A stretch of 64,000 bases of DNA, taken from the sequence record OQ031493.1. The stretch is one strand, 5' to 3'. The notes beneath the pieces are model-generated. The model worked only from the letters and a program-made list of their open reading frames with translations. It was not told where the DNA came from and ran no database searches. The translations under genes and the position numbers were made by a program. Below are positions 1 to 64,000 of this stretch, in pieces (positions within the stretch are counted from its first letter, which is position 1; every line of letters begins with the position of its first letter).

Positions 1-1266
1 TTAGTACCTGATGCTAACTTTGTAAACATGCGTGGTGTTACGCGTATGTTTGATCCAAAGACAGATGGGCCAGCTAGACTACTCTCAACTAGTGCACTGC
101 TTGGTGTTGCAACCGAACATGATGACCCTAAGCGAATTAACTTTATATCAATTCAGCAGCAGCAAGGTATTTATGCTGATGGGTATACAGTTACACCAGT
201 TCGTACAGGCTATGAACAAATCATAGCCCAAAGGACTAGTTCTATCTTTGCTGTAGCAGCAGAACAAGATGGTGAAGTTGTAGCTATTGATGAATATGGT
301 ATCCAAGTTAAATATGCTGATGGTAATGTATTTGGATATCAATTAGGTACAGTTCATGGCACAGCAGCTGGTGTTAACTACCCACACATTCTTGTTACCT
401 CATTAAAGAAAGGTGATAAGTTTAAACGTGGAGATACTATCACATATAACAAACGTTATTTCTCTGAAGATAGGTATACGCCTGGGCAAGTATTATGGAA
501 AGCCGGTTGTATGGCTGTTGTAGCATTTGATGATAACCTTGACACTTTAGAAGACGGTTCAGTTATTTCTGAAGACCTAGCTAAAAGGTTAAATACTCAA
601 ACAACTGCAATCAAGAATATCGATGTTAGGTTTGATCAGACTATTCGAGATATGGTGAAAGTTGGGGATCATGTCGACTTAAATTCAATTCTATGTATAA
701 TTGAAGATCCTGAAACAGCTGCTCACTCACTATATGACGAGGCATCTATTGAGACATTACGCAAACTATCAGCATATTCGCCACGTGCTAAGCTCGTAGG
801 TACAGTATCAAAGATTGAATGCTTCTATCATGGTGAAATAGACGATATGACACCAAGTTTACAAGCATTAGCTAATACGTCAGATAAACAACGCGCTGAA
901 CGAGCTAAATCATTGAAAGAACCTACTTTCACTGGACAAGTAGATGCTAACTATCGAGTGAAAGGACGAGCCTTAGAATATGACCACATGATTATTCGAG
1001 TGTATATCGATCATGATATCCCATGTGGTGTTGGAGATAAAGGCGTAGTAGCTAACCAGATGAAAACGGTATTCTCCCGTGTAATGACTGGACGTAATGA
1101 AACTGAAGATGGCCGTAATATTGATCTACTATTCGGTAATACATCGGTAGAAGAACGAATGGTTCTATCTCCTAAAATCATTGCTACAACAACTGGTATC
1201 TTGTGGGCAGCTGGAAAACATCTTGTAGCTGTATATAGAGGAAACACTAATGCAAAAGCTAAGTAA
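1..1266 (+). CDS. gp178: Virion RNA polymerase beta-like subunit, N-terminal fragment gene (3' part only; frame open from base 1)
   Basis: RpoB-like motifs GVGDKGVVANQMKTVFSR (cf. GDKMAGRHGNKGVIS) and IDLLFGNTSVEERM (cf. DIVLNPLGVPSRM). The protein stops before the RpoB C-terminus, which is supplied by 28121..28795. Confidence 0.9.
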   Translation, partial: LVPDANFVNMRGVTRMFDPKTDGPARLLSTSALLGVATEHDDPKRINFISIQQQQGIYADGYTVTPVRTGYEQIIAQRTSSIFAVAAEQDGEVVAIDEYGIQVKYADGNVFGYQLGTVHGTAAGVNYPHILVTSLKKGDKFKRGDTITYNKRYFSEDRYTPGQVLWKAGCMAVVAFDDNLDTLEDGSVISEDLAKRLNTQTTAIKNIDVRFDQTIRDMVKVGDHVDLNSILCIIEDPETAAHSLYDEASIETLRKLSAYSPRAKLVGTVSKIECFYHGEIDDMTPSLQALANTSDKQRAERAKSLKEPTFTGQVDANYRVKGRALEYDHMIIRVYIDHDIPCGVGDKGVVANQMKTVFSRVMTGRNETEDGRNIDLLFGNTSVEERMVLSPKIIATTTGILWAAGKHLVAVYRGNTNAKAK

Positions 1267-1447
1267 TAATGTAGCACATGGTCAGAACATTGCTGTTCTT
1301 CATGCTGCTGTTAAACTAGGTACTCAAGCAATTCTACAATCGCTTGGTGGCACCACCAGCTCCCCATCTCTGAATGGGGAGTTTTTAACTGAGGCTGATA
1401 TTGCAGCAGCTTTAAACGCTCGCTTAATGAAGAACCTCAATATCTAA
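1250..1447 (+). CDS. Small hypothetical protein (65 aa)
   Basis: AGAGGA Shine-Dalgarno about 6 nt upstream; overlaps the gp178 stop; fills the gap before the next gene. Confidence 0.7.
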   Translation: MQKLSNNVAHGQNIAVLHAAVKLGTQAILQSLGGTTSSPSLNGEFLTEADIAAALNARLMKNLNI

Positions 1448-1458
1448 GGAGTGTTAAA

Positions 1459-3018
1459 ATGTTCTGTAAAGAAACCCAAGCTGCGATTGTTGGCTCAGCA
1501 CGTAGTCTAACTGAGGATAACCTTGTTCTAGTTATCCCTAATGAAACATATCCCCTTGCGGTCTTTGCAGATGGTTTCAGTGTAGATGGCAACTCTAATA
1601 AAGTTGCCCTCTCTGAAGAGCTGGAAGCATCTGTAGAAGAGTTCTTCGAGGAAGCTAACCAAGAGCAACCTGTTAGTGTAGAAGAAGAGCAAGAAGCTCT
1701 GATTGCACATGTCTGCTCATCATTACAAAAGATCCAATTCAATACGCAGAATGTTATTTGCCCTGCAATTGAATATATGGTACGTGTTTTTAATGAGCGT
1801 CAAAGCATTAGTTGTCAACCAGATGTAAGCGCTACATTCTACCACTATAATGCAGTTCATAGTGATCCACGCTTAACTGCACACGTTAGTACACGATACA
1901 ATAATTTACAGCCGCTACCTGAGTATCGTACCTTTATTCTAGAATCAATTGATGCTAATGAAATTATTCGGTTAGTGTCAATGGGTAATCCGCATCTAGA
2001 TCAAACTGAAGTTGAAGAATGGCTACTATCTATTCCTAATAGTGCCGCTGTTATTGAAGGTGTGTGGAATTCTATCTTCAATGATGGTCGTCTTCTCATT
2101 CCAGGTGAACTTGAATATGTTGTGGGTAGGTCCTTCCCATTCACTGTTGATTCACTAGCTCTGGCTTACATGATTTGCGGTCACTACATCGATAACCCGG
2201 TTGAAGTTATTGGCGAGAGTGATGTTGACCTAGAAACATGGTCACTAACTATTCGTAAACTACATGAGATGTTTGGATTCTATCTCAAGCGTGCTTATGA
2301 ACGTCGTCAAGCTGATCGTGATGCAGGTCTACTCATCCTAGCCTCAGAAGCTAATAATGTAGTTGCTAATTCTCGTTGCAAAGTAATCATTAATGGTGAT
2401 GTTGCACCTCAATTTGAATTAGCCGGTGGTGACATCCAAGCTATCCTTGGTGCAGCTGTAGCAGGTAGTAATAACATTTACCTAGAACAGATTCTTAATA
2501 ACTCAGAACAGTTTATTCAACGTTGGCTATCAGTATATCCGCTGATTAAACAATCGGCTATGGATAAAGGTTTACGTAAACTACGCAATGACATTCATGA
2601 ATCATTTATGGATGGTGTCATTAATACTGAACTTAAAGATCGCCATGTTAATGAACTCGAATATCGTATTAAAGAAGCAATGAGTACGATGACGACTGAA
2701 GATCTTAAGAATCCTTATATCACCTTTGGTAAACTTATCTGTAAAACATTCTTTACAGAAAATGTTTACTGGCAATATCTGCTAGCAGTTGATGAATTTA
2801 GTCAAATGTATCCTGAGGCCACTCTACGTGAACTCAATACACAATCACTAATTTCACTAATGGCAGCATGGCTGTCTCAACAGATTAAAGTTGAGCGGTT
2901 CACTGGTGTTGTTGATCCTTATGCAAAACTACCAGTAAAAGAAGTTATTGAAACTGTAGAAGATGATAGCACTGAAACTTTAGATGATGTTGAAATCGAA
3001 GAAGAAGTTTCTAATTAA
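1459..3018 (+). CDS. Conserved phiKZ-like virion/head protein (positionally gp177)
   Basis: 519-aa ORF with AAGGAG RBS, acidic N- and C-terminal stretches; lies between vRNAP and protease genes. Confidence 0.7.
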   Translation: MFCKETQAAIVGSARSLTEDNLVLVIPNETYPLAVFADGFSVDGNSNKVALSEELEASVEEFFEEANQEQPVSVEEEQEALIAHVCSSLQKIQFNTQNVICPAIEYMVRVFNERQSISCQPDVSATFYHYNAVHSDPRLTAHVSTRYNNLQPLPEYRTFILESIDANEIIRLVSMGNPHLDQTEVEEWLLSIPNSAAVIEGVWNSIFNDGRLLIPGELEYVVGRSFPFTVDSLALAYMICGHYIDNPVEVIGESDVDLETWSLTIRKLHEMFGFYLKRAYERRQADRDAGLLILASEANNVVANSRCKVIINGDVAPQFELAGGDIQAILGAAVAGSNNIYLEQILNNSEQFIQRWLSVYPLIKQSAMDKGLRKLRNDIHESFMDGVINTELKDRHVNELEYRIKEAMSTMTTEDLKNPYITFGKLICKTFFTENVYWQYLLAVDEFSQMYPEATLRELNTQSLISLMAAWLSQQIKVERFTGVVDPYAKLPVKEVIETVEDDSTETLDDVEIEEEVSN

Positions 3019-3064
3019 ATTATCTTAATGGTTAATAATCATTAAAACATGCAATCGATGATAA

Positions 3065-3092
3065 ACTCCGGTATTTGGAAGGATACCGGAGT
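3065..3092. other. Perfect 10-bp hairpin without U-tract in the intergenic region
   Basis: ACTCCGGTAT-8 nt loop-ATACCGGAGT. Confidence 0.7.
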
Positions 3093-3165
3093 AATACAGC
3101 GAATATTTAAAGGTGCATGATTTTGATTAAGTATTTTAATCTTTACATAAATGAACAATTAGGAC

Positions 3166-3894
3166 ATGATAATGGACGTACGTTCTCTTCGACGGGATCC
3201 AGAACGGGTCCACAGTCATCTAACTGATTTAGAAGATAATTCAGTAGTAACTAATGCCCCATGTAAAATACAGATTCCAGAAAGATTTACAGGAAGACAT
3301 CTAGCTGTTATTGGTAGTGAAGTATTCACTATTGGTATATTTCCTATTATTTTTAATGATGAATATTACGCAGTAAATAATACCATTGCAATGATGCGGA
3401 TAAATCCAATCTCTACTGAACGCGTCCACATCAATGGTGAAGTTTATCTAGAATTTCATTTTGATAAAGGTAGTAAGATTTTCCAGAATACTTACTTAGT
3501 TGTTAATGATACATTAACTTACTATGTCTATGATGAGTTAATTAACAAAGGAAACTTCCCTTGGTATATTAACTATTATGACAAAGCCAAATTATTTGAG
3601 ACAGCTAATTTACACGCTGGTGTTAACCTTGGTGGATGGCCTACATTACAACTTATTATTTCAACCACTCAGCGTGCCTCGGATGATATATCACAACTAT
3701 ATCGACATGTGTTAACTAGACACAGTGATATCGTGGATAATCCACCAGTCGACGTACCATTCCGTTCAGTTATCTGGAATACTTCAGACACAACATCAAA
3801 ACTCAATGGGGCTTATTTTGATCAAGGTATCACATCAGCACTTGTTAACCCATCTGAGTCAGTAGAGCTTATTGAAGAACTCCTCAGGACCTAA
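3166..3894 (+). CDS. gp176: Putative additional virion RNAP subunit (gp176 family)
   Basis: 242 aa, immediately upstream of the head protease; function recalled from phiKZ/SPN3US work, not evident from motifs. Confidence 0.55.
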   Translation: MIMDVRSLRRDPERVHSHLTDLEDNSVVTNAPCKIQIPERFTGRHLAVIGSEVFTIGIFPIIFNDEYYAVNNTIAMMRINPISTERVHINGEVYLEFHFDKGSKIFQNTYLVVNDTLTYYVYDELINKGNFPWYINYYDKAKLFETANLHAGVNLGGWPTLQLIISTTQRASDDISQLYRHVLTRHSDIVDNPPVDVPFRSVIWNTSDTTSKLNGAYFDQGITSALVNPSESVELIEELLRT

Positions 3895-3905
3895 GGAGTT
3901 GCGTT

Positions 3906-4718
3906 ATGCAACCATATTCTAATTTTTCTGGTTTGCAACAGCGTACTAATAACCAAGTAGTTATCGGCAGTGATATGTTAGCCGGTACTAATAAAAAAGG
4001 TGTATTAGTACCTGATGCGGATGGTTACTATCTAACTCCACTAGGAGCTTATGGTACCCGAAATTCAGCTGGTATGTTCTATGAAATGGCATCCGGCGTA
4101 TCTATGTTTAATCCAGACTCACCTTTAATGCGCCGTGTTAAAAAGGGTGTTCTATTCATGGAATACAAACACCCTGAACCCTATCGTAAAGATGGCACAC
4201 GGATGAATGAACATGAGTACCTAATGCGAATTCGTCAAATCGATGATGATCGTGTGTGTGCGCATATTAAGGAACTTATTCTGGTTGATTCTACAGATGA
4301 GAAAGGTCTTCCTATTAAACTAGTACTTGGCAAATGCAAACCATACGGTCCTTTTGGTAAGTACTTCGAAGCATCTATTACCAATCCTTCTCAGAATACT
4401 TATTGCTCGGTAAGGTCAATAACTCAAGATGATCCTATGCGCGGTATCAAATATACCCGTGAGATTTCAACTTGGGATATGGTTGGGGAAGGTGGTATTT
4501 ACGGTGCTAATAAATGGAATTCCCCTGCATTAGAGAACTATGAAGATCAATTAATGGTTATCACGCCTGATACTCTATATCAGGTACAGCGTGAACGTGA
4601 ACGTCAAATTAACATGGGTTTTGAATGTTCTGATATCACCAATGTGACAGATCTAGCGAAAAGTCTTGGCTGGGATATTTCACCAGTTAAACATAGGCGC
4701 CCTGGCTTCATGCGTTAA
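3906..4718 (+). CDS. gp175: Prohead (head maturation) serine protease
   Basis: 270 aa, EYKHP and YCSVRS catalytic-type motifs, C-terminal ALE/GFE self-cleavage-type sites; matches recalled phiKZ gp175. Confidence 0.85.
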   Translation: MQPYSNFSGLQQRTNNQVVIGSDMLAGTNKKGVLVPDADGYYLTPLGAYGTRNSAGMFYEMASGVSMFNPDSPLMRRVKKGVLFMEYKHPEPYRKDGTRMNEHEYLMRIRQIDDDRVCAHIKELILVDSTDEKGLPIKLVLGKCKPYGPFGKYFEASITNPSQNTYCSVRSITQDDPMRGIKYTREISTWDMVGEGGIYGANKWNSPALENYEDQLMVITPDTLYQVQRERERQINMGFECSDITNVTDLAKSLGWDISPVKHRRPGFMR

Positions 4719-4730
4719 AAATAAAAAAAA

Positions 4731-4767
4731 GACATAATGCCCTCCCGTAATGGGAGGGCTTATGCTG

Positions 4768-4769
<2 letters not shown>
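4731..4769. terminator. GCCCTCCC-family hairpin between convergent genes
   Basis: GACATAATGCCCTCCC-GTAAT-GGGAGGGCTTATGCTGTC; A-tract on the left gives a U-tract on the minus strand. Confidence 0.8.
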
Positions 4770-5892
<1,123 letters not shown>

Positions 5893-5915
5893 TCAAGCCC
5901 CAATATTAAAAACTA

Positions 5916-6842
5916 CTATTTTTTATAAGCAATAAATTTTCCAATATGCTTGAATCCCTTACAACTAATAGTAACTTTAATCGGATATTTAGCCTTCATT
6001 ACATAAATTAACCTGGACATATTAAACGGCGCATAAAGTATAAAATCATTATCTACCATTTCTTTATGGAATGCATTAATCTTATCTTGGACTAGTTTAA
6101 TATAATCCTCATCATTAATAATACTTTGTTTATCTGAAATAACAATCTTATCTACAGTATCGCCTTCAGCACATAGTCTTTCATATACCTCAGTACGGAT
6201 AAATGTATTAACTGCGATATATGTATTTTCTGTTACTTGTGTAGCTTGTGCACTATAAATATCACTAATACAGTAATTAGGTTTATATGGACCAAATGGA
6301 TCAATAATATCTTTAATAGATACACTCTTTTTTGGTAGAACATGGGGTGTTTCTAAAAATGAAACACTGTCATGTGCATCAATATCTAAATACTTATTGA
6401 CTAGTGGGGCAACGCGGTTGAATGCCTCTTCATAGATAGCATACATGTAGCCACGGTAATCTGGTAAAGACGCATAATAATTACGCTGAACAACAGTCTC
6501 GCAACTACTAACATAATTATAAAAAATATCTGCGTGCCTTAAAACATTATTAAATTCATCTACGCCTAGAATTGAACTAATCCAACTAACATCATTATCG
6601 TGGATAAATATAGCTAAACGAAGGTTTTGCCGTTTTGGATTAGTTTCATCTTGGAATGGATATGTTGTATATAGCTCAGTGATAGCTTGTTTAACTACAT
6701 CAGGTGATTCATTGAAAAATTCTTTTGAGAATTGATCAATTGACATATTTTGTCTTTGCTGATATAGTTCATTAATACGTGCTTCTACTTGCACAAGGAA
6801 GTTAATCTTTTTACTGATTTTAAGGCTATGTTCAGTATGCAT
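5916..6842 (-). CDS. Hypothetical protein
   Basis: Long ORF; likely start MHTEHS at 6842, just after the upstream stop. Confidence 0.7.
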   Translation of the reverse strand: MHTEHSLKISKKINFLVQVEARINELYQQRQNMSIDQFSKEFFNESPDVVKQAITELYTTYPFQDETNPKRQNLRLAIFIHDNDVSWISSILGVDEFNNVLRHADIFYNYVSSCETVVQRNYYASLPDYRGYMYAIYEEAFNRVAPLVNKYLDIDAHDSVSFLETPHVLPKKSVSIKDIIDPFGPYKPNYCISDIYSAQATQVTENTYIAVNTFIRTEVYERLCAEGDTVDKIVISDKQSIINDEDYIKLVQDKINAFHKEMVDNDFILYAPFNMSRLIYVMKAKYPIKVTISCKGFKHIGKFIAYKK

Positions 6843-6846
6843 TAAG

Positions 6847-7287
6847 TTATCTCTGTTTGATTGATTTAATAACATCACAAACAATTTCAAACCATTCTTT
6901 TTCTTGAATGGTTAGGTTTGCTCCTGATAAAACTAATGGACCAAAACTTTTTGCTTTAAATAAAACGAATGGTCGACTATTAAGATTTAATAATAGGGTA
7001 TCACGAAGGATATTGGTAAGTCCATCTACGTATTGATACTTTAAACCATAGTCTAATTTATAATGGGAATTAACCTCTGGTTGAAGAAAAGCCTTTTCTT
7101 TTTTACCAGTGATGAGATACATCCGAAGACCTTTGAATGAAAAGAAATTCTCATTATCAAGTGTGGTCTTCTTCTCTTTTCCATTAAACTGAAATAGATC
7201 AGGGAGCAGTGTATTACCGCTCTGATCTACAATGATGCTATCTACAGGATAATTATTTTGTACCCATGGGGTTTCTGGATTATTCAT
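6847..7287 (-). CDS. Hypothetical protein
   Basis: Likely ATG at 7287 with GGAG RBS, overlapping the upstream stop. Confidence 0.65.
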   Translation of the reverse strand: MNNPETPWVQNNYPVDSIIVDQSGNTLLPDLFQFNGKEKKTTLDNENFFSFKGLRMYLITGKKEKAFLQPEVNSHYKLDYGLKYQYVDGLTNILRDTLLLNLNSRPFVLFKAKSFGPLVLSGANLTIQEKEWFEIVCDVIKSIKQR

Positions 7288-8041
7288 TTGAATTAGGCTC
7301 CACCCAATGAGGATCAGGTACAGGAACAATATGCACACTGTCCTCTAGTTTATCTCGAAGATTAGGATCATCAGTCCATTGTAGAGAAAGAGTGTATCTC
7401 TCCTCTTTAGGCCGTAGTAGTAGGAATCCACGTCTTAATGTATTCCAAGACATATTGGGCGATAGTAAACCACGCCTTTGTGTATTAGCCAATGAGGTAA
7501 GTTTCTTTTTATCCAATCCTACAAGGTTGACTGGATTATTTAAAAACTCTTCCCATAGCTTATCCCACTTCTCCTGGTTAATTCCTTCTTTCCAGAGAAT
7601 ATGCCTATACAGATGGGCCATTGTAGTTGTAGCTGGTTTTTGATTCTTAAAAATTTCACATTCTTCATAGGGGAAATCATTTGCAGAGCAAGTTACCTCA
7701 TCTTCAGTTGGATCGATATTGATCGTATAAACTGAATCAGGTTTTGATGTACCCCAAATCAGACGTACCTCTAATGTTGCTTTAACAGGTGATAAGAAAT
7801 CAATAGCTTTCTTAAAGCCATCCCAACTCATTGTATCAGCTTTAAGTGCTTTATTAAGATTACCTTTATCTGGATTATTCTTGTTATGTGGTTTTTGAAA
7901 GTATGCATTCAAACGTTTATCCCAAGCAAACTGTGTCATATTACGCCACAGTAGTACTTCCCGGAAAACATAACACAAAACCCCTTCTGCCTGCCTTAAT
8001 CCTTTTTGAGGATCGCTTAATAAGTCTTTTACAGATTCCAT
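7280..8041 (-). CDS. Hypothetical protein with internal domain duplication
   Basis: Two similar halves: YVFREVLLWRNMTQFAWDK...MSWDGFKKAIDFLSP and HLYRHILWKEGINQEKWDK...MSWNTLRRGFLLLRP. Confidence 0.75.
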   Translation of the reverse strand: MESVKDLLSDPQKGLRQAEGVLCYVFREVLLWRNMTQFAWDKRLNAYFQKPHNKNNPDKGNLNKALKADTMSWDGFKKAIDFLSPVKATLEVRLIWGTSKPDSVYTINIDPTEDEVTCSANDFPYEECEIFKNQKPATTTMAHLYRHILWKEGINQEKWDKLWEEFLNNPVNLVGLDKKKLTSLANTQRRGLLSPNMSWNTLRRGFLLLRPKEERYTLSLQWTDDPNLRDKLEDSVHIVPVPDPHWVEPNSNE

Positions 8042-8111
8042 CTTTTTTACACCTACGGTGAATTGATAATAAACACACTTTATATTAATTTATACTTGTA
8101 TAGTCTGCACC

Positions 8112-8636
8112 TCATAGTAACTTAATAATTGCTCTTGATAGTTCAATAATATCATAGTACATTCTATCCATCTGGCGCTGATATGCTTGATGGTTAATCT
8201 GTTCAAGATATTCAGTTTGTTGCCAAATTAAGTCACGCATAGTTTCAATAGATTTACATACATCAATAAAACTATCATTACTGTTTATAAAATATTCATC
8301 AAGGTCAATTGATTTCCTGTCGATAAACTCAGTACGACACATTTCACTAATCTTTAGATCATCTTCATTTGCAATATGATCATTTAACCTAGTTAGAGCA
8401 TCTAATAAATAACCAATACTGTAATGTCTTAGATAGACAGGAACACCTATCATCTTCCTGATGGTCAGAGTTTTTAATTCATCCAGATTAATTAATTGCC
8501 AGAAATTATTAATAGCTTTTAATCGTTCTTCACCTGAAATAATATCTTTATCTATCCGTTCTAATTCAGTTAGAAGTTGTTCTTTACCAACTTCCTTTTG
8601 GAAGCCCCGGAAATATTGAATAAGTTTCTTAAACAT
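8112..8636 (-). CDS. Hypothetical helical protein
   Basis: 174-aa ORF with AGG RBS. Confidence 0.7.
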   Translation of the reverse strand: MFKKLIQYFRGFQKEVGKEQLLTELERIDKDIISGEERLKAINNFWQLINLDELKTLTIRKMIGVPVYLRHYSIGYLLDALTRLNDHIANEDDLKISEMCRTEFIDRKSIDLDEYFINSNDSFIDVCKSIETMRDLIWQQTEYLEQINHQAYQRQMDRMYYDIIELSRAIIKLL

Positions 8637-8715
8637 GATATAGGACCTATTTTTCAGATACTTAGCATATGGTAAGTATGTTAGGTATTACTATTACTAA
8701 TTAGAGGATAATAAA

Positions 8716-9231
8716 ATGTTCCATGGTGCAGATTTATCTGATGAGCCTTTAGAAAAGAAATCATCAACTACAGAAGAAAAGGTATATGCTGATCTAGAAT
8801 ATGAGCAGCAGATACGGTATACACAATCAGTTAAAGAGAAAGTACTAAAAGCTGTATTAGAAAATACAACTGGTAAAGTACCTACTGATAAAGAATCAGT
8901 TGATATGATTCTTAAATTAACAGATTCAATGGATAAGACAACAATTGCTAACCGTCGTATTCAAGTTGATTCTGAGGGTGCACGCTCTAACCGTGAACTT
9001 GCTGAAGGCTTTGCTGAATTCGTTAAGATGCAAATGAACCGTAATCCATTAATACGTGATCCGAATGATGTCCCTGCAACACCACGTGAGATTCCAGATA
9101 TTCCTGATGAGGAATTTGAGAATTACACTATTGAAGAAGGTGAAACTGAAATCGGTATCATCATGGAGGAATCCAATGCATTTATGGAGCGGATGGATGC
9201 TGCACGAGAAAAAGAATTAGAAAACGATTGA
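8716..9231 (+). CDS. Acidic hypothetical protein
   Basis: AGAGGA RBS; 171 aa; followed by a family hairpin. Confidence 0.75.
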   Translation: MFHGADLSDEPLEKKSSTTEEKVYADLEYEQQIRYTQSVKEKVLKAVLENTTGKVPTDKESVDMILKLTDSMDKTTIANRRIQVDSEGARSNRELAEGFAEFVKMQMNRNPLIRDPNDVPATPREIPDIPDEEFENYTIEEGETEIGIIMEESNAFMERMDAAREKELEND

Positions 9232-9238
9232 TATTAAC

Positions 9239-9274
9239 GACATATAGCCCTCCCGTAATGGGAGGGCGTTATGC
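9239..9274. terminator. GCCCTCCC-family hairpin between convergent genes
   Basis: GACATATAGCCCTCCC-GTAAT-GGGAGGGCGTTATGC. Confidence 0.8.
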
Positions 9275-9276
9275 AC

Positions 9277-9975
9277 TTAATACAAATCGATATCTAATAC
9301 ATCACCAACTGTATTTACGATTACTTCAACAGGTGGTAGCTCAATATTACCAATTGATTTCTTAATAACATTCATTTGGTTAATAACTTGATTATGATCA
9401 GATGTTACTTTAAGAGCTAATAGTCCAATAGCAGTTAAACTTACGATTGCAGTTGAGTTATCTGAAATAGTTTCATATGCAGCTTTACCTACTTTCTTAA
9501 TAGTTTTAAATAGAGTAGGTTTATTTTGACGAATTAGTTTTCGTTCTTTTGCTTTAGCTAGCTCATCATCAAATTCTTTATTAAAGCTACGGCGTTTACT
9601 CCAATCATAAACACCTGGTGAAACTTCTTCAAAATTGGAAGAGATTGCACCAAAATCACTAGCATGGCTAAACATCCATTTAAAGATAAAGCGATTAGAA
9701 AGAACCCACGCCTGTAGATTAGTTTCTGCATCGTTGATTAGTTTAATAGCATCGCTTCCAGTAGCCACTTGGCCATTAGCTTTAACAAATAAAATCAGTC
9801 TTACAGTAGTACCATTGATTACTGTGTTATTCACATTTGCAATCCTGGTATAAATTTCTTTAATAATTCGCTTTTGTTTATCTAAATCAGCACCATTTAA
9901 ACGAATATTAAATTGACGGTCTAATACGGCCATTGCAGTTTCCTCTAGGGTTATTGTACCTAAAGTATACTGCAT
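9277..9975 (-). CDS. Hypothetical protein with C-proximal hydrophobic segment
   Basis: 232 aa; TAIVSLTAIGLLALKV. Confidence 0.7.
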   Translation of the reverse strand: MQYTLGTITLEETAMAVLDRQFNIRLNGADLDKQKRIIKEIYTRIANVNNTVINGTTVRLILFVKANGQVATGSDAIKLINDAETNLQAWVLSNRFIFKWMFSHASDFGAISSNFEEVSPGVYDWSKRRSFNKEFDDELAKAKERKLIRQNKPTLFKTIKKVGKAAYETISDNSTAIVSLTAIGLLALKVTSDHNQVINQMNVIKKSIGNIELPPVEVIVNTVGDVLDIDLY

Positions 9976-9982
9976 GACCGTA

Positions 9983-10411
9983 TTATTTTAATTTTTTACA
10001 TGCTTTATAAAACCGTGTACCAACGTACAAAATAAACCCGCCAATAACAGCAACTGATGTGATTGTTTCCAGCGGCATGCGCTTAGCGGGTTCTTCAATT
10101 GGTACTGTAACAGCTGGTAATTCAATTCTTTTCTCAATAACTTTTTTACCAGTTAACTTATAATAAACATCTGGTTCTAATGTTATCGATTCAAGAATCT
10201 GATTACTACATGGATAGCGTGTGACGCCTCCATGTCCATCTGCAACATAGAAGCTGAATGTATCGCCTACACGATGTAAGTCAACCACACTACCCATATA
10301 TGTCATATGAGCTGGATAGAGTTCTGCCTTGACCTTTCCATCGTTGAATAAGTCAATGACGGAACTCTTCTTTAGCTCACCCATTAAGTTTGCTAAAGTG
10401 AATGCCGCCAT
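9983..10411 (-). CDS. Hypothetical C-tail-anchored membrane protein
   Basis: ITSVAVIGGFILYVG followed by a basic tail. Confidence 0.7.
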   Translation of the reverse strand: MAAFTLANLMGELKKSSVIDLFNDGKVKAELYPAHMTYMGSVVDLHRVGDTFSFYVADGHGGVTRYPCSNQILESITLEPDVYYKLTGKKVIEKRIELPAVTVPIEEPAKRMPLETITSVAVIGGFILYVGTRFYKACKKLK

Positions 10412-10429
10412 TAGCGATAACCCTATTAT

Positions 10430-10636
10430 TTAATCGACTTGTTGAGCACTATCATCAATATCGATTTTATCTAGCTCATCAGTTAGAATATCTACTTCAC
10501 TGTCTAGTACCGTATCATCATCAGCTACGGTGTCATCAATAACGGTTGATTTAGAAACGGCCTTATATAGATTAATAGCGGCAACAGCGAGGGCACCAGT
10601 TGAGATAATTGCAGCTGCGATCTTTAGTACTTTCAT
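10430..10636 (-). CDS. Small N-anchored membrane protein with acidic tail
   Basis: AGGA RBS; IAAAIISTGALAVAAINLY; Asp-rich C-terminus; first gene after an early promoter. Confidence 0.75.
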   Translation of the reverse strand: MKVLKIAAAIISTGALAVAAINLYKAVSKSTVIDDTVADDDTVLDSEVDILTDELDKIDIDDSAQQVD

Positions 10637-10690
10637 TTTCTATTTTTCCTAATCATTAAGTTTTAATAAGTATCCAATATAGATACATGT

Positions 10691-10726
10691 CTGTAATATA
10701 GATCTTAAACTTTTTTTAGTGTAATA
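10691..10726 (-). promoter_or_regulatory. phiKZ-type early (vRNAP) promoter
   Basis: Minus strand TATTACACTAAAAAAAGTTTAAGATCTATATTACAG contains the TATATTAC early consensus; near-identical copy at 62399-62433. Confidence 0.8.
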
Positions 10727-10740
10727 AAAAAATTAATGCG

Positions 10741-10775
10741 ATATAAACCCCCTCCCGAAGGAGAGGGTAATATGT
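10741..10775. terminator. Family hairpin variant
   Basis: ATATAAACCCCCTCC-CGAA-GGAGAGGGTAATATGT. Confidence 0.7.
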
Positions 10776-10778
10776 ATA

Positions 10779-11174
10779 TCAGTATTCCATCGAAGTTAAT
10801 ACTCGATAATGATCTAATAGTAAATCAATAACAGAGTAAAAAGAATCACAGTTGAATTGCGTATCTATATTTGCAGATACTCCAGTAATACGATTGATAA
10901 TATGGAGACACTTAATATCTCCACCACGTTGTCTGATAAAAACAACTGCCCACACTGGCCACGTACTATCTGGTGTGGTGTCTTGAATAACTAATCTGTA
11001 ATACCCATCATTTACTGTTTCAATGGATGCTTGGATTGGATCATCTGTATAAGCCGATTCTACTTGAACATATTGATCATTATAATAAAACATTTCCTTA
11101 ATAAGTTTAGCACAGGCATGTAATGTCTCCATTACCTTAGCTGAACTATTTGGATTATATTGTTGATTAAACAT
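10779..11174 (-). CDS. Early hypothetical protein
   Basis: AGAGG RBS; monocistronic between an early promoter and a hairpin. Confidence 0.75.
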   Translation of the reverse strand: MFNQQYNPNSSAKVMETLHACAKLIKEMFYYNDQYVQVESAYTDDPIQASIETVNDGYYRLVIQDTTPDSTWPVWAVVFIRQRGGDIKCLHIINRITGVSANIDTQFNCDSFYSVIDLLLDHYRVLTSMEY

Positions 11175-11206
11175 GTCATTAACCTCTTAAGATATTGTAT
11201 GCATAG

Positions 11207-11240
11207 TAGTAATATATATCTTAATTATTTTTTAGTGTAG
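11207..11240 (-). promoter_or_regulatory. phiKZ-type early promoter
   Basis: Minus strand CTACACTAAAAAATAATTAAGATATATATTAC; TATATTAC at 11209-11216. Confidence 0.75.
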
Positions 11241-11265
11241 TTGTGAAAACTTAGAGGAATATACG

Positions 11266-11442
11266 ATGCCTAGTAAAAGTAAAAAACAACATAACTTCAT
11301 GGCTGCTGTATCCAATGATAAGAAGTTTGCTAAGAAAGTTGGTGTACCACAATCAGTTGGTAAAGACTTTGTTGAGGCTGATAAAAATAAAAAGAGTTTT
11401 GAAAGTGTTTCACTTAATAGCACTTATAAAGATAGTTACTAA
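11266..11442 (+). CDS. Small basic protein (58 aa) missed by the ORF track
   Basis: AGAGGA RBS, MPSKSKKQHNFMAAVSNDKKFAKKVGVPQSVGKDFVEADKNKKSFESVSLNSTYKDSY, stop abuts a family hairpin. Confidence 0.8.
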   Translation: MPSKSKKQHNFMAAVSNDKKFAKKVGVPQSVGKDFVEADKNKKSFESVSLNSTYKDSY

Positions 11443-11478
11443 TATAATGCCCTCCCATTGCGGGAGGGCTTATGTTGC
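11442..11478. terminator. GCCCTCCC-family hairpin between convergent genes
   Basis: ATATAATGCCCTCCC-ATTGC-GGGAGGGCTTATGTTGC. Confidence 0.8.
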
Positions 11479-11484
11479 TTATAA

Positions 11485-13977
11485 TTATTTTAATACTAGA
11501 TTTTTATTAAATACTTCTGGAGTACTAATATTAGCTGGATCAAGTACAATAAATTCAGCTTGGTTAAATGCACCGTGTGTTGATTCAAAGTGGCTGATGA
11601 AGAACACTTGATTAACAATGCCATTTTCAATTAACCTGTTAATGAATGGAATAGCATTGGCTCGATGTTGTTCATCAAAAGTCCTGCTAAATTCATCTAA
11701 GAAAAGGGGCATGTCATCTAGATGTAAAAATTTCAAGATAGCCATTCTAAAAGCAAAATCAACAATCTCTAATTGTGAGTCAGACCCGTATTCAATGTCC
11801 GGTGGCTGAACGTCACCACCTGCAATATGCATTGGGAACTTATAATCCATGCCATCTTTGTCAACATTAGAAGGTAATACTTCTAACCTATAAGTCCAAA
11901 TCTCATTGATGTATGCATTTACTAGTTTAACTACTCCTTGTAAGAAACCTAATAAATAGCGACCAAGAATACCACTTTTTGGTGATAATGCTTTTTCAAG
12001 AATAGCTAAATCAGTAGCCATTTGTTGTGCATGGTTAACTTCTGATTCTAAAACTTTAATACGTTCTTCATGACGTTCCATTTCACTTAAACGACTATGC
12101 ACACTAGATAGTTCTAAGTTAACAGCATCAATCTCTGCTTGGTATGCCTTATCTACAAAGTTATCAGCTGTATCCACTATCTTTTTAATAAACTGCTCCC
12201 ATCGTTCAATAAAAGAATGATACTTATCTTCCCATTCACGAATAGCATTACCAGCTTTATTGAAATGAGATGCTTTTCTTTGTAAGTCAGCTGCTACATG
12301 TGTTTTATTATTAATTTCAGTTTCTAGTGCAGTTGTACGTGCCTTAATGAACTCTAATGCATCTTGATCCATCTCAGCAATAACACGTAGTCGTTGAGCT
12401 AATAAAGTAGCTTCCGCATGAGCTTGCTTAGAGACAATGAGTTGCTGCATTGCATCTCGCCAGTCTAATGCATCATTTATATATTTTGCTGGTGTGCGAT
12501 ACATTACGACATGTTCAGCTACATAGTTCCATAATGTATCAAATTCGTTATACTCTTTCGTTAATTGAACGTAGCCATGTACATAACTTACATATTCATT
12601 GAAGTCAGTCATGTACTGTTCAAGAACCTTGATCTCATTTGAACAGCTATCCATCGCTTCATCTAACTTAGCTTTGCGCTCTTCTGCTATTGTGATATCT
12701 TGTTCACTAACACCAGGTTTAAATGAATGAGTGCACGATGGACAAATAATAGATGCACATTCCTTAAATGAATTTAGGCGTTGATTAATTTGTAAATACA
12801 TGCCTTCCATGGTTGAATATTTACTTTTTAATTCTTTTAGCCTTTCTGCATTTTTAATAGCAGTTTCTTTACTTAAGTAACCATTCTCATTATTAGGAAA
12901 TGTAGTGAGAAGTTTGATCCAACGATCTGAGAGATCAGTAAGTTTACCAGATGGATCACCGTTAACAGAAATGTCAACCAAAGGAAATCTACCGGTATAC
13001 TTCTTATATTTACTAATAGCTTCTTCAGCAATGCGTGTATGATGTTCATGTCTGTCCTTAAGTTCTTGTATTTCTTCTGGAGACATACGTTCAGCTGTAT
13101 TCGGATTAGAGCTTTTTAATTCTTCTAATTCTTCAACTAAACGTGCAATAACTGCTTGTATAGATTTATATTCTTCAATCTTCTTATTATTTAGTTCTAA
13201 GAAAGATTCATACCCATCTACTTTAACTTGAATAGGTAACATTGGAAATGACATTAACAATGAACGAGCTTCATCTAAGATAGAATCTAATTCTTTACGT
13301 GCAGTGGTTTCATCTCTAAAATGAAGGACACCTTTCTTATCACGTGTTTTATAAAGTAAATCAATACGACTAACTAACCGTTGTTTCACTTCTTTCAACT
13401 GTGTCATTTCTGAATCATTCAATACCCCATGGTGTTCTGTGACCAATCGCTTATTAATTGTTTTAACAGTACCTTGCTGGTTAGATAATTCTTTACGTAC
13501 TTTGTTATAAACATTAAATGCATAATCAAGGTTAACTACAGACATTCTAGTTAACCATGCTTTACGTTCATTAGGTTTTAACTTTGTAAAACGCATCTTA
13601 CCTGTCAACATTTCATGCAGTTCTCGGTTTAACCCGAAATGCGCCATTACAAGTTCTTCTTGTTCTTTAAAGGTATGACCACTATTTAATTCTTCATCAT
13701 TACATAAAAAGGAATGATGTCCAGTGCCACGGTTATATTTAGAAATTAATTTATAGTCTTTACCATTTGCATGACAATGGAAATGTTTCTCGCCACCTTG
13801 CTTGAAGTTTGAACTGCTAGATACAACAGGTGTCAGTTCACTAATAATAGATGATTTGCCAGAACCATTACTACCAAGTATAACCATCATCTGTTTGCTT
13901 GGAGTCCATTCAAAATAATGTGTATTATTGGCCATCAACCTAGTATAGCCAATTAGCTTAAGTAGCTTGATCTGCAT
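11485..13977 (-). CDS. sbcC: SbcC/Rad50-like SMC ATPase
   Basis: Walker A GSNGSGKSS, coiled coil with CPSC zinc hook, degenerate signature GSDSQ, Walker B LFLDEF. Confidence 0.92.
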   Translation of the reverse strand: MQIKLLKLIGYTRLMANNTHYFEWTPSKQMMVILGSNGSGKSSIISELTPVVSSSSNFKQGGEKHFHCHANGKDYKLISKYNRGTGHHSFLCNDEELNSGHTFKEQEELVMAHFGLNRELHEMLTGKMRFTKLKPNERKAWLTRMSVVNLDYAFNVYNKVRKELSNQQGTVKTINKRLVTEHHGVLNDSEMTQLKEVKQRLVSRIDLLYKTRDKKGVLHFRDETTARKELDSILDEARSLLMSFPMLPIQVKVDGYESFLELNNKKIEEYKSIQAVIARLVEELEELKSSNPNTAERMSPEEIQELKDRHEHHTRIAEEAISKYKKYTGRFPLVDISVNGDPSGKLTDLSDRWIKLLTTFPNNENGYLSKETAIKNAERLKELKSKYSTMEGMYLQINQRLNSFKECASIICPSCTHSFKPGVSEQDITIAEERKAKLDEAMDSCSNEIKVLEQYMTDFNEYVSYVHGYVQLTKEYNEFDTLWNYVAEHVVMYRTPAKYINDALDWRDAMQQLIVSKQAHAEATLLAQRLRVIAEMDQDALEFIKARTTALETEINNKTHVAADLQRKASHFNKAGNAIREWEDKYHSFIERWEQFIKKIVDTADNFVDKAYQAEIDAVNLELSSVHSRLSEMERHEERIKVLESEVNHAQQMATDLAILEKALSPKSGILGRYLLGFLQGVVKLVNAYINEIWTYRLEVLPSNVDKDGMDYKFPMHIAGGDVQPPDIEYGSDSQLEIVDFAFRMAILKFLHLDDMPLFLDEFSRTFDEQHRANAIPFINRLIENGIVNQVFFISHFESTHGAFNQAEFIVLDPANISTPEVFNKNLVLK

Positions 13978-14026
13978 GATTAACCCTTAATAATGTCTTA
14001 CTCTATAGAGTTAATAACCCTAGTAA

Positions 14027-15199
<1,173 letters not shown>

Positions 15200-15201
15200 A
15201 G

Positions 15202-15239
15202 AACATAATGCCCTCCCACTATGGGAGGGCTTATGCTGT
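15202..15239. terminator. GCCCTCCC-family hairpin between convergent genes
   Basis: AACATAATGCCCTCCC-ACTAT-GGGAGGGCTTATGCTGT. Confidence 0.8.
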
Positions 15240-16426
15240 TAAATACCTTCATTCTCATAATGAGTAATGCAGTGACTAACAAATGTTAACCAGACTTTAA
15301 GAGTTACTGCTAACCAATGGGTGTAGTTACCAACAGGTTCTGCTAATTTTCGGGATATCTCAGCGAGCATATTAATTGCCTCGCCATTTGCCCTTCCCAA
15401 TAACTCACTACGTTCAGCTAGCTGTCGAATTGAATCATCTACAACTACCTTAACTGTTTTATATTCTACTTCGCCTTGTTTAGCACGTTCAGCGATCGTT
15501 AAAATATTAGCAATACCAGTTACAATATCACTTAGCGTAGTTACAGAAGGTACTTCTATATCTCGTTCAGTGCTATCAATTGCATTGATTTGTAACTCTG
15601 TAAATTCCATTGTAAATGTATTGCGAACCATTTCTAGTGCAGATTGTTTATTAGTAACTGATGTAGCTATATGGTCAGCATCAGTATAAACAAATGCACG
15701 ATTAGCTGGTAAAATATAACTTCTATGGGTACCAGTAGAAGTAGTCTCACCTTTCTTTAATGGCTCATCCCCTGGCGGCGCTTTAAAATCACGACGCACT
15801 ATATCGGCAAAAGATTGTAATAACTCATCAATGATTTCTGTAGTGGTATCTTCGCCTTGATTATCTAAGATATTCAATGCTTGTCTACTAATATTTCGAG
15901 CAATATTAGAAGTCATTTTAGGATAAGTCATTAAAATATAATTAGTGACTTCTTTGATATCTAAAAGATTATCTGGTCGATCACCAATGAATTCACCGTT
16001 AATAGATAATCGCTGTAAACCAGAAACAGTCAATCGAGTATTAGTCGTACGATTACCTAGTTTTGCAAGTCGCCTAGATAATTTTTGCTGTGTTTTACGC
16101 ACATGTGAAATACTGCCAGTAAACTTGACGTAGAATGCCGTGAGTGTTTCGATTACCATCCGCACAATATCTCGTGCAGCCTTAGCAGCTCGAACTAATG
16201 CATCTTTTAAAGCACGTAGTGTAATTATACCGCCTTCTTTTATGGAGAAGGCGGGATCGATACTTTCTAAAGCAAATGACATCGCTTTAGACAGGTCTTC
16301 AGATGCTACGTCACGTCCATCTAGCAGATCTTGATAACGAGCTAATCGATGGCGATATGCTTCAACAGAAACAATAGCCTCTTTGAGTTCATTATTGGTA
16401 ATTAATAGTTCTGCATATGTGGACAT
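15239..16426 (-). CDS. gp163: Inner head (inner-body family) protein
   Basis: Propeptide-like N-terminus with ALE cleavage-type site followed by a helical domain; tandem with its paralog. Confidence 0.7.
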   Translation of the reverse strand: MSTYAELLITNNELKEAIVSVEAYRHRLARYQDLLDGRDVASEDLSKAMSFALESIDPAFSIKEGGIITLRALKDALVRAAKAARDIVRMVIETLTAFYVKFTGSISHVRKTQQKLSRRLAKLGNRTTNTRLTVSGLQRLSINGEFIGDRPDNLLDIKEVTNYILMTYPKMTSNIARNISRQALNILDNQGEDTTTEIIDELLQSFADIVRRDFKAPPGDEPLKKGETTSTGTHRSYILPANRAFVYTDADHIATSVTNKQSALEMVRNTFTMEFTELQINAIDSTERDIEVPSVTTLSDIVTGIANILTIAERAKQGEVEYKTVKVVVDDSIRQLAERSELLGRANGEAINMLAEISRKLAEPVGNYTHWLAVTLKVWLTFVSHCITHYENEGI

Positions 16427-16435
16427 TATGTTTAC

Positions 16436-18004
16436 CTATTCAGTTTCCTTGATTTCACTATCAACTAGTTTCTCAAGTACGGTGATCCAGATCATCACAC
16501 ATTTAAACAGATCATTACTAGCTTCAGTGGTGCCAGTTAGATAAGCCTTACCAACATTGGTTGCTTCTTTATCAGTCATCTGTGCAATGATTTCAGCAGT
16601 TGACTCTTTAGAGATACCGCGAATATTATTTAGATGATTTAGGAGGTTATGAACTGCTTTTAGCTGAGCCATAACAACATTCTTATCAACTAATAGTTCA
16701 ACAGTAATTCCATAGTTGGGTTTACCCGGTGCATCAAGAATGGAGAAGTCTACCGCAGCTTTGTCTTTACCAAAGGTATAAACACGATTACCGGGCACAA
16801 CCGGGCTAGCATATCGGACACCATTAGCATTAATTTTGGTAGCTGTTCCAAACATACCTTTAGCTAAAGCCAGTGCTTTATCATCAGTTGTTTTTCCAGC
16901 TAAGGCTGCTTTAAGAGCACGCAGTCCATTCTTTTCAATGCTGTCAAATAGATTACGGATTACAGTAACCCCCTGAACAGGGTCTACACCAACCCAACTC
17001 TCACCAGTGTCACCTAGAATCAGATCGCGTGGAATTGCGATAGTACGAACTTCATCGGGTAGTTCATTCTCTTTAACGCGTTTCATGATCTTATTAACGC
17101 GTTCTATTTGATTACTGACATTCTGGCGAATACGTTGATAAGTTTCTACAACAATGCGAATTAGCTTCTTAATGAAATCTAATGCAACAGTAGATACTTC
17201 TTTTGCTTTAGCTTGTAGATTATCTAATACTTCAATAGAAGCTTTAGGCCGAGTTAGCGGTGATATAAAGGATTCCATTGATGGCACAGTGTTATTAAAA
17301 TATTTATAGTCAAATGACTCTAGCGCGATGCTAATAGCTTTAGCTAGATCATGATCGACATCATGCCCGCGATGATGGCGGTTACTAACTAAACCAATAT
17401 AGTTTTCTAATGCAGTTTGAACAGATTCTACTTTAGTCAGTTCATTTACAATTGTAAACATTTCAACTGATAATGATTCTAGATGATCATCTAGTTCACC
17501 AGTGATGATATCTTCAGTAGTTTCCAGTAGTGCGGTGGCATCATAGCCATGGTCTAGCTGCTCAGTCTCATTGGCTTCCATAATAGAAATGTCTTCATTC
17601 GATGGGACATCTGCAATTTGGTGTGGTTTTTTGGTACTAACATTAAGATCTTTAGTATCACTTACTTTAGTGATCATTTCATCAGCTGTTTCAGTGATTT
17701 CGTTTTCAACACGATCACCTTTAGCTACTTGGAATTCTTTTAGCCCTTGACTAACATGAATCTTCTTATCATTGATCTTATCAGCAGTTCCATCAACATC
17801 TGGACCTTTGCATACGTCAATTGGGGTATTGGTAACGACATTGGTAACTTCATCACATGGATTTACTTTACCATCTTCATCATCTTTTAATTGTTCTGGT
17901 AATTCTTTACCAACATCAAGATTGACATTCTTATCTTCAGCATCAGAAACGCGCTCAAGACTTGCAAAGAAATCCATTGCGGGAACTGTTTTTTTCTTAG
18001 CCAT
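16436..18004 (-). CDS. gp162: Inner head protein with long acidic propeptide
   Basis: 522 aa; several S/A-x-E sites (ASLE, ALEN, ALES, SMES) typical of gp175 substrates. Confidence 0.75.
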   Translation of the reverse strand: MAKKKTVPAMDFFASLERVSDAEDKNVNLDVGKELPEQLKDDEDGKVNPCDEVTNVVTNTPIDVCKGPDVDGTADKINDKKIHVSQGLKEFQVAKGDRVENEITETADEMITKVSDTKDLNVSTKKPHQIADVPSNEDISIMEANETEQLDHGYDATALLETTEDIITGELDDHLESLSVEMFTIVNELTKVESVQTALENYIGLVSNRHHRGHDVDHDLAKAISIALESFDYKYFNNTVPSMESFISPLTRPKASIEVLDNLQAKAKEVSTVALDFIKKLIRIVVETYQRIRQNVSNQIERVNKIMKRVKENELPDEVRTIAIPRDLILGDTGESWVGVDPVQGVTVIRNLFDSIEKNGLRALKAALAGKTTDDKALALAKGMFGTATKINANGVRYASPVVPGNRVYTFGKDKAAVDFSILDAPGKPNYGITVELLVDKNVVMAQLKAVHNLLNHLNNIRGISKESTAEIIAQMTDKEATNVGKAYLTGTTEASNDLFKCVMIWITVLEKLVDSEIKETE

Positions 18005-18039
18005 TTTAAAACTCCGGAGTATTAAAGTTCATAAGGTTG

Positions 18040-18699
<660 letters not shown>

Positions 18700-18773
18700 T
18701 CATTCAATTGAGCACTATAGTTACTTTAAGACGAAATAATAGCGGATCCACTTTAAAGCAGATCCGCTTTAAA

Positions 18774-19247
18774 TTAAAATGCTTGACCAGGACAAACCCA
18801 AATATAATCACCAGTTGTTTGGCCATTAGGTCTGACTAATATAAATCGTTGTCCAACCGTACCGCGCACAGAAGCATCTTCAAATGGAAAACCTCTAGGT
18901 ATAACTAATTTACCATCTTTGTCTTGTGCCCAAAAACTTAATGAGTCCCTAGTCTCTTTGCCATTAATAGGATCTTTTTCATAGAAACTCAATACGAAAG
19001 TAAATCCATTTGGCAATGATGTATTATATTTAATAACAGTGCCAATAAATGTAGGTGTTGTTGGTGATGATACATATCCATCTTCTTCTTTAAAGATAAT
19101 GTTAGTATCAAAATAATCTTTAACATCTAACAGATTATAAATAACATCATCTCCATAAAGAGGGTGTTTCATTTTTAATGGATATTTATTTATTGTTGTG
19201 TAAAATGCACCAGGAATGAAATTATCACATTTTGATGTATCTGCCAT
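18774..19247 (-). CDS. Hypothetical protein
   Basis: AGGAG RBS; 157 aa. Confidence 0.7.
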   Translation of the reverse strand: MADTSKCDNFIPGAFYTTINKYPLKMKHPLYGDDVIYNLLDVKDYFDTNIIFKEEDGYVSSPTTPTFIGTVIKYNTSLPNGFTFVLSFYEKDPINGKETRDSLSFWAQDKDGKLVIPRGFPFEDASVRGTVGQRFILVRPNGQTTGDYIWVCPGQAF

Positions 19248-19250
19248 GAT

Positions 19251-19655
19251 TTACTCCTGTACATCCGTCATTACACGTCCTTCGATAGACCAGTATAATT
19301 CATTTTCTAATGAATCATAAACCGTTCTATATTCACATGCCTCACCTTTGTTTAATTGACAGTCAACTTTGAATACACGGTTACCAACTAAACGATTACC
19401 ATAAGCACGAATCACCAATAATCCATTTGTCTTATTGGCAATAGTAAATACATATTTACCTTTTTTAGTATCATAGGCAGTAGCTGGTAAATTTACTATA
19501 AATGGACTATCTGAATTATCATTATCAGTATAATTAGGATCTTCAACGATAATGTGCGCATTAAGATAAGTTGAGTCAATATCAAACTTACGTCCAGTTG
19601 CTTTAGACGTGTCAATTACTTTCATAGGTGGGTAGATATAACAGAATTCGCTCAT
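19251..19655 (-). CDS. Hypothetical beta-rich protein, similar to the C-terminal domain of the upstream gene
   Basis: ATGA overlap with upstream stop; VNLPAT..KGKYVFTIANKTN resembles VILPSG..AGAEYRILNLTN. Confidence 0.65.
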   Translation of the reverse strand: MSEFCYIYPPMKVIDTSKATGRKFDIDSTYLNAHIIVEDPNYTDNDNSDSPFIVNLPATAYDTKKGKYVFTIANKTNGLLVIRAYGNRLVGNRVFKVDCQLNKGEACEYRTVYDSLENELYWSIEGRVMTDVQE

Positions 19656-20602
19656 GATTGCATCCACCATGACAGACCAAGTGTATACATCGCTTTAGTT
19701 GTTTCATTATAACAGATAAATCGAGTATAGCCATTATTAGGTAAGAAACCAGTACTTGTATACATTGGCCTAATGATACTCTGTTGATAAGCAGTAGCTA
19801 TATCAACATCTTCATTAGTTAAATTCAGTATTCGATATTCAGCACCAGCCTTAAGTTTCTCGCTATTGCCAGAAGGTAGTATAACACCTTTAGGTGACTC
19901 TTCTATTTGAGCATCATCTGGTTTAGGCATTAGTACCAATAGCCTACCTATAGCTTGATCATAAGGCGGACAAATCCAATTACCAAATTTACCTGTTTCA
20001 TTATCAACTGTAATTGTAAATGGTACAAGCAATTGCGGGAATATCTGATAGTCATCTGTTGGTTCTGGATCAGGATCTGGATCTGGGTCCGGCGGATCAG
20101 GGTCAACATCACCACCTGAATGTAACCATAGATTTAACCATCCTCTCCACCATAGTGATGAATCAATAGCTTTAAATAAAAAGTTTGGTTGTTTCTTACC
20201 ACCGGTATACGTTATATTAGATATTTCTAACCATATGTCACTAGCAGTAAAATTTAATTTAGCTTTATTAGCAACATACGCAACTAAAGCTTCGCTATTT
20301 TTTAATCCTTGAACAACCGTTACTTCCGATGCTGTCCAATATGGATTTTTAATATAATCATTAACATTAAAACGATTATAAAGAAAGTCGTAATAAACAG
20401 CACTATTAGTTGCATCTTTTTGAATACGAACAAATGCCCTATTAGGCTCATCGATAGTTGCACTATCCATTACCATTACGATAATGGACTTATCTTCAGA
20501 TAAACCTAAATCCGGATATGCTGTTGTAACTGCTTTGAAGAAACCTATTCGTGGATCTTGTCCACGCGGGTTATCCGCCAGATTAAGAGTGAATCTACGC
20601 AT
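19652..20602 (-). CDS. Two-domain virion-type protein with Pro-Asp linker
   Basis: N-domain with YNRFNV motif (paralog family), DPDPPDPDPDPDPEP linker, beta-rich C-domain. Confidence 0.75.
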   Translation of the reverse strand: MRRFTLNLADNPRGQDPRIGFFKAVTTAYPDLGLSEDKSIIVMVMDSATIDEPNRAFVRIQKDATNSAVYYDFLYNRFNVNDYIKNPYWTASEVTVVQGLKNSEALVAYVANKAKLNFTASDIWLEISNITYTGGKKQPNFLFKAIDSSLWWRGWLNLWLHSGGDVDPDPPDPDPDPDPEPTDDYQIFPQLLVPFTITVDNETGKFGNWICPPYDQAIGRLLVLMPKPDDAQIEESPKGVILPSGNSEKLKAGAEYRILNLTNEDVDIATAYQQSIIRPMYTSTGFLPNNGYTRFICYNETTKAMYTLGLSWWMQS

Positions 20603-20620
20603 TGCGCCACCTTTAGATTA

Positions 20621-20656
20621 ATATAAGAGAGGGCCTTTGCCCTCTCTCATTTATGC
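20621..20656. terminator. Hairpin with ATAA/TTATGC flanks
   Basis: ATATAAGAGAGGGC-CTTT-GCCCTCTCTCATTTATGC. Confidence 0.75.
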
Positions 20657-20657
20657 A

Positions 20658-21998
<1,341 letters not shown>

Positions 21999-22173
21999 TT
22001 AATCCTCATAATTAGAGCGCGATGGGTTTCCATCTATAAAATCAGTCTGTTCTAGTTGTGTTAAAATAAAAAGTCTGGTATTATGAGCTTTACGTAATAC
22101 CCTTGTAACAGTCTATTGATAGAAATGCCAATACTGGCTTTTATGGGTAGGCATAGTACTAACAGAGGTCATC

Positions 22174-22464
22174 ATGCTCGGTTTGACTATTAAAGCCTTG
22201 CTCTTCGTTTGGCCATTCCTTAAGAGGGCTATCTTTGGTGATAGAACAATTAAGGAAGTGTTGCTGGAAAACAAACATGTCACGGCAATGTTAATCCTAG
22301 TTGTAATATTACTAGGTACCTTATTCATAGTGACTAGTGAGTTGAAGTCAGTTAAAGCAAGCAACTGGGCCGTTAAAGCCGAAATGGATCGACTCAAGAA
22401 AATGACGCCTGAGAAGGCTGAAATGCTTGAGCGCCGCCGTCGTTTAAATGACTTGCTAAAGTAA
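22174..22464 (+). CDS. Small membrane protein with C-terminal coiled coil
   Basis: AGAGG RBS; TM VTAMLILVVILLGTLFIV. Confidence 0.7.
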   Translation: MLGLTIKALLFVWPFLKRAIFGDRTIKEVLLENKHVTAMLILVVILLGTLFIVTSELKSVKASNWAVKAEMDRLKKMTPEKAEMLERRRRLNDLLK

Positions 22465-22484
22465 GTACCAAATTGGTGGATCAC

Positions 22485-22886
22485 ATGTCAAGAAAGTTCT
22501 TTCTAATACTCCTACCACTTATCAGTGGCTGTGTTTATACGCCACATGAGTACCACACGCACAACACGACTGTGGTCCAATATGAGCACTCCTCTTCTAC
22601 AGATGATCATACATCTGTTGTTACAACTAAAGAAGAGGTAATACAAAAAGTTCTGCCTACACCTAAAAAATATAGTAAGGATACTAGTAAGAAGTGTATG
22701 GTTTTCGAACTACCAAGAAAGAAACCGGTACCGCCAACACCGATTATTACAGAGTTTATAGAAACTCCGGAACAAATCGATATCTTGTTGACTGACTATA
22801 TAAAAGAATTAAAGTCACATATTGTATCTGAGCGCGCTAAAATTGAGCAAGCATATGAAGAATGGCGTGCAAAGTGTGATGAGTAA
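22485..22886 (+). CDS. Predicted lipoprotein
   Basis: MSRKFFLILLPLISGC signal with lipobox; Pro-rich KKPVPPTP; ATG at 22485 with GGTGG RBS. Confidence 0.75.
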   Translation: MSRKFFLILLPLISGCVYTPHEYHTHNTTVVQYEHSSSTDDHTSVVTTKEEVIQKVLPTPKKYSKDTSKKCMVFELPRKKPVPPTPIITEFIETPEQIDILLTDYIKELKSHIVSERAKIEQAYEEWRAKCDE

Positions 22887-22941
22887 TTTACTTGCTAGAA
22901 TTATTATCTAGTTTAGTAATCGATCACATGAGGAAACAATA

Positions 22942-24390
22942 ATGTCAGACGGTATGGTTTTATACACTGACGGATCATTCCGACAGGGTAAAGCTGGTTG
23001 GGGTATTCATGGTTATACCTATGAAAATGTTGCAATGAAATCTAAAGCAGCCACCAAACAGCAACCAACAGCTAAGGGATACTTAGATGTAGGTGCAGAT
23101 GAGACATGCACTGTTTTAAATTATATTGATGCATTTGGTAGTGTAACTAATAACCCTACTAATAATACAGGTGAGCTAACCGCTGCAATTGAGGCTTTCA
23201 AAATAGCTCATGAAGCAGATGCTCCTAGACTAACGATGCTCATGGATAGTGAATACGTTAGAAAAGGTATGACCGCATATTTACCCAAATGGATTAAGTC
23301 TAATTGGATTAAATCAGACGGCACGCCGGTAGCAAACCAGGACCTATGGAAACAGATGGTCGAACTAAAAGCTAAATGGGAAGAAACTAATAAACCATTA
23401 AGCATCCAATGGGTCCGTGGACATAACGGAGACATTGGTAATGAAAAAGCTGATGCTAACGCTAAGCTTGGTTCGGGACAGAATAATGATAAGCCAGTGA
23501 TGGTTTCGGTTAAAGGCGAGGAAATTAACAAACTTAAAAAACAAGTTGTTAATCCACTTATCCTCGAAAGTAGGTTACTCTTCGCCATTAACTCTGGAGA
23601 AGAACCAGATGGGTTCTATTACACCTATAACTTAGGTCGTATGCATAACTATGGTCATAAACCAAAAGACACTGCTAAAGATAAATTAGCTAAAGCTGAT
23701 TTAATTTTAGGGCGTCGTATCTCTGAAGCAACCTTCAGTGTATATAAGGCAAATGAACCAGATGAGTATCTCCAGTTACTAATTAATATGCATACAGAAG
23801 CACTGGGTACTGAAAATCCAGAACTGGGTATCATCAATTTGGCAAACGCATATCGTGCAACCATTCGACAGAAAATTGAATCCATGGGGCTACCTGCTCT
23901 AGTCGTATGGAAAGATATCAATGTTTTGTCGACGCCAACAGATGAACTCATTAGTCGGACTCTTAATCCACCACGTATGGCAAATGATGCTGTAGCTACA
24001 TTTAATGTTATGCGCAGTCGTCTTGAAGATTACTTGGCTGGTAAACTTGGAGAGTCGGTTGGTATTATTGATATTACCGAGCACTTCTTCGAGGAAGTCG
24101 CAAAGGGTAAGAAAGTTGGCTATCAACTACTTAAGACGATTACATCTAATACAGGCTTTGTAGAAGTTCCGATCACATTTAAAGATCGTAAGATAAAATT
24201 AAAGCTTGTATTAAATATCGATATTCCAAGTAGAAACCAATTAGCTCGTATTGGAGCTAATAAAGTTAAAATGGAAATTCTTGTAGTAGCTGAAGGCCCA
24301 TATTCTTATTCATATTCAATTGTGTTCGTGACTGATGATGGTTCAGCTATTTATCAATCACCCTATACACAATTTATTCTCCCAAAATAG
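22942..24390 (+). CDS. rnhA: Ribonuclease HI with long C-terminal extension
   Basis: YTDGS, TNNTGELTAAIEA, MDSEYV, NQDLW, WVRGHNGDIGNEKAD RNase HI motifs. Confidence 0.92.
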   Translation: MSDGMVLYTDGSFRQGKAGWGIHGYTYENVAMKSKAATKQQPTAKGYLDVGADETCTVLNYIDAFGSVTNNPTNNTGELTAAIEAFKIAHEADAPRLTMLMDSEYVRKGMTAYLPKWIKSNWIKSDGTPVANQDLWKQMVELKAKWEETNKPLSIQWVRGHNGDIGNEKADANAKLGSGQNNDKPVMVSVKGEEINKLKKQVVNPLILESRLLFAINSGEEPDGFYYTYNLGRMHNYGHKPKDTAKDKLAKADLILGRRISEATFSVYKANEPDEYLQLLINMHTEALGTENPELGIINLANAYRATIRQKIESMGLPALVVWKDINVLSTPTDELISRTLNPPRMANDAVATFNVMRSRLEDYLAGKLGESVGIIDITEHFFEEVAKGKKVGYQLLKTITSNTGFVEVPITFKDRKIKLKLVLNIDIPSRNQLARIGANKVKMEILVVAEGPYSYSYSIVFVTDDGSAIYQSPYTQFILPK

Positions 24391-24400
24391 TGGGTATTCC

Positions 24401-24820
24401 ATGAACCTTATTAGCAGATTCAAAAAGTCGGTTAAGAATGGTTTCAGGGCAATTTGGATTAAGCTCTGGGACTATGCTGATCCCGAACTAAAGCGGATGT
24501 GCGTCATGGCGTCACTGTACTCCGTTATAGTACAGTGTAAGACAAATGAGTGTGAAAAGATCTCTCATTTGAATTCTAACATGAAACTAGTACGCGATGA
24601 AGCTGCCTTACGACTCCCTATTCATTATGGGCCGTACGTATGGAAAGGCGTGATAGCAATCGATAAGATTGATAAAGCAGATCTAACCACTGATCAATTT
24701 TTCATGAGGCTTATTCGTAAGACTCCGTGTTGGATGAAATATGCTGATGATGCAACTTTTTTAAAGGATTTAAAAACCCTCTTTAAATTAAGTTTACATG
24801 AGAAGTGTATTCCAAATTGA
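24401..24820 (+). CDS. Hypothetical protein
   Basis: Likely ATG at 24401 after the RNase H stop. Confidence 0.65.
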   Translation: MNLISRFKKSVKNGFRAIWIKLWDYADPELKRMCVMASLYSVIVQCKTNECEKISHLNSNMKLVRDEAALRLPIHYGPYVWKGVIAIDKIDKADLTTDQFFMRLIRKTPCWMKYADDATFLKDLKTLFKLSLHEKCIPN

Positions 24821-24827
24821 TTGGTAC

Positions 24828-24866
24828 GACATAATGCCCTCTCCTTTGGGAGAGGGCTTATGCTGT
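24828..24866. terminator. GCCCTC-family hairpin between convergent genes
   Basis: GACATAATGCCCTCTCC-TTT-GGGAGAGGGCTTATGCTGT. Confidence 0.8.
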
Positions 24867-25780
24867 TATCCAATGATTTCACGAAGAATATCTTCAGTGG
24901 CTTTCATTGTGTTTGCAGTCTCAACAATCTTGGTAAAGAGTGTTGAATAACGTTCAACATGGTCTGCTGCCCATGTAACCCCTTCAATTAATGTCTGTAA
25001 TAGCTCTGGAGAGGTGTCAGAGTTACTATCCTTAACATCCTCCATAAAGCTATCAATTAATTGACTAAGCGCTTCTGAAGCACGTTTTACATCATTTGGA
25101 CGAACCCGTGATAAAATGCTACGAATATCGTTCATTTTCTTTGTTGCGTCAACAAATGAATTTAATGATGGGTAAAGCTTACCAAACTCAGCTGTACTTG
25201 ACCGGTTGTCACTGTCATAGAAAGAAGCATCTTTAGCAAGATCATTGATCGATGCCATTGCAAATGAATTAGCAAAGCCACGCTTATCCATTCGATCAGC
25301 ACGCTGTTGTAGATAATATCCAAGTTGTGCTTTAACCGGGTCTAATACCGCTGGAATAATAGTGGCCATTTCCTTAGCTTCTGTTAATAGATAATCAACA
25401 TAGTCTGGAATCTCACCATTAAAACCAACTGGTTGTGGCACGATTGTATTTGCTACTTCTAAATAATCAATGTGTGAAACTAAATGGCGCATCTGCGCTG
25501 GATGGAACTCAGGAATAATTTGATTACTCCAGTTAGTCATCGACGTAAATGCATTACGAGCAGCGATAGCAAAATTAGCACCGCGTTTATTGATAATGTT
25601 AATAGCGTTTGTTGCGAAATTAGCTTCTTGAGAAATAGTCTCAGTAATATCTACAAGCTGTTGTTTTGGATCAACTTGTACTAAACTAATATCATCATTA
25701 ACAATATTGTCAGATTCAATTAGATCCTGACAATCATTTTCTAGTGAAATACTTTTAGCGTATTTATGGATGTTAAACAT
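24866..25780 (-). CDS. Head protein with short propeptide (positionally gp153)
   Basis: KSISLE cleavage-type site near the N-terminus; AAGGA RBS. Confidence 0.7.
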   Translation of the reverse strand: MFNIHKYAKSISLENDCQDLIESDNIVNDDISLVQVDPKQQLVDITETISQEANFATNAINIINKRGANFAIAARNAFTSMTNWSNQIIPEFHPAQMRHLVSHIDYLEVANTIVPQPVGFNGEIPDYVDYLLTEAKEMATIIPAVLDPVKAQLGYYLQQRADRMDKRGFANSFAMASINDLAKDASFYDSDNRSSTAEFGKLYPSLNSFVDATKKMNDIRSILSRVRPNDVKRASEALSQLIDSFMEDVKDSNSDTSPELLQTLIEGVTWAADHVERYSTLFTKIVETANTMKATEDILREIIG

Positions 25781-25819
25781 GTCTTAATTTCCTTGCGCAA
25801 GGATTGTTGAATATGTAGA

Positions 25820-25830
25820 CATAAAATTAC
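25820..25830. promoter_or_regulatory. Overlapping divergent promoter motifs (middle-type AAAATTAC on +, late-type TATG on -)
   Basis: CATAAAATTAC in the 97-bp gap between divergent genes; short motifs, low specificity. Confidence 0.45.
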
Positions 25831-25877
25831 TCTCCAAATCAATTAATTGACTGTTTAACTTAAAAAATGGAGTCAAC

Positions 25878-27317
25878 ATGTTTGGTAAACATTTCGAACG
25901 TCCAGCTTTCCGACCGGCTCTTAACATCGGATGCCTTATGGACATTTCAACTGGTAAGTATGAACAAGGTAAGCATGGTGAAATGATTCTAAATGGTGGT
26001 ATGGGATCACTAACTGGCATTGCTTCACGACCTAACAATTTTAAAACTGCATTAGGTATCTACCTCATGGCAATGATGCGCCGTGCTTTCCCCGGTGCAC
26101 ATGCAATGACTTACGATACAGAAGGTACATTAAACCCAGGTGCTCGATTTACATCTTTAGCACAAGCTTATCCTGAGCTAGCTGTTATCGATTGGGAAAA
26201 TGATGAGCAATACATGTTTACTGACTTATCTCGTTATACTGGGGATGAGTGGTTCAAAATCTTCCGAGATGCATTATCTGAAAAAGAGAAAGCTGAAAAA
26301 GATTATCTACGCACTACCCCATTTCTTGATGTGAATGGTAACAATAAGAAAGCACTGTACCCAACTGGTGGATTCATTGATAGTTTCTCAAAGTTCATTG
26401 TCTCAGCTGTGTCTGAAATGTATGCTAAAAATGCTATCGGTGATTCTAAAGTAAACACTGATGCGATGACTAATGGTAAAGCCAAGAATCAGTTATTTAA
26501 CCAACTGCCGCAGATCTGTGCTAAAACCAGTACATACATGATTCTCACTGCACACGTTGGAGATATTATTCAAATTGAGATGTACCCTACTGATAAACGT
26601 AATCTATCGCATATGAAGAAGGATACGGTTCTTAAAGGGGTATCAGGTGGTTTCTACTCTCTGCCGAATAATGTGTTTTCTATTGAATCTAATAAACCGT
26701 TAGTCAATAAAGAAAAAATGCCTTTATATCCAATTGACAATTCAACTGCTATTGAAGGCGATACAGATCTACGTATTCTAGAAGTTATTAACTTACGTGG
26801 TAAAGGTGGAATTACTGGTCTACCATTCCATCTCATTGTTTCACAGACTGAAGGTATTCTTCCATCACTATCGGAATTCCATTATTGCCGTGAAAATGAT
26901 TGGGGGATTGGTGGTAATAACATTAACTACTTCGTTGAGCTATGTCCTGATATCAAACTAAGCCGAACCACTGTTCGTAAGAAATTGATGGATAACCCTG
27001 CTCTACAACGAGCTGTTGAAATCCAATCTGAAATGCTACAATTAATTCAATTCCAACGTTGGAATCTTGGAGATTATGTAGTAACTCCAGCCGAACTATA
27101 TGCTGATCTTAAAGTAATGGGTTATGATTGGAATATTATTCTTAATAATACCCGTGGCTATTGGATGTTCGAAGAAGACGAACAATTTAGTGATAAAAAA
27201 TTCCTATCCACGTATGACCTACTACGCATGCGTAAAAGTGAATATAAACCATACTGGATGACTGACGAAGAAAAAGCTAAAATTGTACCTCTTGAACTAG
27301 CTAAAGCAAAAGCTTAA
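25878..27317 (+). CDS. uvsX: UvsX/RecA-like recombinase
   Basis: Degenerate P-loop ASRPNNFKT, YDTEG, FIDSFS, MILTAHVGD. Confidence 0.85.
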   Translation: MFGKHFERPAFRPALNIGCLMDISTGKYEQGKHGEMILNGGMGSLTGIASRPNNFKTALGIYLMAMMRRAFPGAHAMTYDTEGTLNPGARFTSLAQAYPELAVIDWENDEQYMFTDLSRYTGDEWFKIFRDALSEKEKAEKDYLRTTPFLDVNGNNKKALYPTGGFIDSFSKFIVSAVSEMYAKNAIGDSKVNTDAMTNGKAKNQLFNQLPQICAKTSTYMILTAHVGDIIQIEMYPTDKRNLSHMKKDTVLKGVSGGFYSLPNNVFSIESNKPLVNKEKMPLYPIDNSTAIEGDTDLRILEVINLRGKGGITGLPFHLIVSQTEGILPSLSEFHYCRENDWGIGGNNINYFVELCPDIKLSRTTVRKKLMDNPALQRAVEIQSEMLQLIQFQRWNLGDYVVTPAELYADLKVMGYDWNIILNNTRGYWMFEEDEQFSDKKFLSTYDLLRMRKSEYKPYWMTDEEKAKIVPLELAKAKA

Positions 27318-27348
27318 TGTTAGTATAGATGTTATCGCCAGTTTTAAA

Positions 27349-27381
27349 ATAACTAGGGGTCAATAAGATCCCTAGTTATGT
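27349..27381. terminator. Hairpin after uvsX
   Basis: ATAACTAGGGGTC-AATAA-GATCCCTAGTTATGT. Confidence 0.65.
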
Positions 27382-27393
27382 CAGGTTTGGTAT

Positions 27394-27744
27394 ATGAATG
27401 TTTACACTTATCAGATAGCTAAATATAAGTTAGTTATAGAGAAAGGAATAAAACCGCTAGACATAACTGTTAAATCAGGTGCATATCAACTCGCACCTAC
27501 GTGGTTAATGGTTATGGGACATAAGAAAGGAATTATATCAAGTGATGAATACACTGAAGCATATCTCAGTATGTTAGAGCAATCATTGATTGATAATCCA
27601 GAATTCTTTAAATGGTTCTTCCAATTAGAGGAAGTAGCATTAGGTTGTTATTGTCGCGCTGGTAATTTCTGTCACCGGCATTTATTAGTAGAATGGCTTG
27701 AAACAAAAACAGAGGTCATTTACTGTGGTGAGATATCAAAGTAA
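27394..27744 (+). CDS. DUF488-like protein
   Basis: DIT..LAPTW..V motif and ALGCYCRAGNFCHRHLL cysteine/histidine motif. Confidence 0.65.
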   Translation: MNVYTYQIAKYKLVIEKGIKPLDITVKSGAYQLAPTWLMVMGHKKGIISSDEYTEAYLSMLEQSLIDNPEFFKWFFQLEEVALGCYCRAGNFCHRHLLVEWLETKTEVIYCGEISK

Positions 27745-27767
27745 AATAAAGACCCTAAGGAACTATA

Positions 27768-28088
27768 ATGAAAACTACAGAAGATTATCGTTTAACACTT
27801 TGTCAACGTCTACGAATGTTTGATGTTGAACTATCAGAAGATCTATTACGTCGATTACCAGTGTGTACAGACGTACCCACTTTATCAGCTTGCTTTCAGC
27901 AACTATTAGCTCAATACCCTAGTCAGACATTGACAGCTAGAACCACCATTGATGATTCAGTCACCTTTGAAGTATGGTATGCTAATTTTCTAGCCAACAT
28001 ATTACCAATTCTTAAGAGGCACAGGTTACCTCCATGTACTGACCAGAATTCAATACCTGTCTATCAAGGGGTATCTCGCTCAAGCTAA
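27768..28088 (+). CDS. Hypothetical protein
   Basis: AAGGA RBS; 106 aa. Confidence 0.7.
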   Translation: MKTTEDYRLTLCQRLRMFDVELSEDLLRRLPVCTDVPTLSACFQQLLAQYPSQTLTARTTIDDSVTFEVWYANFLANILPILKRHRLPPCTDQNSIPVYQGVSRSS

Positions 28089-28120
28089 TGGTATGTTAAA
28101 CAACCTTAAAGGAAATTACC

Positions 28121-28795
28121 ATGACTAAACGAGAATTGGTAGAAAAAGAATGCCTATGGATTATTGACATGTTTCTACCTGGTAGTAGTAATGTTGATAT
28201 CTATAAAGAAATGTTTGCACGAATGAATGATGAGGAATTTGAGGAGTGGATTAATAAGTTAGATTCTGGTGAAGAGATGTTGGCATTATATGCTCCTAAC
28301 TTATGCACTAAGCCTAAATTAACTATTAAGCAAAATTATAAAGTTGCTAAAGCGATTGGTCATAATTTATTCCAACACATCATTTTAACTGATCCAGGTA
28401 CTGGCCAGGTATATCGAACTGCTAATAAACATTTAGTTGGTTTAATACCAATCCGTCGTCAAGTACAAATGCTTGAGAAAAAGAAAAGTATTCCAGGTTC
28501 TAGTCACGTGATTGACCAGAGGTCAGGGCAGGTAACTGGTGATTCTAAAGGATCCCGTATGTCTGCACCAGAGATTCAAGTTAACGCTTCAAAAGGTCTC
28601 CGTTATTCCATGATCGAATTCATGAAACTGCGTGGTGGCGACCAGAAGGCGTATAATGCAATGAACCGCTCTATTATCGAAACTGGTAGTGCTTCTGTTG
28701 ATTCCATCATGTCCACTTATGATACTACTGTGCAATCTAATAAAACATTTGCATGTTATCTAAAAGGCATGATGCTACAAAATAACTTGGTGTAA
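28121..28795 (+). CDS. gp149: Virion RNAP beta-like subunit, C-terminal fragment
   Basis: GLIPIRRQVQMLEKK...DQRSGQVTGDSKGSRMSAPE aligns to RpoB C-terminal KL.H..K..R..QP..G..GGQR.GEME. Confidence 0.85.
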   Translation: MTKRELVEKECLWIIDMFLPGSSNVDIYKEMFARMNDEEFEEWINKLDSGEEMLALYAPNLCTKPKLTIKQNYKVAKAIGHNLFQHIILTDPGTGQVYRTANKHLVGLIPIRRQVQMLEKKKSIPGSSHVIDQRSGQVTGDSKGSRMSAPEIQVNASKGLRYSMIEFMKLRGGDQKAYNAMNRSIIETGSASVDSIMSTYDTTVQSNKTFACYLKGMMLQNNLV

Positions 28796-28797
28796 TT

Positions 28798-29304
28798 ATG
28801 AATAATCGCCAGATTTATGAAGATATGTGCGAAGCTTTAATTGTATCTAATACTGAGTTAGTAAATGGATACAGTGCTGAAATCATTGCGGATATTTTGG
28901 ATTTACTAAATAACTGGAGTACCAATACTCATTGGTATCACATTGCTGATAAAACAGTTATTAGGGATATCTGGAATTTATTCCGTAATAAAGGTAATCG
29001 TCTTCAACCTATCTTAAGTTTAGTTAGTCGATTTAAGATGGCTGTTAATGATTGGGATGGTGTGGTGAAATTACTAGCTGATTCTATTTATCCTTATCAG
29101 CCTAATTCAACTATTGTTGACCAAGAAATGTTAGCGCGATTAATTCCACGAAAAGAATTAACTGACATTTTATACCAAAATGATTGGTTAGTTTGGATTA
29201 TTTGCCAATGTTTAAATATCCGTTATATTACTAATATGGTTGAATCTATCCCAGTTCAAGCTAAGCCATCTAAAAAGAAGGCGGTAAATAATAATGTTTC
29301 GTAA
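28798..29304 (+). CDS. Hypothetical protein
   Basis: 168 aa, coupled to neighbours. Confidence 0.7.
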   Translation: MNNRQIYEDMCEALIVSNTELVNGYSAEIIADILDLLNNWSTNTHWYHIADKTVIRDIWNLFRNKGNRLQPILSLVSRFKMAVNDWDGVVKLLADSIYPYQPNSTIVDQEMLARLIPRKELTDILYQNDWLVWIICQCLNIRYITNMVESIPVQAKPSKKKAVNNNVS

Positions 29305-30010
29305 AATCTTAATTGATCTTGACTCACTATTAGATACACGGTTAGGAACCATTAGGTTACTAAATAAAGATGCAGCTAATAAGCTTGTTACCAATGGTCA
29401 AATTTACTGGCATAGGGAAATGGATGATTGGACTAAACTAACAGATGGTTTAGTAACTAATGAACAATTTGTCGAAGCTTATTCTAAACGTGGTGGTGAA
29501 AATACTGCTGACACTATCAATAGTTCTATATTCACTGGTATCATTCCATTTATTATTCAATTAATAGCCCAATCAGATTTGAATAGATTAGATGGTATAG
29601 TTAATGCTAATTTTGAAACATGTCTTGAAGTCAATATCTGGCCATATGAATTGACACCAGATGCTCAAGATGAATTACTATACTGCTTACATAAGTACAT
29701 TGGTGATCATATTCAGATCACCCTGATTAATACTCCATTAACAGACCTTACTTGTTCTAGATTAAACTCTATCTATTCAATGGCGATTATGTATAATTTT
29801 GGAGAATGGTGTAAAACCCATGTTCTTGAATTAGGACAAGTGTTGATGCCTGACTTTACTATTATTGGTCCAAAGCTATTTGAGAAAGATGTAAGTGAAT
29901 TAGCTGTTGAAGATAAACAGTTTATTATCATGGATTTCCAGTTAAAGCATAAACTTAATATCGACTTTGATTTCATCGATGCTGAATACTTTTCCATGTT
30001 TAAGCCATGA
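29294..30010 (+). CDS. HAD-fold (DxD) protein, possible nucleotidase/phosphatase
   Basis: N-terminal ILIDLDSLLDT HAD motif I-like. Confidence 0.6.
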   Translation: MFRKILIDLDSLLDTRLGTIRLLNKDAANKLVTNGQIYWHREMDDWTKLTDGLVTNEQFVEAYSKRGGENTADTINSSIFTGIIPFIIQLIAQSDLNRLDGIVNANFETCLEVNIWPYELTPDAQDELLYCLHKYIGDHIQITLINTPLTDLTCSRLNSIYSMAIMYNFGEWCKTHVLELGQVLMPDFTIIGPKLFEKDVSELAVEDKQFIIMDFQLKHKLNIDFDFIDAEYFSMFKP

Positions 30011-30016
30011 TACCCA

Positions 30017-30053
30017 ATAGAAAGCCCTAATAGGGCTTTCTATGCTTTTTTTA
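30017..30053 (+). terminator. Intrinsic terminator
   Basis: ATAGAAAGCCCT-AAT-AGGGCTTTCTATGC followed by a T run. Confidence 0.8.
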
Positions 30054-30100
30054 GATATAACTGGTATGACGGCATGGTTAACAATGAATCAACCTTAAAA

Positions 30101-30139
30101 GACAAAATAAAGCCCTCCCCGAAGGGAGGGCAATATGTC
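30101..30139. terminator. GCCCTCCC-family hairpin after the collagen fibre gene
   Basis: AAGCCCTCCC-CGAA-GGGAGGGCAATATGTC. Confidence 0.75.
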
Positions 30140-30142
30140 GTT

Positions 30143-33100
30143 TTAAATAACAGCACCTTTGGAAACTATCCAGTTAGTACCATCCCATAAGAGGGTAAGA
30201 ACTGTTTTAGTATCACCTAGGTCATCTACTATTACTGGAGTACCATTGTTCCATTGTAACACTGCACTAGAAAGTGTTGGCATAGCTACCTTACCAAGCA
30301 ATACAAGAACAGCTGTGATCATACGATCAACAGGTCCATTCTCTAGTGTAATGGTTTGGTTAGCAGCAGTTTGAACCCTATAGCACTGTTGGTTAGCTGG
30401 TGTTAGAGTTAAAGCTGTACCAGTGAATGTACTTGATTTTAGGCTATATGCATCGAATGATTTATCTAGCTTCTTCCAAGTAATATTAGTACCAGTACGG
30501 CTACGTAGCCAATCACCATCAGCGGTTACATCATTATTCGGCCCTTGGAATAGAGTCCATGATTTAGCCGCAGCATTACGTAGGAATAGTTGTCCACTAG
30601 TAGCATCAGCTTGATCAACTATAATAGTTACAGGTGTCCATTTAGAACCACTAGCTGTTTTCTCACGTACATAGTTAGTGCCATTAGCACCTTCACTAGG
30701 TACTTCACCAATAACTGCGGCTGGTACAGCTACCCATTCACCATTTTGCATACCCATTAGAGTATCATCGGTTTGCAGAGGTGCTACATCAACCCAGTTA
30801 CCAGCTACACGACCTTGAGGCTTAGTAGCTTGTGCAGTATCGCGTACTACATCTGAAGGAATTTCTGGGAATGTAATGGTAGCCCATTCAGTTTCACCCC
30901 CTGCAATACCTTTACGAACGTATTGTGCATTAACAACTGGACTAGGTACAGCATCAATGGCAGGTGTTGGTAATTCAATAGCAGTCCATTCAACAGCCCC
31001 GTCAGCGGTTGCTTTACGGCGACCATAGAAGACACCTACTTCAGCATCTACCACCTCATCAACAGGTAGTTCAGTCCAACCGAGTTTGTACCGAACCATT
31101 TTCTTATCGACATCTTCTGGATCGACTTCACTAACTGGAACTGACATTAATTTGTAGAATACAACCCAGTTAGCATCTTTATACCAAACGGTACCAGTTT
31201 TGTCGATACACCAGTCACCACGATTACCATCGATAGAAGTGGGTGCAGTTTGACCTTCAGGTAGAATTACCCAAGAGGATCCACGTTCACCTTTCTGACC
31301 GGTTTTACCAGGGATACCTGGAACACCTTGTTTGCCCTCAGGACCTTCAGGACCCTGCGGACCCATGGCTAAGACACCTAGGCTTTCCCAAGTAAATGTA
31401 CCTTCAGTATCGATACTTACAAATACTTCTACTTGTCCTTCAGTATTGGTGCGAATGGCAATACCTTTACCTACGTTATCAGCAGATGCTACTGGTTTAC
31501 CAGCATCATCACCAACATAGATAATTAATAGACCACCACCTTGTTTACCTTCAGGACCTTGTGGGCCTTCGACACCCTGGATACCCTGCTCACCATTTAG
31601 ATTAATTGGGCCGATATAGCCATCAATTTCCTGACCTTGGTAAGTATAGAGCATTGTACCTTCGTTAGTTTCAACCCAGTATGAATCACCAGTTACTAAG
31701 TCAGGATCAGTGTCTTTCTTTGGTAGTTGTGAAGCATCGGTTAAAACACCTTTAATGTTTAAACCTTCACCCGGTTTACCTTGCGGACCTGCCATAATAC
31801 CAATGCTAGTCCAGCGACTACCGTCCATGTTAACAAATACTTCGCCCGTGGACTTAACAGTATATGCTTTCCATTGGTTATCGGCAAGTGCTTCTGGTGG
31901 GGTATCTTCAGGAGTGTCAATCGCTGCGATGATCTGGATAGGTTCACCAGCGGGACCTTGTGGGCCTTCTGGTCCCTCGGGTCCTTCTGGTCCCTGATCA
32001 CCGTCTTTACCAGGTGCGCCATCTTCACCTTTAGGACCTCGATGTGTACCACTATTTACCCAATTACCATCTATCTTAACAAATAAGGTAGATGTGTCTT
32101 GTGTGAAGTACGCTGCCTGATCAGGAGCATCTGCCGGCAGGGCTGCCTCATTGGCAACAGCACCAGTAATAACTACGTTCTTACCATGTAGACTGATTAA
32201 CCATTCACCCTCAGTACCAGTGAAGCCATTGTCCAATGCTACTTGGAAAGCCGATTTACCTTGTGCCCCTGGTTCACCAGGTAGACCTTGTTCGCCATCT
32301 TCACCTTGCGGACCTTCAGGGCCCTGCGGGCCACGGAATGAACCCATGGCTGTCCATGAGATATCAACAGTCGGATCTTGGCCAGTCAGTACATAAACCG
32401 TATTGGTGGAACGTACTGAAACACCTTGGTATTGTTCTACACCAGTGGTGGTTAATAGATCATCAGCAGTTTCAACTGCTTTAACTACTTCTAAGTTACG
32501 ACCTTGTGGACCAGGTTCACCTTGTTTACCATCGGGACCCGGATCACCTGTATTACCTGGTTTACCTTGTGGGCCCTCAGGGCCTTGGAAAGTACCTAGG
32601 TCTGACCATGCCCCTTTTACAAAGATGAATAGATGTTCTGGTTTACCAGCTTCCATAGTAACTAAGTATGCTTCTGATTCTTTAGCTACAGATGGATCAG
32701 GTAAATCAGCTGGTGATGGTAGTGAATCCTTAATGGTAAACGGCATTGCTGGTTCACCCTGAGGACCTTCAGGACCAATTTCACCATCTTTACCTTGCGG
32801 ACCCTCAGGGCCCTCAGGTCCACGTTCACCCTGTGGTGTAACTGGGAACCAATCATAGTCATCAATAGTTGGATTCTCTGGCGGATTATTACCTGAGATA
32901 AGCATCCACGCCCAGAGTTGATTATTCCATGAGTAAGCATCTCCAGGTTTATTACTTTCAGTCTTAGGTAATTCTAAGTTATTAGGCCAACGACCACGGA
33001 TAACCAGACCAGTACCATCTGGACCACGAAGTGAACCTGTTTCAACCCAACGACCTTTTACAGGGGGATCTTCATTACCTAGCGGTGATTCCCATACCCA

Positions 33101-33424
33101 TAGCCGATCTTCAACGAACCAAGCATCACCGACATTATGCGTATCTAATGGTTTAATATCTTGTTCGAATGTTGCTAGATCAACATTAGCGATAATGTTA
33201 ATAGCCGGACCAACTGGGCCAGGGGGACCTTGATCGCCATCTTTACCCGGCTGACCATCTTCACCCTTTAATCCAGGTATAGTAACAGGATCAACGAAAG
33301 TGGTATTAAGACCCACCCCGGTAGAAACCGGGATGTGTCCATTAACTACAGAAGTGGGTTCATCAATTGATGATACCCGTTTGGGGAGTTCCCCGTTTAC
33401 ATAATCTTCAAATGCAGAAGCCAT
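30143..33424 (-). CDS. gp146: Collagen-like fibre protein
   Basis: About ten Gly-X-Y blocks (GPEGPQG...) alternating with W-containing globular knobs; one GKSAFQVALDNGFTGTEGEWLISL repeat; C-terminal fibre-like domain. Confidence 0.85.
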   Translation of the reverse strand: MASAFEDYVNGELPKRVSSIDEPTSVVNGHIPVSTGVGLNTTFVDPVTIPGLKGEDGQPGKDGDQGPPGPVGPAINIIANVDLATFEQDIKPLDTHNVGDAWFVEDRLWVWESPLGNEDPPVKGRWVETGSLRGPDGTGLVIRGRWPNNLELPKTESNKPGDAYSWNNQLWAWMLISGNNPPENPTIDDYDWFPVTPQGERGPEGPEGPQGKDGEIGPEGPQGEPAMPFTIKDSLPSPADLPDPSVAKESEAYLVTMEAGKPEHLFIFVKGAWSDLGTFQGPEGPQGKPGNTGDPGPDGKQGEPGPQGRNLEVVKAVETADDLLTTTGVEQYQGVSVRSTNTVYVLTGQDPTVDISWTAMGSFRGPQGPEGPQGEDGEQGLPGEPGAQGKSAFQVALDNGFTGTEGEWLISLHGKNVVITGAVANEAALPADAPDQAAYFTQDTSTLFVKIDGNWVNSGTHRGPKGEDGAPGKDGDQGPEGPEGPEGPQGPAGEPIQIIAAIDTPEDTPPEALADNQWKAYTVKSTGEVFVNMDGSRWTSIGIMAGPQGKPGEGLNIKGVLTDASQLPKKDTDPDLVTGDSYWVETNEGTMLYTYQGQEIDGYIGPINLNGEQGIQGVEGPQGPEGKQGGGLLIIYVGDDAGKPVASADNVGKGIAIRTNTEGQVEVFVSIDTEGTFTWESLGVLAMGPQGPEGPEGKQGVPGIPGKTGQKGERGSSWVILPEGQTAPTSIDGNRGDWCIDKTGTVWYKDANWVVFYKLMSVPVSEVDPEDVDKKMVRYKLGWTELPVDEVVDAEVGVFYGRRKATADGAVEWTAIELPTPAIDAVPSPVVNAQYVRKGIAGGETEWATITFPEIPSDVVRDTAQATKPQGRVAGNWVDVAPLQTDDTLMGMQNGEWVAVPAAVIGEVPSEGANGTNYVREKTASGSKWTPVTIIVDQADATSGQLFLRNAAAKSWTLFQGPNNDVTADGDWLRSRTGTNITWKKLDKSFDAYSLKSSTFTGTALTLTPANQQCYRVQTAANQTITLENGPVDRMITAVLVLLGKVAMPTLSSAVLQWNNGTPVIVDDLGDTKTVLTLLWDGTNWIVSKGAVI

Positions 33425-35793
33425 TATACTACTTCCTCAAGTTCGATTTTCATCAGTCCAGTGGTGTTGGATACAGCATTTGCTGAGTCACAGTTATACC
33501 ACTTATTGCCATCCTTGATGGTGTAGGTGTCAACTTGATTTGCATCGTCCGCCTTATAAGTGAAGTTTAAGCTACCAGTAGAACCTTTAGATAGGTTACT
33601 GCAACGTAGTTTACCAGTATTGGTTACTTCAGTACCAATATCAGTTTCACGGTTCGGCCAAGCAGCCACACTTAGAGTGCGGAATACAAATCCACCTAGT
33701 ACGTAAGTACCACCATTTACACTATTAGCTTCAACACCAGCTAAACCTTTTAGAACCACACTGTTAAAATCGTAGGTTCCTTTAGGATCATCGTCATGTA
33801 CTAGTAATGCACGTGTCCATACCTTACCAGTGGCATCAGATTTCCAATCCTCAGTAGCCCACTTACCGCCAGGCGCATTCATGGCCGGAGCTGCACTTAG
33901 TTTCTGAGTAGAGGTTAAAGTAATGACATGACTTTGTACTTGGGTTCCAAAGTTACCACCTGAGCGAAGGCGAGCTGCTGGATAGGTAACCGTTGCAGTA
34001 GGAGCCGCATTTGCAATAGCTACAACAGCAGTAGCCGTAGCTACACTACCATTAGCTGCACGTTTAGCAGTAATTAATAGGTTATTAGTGCTGTCGTTAT
34101 AAGTACCAGACTTATAAGTAACTACCTTAGCAATTTCTGCTTCATTTGCACTGGTTATAGTGAGCTGATCATTTGGTGAGGAATAAACCACACTATCAGC
34201 ATTAGATACTGTATTGGCTACAGTAGCAGTTTCACCTACTTTAATAGCACTTTGACCAGACGGATAAGTTACTTGACCAATATTAACAACTGGGCGAAGA
34301 TCGTTTAACTGCATGGTGTTAATTTTATCTTCGGAACCAGCATCACTGGAAGTAAACCATTCTGACCATGACCCAGTTGATTTCTGAACACGTACACGGA
34401 AACCATATGCCTTAGTAGTATTACCACGATCAGCTACGTAAAGACCAGTAACCTCTAGTTCTTTAGTAGGTGCAACAGTGCCACTACTTTCTTTCAGTGC
34501 ACCAAAGTCAGCAATTTCGTATGCTACTATATTTTCATCAGTAACAACTTTAATTGCAACAAGGTCATCTTCTTTAAGTTCTGTTTGACCTAACGGATAA
34601 CCGCCAGTAAATACAGCACTGGTAATATTAGCGGGAGTATCGGCTAATACCTTAGTAGTGAATTTAGCCCCATCGGCGTGTTCTACAACAATATCAGCAT
34701 AACCTTCAGTAGTAGGTGCACCAAGATCAATATCGGCGGTAGCAATCCACATGGGTGGATTAACGCCAGGAGTTACAACTGCATCTACGTTATTGATTTT
34801 AACACTAGGTACATAACTAGAATGTCCAGTTATTGCATCAACGATAACCCGAACATTACTAGTGGTCGATAGGCATGACTGTACGCTGTGTCCATCAGGG
34901 GTACGCACAATACTACCTACGTTCTGACTGGGATCAGTTGCTTGTACATCTTTGACGAATACACCGCCACTAATACCTTCATTTTTAGGAAGGTTCTTAA
35001 GATCAACGGTCGTTTCATCAACGCCTTCAACAATACGGATATTACCGTCATTCTTGAATGCAATGTAATCAGTTAAACTACCAATCTGGAATTCACCATT
35101 GTCATAAATACGAATTTCAGACTCAGGTAATTCGGGTAATGCACCTTGCGTAGTGGGCGCAGAAGCGTTCTTTAGATAAGAATAACCTTCTGCTTCCATA
35201 CGACCTTGTTCCATCATACGCTGAGGTATTTTATCACCAGCAGTTAAGTCGTCTTGATTTAGACGCTTATCAAACAGGAAAGCAAAGTTATGGAAAGCAG
35301 CGTTGGATGATAATCCACCATTCTTGCCAGTTACACGCAGTACATCTTTAACTGTGTAACCTTGTTGATTTAAGAGCGACTGGAGTAGTTCAGCAGTCAT
35401 GGTTGCATGCAGTGATGTTAACCATTCCTGTTCAGTACCTTGGAAACCGTTTTCCACAGCTACTTCATATGCACTCTTACCAACATCACCTTTAAGGGAT
35501 GCTATAAACTCTTCTTCAGTACCAACGAAACCTAGATCGACTGCGATTTGATAAGAAGATTTACCTTTAAGCGAATCAAGCCATTCGGTTTCAGTTCCCT
35601 GGAAACCATTTTTAACGGCAATCTCGTACGCACTAAGACCGGGTGCTCCAGTCTGTAGTTTTGACAGCAGAAACTTATAGTTATCGACTTGACCAGCTGC
35701 ATCGGTATGAATTAATTCAATATACTCGCTATCGTTAAGAGTAGCTAGATCCGGCAGTTGACTGATCTTGCCTTTGTCTGTAGCATTTGCCAT
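33424..35793 (-). CDS. gp145: Fibre-associated virion protein
   Basis: KISQLP N-terminal motif, three SAYE.A...GF.GTE.EWL.SL repeats, beta-rich Ig-like C-terminal region; TAATG coupling to gp146. Confidence 0.75.
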   Translation of the reverse strand: MANATDKGKISQLPDLATLNDSEYIELIHTDAAGQVDNYKFLLSKLQTGAPGLSAYEIAVKNGFQGTETEWLDSLKGKSSYQIAVDLGFVGTEEEFIASLKGDVGKSAYEVAVENGFQGTEQEWLTSLHATMTAELLQSLLNQQGYTVKDVLRVTGKNGGLSSNAAFHNFAFLFDKRLNQDDLTAGDKIPQRMMEQGRMEAEGYSYLKNASAPTTQGALPELPESEIRIYDNGEFQIGSLTDYIAFKNDGNIRIVEGVDETTVDLKNLPKNEGISGGVFVKDVQATDPSQNVGSIVRTPDGHSVQSCLSTTSNVRVIVDAITGHSSYVPSVKINNVDAVVTPGVNPPMWIATADIDLGAPTTEGYADIVVEHADGAKFTTKVLADTPANITSAVFTGGYPLGQTELKEDDLVAIKVVTDENIVAYEIADFGALKESSGTVAPTKELEVTGLYVADRGNTTKAYGFRVRVQKSTGSWSEWFTSSDAGSEDKINTMQLNDLRPVVNIGQVTYPSGQSAIKVGETATVANTVSNADSVVYSSPNDQLTITSANEAEIAKVVTYKSGTYNDSTNNLLITAKRAANGSVATATAVVAIANAAPTATVTYPAARLRSGGNFGTQVQSHVITLTSTQKLSAAPAMNAPGGKWATEDWKSDATGKVWTRALLVHDDDPKGTYDFNSVVLKGLAGVEANSVNGGTYVLGGFVFRTLSVAAWPNRETDIGTEVTNTGKLRCSNLSKGSTGSLNFTYKADDANQVDTYTIKDGNKWYNCDSANAVSNTTGLMKIELEEVV

Positions 35794-35888
35794 TTTTATT
35801 TCCTTGCTGTATAAGAAACACTAACATGTTAGTCTTTCGAAGAAGACTCATACAGTAATGTACTATTGCTAATGAGTAATATTTTAAC

Positions 35889-35920
35889 AACATAAGAGAG
35901 TCCCGAAGGACTCTCAAAAA
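35889..35920 (-). terminator. Intrinsic terminator downstream of endolysin
   Basis: GAGAGTCC-CGAA-GGACTCTC with CATAA flank. Confidence 0.7.
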
Positions 35921-35998
35921 GTTACATTGACACAAGATGTGGTTTATCATGAGGGGAAGTTTCACATGATACCATAGACTCCATTCTATTGCTACATC

Positions 35999-36820
<822 letters not shown>

Positions 36821-36842
36821 TTAGGTTCATTGAGGGTATTAC

Positions 36843-37376
36843 TTAACTTTCTAGATAACGGATTTGACCATTTTCTAGATAACGTGCTGCACCATTCTCT
36901 AATAGTCGGATAGTATCTGACGTATCATCAATACGTTGGATTAGTATATTACATTCACCATAGTAAGCATAGCTACTCGACATAGCTACTATCGTGTATG
37001 GAACAACATCCGTAGTTGCATTGATTGGTGTTGTATCAAATGAAACATCATCTGGACCAAGCTTCCAACCTCGTGAACGGTTAATTTCTTCAGCAATTGC
37101 TTTAGGTGTTAAAGTACCAACTATCTTAAGGATAGATCCTTCACCAATAGCACGTGGATCAGCAAAATCTAACCGACGGTAAGTTAACATGTACTTAATG
37201 TCAGTAGTGATGTCGATCATTTCAATAAATGTACGTCCAGGCTCAATCGTGGTTGGACTAAAAAACATATCTTCAAATGTAACTGTTTCTGGTTTGAAGT
37301 TTATTTTTAAATCATCCCGCGCAAGTTTTACTAGCGCATTCCTCGATGCCATGTCATACGGAAAGATATCCTGCAT
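36843..37376 (-). CDS. gp143: Virion-type protein with C-terminal triple RxLENG repeat
   Basis: YRRLDF paralog-family domain; ends IRLLENGAARYLENGQIRYLES. Confidence 0.75.
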   Translation of the reverse strand: MQDIFPYDMASRNALVKLARDDLKINFKPETVTFEDMFFSPTTIEPGRTFIEMIDITTDIKYMLTYRRLDFADPRAIGEGSILKIVGTLTPKAIAEEINRSRGWKLGPDDVSFDTTPINATTDVVPYTIVAMSSSYAYYGECNILIQRIDDTSDTIRLLENGAARYLENGQIRYLES

Positions 37377-37418
37377 GTCAAACCTCTATAGTGGTAAAAT
37401 GTTTAATCCACATAGCAT

Positions 37419-37454
37419 TATAAAGCCTTCCTCTTCAAGAGGAAGGCTATTATA
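37419..37454. terminator. Hairpin with TATAA/TTATA flanks
   Basis: AGCCTTCCTCT-TCA-AGAGGAAGGCT. Confidence 0.7.
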
Positions 37455-37458
37455 GTTT

Positions 37459-37854
37459 TTATTGCATAAGCATCTTTATTAATTCAAAGGTACCTTGCAC
37501 AATAGTCTTTAACACATTGGCACTTTCTTCTGACATAGGTGCACCAGATAAAACTACCATAGTAGATACTGATGCCCCAATAAGAGTAACGCCACCAGCT
37601 AATACCAATACCGCATTACGGTAAGAATCTTTAGCCTTCACTTCAGCAATTTCCCGGCTGAGAATTTTATATTGAAGATCTGAATCGGTAATAGCATAAA
37701 TTAGACTAAGTACTTCCTCACCAGTTATACTTAGATTTATACGTTGTTCCTTTTCCAATACACTATTCAAATAGGTACGTATCTTCTTTCCATAGTCTTT
37801 AGAAGAAGATAAAGGATTACCATCGATCTCAATCAGAACGTCCTCTAGGGTCAT
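37459..37854 (-). CDS. Membrane protein, holin/antiholin candidate
   Basis: GGAG RBS before ATG 37854; TM AVLVLAGGVTLIGASVSTMVVL plus C-terminal amphipathic helix; directly follows spanin genes. Confidence 0.55.
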   Translation of the reverse strand: MTLEDVLIEIDGNPLSSSKDYGKKIRTYLNSVLEKEQRINLSITGEEVLSLIYAITDSDLQYKILSREIAEVKAKDSYRNAVLVLAGGVTLIGASVSTMVVLSGAPMSEESANVLKTIVQGTFELIKMLMQ

Positions 37855-38191
37855 GACTATTCTCCAAATTACGTTGACGTTCGTTCCATTCACGCAATTT
37901 GTCTACTTGGATATTACATAGTCCAAGTGCATCAGTTTGTAAAAGCCAATGTTCGGTCATAAGTAAGAAACGTGCTTCATTCTCATCAGTAACCCCAACA
38001 GCTTTATATCTATCTAATGCATTGATGATCTCATTAGCTGTAGGTGGGGCTTCCACATCGCAAGGGAGAAGTAAACTACTTGGGATTGCAACTGGTATTT
38101 TCACGGGAGGCGGCACAGTAGTGCTCGTACATCCGTTTAGCAATAGCATTAATAGACTTATTAATGTTATCTTTTTTTGTGTCAGTTTCAT
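37829..38191 (-). CDS. o-spanin (Rz1-like lipoprotein)
   Basis: MKLTQKKITLISLLMLLLNGC lipobox, Pro-rich VPPPVKIPVAIPSSLLLPC, later C; starts inside the i-spanin gene in another frame. Confidence 0.8.
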   Translation of the reverse strand: MKLTQKKITLISLLMLLLNGCTSTTVPPPVKIPVAIPSSLLLPCDVEAPPTANEIINALDRYKAVGVTDENEARFLLMTEHWLLQTDALGLCNIQVDKLREWNERQRNLENSHDPRGRSD

Positions 38192-38582
38192 GTTTAATCT
38201 CAGTAGTGGTGCTTTCCCCATTAGTTGTTTTAGCTTTAACCTCAGGCCATACAGGTGGAGTATATCCACGACCTGATAAACTAATGTACTCATCAATCAC
38301 CTCAGTGCGTGATTGCGCCTGCTCTTTTTGTATCTCTTTCTTTTTAGTAATTAGTTCAGCTTGAATTTTATCGGAGATACGATCTGATTCAATCCTAACC
38401 TTTTCTGCCGCTTCATAAGATTTAATTTTTCCAATTAAATCTGTAGAGCGAACAAGTTCCGTCTCATAACTATTTTTGTAATATATGATACCAATTAAGG
38501 CACCTATCAGAATAACTAATAGTAACCATATATGCAATGGCACGCTACCAATTATTTTTCGTATACCTGCTAATAGGAACAT
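38076..38582 (-). CDS. i-spanin (Rz-like)
   Basis: N-terminal TM IWLLLVILIGALIGIIYY, coiled coil, two C-terminal Cys. Confidence 0.8.
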   Translation of the reverse strand: MFLLAGIRKIIGSVPLHIWLLLVILIGALIGIIYYKNSYETELVRSTDLIGKIKSYEAAEKVRIESDRISDKIQAELITKKKEIQKEQAQSRTEVIDEYISLSGRGYTPPVWPEVKAKTTNGESTTTEIKHETDTKKDNINKSINAIAKRMYEHYCAASRENTSCNPK

Positions 38583-38597
38583 TGTTACCTCGAATTG

Positions 38598-39161
38598 TTA
38601 AACAATCCTAGTAAGGTAGTAGTAAGCTATCGCACAAGCATCCATAGAGTGGTCATCTAGACTATCTATATCGATGTTCCATGTGATGTCAGTACGAGAA
38701 CGCATTGCTTCTTTAACATCATCTTTAGTAGTACCCTTTACTTTTTTCATACCCGCATTGATTTTAACTGTAGTAGGATCAATCATGTATAAAGGTATAA
38801 ATCTATCATACTCGTATAATGCTCTATGTACATAGGTCACACATTCTACAAGTACAGCGAAGCTTTGGGCAAACTTACCAAGATAGTTAGACTCTACAAT
38901 AACTGCATGTGGTTTTTCAGTATGTAGTATATTTAGTACCACATCACTCATTTGCTGCATTCTAGTAAATCTACTACCATGAACCTCGGAGATGGCAGCA
39001 TATGCCGGATTTGTATCTTTAAGGTGGCAGGTAAATGCATTACGTACCACCTTATTACTTCCATCCAACTTATCTTCCAGAATAGCTATGCCGAGGTTTT
39101 GTGAACCAGGGTCTAATGCTAGTACCCGAAATGGCTCATCACTCGCTGGAAGCTTAAGCAT
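38598..39161 (-). CDS. ruvC: RuvC-like Holliday junction resolvase
   Basis: VLALDPGSQNLG, VIVES, TKDDV, DHSMDACAI acidic catalytic residues. Confidence 0.88.
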   Translation of the reverse strand: MLKLPASDEPFRVLALDPGSQNLGIAILEDKLDGSNKVVRNAFTCHLKDTNPAYAAISEVHGSRFTRMQQMSDVVLNILHTEKPHAVIVESNYLGKFAQSFAVLVECVTYVHRALYEYDRFIPLYMIDPTTVKINAGMKKVKGTTKDDVKEAMRSRTDITWNIDIDSLDDHSMDACAIAYYYLTRIV

Positions 39162-39163
39162 AT

Positions 39164-40090
<927 letters not shown>

Positions 40091-40126
40091 TTAGTACACT
40101 GTACTATTGAGTAAATTTGTAAGAGT

Positions 40127-40156
40127 TCCCCTCCACATGGAGGGGATTTATGCTGT
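40127..40156. terminator. Family hairpin variant
   Basis: TCCCCTCC-ACAT-GGAGGGGATTTATGCTGT. Confidence 0.75.
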
Positions 40157-40644
40157 TAAGCAAATTTTTCAGGAGCACCACGTACCATTACACAGATCCA
40201 TGATTGTCCATTATGGGAACGTTTTACTTCATGTAATTGGGATAGATGGAATACTAATCCTTCACCTTTTCCAATTAATAGTTCCTCACCATCTAAAATG
40301 AACTTAGCATCAGGTCCAATATTCCAAGCAAGAATAGTACCGGACTCGGGTTTATCTACCCAATAATTCATCTCATCTAGAAATCCATCTATTTTGGGGA
40401 AATCTAAAAACCATACTTGCAGTGCTTTGTTAAATAGTTCTTCGCCTAAAATTGGCTTAATTTCTTTACGCTGTTTAGCAGTCCAATTAAACCATTTTGA
40501 AGTATTATAAACACTACATGCTTTAAGGCCATTAGTGCCAACTCGCATACGGTGGCCATATGAGTCTCTAAATGAAACTTCGCCTTTAAGCTTTGTTAAT
40601 GTTTTTAGTTCTGCCTTAGATAGAGTCTTAAGTTTAATTGCCAT
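40156..40644 (-). CDS. Cupin/2OG-oxygenase-fold protein with degenerate metal motif
   Basis: DSBH-like pattern, GFLDEMNYW in place of HxD, distal LHEV. Confidence 0.55.
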   Translation of the reverse strand: MAIKLKTLSKAELKTLTKLKGEVSFRDSYGHRMRVGTNGLKACSVYNTSKWFNWTAKQRKEIKPILGEELFNKALQVWFLDFPKIDGFLDEMNYWVDKPESGTILAWNIGPDAKFILDGEELLIGKGEGLVFHLSQLHEVKRSHNGQSWICVMVRGAPEKFA

Positions 40645-40652
40645 GTTGTACC

Positions 40653-41213
40653 CTACTCGTAGAGATATATAAGGACGTATCTTTTATTTTTAACTGGAGG
40701 GACTTCATGTGGCTCTGAACGGATTGGAAAAATAGTAGCCCTACCTGGTACATCCTGATAAAACTCACCATTGATCGTTATACCATCGCCATTGTCATTT
40801 AATGCAATAACCATGTTGTAACGATAAACAGCTTGGTCGATGTGTTCAGGCATACCTGTACCAATTTCATATCGGTTGATTAGAACTTCGCCTAACCAAG
40901 CACCTTCTACCTTAGGTGCAATATGAAATAGTAATTCCCGTAATTCCACTGGCATTTGGTTATGACCTAAAAACCAATAATCACATTCAGTGATACCTTT
41001 GGTTGGGATACTATTAATTTTTTTCCGATTAAACCACCAGGAATCACCCAGTGTATCCAGATAAGATACAAGGTCAGCTGCAAATTCAGCTGAAAACACG
41101 TCCCTGGTCGATCTTTCGTGGGCCGATAAGCTCATGCAGGCCACCTGCATATCGATGTGCTTTCTCAGCGTCGAGATCTTCCCTGGATTTATAGATAACG
41201 TCTGGGCTCTCAA
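40653..41213 (-). CDS. 2OG-Fe(II) oxygenase (start uncertain: TTG 41213 or a downstream ATG)
   Basis: LINRYEIG..EHID, NMVIAL, PHEV, KRYVL = HxD...H...R signature. Confidence 0.8.
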   Translation of the reverse strand: MRAQTLSINPGKISTLRKHIDMQVACMSLSAHERSTRDVFSAEFAADLVSYLDTLGDSWWFNRKKINSIPTKGITECDYWFLGHNQMPVELRELLFHIAPKVEGAWLGEVLINRYEIGTGMPEHIDQAVYRYNMVIALNDNGDGITINGEFYQDVPGRATIFPIRSEPHEVPPVKNKRYVLIYLYE

Positions 41214-41688
41214 TTAGGGCCTCCTTATGCGCGCGATTAGTTCGTTTAACAAGATCAATATAATCAAGCATTTCTTCTAGTTCATCTAACTCTTGACCAT
41301 ATTTTTCAGCTAGCTGTTTAATTGCACGTGCAAGGATATTAATTTGCTCAGCCACTGGATAGCGTTCAGTAATTTTGTAGGCCACTTTACTATTTAAGTG
41401 ATCTTCAGTAATCACTTGTGGCGCTTCTTCTTTAGGAACAATCTTCCAATCAGAAAGGGTAGGTTGTTTACCAGGTGTATTACTTACGACTACATCATAA
41501 GTACCCATTTCTGCTTCAACAAAAATGGTGTGCTCACGTGACTTAGCATCAAATGCATCTAAAGGTAGATAGCCCACGCTTTGTAGGAATACCTCAGAAG
41601 TACGGTTAAACATTAATAGTACTTTTACTTTATCTTCAGTAGGTGCAGTAGCTAAAGATAGTTCTTGGAGTGATAACGGATTATTCAT
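41086..41688 (-). CDS. Possible fibre assembly chaperone
   Basis: TAATG coupling to the upstream fibre gene; KITERYPVAEQINIL motif resembles proteins that follow fibre genes. Confidence 0.5.
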   Translation of the reverse strand: MNNPLSLQELSLATAPTEDKVKVLLMFNRTSEVFLQSVGYLPLDAFDAKSREHTIFVEAEMGTYDVVVSNTPGKQPTLSDWKIVPKEEAPQVITEDHLNSKVAYKITERYPVAEQINILARAIKQLAEKYGQELDELEEMLDYIDLVKRTNRAHKEALIESPDVIYKSREDLDAEKAHRYAGGLHELIGPRKIDQGRVFS

Positions 41689-43079
41689 TATACAAGTGCT
41701 CCAGCTCGAATCATCCAACGCCATGTACCATTATTTCTAACTGCTACATATTGCTGGTAATAATAGGCTTCAAAGGGGGTATTAGTTCTAACACCTACAA
41801 CAGCGTAAGTGCCTTCAGGATATTTGGTATTATCTGTAAACATCGTATTTAACGTGTTTAACGCTTCTGCTTCACTATTTACCTGACCTAAGGTAATGGC
41901 TTTAATCTTATCTTTGTTCCACTCTTTAAAAGCTTCAACCCAGTCTTGCCAAGTACCATCGCTCGCTAGATAATATCTCTCAGGGTCATTTAATATTGAT
42001 GCATTACCTTTACCTAATGCATTCCATTTAAATACGCCACTAGTTACTTCTTCAGCTGGAATATCTTTTCGAACATCATTCCAGAAATTCTGATATACCT
42101 TACCTGTTCCAGTAACTGGATAACCCTGACTATTAGTAGTAGCACCAATAGTGGTCGCATTAGCAGCTTGTTCATTAATACCTAATAATGGAGTTATTTT
42201 AGAATCCATCACTGGTTTGGTATATGATCCAACTTGGTCAGCTGTGACAGCATGTGGGTTATTAAAGTTTTTAATATGTGCTGCAAGTTTAGCCAACGTA
42301 TCAATATTAAGAATACGATAAATACCACCAATTGGCATGTATTTATTATTTACGTTTCTATTAACTGACTCAGCTTCAGTAGCAAAACCCCAGTTGGATA
42401 TCTTATCAAGCGGTGGAATTAACTTGAATCGATCATCAGCATGCGGATTATTATAATCAGTTAAGTGTGCTGTAACTCGATCTCTATAATCGTCCACAGC
42501 GGTTTTTGCATCAGTGAGATAAACTTTATAATAATCATCGGCAGCATTATCCATGGCACTTCTACCGACCCGATAAGCGTGTGCTATTCGGTTTAATTCA
42601 GTTACCATTGTATCTGTGCCATAAATCTGCCAATATTCATGGCCGTGAGGTGCAGGCGGATATGCATCGGGTTTACCAATAATATCATCCCAAGTGAAAC
42701 TTAATTCATCTAATTCAAGTTTATCAAAAACAGCTTTAAGTTCTAATGCTGAAATACTAAAGAAACCACCAACTGCTCTATATGTAACTTGGACATTAGG
42801 ACTAACATTAGGATCAGTTACTACAACAATACCCATTACTTCTAAGCCAGTCATTTCAGATAACTGTGAATAAAGATAGGTTGTTTTATATTGATCTTTG
42901 TTTAAAGATAAACCAGTCTTCTTATCACGTAGATTAAAGTCCTTAGTATAAAAACCACCATGTGTACACATAAGTACGCGATGTGTTTTATTATTGACTT
43001 GAATAAGTGTGTGATCCTCATCTACAATGTAATTAGATGCCAATTTAGCTTTTAGATCTAATGGTAAAAAAGTAATCAT
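41688..43079 (-). CDS. Tail fibre-like paralog (gp135 position)
   Basis: LPLD N-domain, H..D.NNPH..T..QVG repeats. Confidence 0.8.
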   Translation of the reverse strand: MITFLPLDLKAKLASNYIVDEDHTLIQVNNKTHRVLMCTHGGFYTKDFNLRDKKTGLSLNKDQYKTTYLYSQLSEMTGLEVMGIVVVTDPNVSPNVQVTYRAVGGFFSISALELKAVFDKLELDELSFTWDDIIGKPDAYPPAPHGHEYWQIYGTDTMVTELNRIAHAYRVGRSAMDNAADDYYKVYLTDAKTAVDDYRDRVTAHLTDYNNPHADDRFKLIPPLDKISNWGFATEAESVNRNVNNKYMPIGGIYRILNIDTLAKLAAHIKNFNNPHAVTADQVGSYTKPVMDSKITPLLGINEQAANATTIGATTNSQGYPVTGTGKVYQNFWNDVRKDIPAEEVTSGVFKWNALGKGNASILNDPERYYLASDGTWQDWVEAFKEWNKDKIKAITLGQVNSEAEALNTLNTMFTDNTKYPEGTYAVVGVRTNTPFEAYYYQQYVAVRNNGTWRWMIRAGALV

Positions 43080-44452
43080 TATGCCGGTTCCCCTATATTA
43101 GTCCACGTTGATCCAACTTTACGTAGGAATAGAGTATTCCTATAGGAAGTAGCTGTTGTACCATTGCCATGTCCAATAACGAATTCTTGATCGTAATGGC
43201 AAATAGCTAACGAACCAGGCCACCATTGTTCAGGATCTGAGAAGTATGTGTTATGGAAAGCAATTGCTTCTTGAATAGACTTAAAGTTGGTGTTATTCCA
43301 GTGGACCATCGTTCCTGTTTTTTGGAAGCGATTAAATATAAAACCGAAATGAGTCCATTGACCATTAGGCATCAATGTCCAATCACGGCCTGGCCAGGTA
43401 GCTGAATTACCAATCCTACCAGGTGCTAGTCGACCAGTCGTCAATACACTTAAAGGCATTTTAGCACGTACTGTTTCACCCATGCTATAAACATCTTGAC
43501 CAAATAAAAGTTTAGACGTATTGGCTGTTTTACCTTTATCTAATTTTTGATTTAGTAAAATATTAGCTTGAGTAACAGTATACGTATTTAATTGTTCAGC
43601 CGTTACCCTGTGTGGGTTAGTGGTGACATCATTAACGTGTGCCAGATATTGAACTGTATAATTGGTATCAACTGATAACTTCATTGACCATGGCGTAGCA
43701 TAGACATTCATGATAGCGCCATTTGGCTGTTTGGCTTGTGTTTCAGTTGCAATGCCAGCATTATAAACATTACCTAATGCCACTTGCCCTTTACGTGTCT
43801 GGTGTGGGTTAGTGGTGGTATCATTGATGTGTGTAGTAAGTCGTGCTTCAATTGTATTAAGATCAGCTTCTATTAGACTTAACTGATATTTAAACTCATC
43901 TAAAATGGAGTCATATGAGTCTGATGAGCTTTTCTTTAATAAGTCAGTTATTTCTTTTAACTTAACAACTCTAGGCGTAAAACCATAAAGTTCCCAATAG
44001 GCATGCATATGTCCATTAGGTTTAAATTGGTCAGGAATATCTAAAATATTAGACCAATGTGGTTTACGGGTATTATTTAAAAGAGCGTTAGCATGCTCAG
44101 ATATGGAAGGGGCAAGGTTACAGTATATACCACCGCACATCTGAGCATCAATGTAAATATCCTCGTGGACATCTTGTTTTGTAATAACAATTACTGAACA
44201 CGCTTCAAGTCCAGTCTTCTCGATTACTTCTGGATTAATACCAGTACACTGATAATCCATTTCTGGATTTAACTCATTCTGCCTACCATCTCTGATAACC
44301 ATTCCTTTAGTGTAAAAGTAACCCTTATCCATCACGATGATGCGATAGGGGAATCCTTTCTGTTTTGCTAGTGAATGGTATTCACCCTTTGTTCGGTTAC
44401 TATAACTCTCTCCAGTTTCATCAAATGGAAGAGGTAAAAGTAATGGATTCAT
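43079..44452 (-). CDS. Tail fibre-like paralog (gp134 position)
   Basis: Same N-domain; HINDTTTNPH and HVNDVTTNPH repeats. Confidence 0.8.
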   Translation of the reverse strand: MNPLLLPLPFDETGESYSNRTKGEYHSLAKQKGFPYRIIVMDKGYFYTKGMVIRDGRQNELNPEMDYQCTGINPEVIEKTGLEACSVIVITKQDVHEDIYIDAQMCGGIYCNLAPSISEHANALLNNTRKPHWSNILDIPDQFKPNGHMHAYWELYGFTPRVVKLKEITDLLKKSSSDSYDSILDEFKYQLSLIEADLNTIEARLTTHINDTTTNPHQTRKGQVALGNVYNAGIATETQAKQPNGAIMNVYATPWSMKLSVDTNYTVQYLAHVNDVTTNPHRVTAEQLNTYTVTQANILLNQKLDKGKTANTSKLLFGQDVYSMGETVRAKMPLSVLTTGRLAPGRIGNSATWPGRDWTLMPNGQWTHFGFIFNRFQKTGTMVHWNNTNFKSIQEAIAFHNTYFSDPEQWWPGSLAICHYDQEFVIGHGNGTTATSYRNTLFLRKVGSTWTNIGEPA

Positions 44453-44463
44453 CTAAACTATCC

Positions 44464-45852
44464 TTATGGAATTACCCAGCCACCTTGTGAACGGAAACAC
44501 ACGTAGTTAGGAGTATAATCAACGAAAATCAATCCGTTACCAGCTGCCTGGATTTTCTGTTCTTTAATAGTGAAGAATACAGTAGATCCAATAGGCCATG
44601 CATCTGGATTAGTGAAGTTAGTTCTACAGAAATCTAATGCTGCTTGCACGGATGGTTGTAATCCTAGTGCATAAAACTTTAACTTAACCGGATATGAATA
44701 CTCTGTGGCTAATTGATCAAAGTGTGTAAAAATACCATTCCCACGGAGTGGTGCTTTCCATTGTCCCATTGCCCCGGAACCAATCCGATTTATATTGATG
44801 ACATTACTCTGGCCATCGCCAGCTGTAAAGTTCACGTCTGTGTCAAAGTTCTTACGCATCCACCAAATAAGATCGCTATAACCCATTAAAGTAGCAGTTG
44901 GTTGCCCTTTAGGTTTATAATAAACCATATTAGTATTAGCTACTGTATCAGTCTTTAAATATTTACCAGTAATTCGTGAATCAAAATCACTTTTCAAATA
45001 CGACTGTACATGCGTATTTTTGACTTTATGTGGATTATCACGGCGAGCTATGTGGGCATTAAGTGGTTTTATAGCTATTTCATCTAATACGCCATATGCT
45101 AACTGCGGTGTTAGATAATGTGCATTAGATTGACCTAGTTGAGCAATGGCTGGAGTAGCCAATGGAAAGTTATTAACTAAACCTAGTTCAACATTAGTTG
45201 GGGTAATCTTGTGTGGATTAGCTTTATCTTGAATATGTTTTTCTAGGCGATCATTAAATTTCTTTAAGAACTCATCATAAATCTCTTTAACTTTACTACG
45301 GTATTCATCTTCACCGCTTGTATCACCAGCCATGAGTGCCTGTGTTATCCACTCCATCTCGTTATTATAAGGCTGATACGTATCAAGATGCCATCGTTCG
45401 CCAACTAACTCACCGTCTTTCCAATATGGTTCGTTACCAGTGTAGTCGAGATCTTTTGGCTTTGGCTTACCATTTGTTTTCCACCAGTTAATATAATCGT
45501 CGATAACTGTGAAACTAAACGCTAGATCACCGCCTACCATGTGAGCTGAAGTATACACTATTGGTGTACTAGGTGTTTTTAAGAAAACAATTGCTGAACA
45601 TATTTCTTGACCGACATACGCACTAGCATCTTTGTGATAATAAGTAACAATATAATCAATATCTTTAACTAAACGATTATATTTACCATCATAAACTTCT
45701 AACCCTTTTGTATAGAATCCACCATGATATAACTTGATGATTCTATAGTCGAATCCCTGATACTGAACTAGAGTATGAGGCTCGCTACCAATGAAACAAT
45801 CTGGATTTGTACCTAATGGATCAAATGGTAATTGTAAAATAGGATTATACAT
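44464..45852 (-). CDS. Tail fibre-like paralog (gp133 position)
   Basis: Same N-domain; HIQDKANPH and HIARRDNPH repeats. Confidence 0.8.
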   Translation of the reverse strand: MYNPILQLPFDPLGTNPDCFIGSEPHTLVQYQGFDYRIIKLYHGGFYTKGLEVYDGKYNRLVKDIDYIVTYYHKDASAYVGQEICSAIVFLKTPSTPIVYTSAHMVGGDLAFSFTVIDDYINWWKTNGKPKPKDLDYTGNEPYWKDGELVGERWHLDTYQPYNNEMEWITQALMAGDTSGEDEYRSKVKEIYDEFLKKFNDRLEKHIQDKANPHKITPTNVELGLVNNFPLATPAIAQLGQSNAHYLTPQLAYGVLDEIAIKPLNAHIARRDNPHKVKNTHVQSYLKSDFDSRITGKYLKTDTVANTNMVYYKPKGQPTATLMGYSDLIWWMRKNFDTDVNFTAGDGQSNVININRIGSGAMGQWKAPLRGNGIFTHFDQLATEYSYPVKLKFYALGLQPSVQAALDFCRTNFTNPDAWPIGSTVFFTIKEQKIQAAGNGLIFVDYTPNYVCFRSQGGWVIP

Positions 45853-45879
45853 AAGAAATACCTTTTAACTGAAACAGCA

Positions 45880-45914
45880 AAAAGAGACACAGCTTTTGGC
45901 TGTGTCTCTTATGC
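45880..45914 (-). terminator. Intrinsic terminator
   Basis: AAGAGACACAGC-TTTTG-GCTGTGTCTCTT-ATGC; T run on the minus strand. Confidence 0.8.
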
Positions 45915-45926
45915 CGGGTCAGATGT

Positions 45927-46259
45927 TTATAGACGGTCTGCTGCGTCATTAAATAATTTCGCAAGTGGACCGTATATGTGCACTCGATTATAATCATCTG
46001 TCCGTTTAGGAGTCATGTACGTAGTGTTATTGAAACCTTCTTGTGCACGCTTCTTAGTAGCTGGACGATAGTTAGCCACATTACCAAGACCAATATCCGA
46101 TGGTTGCAGATTATGTGGGTTACCTCTAGCTGCAATATGCCCATTGATCCTATTAATAACGGCTATGAATTTATTAAGGACTGCCTTAGTAAATAAGCCT
46201 TGATTACTAATAGAAGCATTTATTTGAGCATCCATCTCTTGACGTGTAACTTCTGCCAT
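45927..46259 (-). CDS. Short fibre-repeat protein (gp132 position)
   Basis: HIAARGNPHNLQPSDIGLGNV single repeat. Confidence 0.75.
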   Translation of the reverse strand: MAEVTRQEMDAQINASISNQGLFTKAVLNKFIAVINRINGHIAARGNPHNLQPSDIGLGNVANYRPATKKRAQEGFNNTTYMTPKRTDDYNRVHIYGPLAKLFNDAADRL

Positions 46260-46271
46260 TTTTAAATCCTC

Positions 46272-48587
46272 TTATGGACCAGTGGGTGGAGTTGGTTCAA
46301 TATGTTTCACACGTGTACCCCTGCCATTCCATAATAAGGAGTTATCAGGTGAATCTCCCCAGAACATGACTTGATTCAAAGTATTTACTGTCACAGTGAA
46401 ATTATGCCCTGCTGCCAATTGAATATATGGTCCAGCATGGTCATCTACGTCACATTGTCCATTATCGTTATTTCCGAAGAAAGCGATTTGGCCATCACCA
46501 TACATCACTGTGTAATGTGTGTACAATCCTGATACACCACCAATTGGGTTACTATTTACATTAGCAGTTACATCATTACCACGTCCATCAAACCATAATG
46601 GCGAGATAACCATAAAGGATGTATCATTACCATTGCGGATGATTTCCATGACATGTACTTTACTAGATTCAGATGTATAATCTTCAGGAGCAACTAATGG
46701 ATCTATTGAATGCATGATGATGTGGGTGCAACCAATTGACATTGAATCAATAACATGATTCAATGGTTTAATTGTGTTGTTAACAAAATCATTAAAAGCA
46801 CTAATGAAGCTTGGGATACCATAAGCTGTATATACATAGTCAGCACTGCTAGCTGGACCTATGTTTACAACAACTGTCATTTCACCAGGATAGGTGTCTT
46901 CAGTATTGGTAAATATAGCCCATGGTTTATTAGCAGCAGGTACTAATAGTTCAGATGTACCACCTTTAACACAACGATAAAGATCTTGGTGCTCAAAGAT
47001 TGCTGATTCACCTGTTGAACTAAAGATGAACTTACCTGTTAACATATACAGAGATGTTTTATTCGCCCAGATACTTGAAGGAATATTTCCATCTATAGGT
47101 GCAGTCCATTCTACTGGAATTGGTATCATCTCATCGACTTTAGTTTCATCGATACATGCTGACTTGGCTACACCATTCTCTACCCAATACTGACCATATC
47201 GGTGAGATACCCAGGATTCCTGAGCATATCCTAAACGCTCTGGTATAACAGCATAAGGGTTAGCTGGCGATTTAGGATGAACTACACAGTCATCTCTGAC
47301 AATTGTACAATCCCACCAACTATTAAATCCAGCATAAGCATGGAAACCTGCCGTGACACCTTGAATTAATTCCATTCGGTCATATTCACTAGTATCATCC
47401 ACAATAACTGGTAATGTATCTATCTTTAATTGTACATCATCCCAGTTAGCGTTATAGCCGGCTGCCATCCTTTCAATATCACCGAATGATGGGAATTCAT
47501 CTTTCCATTGCTCAGGTGTTAATCCACCAAAGGTAGAAGCATCACCACCACCTAGTCCTGCCAGTAGTTGATCAACTTGTGTTTTAGTATATGCATTAAC
47601 CTGGTCGGCAGTTACAGCGTGTGGGTTATTTTCATTACTAATATGTTGATTAAGTTTCTCTTCTAGTTCATTAATTCTAGAAGCATCACCAATCTGACTA
47701 TAGAGAATAGATGCAGTATAAGGTGTTAATAATACCGAATCATTAGTTACGTCTACCGCAGTAGTTGGTGTTGCAGCTGGGTAGTTAGGAACATTACCTA
47801 AATTAATATCAGCTGCTGTTAGACCGTGTACGTTACCCCTAGCCGCTATGTGGGCATTAAGCGGATTTACGGCAAACTTATTAACTAATGCTAATGTACC
47901 ACGTGGGTTCGTAAATAGATCATTACGATTAGCATCTAAATGCTGTTGATCACTTGCCATTGCATAGTTTGGAACTAGTGACAAGCCAACTTGTGCTTTA
48001 GTTACCCTGTGTGGGTTATTATAATCATGAATATGTTGGTCAGTTGTACCGGCAGCCGCAGCACGGATAGCTTCTATAATCCCTTCGATACCTTCAAGAA
48101 TCTCTTTACTACCTACTAATGAATCAATAGGTTGATTGTGTTCTAAAGGTGGGAAAGAAGCAGGTAATGGACCAATTGCACCCCATGACCGAATCAAGGG
48201 GTTATACTGTTTGCGTGCAAGCTCAGCCAGGATCTGCTGATTACTAAATCCCCATTGCCCACCTATTGTACGATAATCCATACCAATCATAGCGTTTATC
48301 GAACGCTTCATGATACGTATAGATCCAGCGATAGGTCTACCTATCGATTCCATAGCTTCAATAAACCAATGCCCAATAAGGTAATCAACACCTTCTACAT
48401 AAGTCTGATTGGTCAGTGGGTTAAATAGTCGTAATGAATCTACAAAGAAAGGTGCAGCAAATGGTATAATGAAATAATAATCATCACCATCTGGTACCTG
48501 GAGAGTTTGGCGCTCACCTTTAATAAAGTTCTGGGGATTTGTTCCATTGGGGTCGAATGGATATAACCCAGTTTCACCGTGGGCCAT
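46272..48587 (-). CDS. gp131: Tail fibre/tip protein with C-terminal beta-propeller
   Basis: Shared N-domain, three NPH-type repeats, RCC1-like IQLAAGHNFTVTV..VMFWG blades. Confidence 0.85.
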   Translation of the reverse strand: MAHGETGLYPFDPNGTNPQNFIKGERQTLQVPDGDDYYFIIPFAAPFFVDSLRLFNPLTNQTYVEGVDYLIGHWFIEAMESIGRPIAGSIRIMKRSINAMIGMDYRTIGGQWGFSNQQILAELARKQYNPLIRSWGAIGPLPASFPPLEHNQPIDSLVGSKEILEGIEGIIEAIRAAAAGTTDQHIHDYNNPHRVTKAQVGLSLVPNYAMASDQQHLDANRNDLFTNPRGTLALVNKFAVNPLNAHIAARGNVHGLTAADINLGNVPNYPAATPTTAVDVTNDSVLLTPYTASILYSQIGDASRINELEEKLNQHISNENNPHAVTADQVNAYTKTQVDQLLAGLGGGDASTFGGLTPEQWKDEFPSFGDIERMAAGYNANWDDVQLKIDTLPVIVDDTSEYDRMELIQGVTAGFHAYAGFNSWWDCTIVRDDCVVHPKSPANPYAVIPERLGYAQESWVSHRYGQYWVENGVAKSACIDETKVDEMIPIPVEWTAPIDGNIPSSIWANKTSLYMLTGKFIFSSTGESAIFEHQDLYRCVKGGTSELLVPAANKPWAIFTNTEDTYPGEMTVVVNIGPASSADYVYTAYGIPSFISAFNDFVNNTIKPLNHVIDSMSIGCTHIIMHSIDPLVAPEDYTSESSKVHVMEIIRNGNDTSFMVISPLWFDGRGNDVTANVNSNPIGGVSGLYTHYTVMYGDGQIAFFGNNDNGQCDVDDHAGPYIQLAAGHNFTVTVNTLNQVMFWGDSPDNSLLWNGRGTRVKHIEPTPPTGP

Positions 48588-48684
48588 GGTTGCCCTCCTT
48601 TAATAAAACGCTATTGCGCAATTTGTTAGCGTAATGATGTGAAATTCACATAGGATTGTCCAATCATTCCATGGAGACTGATAG

Positions 48685-49968
<1,284 letters not shown>

Positions 49969-49971
49969 CGT

Positions 49972-50004
49972 CATAATGCCCTCCCATTACGGGAGGGCAT
50001 TATG
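49972..50004. terminator. Perfect 14-bp GCCCTCCC-family palindrome between convergent genes
   Basis: CATAATGCCCTCCC-ATTAC-GGGAGGGCATTATG. Confidence 0.85.
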
Positions 50005-50018
50005 TTGTTTAGAAATTA

Positions 50019-52709
<2,691 letters not shown>

Positions 52710-52729
52710 CTAAATTTTAAAGTGAGTAA

Positions 52730-54910
<2,181 letters not shown>

Positions 54911-54917
54911 GGAGCGA

Positions 54918-55793
<876 letters not shown>

Positions 55794-55801
55794 GGTGTGT
55801 A

Positions 55802-56245
55802 ATGGCTGATACAAGAGCTGAATTAGTAGCTGCTTGGAATGTGGCTAATAAACCTAAAGATAATAATGGTAAGCCTAGGGATTTAACTGTTGATGATGTT
55901 GAATTTATAGGGACTGATACATTCTTAGCAACTGGTACAAATGCCAAAACAACAATGAGAGCGAAGACCAGTTCACTTTATTTTAAAGGTGAGACAGTTA
56001 TTTACTTTAATAGACGCTCTTTACCAGAGTACTGTCTTGGTATAAAAGTACCGGGTAAACCAACTGACTATACTGATAATTTAGAAGTAGCTGAAAAATT
56101 AAGAGATGTTTACGGTATTCCATTTATTATAGATGAGATACAACCGCAACCTATTACTGGGAATACGGTTACGATACATCCATACTTTAATAACTTGTCG
56201 TGGATACCAACAATACCAGTAACTCTTGAATTTGAAAGTAGTTAA
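55802..56245 (+). CDS. Virion protein of the same paralog family (gp126 position)
   Basis: YFKGETVIYFNRRSL motif; GAGG RBS. Confidence 0.7.
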   Translation: MADTRAELVAAWNVANKPKDNNGKPRDLTVDDVEFIGTDTFLATGTNAKTTMRAKTSSLYFKGETVIYFNRRSLPEYCLGIKVPGKPTDYTDNLEVAEKLRDVYGIPFIIDEIQPQPITGNTVTIHPYFNNLSWIPTIPVTLEFESS

Positions 56246-56260
56246 ATAAAAAAAAATAAA

Positions 56261-56296
56261 GACATAGCCCCTCTCCATGCGGAGAGGGGTTTATGC
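56261..56296. terminator. Family hairpin between convergent genes
   Basis: GACATAGCCCCTCTCC-ATGC-GGAGAGGGGTTTATGC; A-tract on the left. Confidence 0.8.
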
Positions 56297-56309
56297 CATT
56301 ACTTAATTA

Positions 56310-56942
56310 TTACCATTCAACCTTAAATTCACCGCATTTAAATGACAGTTTATTAGATCGATGATCTCGCCCAAACCAACATCCTTCCTTGGTAACTGCA
56401 TCTGCGATTTGTGGTTTAACCATATTGTTTTTGTATGATTCACGAAGTGCAGTATATAGGGCTTTATGACATGTTTCGAAGAATACCTTATTAATAGGAT
56501 TCTTATCATTAACTCGTGCTAGTGAATGTTTATCAAGAAGAGTGTGCATTCCAATTGAATACTTCTGGATAGTTTCTAGATCTTTCTTAAGCGCCCAGAT
56601 ACCATAAGTTACTTTTAGAGAAGTATTAGCTTTGGTTGATGGAATAAATGCTGATGGGTCATCAATCATTGGTGCTAATTGCTCAGTGGAATATGGATTA
56701 TAAGAAAGATATTGTTGGCCATCCCAAATATACATATCCATTGTATCTTGAACGACATATAGAACTAGAACTTTACCATTTGCCGGTAGATCACATTTTG
56801 TATTTACTTCTACAGTGTCATTAAAATCTGGTTTATAGTTACTATAACTATTCATCAATACCACATCATCGAATAGTCCTGCCATATTCACCGTATTTTT
56901 GTTTAGTAATTCTTTAAAGAATTTATTCATTTTAGCTAGCAT
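56310..56942 (-). CDS. Hypothetical protein
   Basis: AAGGAG RBS; 210 aa. Confidence 0.7.
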   Translation of the reverse strand: MLAKMNKFFKELLNKNTVNMAGLFDDVVLMNSYSNYKPDFNDTVEVNTKCDLPANGKVLVLYVVQDTMDMYIWDGQQYLSYNPYSTEQLAPMIDDPSAFIPSTKANTSLKVTYGIWALKKDLETIQKYSIGMHTLLDKHSLARVNDKNPINKVFFETCHKALYTALRESYKNNMVKPQIADAVTKEGCWFGRDHRSNKLSFKCGEFKVEW

Positions 56943-56987
56943 TGTATTACTCCTTTTTTACAATATTTGATTAAACTATACATTACT

Positions 56988-57022
56988 CATAAATAAGCCC
57001 CTCCGAAGAGGGGCTTTCATGC
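56988..57022. terminator. Family hairpin
   Basis: CATAAATAAGCCCCTC-CGAA-GAGGGGCTTTCATGC. Confidence 0.75.
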
Positions 57023-59188
57023 TTATTTGATAAGCTTAAGTAGAACAGCATTATCAACAAGAGCGCCACGAATAACTTGTAGATAAGATCCATCAGCAGT
57101 GATAATGTACATTTTGTGGGTACGTGCATCATCTGAATCTTTAGAGCTATTTAGACGCTTTGCCATTCCCATGATTACTTGAGTAATCTTGGGTTCAGTA
57201 AGTTTACTGATAAGCACTGCTTTCTCGGTATAAATATTTAGGCAGGATAGTTCCTCAAGGCGCCAGCCAGTTTGGAAACGCACTGATAGATCTAGAATAG
57301 AATTACCTTCTTCTGGATCAATATTAACACACATACTCCGTCCAACAATAAACGGAATACTAGCGGTAAATTTATCAGCTACTGACTTACCCTTCTTACC
57401 GATCAGATATGCGATAAGGTCACCGATATCTTCACAGAAGTCATCAATGGTTACCTTCTGACTCATTGAATCAGCCAGGAACTCATTAACTGCACTGGTG
57501 AGCCTTTCAACTAGGAACCGATAGTAGCGTTGAGCCAGCTTACCATCTAGCATTAGTTGCTTAAGGCGCTTTGCAATTAGATGCGGATCGGGTTCTTTTC
57601 GAATATCCTCGATCTCATACATGACTTCAGTTGAAGCATCAAATGGATGGGATGATGCTGCGCGATACTCATGTGCTGGAACTACATCATCTTCGCTTAG
57701 CTCAAGTGCTTCACGAACTGCATTGAGTGCACCAGCTTCTGCTTCAAGATTATTTGCACAAGCAATATAACCTTCTAGGATAACTGGATCATGTTCACGA
57801 TTATCAGTTAACCCAGCATCATTTGGTGAAAACTCTTCGGCTACTTCTTTAACCGGTTTGGCATCACCCATAATGGTAGATAGCTTATAACTGGTTGCAG
57901 TACGCGCACCACCACCACGATGTGCTTGACGACGGAGATCATCTTGAAGCTCATGCTTTAGATAATCCATTTCCATGTGATTCTCCCACTTACGATATAC
58001 TTCATGTACAGTGTTATCAGGCCATTTAGCAAGGAAGCGACAATATACTGCCGGATCCATTAGGATGCTGTATGGATTAGCTGAACTAGCAGTACGTACC
58101 CAATCAGGTTTATCTGCAACTAGATGAGCAGGTCGGATTTCAATGCCACCTGGATTATAGATAACATCCATCGGACGATCTTTATTAATTACAAATCCAT
58201 TGGGTACATAATAGTTCGGATCGAATACGAGTTCTTTCACATCTTGAGGGATGGGTAGATCCGTATTATCATTAGTTACAGTATTTGCATTTTGTTGTAG
58301 TTCAGGTAGAATCATTACATCACCTCCACCAGGGATTGTATCATAACTACTATTTGGAGATACTTCAACAGTGGCACCCCAAGAGTCTTTAGGTTGCATG
58401 ACTGGTTTGTTTTCCAGGAAAGGAGAAGAACCAGGTACGTCATATGCAGCATTTGCAATTGATGGACCAGTGTCATGATTAGTTGTTGGTGTATATGCCC
58501 CTGGAATGTTCAGCTGCGGATTAGCCATGGTAGCCGGTTGACCATAGGTCTGTTGGATACCTGCGTTAATTGGAGGTAGTTGTGAACTCATGCCAGGACG
58601 ACCCATTACTGCACCCATCCCAGGGAAACTTCCAGGCTGTACACCAGGTTGTTGATATCCACCCTGCATCATGGTGTTACCACCCATACGCATCTTTTGG
58701 ATATCTGATTCAATCTGCCCGATTACACCAAGTGCCTGTTGGATATTCGGCATTAGATGTTGAACTAGACTTTGTAGCTGCGGGAAGGTTTGAGCACATT
58801 TACCAACAAAACCAGACCATACTAGAGATGCAGCTTGCTGCATTGCCTGCTGTGGGTTATTCACCATTTGACGATGAATAAATAGAAACTCTAGAAAGTC
58901 AATAACTTTCTGAGCCCACTGCTGATAATAGTTATTCTGAAAACCATTACTAGATAGCAGATTATACGCAAATGCATGAAGCTGGGTGGTAGTAGCAGCA
59001 TTTTGAGCATTCAGCCGGAACAGCCCAATTACACCATTGAAATATGGTTGTAGTTGAGGATGTTGTTGATGTGGTGATAACTGTAGCGGTAGGCTAAACA
59101 GATAATTCCCATTAGGTAGGTTAGGATCGAAAGTACTGGTATCTACACTCTCAAAATCGACAGGTAGATTGTACTGTGCATAGTTCAT
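57023..59188 (-). CDS. Large protein with Q/G/P/M-rich low-complexity region (gp124 position)
   Basis: 721 aa; MMQGGYQQPGVQPGSFPGMGAVMGRPGM segment. Confidence 0.8.
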   Translation of the reverse strand: MNYAQYNLPVDFESVDTSTFDPNLPNGNYLFSLPLQLSPHQQHPQLQPYFNGVIGLFRLNAQNAATTTQLHAFAYNLLSSNGFQNNYYQQWAQKVIDFLEFLFIHRQMVNNPQQAMQQAASLVWSGFVGKCAQTFPQLQSLVQHLMPNIQQALGVIGQIESDIQKMRMGGNTMMQGGYQQPGVQPGSFPGMGAVMGRPGMSSQLPPINAGIQQTYGQPATMANPQLNIPGAYTPTTNHDTGPSIANAAYDVPGSSPFLENKPVMQPKDSWGATVEVSPNSSYDTIPGGGDVMILPELQQNANTVTNDNTDLPIPQDVKELVFDPNYYVPNGFVINKDRPMDVIYNPGGIEIRPAHLVADKPDWVRTASSANPYSILMDPAVYCRFLAKWPDNTVHEVYRKWENHMEMDYLKHELQDDLRRQAHRGGGARTATSYKLSTIMGDAKPVKEVAEEFSPNDAGLTDNREHDPVILEGYIACANNLEAEAGALNAVREALELSEDDVVPAHEYRAASSHPFDASTEVMYEIEDIRKEPDPHLIAKRLKQLMLDGKLAQRYYRFLVERLTSAVNEFLADSMSQKVTIDDFCEDIGDLIAYLIGKKGKSVADKFTASIPFIVGRSMCVNIDPEEGNSILDLSVRFQTGWRLEELSCLNIYTEKAVLISKLTEPKITQVIMGMAKRLNSSKDSDDARTHKMYIITADGSYLQVIRGALVDNAVLLKLIK

Positions 59189-59223
59189 GTGAATAATACC
59201 TATTAAGTAGTTAAAGATTTAAT

Positions 59224-60855
59224 TTATTTTGCACGGAACATTAATTGAGCGTTGTCAATTATTTCACGCACTTCTTCACGACGTTCAACTAGTCCAGTTG
59301 GACCCACTTTGGTATACATATTAAGCCTACCTCGACCATCCGGGTTGTTCTTAGGTTGGTTTTTATATTGACCTACCTCAGCAATAGATGCGTGAATAAT
59401 CCTAGATGAGTCATTGATTAGAGACTTATTATGAGCCTTAGCTGTTTTAGCGCGATCCTGTGTAACTAGGATAGATGTCCCTTTAATCAACATACTGGAG
59501 TTTGGATTACTCATTGTATCGAGTTCACCATGGTCCACTGTTAATCGTTTAATAGCTGTCTGTAGTTTAAAAGAACGTTTTAAACCTTCGTTTAGCTCTT
59601 GTACAGTCCATTCACGATCACGCCTAGACTGGAACATATAACCAAACATACTTACAGCATAGTTAAACTCTGACATCAAGTAATGCAGTACTGTTAACCT
59701 TTTACCATACATACTAGTTTCATCAATATCAGTAGCATAAAGATGATGAGCCAAACTAGTCATGATCTCGTAAAGAAGTTCCCAAATAGTACTTACATTG
59801 ACACCAACTGTTTTAAGTTCTTCAATAGTCATTTCGTCTAGTGAATTACAGAAACTGTGTAGGTGTGAATCAATGTTTTCCTCTACTTTACCTTGGTGCT
59901 CAAAATCACCAAACACCATGTGACCTAGGATAACACGCCATAAGTTGGTACTATCTACATATTCAGGTCGAGTAAACCGCATTGGAAATGCATCGACCAC
60001 ATACCAGAAACCAGCGATAAGTCGTGTGGCAAAAATAGATTCTTGATGACGAGGTATAACAAGAACCATTTCACCGGTGGGATGTTTGCCTTTTAATGTT
60101 GCACTGGAATAAATATTCCACTTTTCACGTGGATATTCTTCTTCAGGAAAATCAGACAGCAGTCCACACTTAACATCTACATTAGCCCATTGTTTGAAAG
60201 TTTGAGTTACTCCAAACTGACAGAAGAAATAATGAGCTAAACATGACTCAATATGTGGTCGATTATCCAGATCTCGTTTAGTACGCTTAGCCATTTCATT
60301 GTGAATCTGTGACCAGATCACATACATGATTTTACGCTGACCATTGCACATGTAATGGTGGTCAGTTTGTTTAAAGGTTAGCTTAGTACGACGAAACGGG
60401 ATGAAGATGCTATCATTAAGTACAGAGAACCCAACATCAGTTAATACTGGTGAACCGATATATTTCGCACCATTGATAGTTACCATATTGCCTCTCTTAA
60501 AAGCTGGTAACAACATTGGACGAGGATAAAGCATTTCCCCTTTATAACTAAACATTAGGTCAATCATGTACATGTCAGTTGGAGCAATATTGGCAATACG
60601 CTTAGCATTATATTCCCGAGTAATCTCTTCAAAATGCTTAAGCGGTGTACATGCACGATTGCCTTCATATTTGAAGCCATCGGGAAATAGAACTGAACTG
60701 ATATCAAATAAAGAATCAATATAACGCCTGGTCATATTAACACCAGTATTTGGATCACGAGTCATGGTGTGTTCGACTGTGATACCATTTGCTAGTGTTG
60801 GATTCATGCAAGGCGTATTTTCACGAATCTTTTCAATTAGAAATGGATCCGGCAT
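59224..60855 (-). CDS. gp123: Non-virion RNAP beta-like subunit, N-terminal fragment
   Basis: 543 aa; sequence matches recalled phiKZ gp123 (MPDPFLIEKIRENTPCMNP...). Confidence 0.9.
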   Translation of the reverse strand: MPDPFLIEKIRENTPCMNPTLANGITVEHTMTRDPNTGVNMTRRYIDSLFDISSVLFPDGFKYEGNRACTPLKHFEEITREYNAKRIANIAPTDMYMIDLMFSYKGEMLYPRPMLLPAFKRGNMVTINGAKYIGSPVLTDVGFSVLNDSIFIPFRRTKLTFKQTDHHYMCNGQRKIMYVIWSQIHNEMAKRTKRDLDNRPHIESCLAHYFFCQFGVTQTFKQWANVDVKCGLLSDFPEEEYPREKWNIYSSATLKGKHPTGEMVLVIPRHQESIFATRLIAGFWYVVDAFPMRFTRPEYVDSTNLWRVILGHMVFGDFEHQGKVEENIDSHLHSFCNSLDEMTIEELKTVGVNVSTIWELLYEIMTSLAHHLYATDIDETSMYGKRLTVLHYLMSEFNYAVSMFGYMFQSRRDREWTVQELNEGLKRSFKLQTAIKRLTVDHGELDTMSNPNSSMLIKGTSILVTQDRAKTAKAHNKSLINDSSRIIHASIAEVGQYKNQPKNNPDGRGRLNMYTKVGPTGLVERREEVREIIDNAQLMFRAK

Positions 60856-60864
60856 TATAAACTC

Positions 60865-61947
60865 CTAAACTTTTGGCAAAATTAAATCCATCAGTGAACC
60901 TACAATTTTAATGGATGATACTAGATCAGAGGCAATGGAGTTTAGATCACCCCATTTTAGACCATGAATCAATACAACATCTTTTGGTTTGAATTCTTTA
61001 TCAAACGTGCCAGCTGCTTTTTCCTGGGCTTCCCTTTCCTTAATATCAGCCGCTGTTAAGAGTGCAGTCTTAAGACGTTCAATAACTTTCTTATCTTTAA
61101 TTCCAACCATTGCAGCAGCTTCTTCATGTGTTCTAAAGAAACCATTTTCATGGAACTGTTCAGGAGGTATTACATATCTCTTTTCGCCATTATGACTAAT
61201 ACATCCATGCTTACCACGGATATTAACAATAAGACCAGGATCTAATGATGGATTGTAGATTGACTCAATGGCCATAATTCTGCCAGCCATTACATAAAAC
61301 AATTTATCTGGTTTATTGATGTCAGTATTATACGTTAAAGAATATGTTTCATTCCATACTTGATTAGAAAGTGCTTCTTCTTCTGGACTAAGTCCGCTGT
61401 AACCAGGAGGACTAATATTTCTATTTGGATAAAATTCAAAATACTGACTATACTCAGTTTTAAATACTTGGATACCTAAACTCTGAATCCAACCACCATG
61501 ATACTGATCTACTAGTTTTGATAAGTCAATTGAATACCAAATAGTAATCTCAGATAACTGGTTATTAAACTGATCGAATGTCTGTCGACTAAATGACTGA
61601 ATATATTCTAACATTTCCTCAGGTGTAAAACCTGGAATAGATTTAGCCATAACTTCATAGTTAAAACTATCATCACCACTCCATCGGTAAATGACCTTAA
61701 CTACCAGTCTATTAGACATTACATACTTACGGGATGTCCCAATATTGATAGCGTGACCAGACGAATCAACTACAGTAATACGATGAAATGATTCATTCCG
61801 ATACTCAACAAAACGTGAGACAGGGAGATTCCAATTAGCGTATGGATCACCCTTAGTGTATGCAGTTCCCGATTTCTTATCATACGGGTGATCGATAGTA
61901 GGCTTAACTGATACTTGAGTAAGCCCCGCAATTTTTAGTGTTACCAT
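60865..61947 (-). CDS. Conserved hypothetical protein (gp122 position)
   Basis: 360 aa, AAGG RBS. Confidence 0.7.
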   Translation of the reverse strand: MVTLKIAGLTQVSVKPTIDHPYDKKSGTAYTKGDPYANWNLPVSRFVEYRNESFHRITVVDSSGHAINIGTSRKYVMSNRLVVKVIYRWSGDDSFNYEVMAKSIPGFTPEEMLEYIQSFSRQTFDQFNNQLSEITIWYSIDLSKLVDQYHGGWIQSLGIQVFKTEYSQYFEFYPNRNISPPGYSGLSPEEEALSNQVWNETYSLTYNTDINKPDKLFYVMAGRIMAIESIYNPSLDPGLIVNIRGKHGCISHNGEKRYVIPPEQFHENGFFRTHEEAAAMVGIKDKKVIERLKTALLTAADIKEREAQEKAAGTFDKEFKPKDVVLIHGLKWGDLNSIASDLVSSIKIVGSLMDLILPKV

Positions 61948-62356
61948 TGAAATCTACCTTAATCACAACGGCCTCCAAATCTACAATGTTGGGGAGCCTC
62001 TTTTTAGTTTGATGTACGGACCTTCCCTTAAAGGATTCACTCTTTTCCTTATTACTTGACTTCTGCCATTTATGCGGGTCACTCGAACAATATAACTTTT
62101 CGGTGGCCCGCTTAAACTGTTTTTCTTGAGGGATCTCCTCAGTGTTTTTCTTGGCATAATCTGTAATAAAGTCCTCTAGCCCTTTGGGCATAAAGGCATC
62201 CTGAACAGGATGGAATTCTTCAAAGAAAGTATTAATGTATTTATCATCATCTACGGTAGACATCTTATTATCTACCATGGTATTTTTTTCTATAAGAGAT
62301 ACCCTCAGGGCATCCTGCCATCTTTCGATGACTTCTGGAAATAATTGAACGTTCAT
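61904..62356 (-). CDS. Early hypothetical protein (gp121 position)
   Basis: First gene after the early promoter at about 62400. Confidence 0.65.
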   Translation of the reverse strand: MNVQLFPEVIERWQDALRVSLIEKNTMVDNKMSTVDDDKYINTFFEEFHPVQDAFMPKGLEDFITDYAKKNTEEIPQEKQFKRATEKLYCSSDPHKWQKSSNKEKSESFKGRSVHQTKKRLPNIVDLEAVVIKVDFNGNTKNCGAYSSIS

Positions 62357-62398
62357 TTGGATTAACCTATTTTTAAATTAGAAGATCATGATCATTAC

Positions 62399-62433
62399 TG
62401 TAATATAGATCTTAAACTTTTTTTAATGTAATA
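62399..62433 (-). promoter_or_regulatory. phiKZ-type early promoter
   Basis: Minus strand TATTACATTAAAAAAAGTTTAAGATCTATATTACAG; near-identical to 10691-10726. Confidence 0.8.
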
Positions 62434-62434
62434 C

Positions 62435-62470
62435 AACATAAAGCCCTCCCCGAAGGGAGGGCCTATGTCT
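62435..62470 (-). terminator. GCCCTCCC-family hairpin closing the capsid transcript
   Basis: AACATAAAGCCCTCCC-CGAA-GGGAGGGCCTATGTC; begins 4 nt after the TAG at 62475. Confidence 0.8.
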
Positions 62471-62474
62471 GTTA

Positions 62475-62552
62475 CTATTCTAACTTCCGGGCATTACCGT
62501 CTTCCAAATAACGGATAGTCCCATTTTCTAGATAACGGTAACCCTTTCCAGC
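62475..62552 (-). CDS. Putative readthrough extension of the major capsid protein (25 aa)
   Basis: In frame after TGA: AGKGYRYLENGTIRYLEDGNARKLE-TAG; same repeat as the gp143 C-terminus. Confidence 0.6.
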   Translation of the reverse strand, partial: AGKGYRYLENGTIRYLEDGNARKLE

Positions 62553-64000
62553 TCACGGCTTAAGATCAGCAAGCTTACCGTTGAACTGAGTTTCACCCAT
62601 GACTTTCTGGAAGCCAGTGATCTTGAACTCTAGCGCGAACGGAATGTTGTTGACGTGTAGGTTGAACGGAATGGCCGCGATTTCGCGAGTAACCTGGTGA
62701 CCACCACGAGTGATCGGTAGGTCAGCGATAACAGTAGATACGTAGAAGAACTGACCCCAGGAGAGGATGTCGTTTTCTTGTTGTACTGCGCGGGTCGGAA
62801 TTACAACTAGCTTACCATCAAATAGCTGGTTGTTGGTGGAAACGATATCGTACTTGAGATAAGCACCTAGAGTACGGTCGTCACCTTTAGTCATTAGATA
62901 GTTAGCAATCTCTTTGTCGGAGCAGAAGAGATACATCGGAGTTTCATCCTGGTTACCGGAGATAACACGGAAGGCAGCTTCAATGTTGGAATCACGGTGA
63001 GCCGGGAATAGCTCAGCTTTAACACAGTTTAGGATCGCAGCGCAAACGTCGTCCCAACGATCTTTAGACTTGATGGTGTCGATGACTTTCTCAAGATCTA
63101 GTTCTTTGTAACGATAGGTCGGACGCATTACAGCGGATAGTGCACCTTCGATGATACCAAACTTCGGACGGTTGTAACCATTGTGTACAACTTCACGTAG
63201 TTGAGCAAGGTAGTTAAGCATGCGCTTAACAGCGTTGTTGCTGTTACGGATGTTGGTGTTAACAGTTAGAGCTTTAACAACCTCACCCGGACCTTCATCG
63301 GTCATGGTGTCCATCGGTAGAGTTACAGGAGCGTGCATCGGGATCGGATGACGGAACTGTAGCGCACGGGTCTGTAGTAGGTGACCACGCTGACGACGGT
63401 TAGTGTTGGTGAAGCGAGTGTCTAGTTCGAAACCGATAACCGCTAGGTCAGTTAGCTGATCTAGAATAGCTTTAACAGCCGGGTCAGCATTATCCATTAC
63501 CTGACCATCTTCGTTTAGAACTTTATCGACGTAAGTGTCGGTAGCACCAAACTTAGAATCGCCTTTGGATAGGCTGATTGTACCACCAAAACCAACGCTT
63601 AGACGTAGGCTTAGTTTAGCAGTCTTAAGGTCGTTAATAACGCCATCAGCTGAACCGTCGATGAAAGTGGTATCGCCACTAACAACAAGGTCATCGCTAT
63701 CGAAACGGATAACTGCGTTCCGGGTATCACCAACTAGATCGGGCTGGAACACAGCGCGAGGTAGACGGTCAACCTTGAACTTAACAACTTTACCGCCGAG
63801 TAGAACGAATAGGTTCTTTAGACGACCAGCCGGATCAATGGTGTCAGAAACTTCAAGCATGCCACGCTGAATGAGTAGGTTAGCATTGGAGTTACCCATT
63901 AGATCAAGACGTACGTTCGCTTTTAGCGGAGCAGTAGTGATAGTTAGGTTCTGCTCGTTCTTGATGGTGTACGGAGGAACAAGAGCCGGGTCTACGAAGA
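62553..64000 (-). CDS. gp120: Major capsid protein (3' part; frame open to the window end)
   Basis: Strong high-expression codon bias (AAC, TTC, ATC, CTA); position upstream of gp121-123; the track's Met at 63899 is internal. Confidence 0.88.
   Translation of the reverse strand, partial: FVDPALVPPYTIKNEQNLTITTAPLKANVRLDLMGNSNANLLIQRGMLEVSDTIDPAGRLKNLFVLLGGKVVKFKVDRLPRAVFQPDLVGDTRNAVIRFDSDDLVVSGDTTFIDGSADGVINDLKTAKLSLRLSVGFGGTISLSKGDSKFGATDTYVDKVLNEDGQVMDNADPAVKAILDQLTDLAVIGFELDTRFTNTNRRQRGHLLQTRALQFRHPIPMHAPVTLPMDTMTDEGPGEVVKALTVNTNIRNSNNAVKRMLNYLAQLREVVHNGYNRPKFGIIEGALSAVMRPTYRYKELDLEKVIDTIKSKDRWDDVCAAILNCVKAELFPAHRDSNIEAAFRVISGNQDETPMYLFCSDKEIANYLMTKGDDRTLGAYLKYDIVSTNNQLFDGKLVVIPTRAVQQENDILSWGQFFYVSTVIADLPITRGGHQVTREIAAIPFNLHVNNIPFALEFKITGFQKVMGETQFNGKLADLKP

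Follow-up and report, generated by a model that had tools for sequence, protein, structure and literature searches.

What purpose is served by a short three-fold repeat that forms the very end of a phage virion protein, encoded on the same strand as two fibre genes? The question is raised by gp143 within a 64,000 nt stretch of DNA from record OQ031493.1 (the window), which derives from a phiKZ-type Pseudomonas jumbo phage; it is 100% identical over the tested 4.5 kb to phage MRostami-2023c and 99.3% identical to phiKZ. The gp143 gene occupies 36843-37376 on the minus strand (177 aa plus TAA) and its product ends in IRLLENGAARYLENGQIRYLES. In particular, positions 36843-36911 cover the TAA stop (36843-36845) and the last 22 codons (36846-36911, residues 156-177), which read I-RLLENGAA-RYLENGQI-RYLES and have a 20-residue core at 36849-36908. 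Tandem Repeats Finder reports a 24 nt period with 2.2 copies, and the element is therefore two complete 8-residue units followed by a terminal R-Y-L-E-S, an architecture that its relatives share. A degenerate DNA pattern for two units matched four times in the window, twice at this locus and twice behind the stop codon of the capsid gene, while none was found in 100 dinucleotide-preserving shuffles. The repeat reported in the preliminary description is thus confirmed.

The tail is the best-kept part of the protein. Nine orthologues from nine phiKZ-like phages (42-52% identity) all retain it, as do 39 homologues from a large protein collection, down to 32% identity. Across these 39 homologues, R157, E160, R165, E168 and R173 are invariant and G170 is nearly so; the mean pairwise identity is 0.59 in the tail, compared to 0.45 in the body.

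The body of gp143 (residues 1-150; 36927-37376, minus strand) had been described only as a Y-x-R-L-D family domain, which corresponds to Pfam DUF7941 (PF25613). The Pfam match of gp143 itself is weak (18.3 bits, E 0.0017, residues 64-148) and falls below the family's gathering score of 27 bits, although sixteen homologues carry a precomputed PF25613.2 hit; phrog_2935, annotated as 'virion structural protein', matches with a score of 4.6e-46. The motif is present as Y66-R67-R68-L69-D70, with R67, R68 and L69 invariant in the 39 homologues, and it is also found in gp127, gp126 and Goslar gp22, gp23, gp31, gp33 and gp34. An AF2 model built on the alignment (pLDDT 90.6) has one significant Foldseek match in the PDB, the 150-residue chain 9xqd_0 of the phiKZ outer peripheral baseplate (E 7.5e-7, TM 0.61/0.71), indicating that the predicted fold is that of the DUF7941 N-domain. 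By its length and entry title, this chain is taken to be the N-domain of gp127 (residues 1-150), an identity that rests on a preprint on Escherichia phage Goslar (10.64898/2026.04.21.720040), which cites the entry as 9QXD. The same preprint lists gp126, gp127 and gp143 as the phiKZ members of DUF7941. The genes of gp127 and gp126 lie at 54921-56245 on the plus strand; gp127 is modelled in the outer peripheral baseplate and neither protein carries the tag.

The genes around gp143 are all on the minus strand. The gp144 endolysin (PG_binding_1 plus SLT; 35999-36781) lies between gp143 and gp145, a 789-aa fibre-type virion protein (33424-35793) that starts with MANATDKGKISQLPDLATL and that is reported as essential in phage TnSeq. 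Further along, gp146 (30143-33424) has collagen repeats. On the other side of gp143 is gp142 (37459-37854), the published holin whose timing gp143 modulates.

A search of all six frames, including the sequence behind stop codons, had been suggested in advance, and it was carried out on the window and then on the whole phiKZ genome. The tandem tag was found at only one other place, directly behind and in frame with the TGA stop (62553-62555) of the major capsid gene gp120 on the minus strand. There, 25 in-frame codons (62478-62552) encode AGKGY-RYLENGTI-RYLEDGNA-RKLE and end in TAG TAA (62472-62477), followed by a terminator hairpin. The same layout holds in PhiPA3, PS119XW, Phabio, 201phi2-1, RVTF4 and Psa21, and in 18 of 19 phiKZ-like capsid loci from IMG/VR, where TGA is followed by 24-30 sense codons with three R-x-x-E-x-G units and then a stop. 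The remaining locus (L062, IMG/VR contig 3300035492_000331, 231 kb) is the one phiKZ-related capsid gene that ends in TAA, with only an 8-codon remnant (ASRLRLEP; 1331-1360) behind it, and yet the same contig still has a gp143 homologue with a full tag. The DNA has diverged most at third codon positions (237, 202 and 491 differences by codon position in the first repeat unit), and the extension is therefore conserved as protein, from which readthrough is inferred; no paper found mentions the extended protein. In contrast, the capsid genes of SPN3US, Deimos-Minion, RSL2, DT01 and LucasX end in TAA with no extension and have no RLLEDG-type tag.

A first working model, drawn from the Goslar preprint and from parallels in Goslar and LucasX, was that the tail is the ligand of a DUF7941 N-domain, plugging gp143 into another DUF7941 protein (gp143 itself, gp126 or gp127), with the capsid extension nucleating chains of gp143 on the head. 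The Goslar preprint reports that AlphaFold docks the linker of one DUF7941 protomer on the N-domain of the next, and that gp22 forms filaments. Three Goslar-type loci in the IMG/VR set also end in TGA but carry a different extension. In Goslar itself, the capsid gene gp41 ends in TGA and is followed by a 28-codon in-frame extension (TTVAASLDDILDDNVADGFIAPDIHPAP) and a terminator (Goslar sequences L022:20586-20675 and L023:3863-4405); its core (…LDDILDDNVADGFIAPD…) copies the C-terminal tail of the abundant short DUF7941 protein gp23 (…LATVLADNVADGFVKPT…) and the linker motif of gp22, gp31, gp33 and gp34, though the preprint does not mention readthrough. Similarly, the capsid protein of Xanthomonas phage LucasX, which has about 19 DUF7941 modules, ends constitutively in …VANVYLDGLKYPTP (…VYLDGLKYPTP; L069:1160-1209 and L083), closely resembling the tail …SVYLQGLGYPYQ (…VYLQGLGYPYQ) of one of its short DUF7941 proteins. 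Further, a gene cluster of Salmonella phage SPN3US (L066:5394-25347), taken to be its 'paralog family B', gives strong DUF7941 Pfam hits; that family was reported on the heads of a tailless mutant (PMC5694885), and one member fuses the DUF7941 N-domain to a GP38 tail-fibre adhesin domain, which sits uneasily with the proposal that DUF7941 proteins attach only to the peripheral baseplate. However, the DUF7941 linker motif (LxGLxYP) and the RLLEDG tag are different peptides, gp126 and gp127 lack the tag, and, as described next, the tag is common in small phages with no detected DUF7941 protein, where its receptor cannot be DUF7941, and it tracks KIS-start fibres statistically. This explanation was accordingly downgraded and is considered unlikely, although the different tail of gp23, the positional counterpart of gp143 in Goslar, which AlphaFold docks on a DUF7941 N-domain, hints at a different receptor logic in that lineage.

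To identify what the tag accompanies elsewhere, a DNA pattern for two units was scanned against IMG/VR, yielding 55 loci, of which 46 are not phiKZ-like. In those loci, the three-unit tag, (RLLEDGxx)2-RxLE, sits at the extreme C-terminus of quite different proteins, including a Tail_P2_I baseplate protein (E 1e-42), distal tail and 'tail protein' families, a tail tube protein, and tiny ORFs of 45-70 residues. The gp143 tail aligns without gaps to 18 tags from unrelated phages and to the capsid extension; it fits the definition of the module as three 8-residue units with R1, E4 and G6 invariant and the third unit ending at R-x-L-E. One residue (S) follows the last LE of gp143, within the 0-3 residues that define a position at the extreme C-terminus, and 27 of 39 dereplicated non-phiKZ loci have a tail of at most 24 residues. 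Readthrough or frameshifting as the general way of adding the tag in unrelated phages was rejected because most small tag ORFs have their own start codon. No Pfam family covers the tag or its candidate partner described below.

The gene downstream of the tag shows a strong bias. In 14 of 24 dereplicated loci from unrelated phages, the next ORF starts with [KR][ILV][ST]x[LFM] within 16 residues, for example MADLKISQLTAAT, MAGKITDLTEL and MANKKISELTVAG, as compared to 4 of 584 other ORFs in the same loci (Fisher p = 6e-19); the downstream proteins look like fibres. The other ten loci have a different next gene, and seven of these are one tail-tube family followed by a neck gene. More KIS-start ORFs lie elsewhere in tag-bearing loci, and two prophage-like MAG contigs, from Cloacimonadota and Chloroflexota, show the same pairing. 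The co-occurrence of LLxEDG-type repeats with KISxLP starts, which the preliminary description had put forward, is therefore real and very strong in unrelated phages.

In phiKZ, gp145 starts with MANATDKGKISQLPDLATLNDSEYIELI and is the only virion ORF with that start. Its N-terminal KIS module (MA..GKISQLPDLATLNDSEYIELI...N.K; 35659-35793, minus strand) is the proposed socket for the tag, and it aligns over about 45 residues with its orthologues in eight phiKZ-like phages and with the N-termini of fibre genes that follow the tag in unrelated phages. In phiKZ-like phages, the endolysin gene intervenes and the KIS-start gene is the second downstream in all nine loci; the eight phages other than phiKZ have one or two KIS-start fibre genes right after the endolysin. 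In particular, several of them (RVTF4, PS119XW, Psa21 and PhiPA3; L009, L011, L012 and L014, respectively) have two such genes where phiKZ has one, and these genomes also have two tag sites, the gp143 orthologue and the capsid extension. In contrast, gp146 has no KIS-type start. Five chimalliviruses that lack an R-x-x-E-x-G tag were also examined, and four of them lack the KIS module. The fifth, Erwinia phage Deimos-Minion, has a 177-aa DUF7941 N-domain protein (E 3e-28) ending in LLTESGQWLTTEDGQPLKLESVA (LLTESGQW-LTTEDGQP-LKLESVA), an Arg-less variant with the same 8-residue period, which is followed after 59 nt by a 1035-aa collagen fibre with a KIS-type start. LucasX has a 170-aa DUF7941 protein ending in LLTREGDP-IYTREGDF-LFVSE, directly before a 468-aa cadherin-like protein.

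Overall, the most likely reading, with a probability of roughly 0.58, is that the RxLE[N/D]G triple repeat is a portable fibre-docking handle of about 20 residues, with consensus (R-L-L-E-D-G-x-x)2-R-x-L-E, whose likely partner is a roughly 40-residue N-terminal KIS module (MA..GKISxLxxLxxLxGxExxEV......N.[KR]) of fibre proteins, found in phiKZ only on gp145. In this view, gp143 would be an adaptor, whose DUF7941 N-domain would seat it in the virion's DUF7941 network, of which the paralogue gp127 sits in the outer peripheral baseplate, while its tail would hold a gp145-type fibre, and the same handle encoded behind the leaky TGA of the capsid gene would be offered by a minority of capsid subunits. 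The analysis establishes the anatomy, conservation and uniqueness of the tag, the DUF7941 fold of the body as modelled, and the coupling of tag and KIS-start gene across phages; physical binding, the matching of one repeat to each chain of a trimeric fibre, the location of gp143 in the virion and the actual readthrough of the capsid stop are inferred. The idea in the preliminary description that the repeat is a peptide handle recruiting fibres, both on gp143 and on readthrough capsid subunits, is thus partly supported: gene context favours it for gp145 but not for gp146, and the evidence is comparative alone. That description also overlooked the DUF7941 nature of the body and a published lysis-timing phenotype. 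Further, profile searches of the PDB with the tag and KIS module alignments gave only chance hits, and gp143, gp145 and gp146 have no PDB sequence match. The reading is also limited by the endolysin gene that separates the tag gene from the fibre gene in phiKZ-like phages, by the ten of 24 unrelated loci with a different next gene, and by the published holin-regulating role of gp143. Moreover, gp143 tolerates transposon insertions whereas gp145 is essential, so that gp143 cannot be the only anchor of gp145.

The published phenotype raises the alternative that the tail belongs to a cytoplasmic role of gp143 as a regulator of the gp142 holin and has nothing to do with the virion. The gene sits inside the lysis cassette; deleting it from a plasmid-borne cassette delays lysis by about 15 min, co-expression advances holin triggering by about 10 min and blocks a truncated holin, and AF3 predicts a gp142-gp143 heterodimer (PMC12894885). 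However, that model places the interface on the first globular domain and the study does not mention the repeat. In addition, gp143 and its 201phi2-1 orthologue are recorded as virion proteins by mass spectrometry, and the same tag occurs on the capsid extension and on tail and baseplate proteins of phages where no holin is adjacent. This alternative is considered very unlikely, and the lysis-timing effect may be a second role of the globular domain. The record notes for 201phi2-1 (L013, gp226-gp228; window 37459-38582) state that the counterparts of the i-spanin gp141 (by position), the holin gp142 and gp143 were all identified in virions by mass spectrometry, which is odd for membrane lysis proteins. 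Holin regulators such as T4 RI/RIII and P1 LydB have no sequence or fold relation to gp143, and the tag has no counterpart in them.

A third alternative is that the tail is a self-contained three-stranded beta-meander that only caps or stabilises the protein end, or drives self-association, without a specific partner. The AF2 monomer gives the tail a pLDDT of 75-85 and shows beta-bridges at 156/158, 164/166 and 172/174, one pair per repeat, and Asn-Gly and Asp-Gly are classic tight-turn pairs. However, this does not explain why the same module is appended to unrelated platform proteins and, by inferred readthrough, to the capsid, why a KIS-start fibre gene follows, or why tiny proteins exist that are little more than the tag; it is also considered unlikely.

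Several known systems share parts of this arrangement. Like Goslar gp23, gp143 is a short DUF7941 protein (N-domain plus tail) that lies next to the endolysin and fibre genes and has its tail copied behind the capsid gene's TGA, but its tail is the RLLEDG repeat, which also occurs outside chimalliviruses, instead of the LxGLxYP-type linker. In fibre attachment through baseplate proteins such as P2 gpI and Mu gp48, and through the N-terminal anchor domains of tail fibres (T7 gp17, T4 gp34), a platform protein offers a site to the N-terminus of a trimeric fibre encoded downstream; here, the proposed site is a portable peptide of three repeats, shared by unrelated platforms (baseplate, distal tail, tube and capsid) and paired with one recognisable N-terminal module. 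No description of such a pairing was found in the literature that could be searched, and a full-text search for the motif strings returned only noise. Minor capsid proteins made by stop codon readthrough or 3′ frameshifting (Qbeta A1 by UGA readthrough; the extended capsid and tail proteins of Listeria phage PSA and SPP1) likewise give a minority of subunits a C-terminal addition through a leaky signal at the end of a major structural gene, but the addition here has only 25 residues and copies the tail of another virion protein.

If the tag and the KIS module bind, fibre attachment in many phages could be read from two short sequence signatures, aiding the annotation of 'hypothetical' tail genes and the design of fibre swaps in laboratory phages. 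For phiKZ, it would assign a structural role to gp143, so far seen only as a lysis regulator, name a partner for the unplaced essential fibre gp145, give the conserved capsid extension a purpose as a site for head-borne fibres at low dose, and qualify the recent proposal that DUF7941 proteins sit only at the baseplate periphery. A broader and more tentative possibility, somewhat less likely than not, is a general plug-and-socket code of tailed phages, in which three RLLEDGxx units, one per chain of a trimeric fibre, capture the KIS module of any fibre that carries it; phages could then hang the same fibre on the baseplate, distal tail, tail tube or, through dosed UGA readthrough, the capsid, with chimalliviruses using a short DUF7941 protein as the adaptor. 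Fibre placement would then be predictable from sequence and transferable between phages.

The tail-tube family in the IMG/VR set (L092:3378-3869 and relatives L093, L102, L108, L110, L134 and L136, with L147 from a Saccharibacteria MAG) consists of proteins of about 165 aa (Pfam Phage_tail_2) that carry the RLLEDG tag at the C-terminus, where the next gene is a neck/tail-completion gene and not a fibre; one such locus (L125) has a KIS-start ORF 7.6 kb downstream. This arrangement would place fibre handles along the whole tail tube. In two other tag-bearing loci (L090:8866-10120 and L105:7389-9859), the order is reversed, and a KIS-start protein is followed by a Gly/Ala/Ser-rich protein that begins with the tag; in L090, the two are in the same frame, separated only by TAG and four codons.

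What the first reader, a model, noticed from the sequence alone, without database searches (positions are those of the whole stretch)
62475..62555. Probable programmed UGA readthrough of the major capsid protein, adding an RxLE[ND]G-repeat tag shared with gp143
Seen in sequence: (1) The capsid ORF ends ...KLADLKP-TGA (62555-62553), and the same frame continues AGKGYRYLENGTIRYLEDGNARKLE-TAG (stop 62477-62475). (2) This is three copies of an 8-residue R-x-L-E-[ND]-G repeat, the same repeat that ends gp143 (IRLLENGAARYLENGQIRYLES, 36843-36911). The two align at 30 of 36 nt with a synonymous Leu change (TTG vs CTA), which points to selection on protein. (3) Family terminators here usually abut the stop (4768, 15239, 20658, 24866, 57023). 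For the capsid gene the hairpin starts 4 nt after the TAG but about 82 nt after the TGA. (4) Most structural genes I checked end in TAA, yet this highly expressed gene uses TGA. (5) No RBS or start codon serves the extension frame. Established: Qbeta coat UGA readthrough (A1) and the T7 10A/10B frameshift make minor C-extended capsid isoforms. Inference: a minority of gp120 carries a C-terminal tag that docks the same partner as gp143, possibly fibres. I know of no description of this in phiKZ-like phages but cannot search.
Basis: partly seen in the sequence, partly recalled or inferred. Interest (0 to 1): 0.92.

Follow-up and report, generated by a model that had tools for sequence, protein, structure and literature searches.

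The report
Leaky stop extends phiKZ capsid protein
In phiKZ and its Pseudomonas relatives the major capsid gene always ends in the leakiest stop codon (TGA), followed in frame by a conserved 24-30 codon tail that looks protein-coding, so a small share of capsid subunits probably carries a tag also found on the virion/lysis protein gp143.

Summary
gp120 ends in TGA at 62555-62553, and 25 in-frame codons follow up to TAG-TAA and a terminator hairpin.

Comparative evidence supports coding by readthrough:
- In 45 distinct capsid-gene 3' ends, 28 have TGA plus a 24-30 codon extension with the R-x-x-E-[DNSG]-G motif. These span capsid identities down to 53%.
- 15 have TAA and no extension. At least four of these sit next to extension-bearing relatives.
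- No locus has a sense codon at the TGA.
- Frame 0 is open in all 26 distinct extensions analysed; the other frames are open in 2 and 4.
- Length differences keep the frame. Invariant Arg, Glu and Gly use synonymous codons.
- pN/pS is 0.52 (p = 3e-7).
- No start codon lies in the first 8 extension codons.
- I found no SECIS and no solid conserved RNA structure. None of phiKZ's seven annotated tRNAs is a suppressor.
- One metagenomic relative encodes a Pfam-significant Big_2 domain plus the same repeat after its capsid stop.

All gp143 homologues end in the same three-repeat module.

No peptide, ribosome-footprint or density evidence exists. The frequency and function are unknown, and the "same partner/fibres" idea is untested. 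I found no published description.

Verdict: a well-supported, apparently undescribed recoding site in a model jumbo phage.

The parts
62556..64000 (-). 3' part of the major capsid protein gene gp120 (last 481 sense codons; the gene continues beyond the window end)
   Evidence: Pfam PhiKZ_MCP, E 3e-169. Identical over 481 residues to PDB 8y6v chain gp120, residues 267-747.
62553..62555 (-). TGA stop of gp120, the proposed leaky (readthrough) stop; the next base is G
   Evidence: TGA is present in all 28 distinct relatives that carry the extension, while the second stop varies.
62538..62552 (-). First 5 extension codons: a Gly/Lys-rich linker (G-K-G, or N-P-G in other genera)
   Evidence: alignment.
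62478..62537 (-). Repeat module: two 8-residue R-x-L-E-[ND]-G-x-x units plus a final R-x-L-E
   Evidence: Arg, Glu and Gly are invariant and encoded by synonymous codons across relatives.
62472..62477 (-). Double stop TAG-TAA that ends the extension
   Evidence: In the PA7-type copy L013 the TAG is a sense codon and the TAA is used.
62441..62464 (-). Intrinsic terminator hairpin (10-pair stem), followed at 62431-62440 by a T-rich tail containing TATG
   Evidence: A hairpin lies a median 11 nt after the second stop in extension loci, and a median 34 nt after the TAA in loci without an extension.
36843..37376 (-). gp143 (177 aa), a virion-associated protein and lysis regulator whose C-terminus carries the same module
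   Evidence: phrog_2935, E 5e-46; PMC12894885.
36846..36908 (-). C-terminal three-repeat module of gp143
   Evidence: R157, E160, R165, E168 and R173 are invariant in 44 homologues. The AF2 tail has pLDDT 74-85 and a beta-bridge pattern every 8 residues.

Best explanation
The TGA that ends the major capsid gene is a deliberately leaky stop. Most ribosomes terminate there and make the 747-residue gp120. I infer that a minority decode UGA with a host near-cognate tRNA, most likely tRNA-Trp. Those ribosomes continue in frame for 25 codons to the TAG-TAA just ahead of the terminator.

The product is gp120 with a short Gly-rich linker and a module of about 20 residues made of three R-x-x-E-[DN]-G-type units. 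I infer that this module folds as a small beta-meander with N-G and D-G turns.

The C-terminal arms of gp120 form the six-helix bundle at the centre of each hexamer, and in pentons they contact the outer protein gp244. The tag would therefore sit at capsomer centres in a few to a few tens of the roughly 1600 subunits per head (inferred).

Shown here: the sequence layout, its conservation as coding sequence, its strict link to TGA, and the shared module in the gp143 family.

Inferred: that it is translated, how often, which residue is inserted, the fold, the location and the function.
For: - Distribution: 28 of 28 distinct extension-bearing loci have TGA. These include nine or more named genera plus metagenomic contigs, with capsid identity down to 53%. 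The second stop is free to vary: TAA 16, TAG 5, TGA 5 among the 26 distinct extensions analysed.
- 15 distinct relatives without the extension all use TAA. Four of them (L064, L039, L072, L034) cluster next to extension-bearing lineages. Fisher p = 7e-10, not corrected for phylogeny.
- Frame 0 is open in 26 of 26 distinct extensions analysed, against 2 and 4 of 26 for the other frames.
- Extension lengths of 24-30 codons all keep the frame.
- The invariant Arg uses CGT, CGA, CGC, CGG and AGG. The invariant Gly uses all four codons. Glu uses both codons.
- Third-position entropy is 1.32 bits, against 0.95 and 0.91 for positions 1 and 2.
- In 13 disjoint nearest pairs, pN/pS = 0.52, binomial p = 3e-7.
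- None of 28 extensions has an in-frame ATG, GTG or TTG in its first 8 codons.
- The base after TGA is A in 18, G in 7, C in 1 and never T.
- The same module ends every gp143 homologue examined, with invariant Arg and Glu.
- In L035 the in-frame post-stop sequence encodes a Big_2 domain above Pfam's threshold (30.1 against 22.8 bits), starting at the second post-stop codon and followed by the same repeat.
- In Goslar-type phages the three substitutions seen in a different 28-codon TGA extension are all synonymous.
- The terminator follows the second stop, not the first.
- Precedents: the Qbeta A1 protein at about 5% readthrough (PMC7026636), and frameshift-extended capsid proteins, some with Ig-like domains (PMC5009743).
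Against: - There is no direct evidence of translation. No peptide, footprint or band is known, and I found no paper reporting one.
- The 3.5 A capsid model ends at residue 747, and the text I searched mentions no extra density at hexamer centres.
- There is no robust conserved RNA stimulator: the RNAalifold consensus energy is -0.5 kcal/mol with 4 pairs.
- In phiKZ itself the base after TGA is G, not A.
- A C-terminal Pro, Ala or Gly before the stop is also common in relatives that end in TAA, so it is not a specific signal.
- Constraint outside the motif is modest: pN/pS is 0.52, against 0.33 for the last 60 capsid codons.
- L035 has TAA, not TGA, before its extension.
- The comparisons are not phylogenetically corrected.
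Confidence: 0.78

Rival explanations
1. The conserved stretch is an RNA or DNA element, not a coding sequence. It could be part of the terminator or attenuator region, or a binding site. It would only look like a reading frame.
For: Local hairpins are predicted in many copies (mean z = -1.7 against mononucleotide shuffles). A small CC-G...CGG pairing recurs. The stretch lies just upstream of a terminator.
Against: - The consensus fold is negligible (-0.5 kcal/mol, 4 pairs, essentially no compensatory change).
- No Rfam match reaches threshold.
- Conservation is at amino-acid level with synonymous codon turnover, including CGN to AGG for Arg.
- Only frame 0 stays open.
- The motif is the C-terminus of a bona fide protein family.
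- L035 encodes a recognisable protein domain there.
- The recurring pairing can be a by-product of Arg (CGU) and Asp-Gly (GAC GG) codons.
Confidence: 0.07
2. The extension is the untranslated relic of a once longer capsid protein. A nonsense change was fixed in the ancestor of the clade.
For: The tail is short and its function is unknown. L035 shows that longer C-terminal modules exist in the family.
Against: A dead tail would have accumulated stops and frameshifts at the observed synonymous divergence (pS 0.4-0.64). Instead:
- 26 of 26 distinct extensions analysed stay open and keep the motif.
- TGA itself never drifts to TAA or TAG while the extension exists.
- When the extension is lost, the stop is TAA.
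Confidence: 0.04
3. The extension is made as a separate small peptide by independent initiation, or the UGA is read by a dedicated cognate tRNA. That tRNA would be either a phage suppressor or selenocysteine through a SECIS element.
For: UGA is also the selenocysteine codon, jumbo phages carry tRNA genes, and hairpins can be drawn downstream of the stop.
Against: - None of 28 extensions has an in-frame start codon in its first 8 codons.
- The seven annotated phiKZ tRNAs are Thr, Asn (two), Asp, Met, Pro and Leu. None has a TCA anticodon.
- There is no SECIS-type Rfam hit and no conserved hairpin at a fixed distance.
- Caveat: only the 45 kb tRNA region was rescanned with ARAGORN. For the rest of the genome I rely on the RefSeq numbering t01-t07.
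Confidence: 0.05

Closest known systems
Qbeta minor coat protein A1 (UGA readthrough of the coat gene)
   Same: A UGA ends the major coat gene. An in-frame extension yields a minor, C-terminally extended capsid subunit from the same mRNA. Readthrough is about 5% in Qbeta (PMC7026636).
   Different: Qbeta is an ssRNA levivirus and its extension is a whole domain needed for infectivity. Here the phage is a 280 kb dsDNA jumbo myovirus with an HK97-fold capsid protein and a tag of about 25 residues. There is no sequence relationship: PDB and Pfam searches returned only phiKZ-type capsid proteins. The frequency and function here are unknown.
Frameshift-extended capsid proteins of dsDNA phages (T7 10A/10B, T3, A2, A118, PSA), often carrying Ig-like domains
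   Same: These also give a minor C-extended capsid isoform in tailed phages. The Ig-like Big_2 domain in the L035 relative fits this tradition.
   Different: Those use -1 or +1 frameshifting at slippery sites. Here the extension is in the zero frame directly after the stop, so the mechanism is readthrough.
Decoration proteins at hexamer centres (T4 Hoc type)
   Same: The predicted position is the capsomer centre, because the gp120 C-terminal arms form the central six-helix bundle (PMC11297242). One relative has an Ig-like module.
   Different: Hoc is a separate gene product that binds after assembly. Here the module would be fused to a sub-stoichiometric share of capsid subunits. The position is inferred, not observed.
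gp143 family (phrog_2935; 201phi2-1 gp228), C-terminal tail
   Same: Both have three 8-residue units with Arg, Glu and Gly at fixed positions at the extreme C-terminus. They occur in the same set of phages.
   Different: gp143 has a globular body of about 155 residues that resembles a phiKZ baseplate chain, and its tail ends in R-E-L-E-H. The capsid tails end differently, and the two do not co-vary within genomes.

Membership tests
Programmed stop-codon readthrough giving an extended capsid subunit (Qbeta A1 type, as a mechanism) | Leaky stop (UGA) at the end of the major capsid gene, conserved as that codon | tested here: met
   TGA in 28 of 28 distinct extension loci. The second stop varies. 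Relatives without the extension use TAA.
Programmed stop-codon readthrough giving an extended capsid subunit (Qbeta A1 type, as a mechanism) | In-frame downstream sequence evolving as protein-coding | tested here: met
   Only frame 0 stays open. Indels keep the frame. Invariant residues use synonymous codons. pN/pS = 0.52, p = 3e-7.
Programmed stop-codon readthrough giving an extended capsid subunit (Qbeta A1 type, as a mechanism) | Extended protein actually made and present in virions at a set low ratio | not testable with these tools
   No proteomic or ribosome-profiling data were accessible, and no report was found.
Programmed stop-codon readthrough giving an extended capsid subunit (Qbeta A1 type, as a mechanism) | Homology to the levivirus coat/A1 protein (family membership proper) | tested here: not met
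   The capsid protein is PF25620 PhiKZ_MCP. PDB hits are jumbo-phage capsid proteins only.
Frameshift-derived capsid extensions (T7 10B type) | Extension lies in the -1 or +1 frame, reached at a slippery site | tested here: not met
   The extension is in frame 0 immediately after the stop. The other frames are closed in 22-24 of 26 loci.
Selenocysteine recoding of UGA | SECIS hairpin at a fixed short distance downstream of the UGA | tested here: not met
   No Rfam match at threshold. The consensus fold is -0.5 kcal/mol with 4 pairs.
Suppressor-tRNA decoding by a phage tRNA | Phage tRNA with an anticodon complementary to UGA | tested here: not met
   The seven phiKZ tRNAs have anticodons tgt, gtt, gtt, gtc, cat, tgg and taa. 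Only the tRNA region was rescanned.
PhiKZ_MCP (PF25620) | Profile match above the gathering score | tested here: met
   564.5 bits against a cut-off of 27. The profile ends before the stop and does not include the extension.
Big_2 Ig-like capsid appendage | Pfam Big_2 match in the post-stop frame | tested here: not met
   Met only in the relative L035 (30.1 bits against 22.8). The window's extension has no domain match.

The most novel reading that the evidence does not exclude
The three-repeat tag is a self-associating or common-partner docking module. The few readthrough capsid subunits and the holin regulator gp143 carry the same handle. gp143 would then be tethered to, or titrated by, assembling capsids. 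That would explain why it is found in virions by mass spectrometry yet is invisible in symmetric maps. Lysis timing would be coupled to capsid production. More broadly, nucleus-forming jumbo phages would use capsid-gene readthrough to display sub-stoichiometric modules (repeat tag, Ig-like domain, Goslar-type acidic tail) at capsomer centres.
Probability: 0.1. Interest if true: 0.93.

Novelty: new variant of a known kind. Interest (0 to 1): 0.8.

Why it matters
phiKZ is the model for nucleus-forming jumbo phages. Its capsid has been solved at 3.5 A and its virion proteome has been studied repeatedly. A conserved second isoform of its most abundant protein would therefore be a missing component in every current model.

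To my knowledge it would be the first programmed stop-codon readthrough in the capsid gene of a tailed dsDNA phage. The mechanism is known from RNA phages, and tailed phages are known to use frameshifting for this purpose.

It defines a new small protein module with no Pfam entry. That module links the capsid to gp143, a protein just implicated in lysis control. It also gives annotators a simple rule for this clade: a capsid gene ending in TGA with the terminator about 95 nt away.

The claim can be tested directly with data that already exist, namely virion mass spectra and cryo-EM particle stacks.

Tried and rejected
- A word-indexed protein search restricted to the gp143 tail found only gp143 itself.
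- The all-against-all HMMER search with gp143 mostly returned orthologues. It also returned one metagenomic protein (P0074) with four copies of the three-repeat module. Its single-sequence fold was unusable (pLDDT 42). Its contig is 1.2 kb with no context.
- Pfam and PHROGs have no family for the repeat.
- RNAalifold and Rfam gave no conserved structure or SECIS.
- A test for within-genome co-variation of the capsid tag and the gp143 tag was negative (permutation p = 0.75). I therefore dropped gene conversion or lineage-specific co-evolution as an argument.
- The transposon-mutagenesis supplement lists insertions per gene only, so it says nothing about the 75-nt extension.
- Papers consulted for phiKZ tRNA identities were uninformative, so I scanned the RefSeq tRNA region directly.
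- More distant relatives mostly have TAA and short tails (Ea35-70, RSL2, a Vibrio phage, Eowyn). RP12 and FLC9 have TGA followed by A and then 15-18 open codons. I could not evaluate these for lack of close relatives.
The pieces were always handled apart.

Full report
**What the window is.** The 601 bases around the finding are 100% identical to Pseudomonas phage PA7 and 99.2% identical to phiKZ. 47 phiKZ-type records match. The ORF on the minus strand is the major capsid protein gp120. It matches Pfam PhiKZ_MCP at E 3e-169. It is identical over 481 residues to chain gp120 of PDB 8y6v, ending at residue 747. The gene runs off the window end.

**The observation.**
- Reading the minus strand, the capsid frame ends in TGA at 62555-62553.
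- It continues for 25 sense codons to TAG at 62477-62475, followed directly by TAA.
- A 10-pair terminator hairpin occupies 62464-62441. That is 10 nt after the TAG and 88 nt after the TGA.
- gp143 (36843-37376, minus strand) ends in the same kind of repeat.
- The motif R-x-L-E-[ND]-G occurs nowhere else in the six-frame translation of the window.
- tblastn of the 25-residue piece finds exactly two places per phiKZ-type genome.
- The 30-of-36 nt, codon-registered match between the two is real.
- Stop usage in 60 ORFs of the window is TAA 42, TGA 11, TAG 7.
- The description is therefore confirmed with small corrections of distances.

**Relatives decide the matter.** The 25-residue piece, searched on its own, hit the DNA immediately after the capsid stop codon in PhiPA3-type and other Pseudomonas jumbo phages. 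I then collected capsid-gene 3' ends from several sources:
- annotated phage records;
- IMG/VR contigs;
- metagenome contigs.

This gave 59 loci, 45 of them distinct. They fall into the following groups.
- 28 distinct loci have TGA followed by 24-30 open in-frame codons with the motif R-x-x-E-[DNSG]-G. A second stop follows, then a terminator. Capsid identity to the window goes down to 53%. The named phages are phiKZ, PhiPA3, PS119XW, Phabio, 201phi2-1, Viktualia, RVTF4, D6, Psa21 and Noxifer.
- 15 distinct loci have TAA, only 1-15 further codons, no motif, and the terminator close by.
- At least four of the TAA loci (L064, L039, L072, L034) cluster beside extension-bearing lineages. Loss of the extension and a switch from TGA to TAA have therefore gone together repeatedly.
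- No locus has a sense codon at the stop.
- The uncorrected Fisher p for the association is 7e-10.

**Coding signature.**
- Frame 0 is open in all 26 distinct extensions analysed. The +1 and +2 frames are open in 2 and 4 of them.
- All length differences keep the frame.
- The two invariant Arg columns use CGT, CGA, CGC, CGG, AGA and AGG between them. The invariant Gly columns use all four codons. Glu uses both codons.
- Entropy is highest at third codon positions (1.32 bits against 0.95 and 0.91).
- Over 13 disjoint nearest pairs, pN/pS is 0.52 with a binomial p of 3e-7 for synonymous excess. The last 60 capsid codons give 0.33.
- The first stop is TGA in all cases, while the second is TAA 16, TAG 5 and TGA 5.
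- No extension has an in-frame ATG, GTG or TTG in its first eight codons, so independent initiation is not available.
- The terminator lies a median 11 nt after the second stop in extension loci. It lies a median 34 nt after the single TAA in loci without an extension.

**Two independent hints.**
- In the metagenomic relative L035 the capsid gene ends in a Pro/Glu-rich linker and TAA. The next 95 in-frame codons encode a Big_2 Ig-like domain above Pfam's threshold. That domain starts at the second post-stop codon and is followed by the same repeat and a terminator. Why that stop is TAA is unexplained.
- In Goslar-type E. coli phages the capsid gene also ends in TGA with 28 open codons of unrelated sequence. 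The three substitutions among three contigs are all synonymous.

**Mechanism.**
- The base after TGA is A in 18 loci, G in 7, C in 1 and never T. To my knowledge this is compatible with weak termination contexts in bacteria.
- I found no convincing conserved RNA structure and no SECIS or other Rfam family.
- The seven annotated phiKZ tRNAs include no suppressor and no Trp tRNA.
- The simplest mechanism is therefore plain near-cognate decoding of a leaky UGA by a host tRNA, as in Qbeta, where about 5% of coat protein is extended (PMC7026636). The frequency here is unknown.
- The small residue before the stop (Pro, Ala or Gly) is not specific, because relatives ending in TAA have it too.

**What the tag is.**
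- After a Gly-rich linker come two 8-residue units and a final R-x-L-E.
- The same three-unit module ends every gp143 homologue examined. Its Arg and Glu are invariant in 44 sequences.
- The AlphaFold2 model of gp143 has mean pLDDT 89.9. Its tail has moderate confidence (pLDDT 74-85) and a beta-bridge pattern recurring every eight residues. Together with the N-G and D-G turn-formers, this suggests a small three-stranded meander. This is an inference.
- A metagenomic protein carries four such triple modules separated by Gly/Pro linkers, which suggests an autonomous unit.
- No Pfam or PHROG family describes the module.

**Where it would sit.** In the 3.5 A capsid structure, residues 728-747 form the C-terminal arm. 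Six arms make a helix bundle with a pore of about 9 A at each hexamer centre. In pentons the arms contact the outer protein gp244 (PMC11297242). An extension would therefore emerge at capsomer centres. A low-occupancy tag would be averaged out in icosahedral maps.

**What gp143 is.**
- It was recently described as a cytoplasmic regulator that acts through the N-terminal domain of the holin gp142 (PMC12894885).
- It is non-essential by transposon mutagenesis.
- Its 201phi2-1 homologue was detected in virions by mass spectrometry. RefSeq calls it a virion structural protein.
- Its model resembles a chain of the phiKZ baseplate outer region (Foldseek E 7e-7).
- It is not mentioned in the virion atlas.
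- gp143 homologues and the capsid extension occur in the same set of phages. However, the two tags do not co-vary within genomes.
- A shared partner is possible but unsupported, and nothing points to fibres.

**Novelty.** Full-text searches for readthrough in phiKZ or jumbo phages, and for capsid readthrough in phages, returned nothing relevant. Known analogues are Qbeta A1 and the frameshift-extended capsid proteins of T3, T7, A2, A118 and PSA (PMC5009743). This is a new variant of a known kind: stop-codon readthrough in the capsid gene of a tailed dsDNA jumbo phage, adding a new module.

**Limits.**
- All the evidence is comparative.
- The statistical tests are not phylogenetically corrected.
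- The tRNA rescan covered only the annotated tRNA region.
- The fold and location of the tag are inferred.
- I handled the capsid protein and its extension as separate pieces throughout.

Noticed in passing
window 62431-62440 (minus strand); also L001, L012, L055, L059 and most other loci just after the terminator stem: Directly after the capsid-gene terminator hairpin, almost every relative has TATG followed by (C/T)CGT. This holds even in distant genera (Goslar, Eowyn, Ea35-70). From memory, TATG is the late-promoter start motif of the phage's non-virion RNA polymerase. If so, this would be a fused terminator-promoter unit. I did not check this here.
   Followed up: no
L035:2380-2670: A metagenomic relative has TAA (not TGA) after its capsid gene. 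95 in-frame codons follow, encoding a Big_2 domain plus the same repeat. An HNH-like ORF lies downstream at 2739-3137. How a TAA would be passed is unexplained. A recent nonsense change or an assembly variant is possible.
   Followed up: partly
L012:1133-1222; L050-L052: Goslar-type E. coli jumbo phages also end the capsid gene in TGA followed by A. A 28-codon open extension of unrelated, acidic sequence follows, then a terminator. The three differences among three contigs are all synonymous. RP12 (L054) and FLC9 (L060) have TGA followed by A and then 15-18 open codons.
   Followed up: partly
window 36846-37376 and 39164-40060: The predicted fold of gp143 resembles a 150-residue chain of the phiKZ baseplate outer peripheral region (9xqd_0; 18% identity). 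gp143 also matches DUF7941 and phrog_1037 weakly. gp139, which is present in entry 9xqd, lies 2 kb away. gp143 may derive from a baseplate protein.
   Followed up: partly
window 60865-61947 and 16436-18004 (minus strand): Two ORFs end in TAG and are followed in the same frame by 546 and 398 open codons. This is probably just the next gene in the same frame, but I did not examine it.
   Followed up: no
L013:2353-2436: In the PA7-type copy the TAG that ends the extension is a sense codon, and the adjacent TAA terminates instead. This gives one extra residue. The double stop therefore acts as a backup.
   Followed up: yes
L042 and L071, 8 codons after the capsid TAA: Two relatives without the extension keep a short post-stop stretch that resembles the last repeat unit (R-L-R-L-E). 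It may be a vestige of a deleted extension.
   Followed up: no
protein P0074 (JGI sample 3300047160, 1.2 kb contig): A 239-residue metagenomic protein carries four modules, each of three R-L-L-E-x-G-x-x units, separated by Gly/Pro linkers. The module therefore exists outside the capsid and gp143 contexts.
   Followed up: partly

Follow-up and report, generated by a model that had tools for sequence, protein, structure and literature searches.

A stable hairpin eight nucleotides past the capsid UGA of phiKZ-type phages: a probably selected RNA structure with a tentative role in stop-codon readthrough

The major capsid gene of a phiKZ-type phage ends in a UGA codon, beyond which the reading frame stays open and the mRNA is predicted to fold into a long hairpin. 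The question raised by this locus is whether the hairpin is a selected RNA structure and whether it acts on the decoding of the UGA. It was addressed on a 64 000 nt stretch of sequence record OQ031493.1, referred to below as the window, to which all coordinates apply unless a locus is named. The 1.65 kb around the hairpin were 99–100 % identical to Pseudomonas phage phiKZ, a model jumbo phage, and to its close relatives (PA7, KTN4 and others); judged by this identity, the source of the window is a phiKZ-type Pseudomonas jumbo phage. The minus strand carries, in this order, the 3′ part of gp120 (major capsid protein), gp121, gp122 and further genes. The product of gp120 was matched to the PHROG major head protein (E 3e-174); its reading frame extends past the window end at 64000 and, by sequence and PHROG match, closes with the UGA at 62553..62555 (minus strand). 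In the near-atomic capsid structure published in 2024, gp120 was modelled only to residue 747, and its C-terminal arms sit at the capsomer centres (PMC11297242). No description of a readthrough form of gp120 was found in a literature search.

Folding was carried out by using RNAfold, which predicted a 56 nt mRNA hairpin at 62489..62544 (minus strand), separated from the UGA by a spacer of 8 nt (GCUGGAAA; 62545..62552, minus strand). The outer stem of 11 bp (62544..62534 with 62501..62495 and 62492..62489) leads into a middle helix of 6 bp (62532..62527 with 62508..62503), an apical helix of 5 bp (62525..62521 with 62514..62510) and a loop of 6 nt (62520..62515), all on the minus strand. The hairpin had been pointed out in a sequence-only reading of the window, which gave its position and strand (62544..62489, minus strand), its 8 nt offset after the capsid UGA and its length of about 56 nt correctly. 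The three helices, which had been paired by eye, were recovered by RNAfold; the 2 nt bulge was not as described, since it consists of AU, with a U-G pair, and not of UG. The RNAfold check proposed there returned a stable fold: the MFE was −24.7 kcal/mol, compared with a mean of −11.1 (sd 2.5) for dinucleotide shuffles (z −5.39), and none of 200 shuffles was as stable. When folded in a context of 201 nt that included the terminator, the hairpin was unchanged in both the MFE and the centroid structure, and about 24 nt of AU-rich sequence between hairpin and terminator were unpaired. The antisense strand gave −13.3 kcal/mol (z −1.9); the hairpin is strand-specific because several of its pairs are G-U. 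A pseudoknot between the loop (ACUAU) and a downstream AUAGU, paired by eye, was dropped, as most phiKZ isolates carry GAG for UAG, which breaks the pairing; no conserved pseudoknot partner for the hairpin was found. A dispersed repeat or REP-like palindrome was also rejected: the sole similar stretch in the 64 kb window is the 3′ end of gp143.

RNA-seq data were used in the form of assembled contigs. Contigs from two runs traverse the hairpin and stop at 62435, where one is fused to adapter sequence; because they continue through to this position, the hairpin lies within the capsid mRNA. The 3′ end of this mRNA is an intrinsic terminator at 62435..62464 (minus strand; terminator scan and RNA-seq contigs), with a GC-rich 10 bp stem-loop and a U-rich CUUUAUG tail. 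As an intrinsic terminator in its own right the candidate hairpin was rejected: it is without a U tract, transcripts pass through it, and the scan called only the next hairpin (62464..62441). The motif CUUUAUG(C/U)CGU after the terminator stem is conserved in all phiKZ-like relatives and even in the distant chimalliviruses RSL2, Goslar, Ea35-70 and LucasX; it is probably the common terminator motif that an ONT-cappable-seq study described in phiKZ and 201phi2-1 (PMC11512511). A near-identical 30 nt copy of the terminator lies at 30102–30131 of the window. About 25 nt past the terminator, upstream of gp121, the promoter-like sequence ATCTATATTAC (62400–62410, minus strand) is conserved in most relatives and is probably a phage-polymerase promoter for gp121.

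The hairpin is contained in an in-frame extension of the capsid gene, a tail of 25 codons (AGKGYRYLENGTIRYLEDGNARKLE) followed by a UAG stop (62475..62552, minus strand), with an open frame and a conserved peptide. The tail peptide is made of RxLE[DN]G repeats, and the pattern xGKGxxRxLEDGxxRYLEDGxxRxLE is kept in 27 distinct relatives. The combination of a capsid UGA with an open tail of 24–30 codons and the same pattern (RxxEDG) was found in 11 of 11 cultured phiKZ-like Pseudomonas lineages (including Phikzvirus, Pawinskivirus, PhiPA3, Phabio, 201phi2-1, RVTF4, Psa21, D6 and Noxifer); UGA and tail were also present in 21 of 23 IMG/VR loci and in 4 of 9 metagenome loci. The capsid stop is UGA in every tail-bearing relative, and the capsid gene ends in UAA in all seven tail-less loci. 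The latter are from uncultured relatives (L061, L065/L066, L030, L033, L063 and L064); L061 and L065 are close kin of tail-bearing lineages, so that the tail disappeared on several occasions, and every loss went along with a change of the capsid stop to UAA. In L061, the last few codons of the former tail (…CCTAGAGTAG) remain after the deletion, and the losses are therefore recent as well as repeated. Tail-less lineages have short 3′ UTRs without a large hairpin. The distant chimalliviruses Ea35-70, LucasX, pVa-21 and RSL2 have UAA and no tail.

The stop codon of the tail itself is UAA, UAG or UGA with no preference. In the window it is UAG (62475–62477, minus strand); phiKZ has GAG-UAA at this place, and its tail is one residue longer. 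Among 47 phiKZ-type records, a 91 nt query that included the hairpin differed at 0–2 bases, and most records differed at one; in phiKZ and the RNA-seq contigs, which were aligned, the differing base is in the tail stop codon, outside the hairpin, and the one-base difference of most of the other records is consistent with the same UAG to GAG change. Variation within the phiKZ species (47 records) is thus uninformative for the hairpin. Two observations on annotation and on a more distant phage belong here. In the GenBank record of phage HPP-Temi, a 47-residue ‘hypothetical protein’ in another frame overlaps the end of the capsid gene and the tail (725–868 of locus L002); it is probably a gene-caller artefact due to the unannotated open stretch. 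The capsid gene of Escherichia phage Goslar (locus L037, 1091–1180) ends in UGA-A, followed by an open frame of 28 codons for an unrelated peptide (TTVAASLDDILDD...), which could be due to chance or could be a second, independent capsid readthrough tail.

Codon comparison between tail and capsid body was used to ask at which level the tail is constrained. At identical residues, codon identity was 0.43 in the tail and 0.69 in the capsid body, and the Arg codons of the tail are CGN or AGR depending on the lineage. As the synonymous sites vary and the residues are kept, it is the peptide that is conserved and not the nucleotide string. Codons that are almost never used in the capsid body make up 249 of 678 tail codons (37 %), compared with 3.2 % in the body; such an excess of rare codons is expected of a stretch that is translated far less than the body. 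The conserved peptide, the variable synonymous sites and the rare codons, taken together, make it very probable that ribosomes reading through the UGA translate the tail at a low level. The sequence-only reading had proposed that the same bases encode both a peptide tag and a structure; this is upheld in so far as the hairpin lies inside an in-frame extension that is under selection at the peptide level.

A conserved peptide of repeats can by itself generate complementary RNA, and the stability of the fold was compared with synonymous controls, the comparison by which the sequence-only reading had wanted its proposal judged. All 1296 synonymous codon permutations of the phiKZ tail were folded; their mean was −21.4 kcal/mol (sd 2.9), and the native order, at −28.3, ranked 20 of 1296, so that 1.5 % of the permutations were as stable and the native order was better than 98.5 % of them. 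Over 25 lineages the mean z was −1.47 by permutation and −1.64 with pooled tail codon usage, compared with −0.28 and −0.49, respectively, for ordinary 81 nt coding windows of the same loci. The native codon order was more stable than the permutations in 24 of the 25 lineages, and after clustering at 80 % identity the excess was retained, with negative z values in 14 of 15 clusters (p = 5e-5 against the background mean). The pairing profile averaged over 15 lineages, with an unpaired spacer (0–11), arms at +12–23 and +60–71 and an open loop near +38, was sharper than that of permuted sequences.

Codon-permutation controls and gene-wide codon-usage controls gave different answers on this tail. 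Recoding of the phiKZ tail with the codon usage of the capsid body gave a mean of −23.4 kcal/mol, and 15 % of the recoded sequences matched the native stability (z −1.09, not significant; median over 25 lineages −0.48). This null is unsuitable because 37 % of the tail codons are rare in the capsid body. The same recoding makes plain that the peptide alone explains much of the stability of the hairpin, and some native codon choices weaken the fold (AAU over AAC, UUG over CUA).

The window holds a natural control for the contribution of the peptide. Gene gp143 (36843..37376, minus strand), just upstream of the endolysin gene gp144, ends in ...IRLLENGAARYLENGQIRYLES, that is, with the RxLENG repeat as its normal C terminus (36843..36914, minus strand; motif scan and ORF list). 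Its product is a DUF7941 protein, a domain that is found at the N termini of tail-fibre-like proteins. According to a preprint cited in bioRxiv 2025.11.23.690004, gp143 is a lysis regulator; it is non-essential by TnSeq. Homologues were collected from the relatives' own records, as a single-protein scan of IMG/VR gave only one locus; in ten relatives they carry the same three-repeat tail at the C terminus. In phiKZ the gp143 and capsid tails share 30 of 36 nt, synonymous choices included; this suggests either that one locus was copied from the other or that the tag has the same partner in both. The gp143 3′ end folds into both inner helices (UCUAGA/UCUAGA and AAUGG/CCGUU) without the outer stem (−17.4 kcal/mol, z −1.5). 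For the gp143 tails the permutation z was −0.51, and the mean MFE was −20.9 compared with −28.6 for the capsid tails. That gp143 builds this inner hairpin from the repeat it shares with the capsid tail identifies the two inner helices as a by-product of the RYLENG codons, with which they come free.

Covariation, which the sequence-only reading had also proposed as a check, was analysed on 11 related sequences that start with xGKG (phiKZ, Pawinskivirus, PhiPA3, Phabio and 201phi2-1-like; group 1), with the structure predicted from the same alignment. RNAalifold retained the outer stem and nothing else, with 11 pairs from 8 nt past the UGA onwards. In this stem, 91.7 % of the cells were paired, compared with 84.4 % in column shuffles (0 of 500 reached the native value) and 44–60 % when the partner was slid by 1–3 columns; compensatory changes were found in four pairs (11 cells; 1 of 500 shuffles). 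In one example, the synonymous third base of a Gly codon in the 3′ arm changes with the 5′-arm base opposite: GGU occurs with A, GGA with U and GGG with C. Elsewhere the capsid gene has neither GGA nor GGG. When 3′ arms were exchanged between lineages, the duplex became less stable (−15.6 kcal/mol, compared with −18.0 for the native arms; P = 0.0036). The outcome was narrower when all 25 distinct sequences were aligned: RNAalifold kept six invariant pairs only, without compensatory change, and the CCG/CGG and GG/CC cores of this consensus derive from Arg and Asp-Gly codons. Other folds are adopted in the RNPG and Noxifer-like clades, and beyond group 1 the apical helix is not retained; the pairing schemes are not homologous across clades, with the first helix 6–9 nt past the stop in all three. 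Covariation was thus observed for the outer stem within group 1 but not in the all-clade consensus. From the permutation excess, the contrast with gp143, the compensatory changes and the arm swap, we conclude that the RNA structure is probably selected, and that the outer stem in particular is probably maintained by selection at the RNA level.

What the structure is selected for, if it is, has to be weighed among several readings. One of them denies it a function: the RxLE[DN]G peptide would be selected, and its self-complementary codons (xxC-CGU/GAC-GGU, CUAG in Leu-Glu, AAUGG/CCGUU) would fold as they must. The inner hairpin of gp143, which forms after no stop codon, agrees with this, as do the 15 % of capsid-usage recodings that reach native stability, the reduction of the all-clade consensus to cores from Arg and Asp-Gly codons, and the native codons that weaken the fold. 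It does not account for native orders that beat their permutations in 24 of 25 lineages, well past background and gp143 tails, or for the compensatory changes and the significant arm-swap effect in the outer stem, and the capsid-usage null on which it leans is inappropriate for a tail so rich in codons rare for gp120; we consider it rather doubtful. Alternatively, the hairpin could be a bacterial SECIS-like element through which host SelB would direct selenocysteine to the UGA. Its placement does resemble such an element: the hairpin lies just 3′ of the UGA within coding sequence, and its apical loop, at a distance of about 32 nt, opens with G in this phage. The likeness is superficial, however: a search with E values up to 10 gave no Rfam family, the first base of the loop falls on the third position of a Gly codon, where close relatives have any of the four bases, the apical helix is not retained beyond group 1, and a major capsid protein is implausible as a selenoprotein. 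With no Rfam hit and no conserved loop this reading was rejected as highly improbable.

More weight is due to the reading that the structure was selected for protection, 3′-end stabilisation or processing of the mRNA and not for decoding. With most ribosomes terminating at the UGA, the AU-rich tail of about 80 nt upstream of the terminator would be almost free of ribosomes, and a fold would shield a very abundant capsid mRNA from endonuclease and from loss of the 3′ hairpin. Protection accounts for the excess stability and the covariation, for pairings that differ between clades, for a fully translated gp143 tail without the excess and for a hairpin that vanishes along with the tail; moreover, the capsid genes of the distant chimalliviruses RSL2 and LucasX, which stop in UAA, carry extra hairpins before the terminator. 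Against it, a strong terminator hairpin already stands downstream, the single strand of about 24 nt between the two structures stays exposed, and the pressure is weakened by Dip, an inhibitor of the RNA degradosome that phiKZ encodes. Nor does protection give a reason, beyond the footprint of a terminating ribosome, for a first helix that starts 6–9 nt past the stop in all three clades. We regard it as a serious but somewhat unlikely explanation; the evidence for selection is as compatible with a protective or stabilising role as with one in decoding.

The reading that we prefer, with a probability of about 40 %, is that selection maintains the hairpin as an mRNA structure, in bases that also encode a short readthrough tail of the capsid protein, and that this structure tunes the decoding of the UGA. 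On this proposal most ribosomes would stop at the gp120 UGA and a minority would decode it, presumably by a near-cognate host tRNA, and would add the 25-residue tail of RxLE[DN]G repeats. A host tRNA is assumed because none that reads UGA is encoded by PA7: in this near-identical genome record no UGA-suppressor tRNA was found among Leu-UAA, Pro-UGG, Met-CAU, Asp-GUC, Asn-GUU (two copies) and Thr-UGU. With a UGA in the A site, the helicase site of the ribosome is about 5 nt past the stop and the mRNA entrance a few nt beyond. The closing stem, 8 nt on, would then be at the entrance, and a stem that begins with the ninth nucleotide fits the placement seen in the dnaX or MuLV signals. Held there, the stem would favour readthrough over release by RF2; it is from this geometry that we infer a change in the readthrough rate. 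The strict link between hairpin, tail and UGA also fits a stimulator. The length of the spacer is not independent evidence for one, because it is set by the conserved xGKG or RNPG codons. The phage is nucleus-forming: its mRNAs are synthesised inside a compartment and have to be exported before translation, and the capsid mRNA could thus fold before the first ribosome arrives.

If the hairpin does tune UGA decoding, structure-assisted readthrough would extend from eukaryotic viruses to bacterial ribosomes, and phage capsids could be made to display a tag in a chosen ratio by means of a compact, portable element. Should protection of the mRNA be its only role, the stretch of 75 nt still offers a clear overlap of protein and RNA constraints. 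SECIS elements aside, no hairpin that stimulates stop-codon readthrough is known to us from bacteria or phages. That this is the first such signal from a phage or bacterium, acting on 70S ribosomes and setting the share of capsid subunits that carry the tag shared with gp143, is put forward tentatively.

Among known systems, the closest in layout are the MuLV gag-pol pseudoknot and the stem-loops of alphaviruses and coltiviruses, in which a leaky stop is followed, after about 8 nt, by a stable structure in the readthrough coding sequence. The capsid locus shares with them a stop codon of the leaky type, the 8 nt spacer and a stable structure inside the coding sequence of the extension. Compared with signals of this kind, it was found to have both a leaky stop with an open, conserved extension and a stable structure about 5–9 nt 3′ of that stop, and the predicted outcome, a fixed minority of C-terminally extended protein, is the same. 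It would differ in acting on bacterial 70S ribosomes with RF2, where the eukaryotic-virus signals act on 80S ribosomes with eRF1, and it is a plain bulged hairpin, unlike the MuLV pseudoknot. The bacterial SECIS element likewise is a hairpin immediately 3′ of an in-frame UGA and within coding sequence; the capsid hairpin has neither a conserved apical-loop signature nor an Rfam match, and its loop varies freely among relatives.

Recoding at the end of phage capsid genes has precedents. The UGA of the Qbeta coat gene is read through at a few percent by a near-cognate host tRNA, yielding the minor extended capsid subunit A1; to our knowledge no stimulatory hairpin is involved and no structure is needed. 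Here, too, a phage capsid gene ends in UGA and a minor extended subunit is predicted, but Qbeta is a ssRNA phage with an extension of about 200 residues that is needed for infectivity, and the tail described here has 25–30 residues and belongs to a dsDNA jumbo phage. In T7 (10A/10B) and in the Listeria phages PSA and A118, a minor, elongated capsid protein arises by frameshifting at the 3′ end of its gene, and for PSA a downstream RNA structure was reportedly proposed as stimulator. The candidate recoding site of phiKZ-type phages is likewise at the very 3′ end of the major capsid gene; those phages use −1 or +1 frameshifts at slippery sites, whereas here the frame is kept and, as predicted, a stop codon is decoded. 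That a simple hairpin about 6 nt downstream of a recoding site can stimulate a bacterial ribosome is known from the −1 frameshift of E. coli dnaX; the geometry is the same as here, and the event differs, as dnaX slips on A-AAA-AAG with the help of an upstream SD-like element and does not decode a stop codon. A hairpin 8 nt past a leaky stop is thus already known from eukaryotic viruses, and recoded, extended capsid proteins are known from phages; what would be new at this locus is structure-assisted readthrough on bacterial ribosomes.
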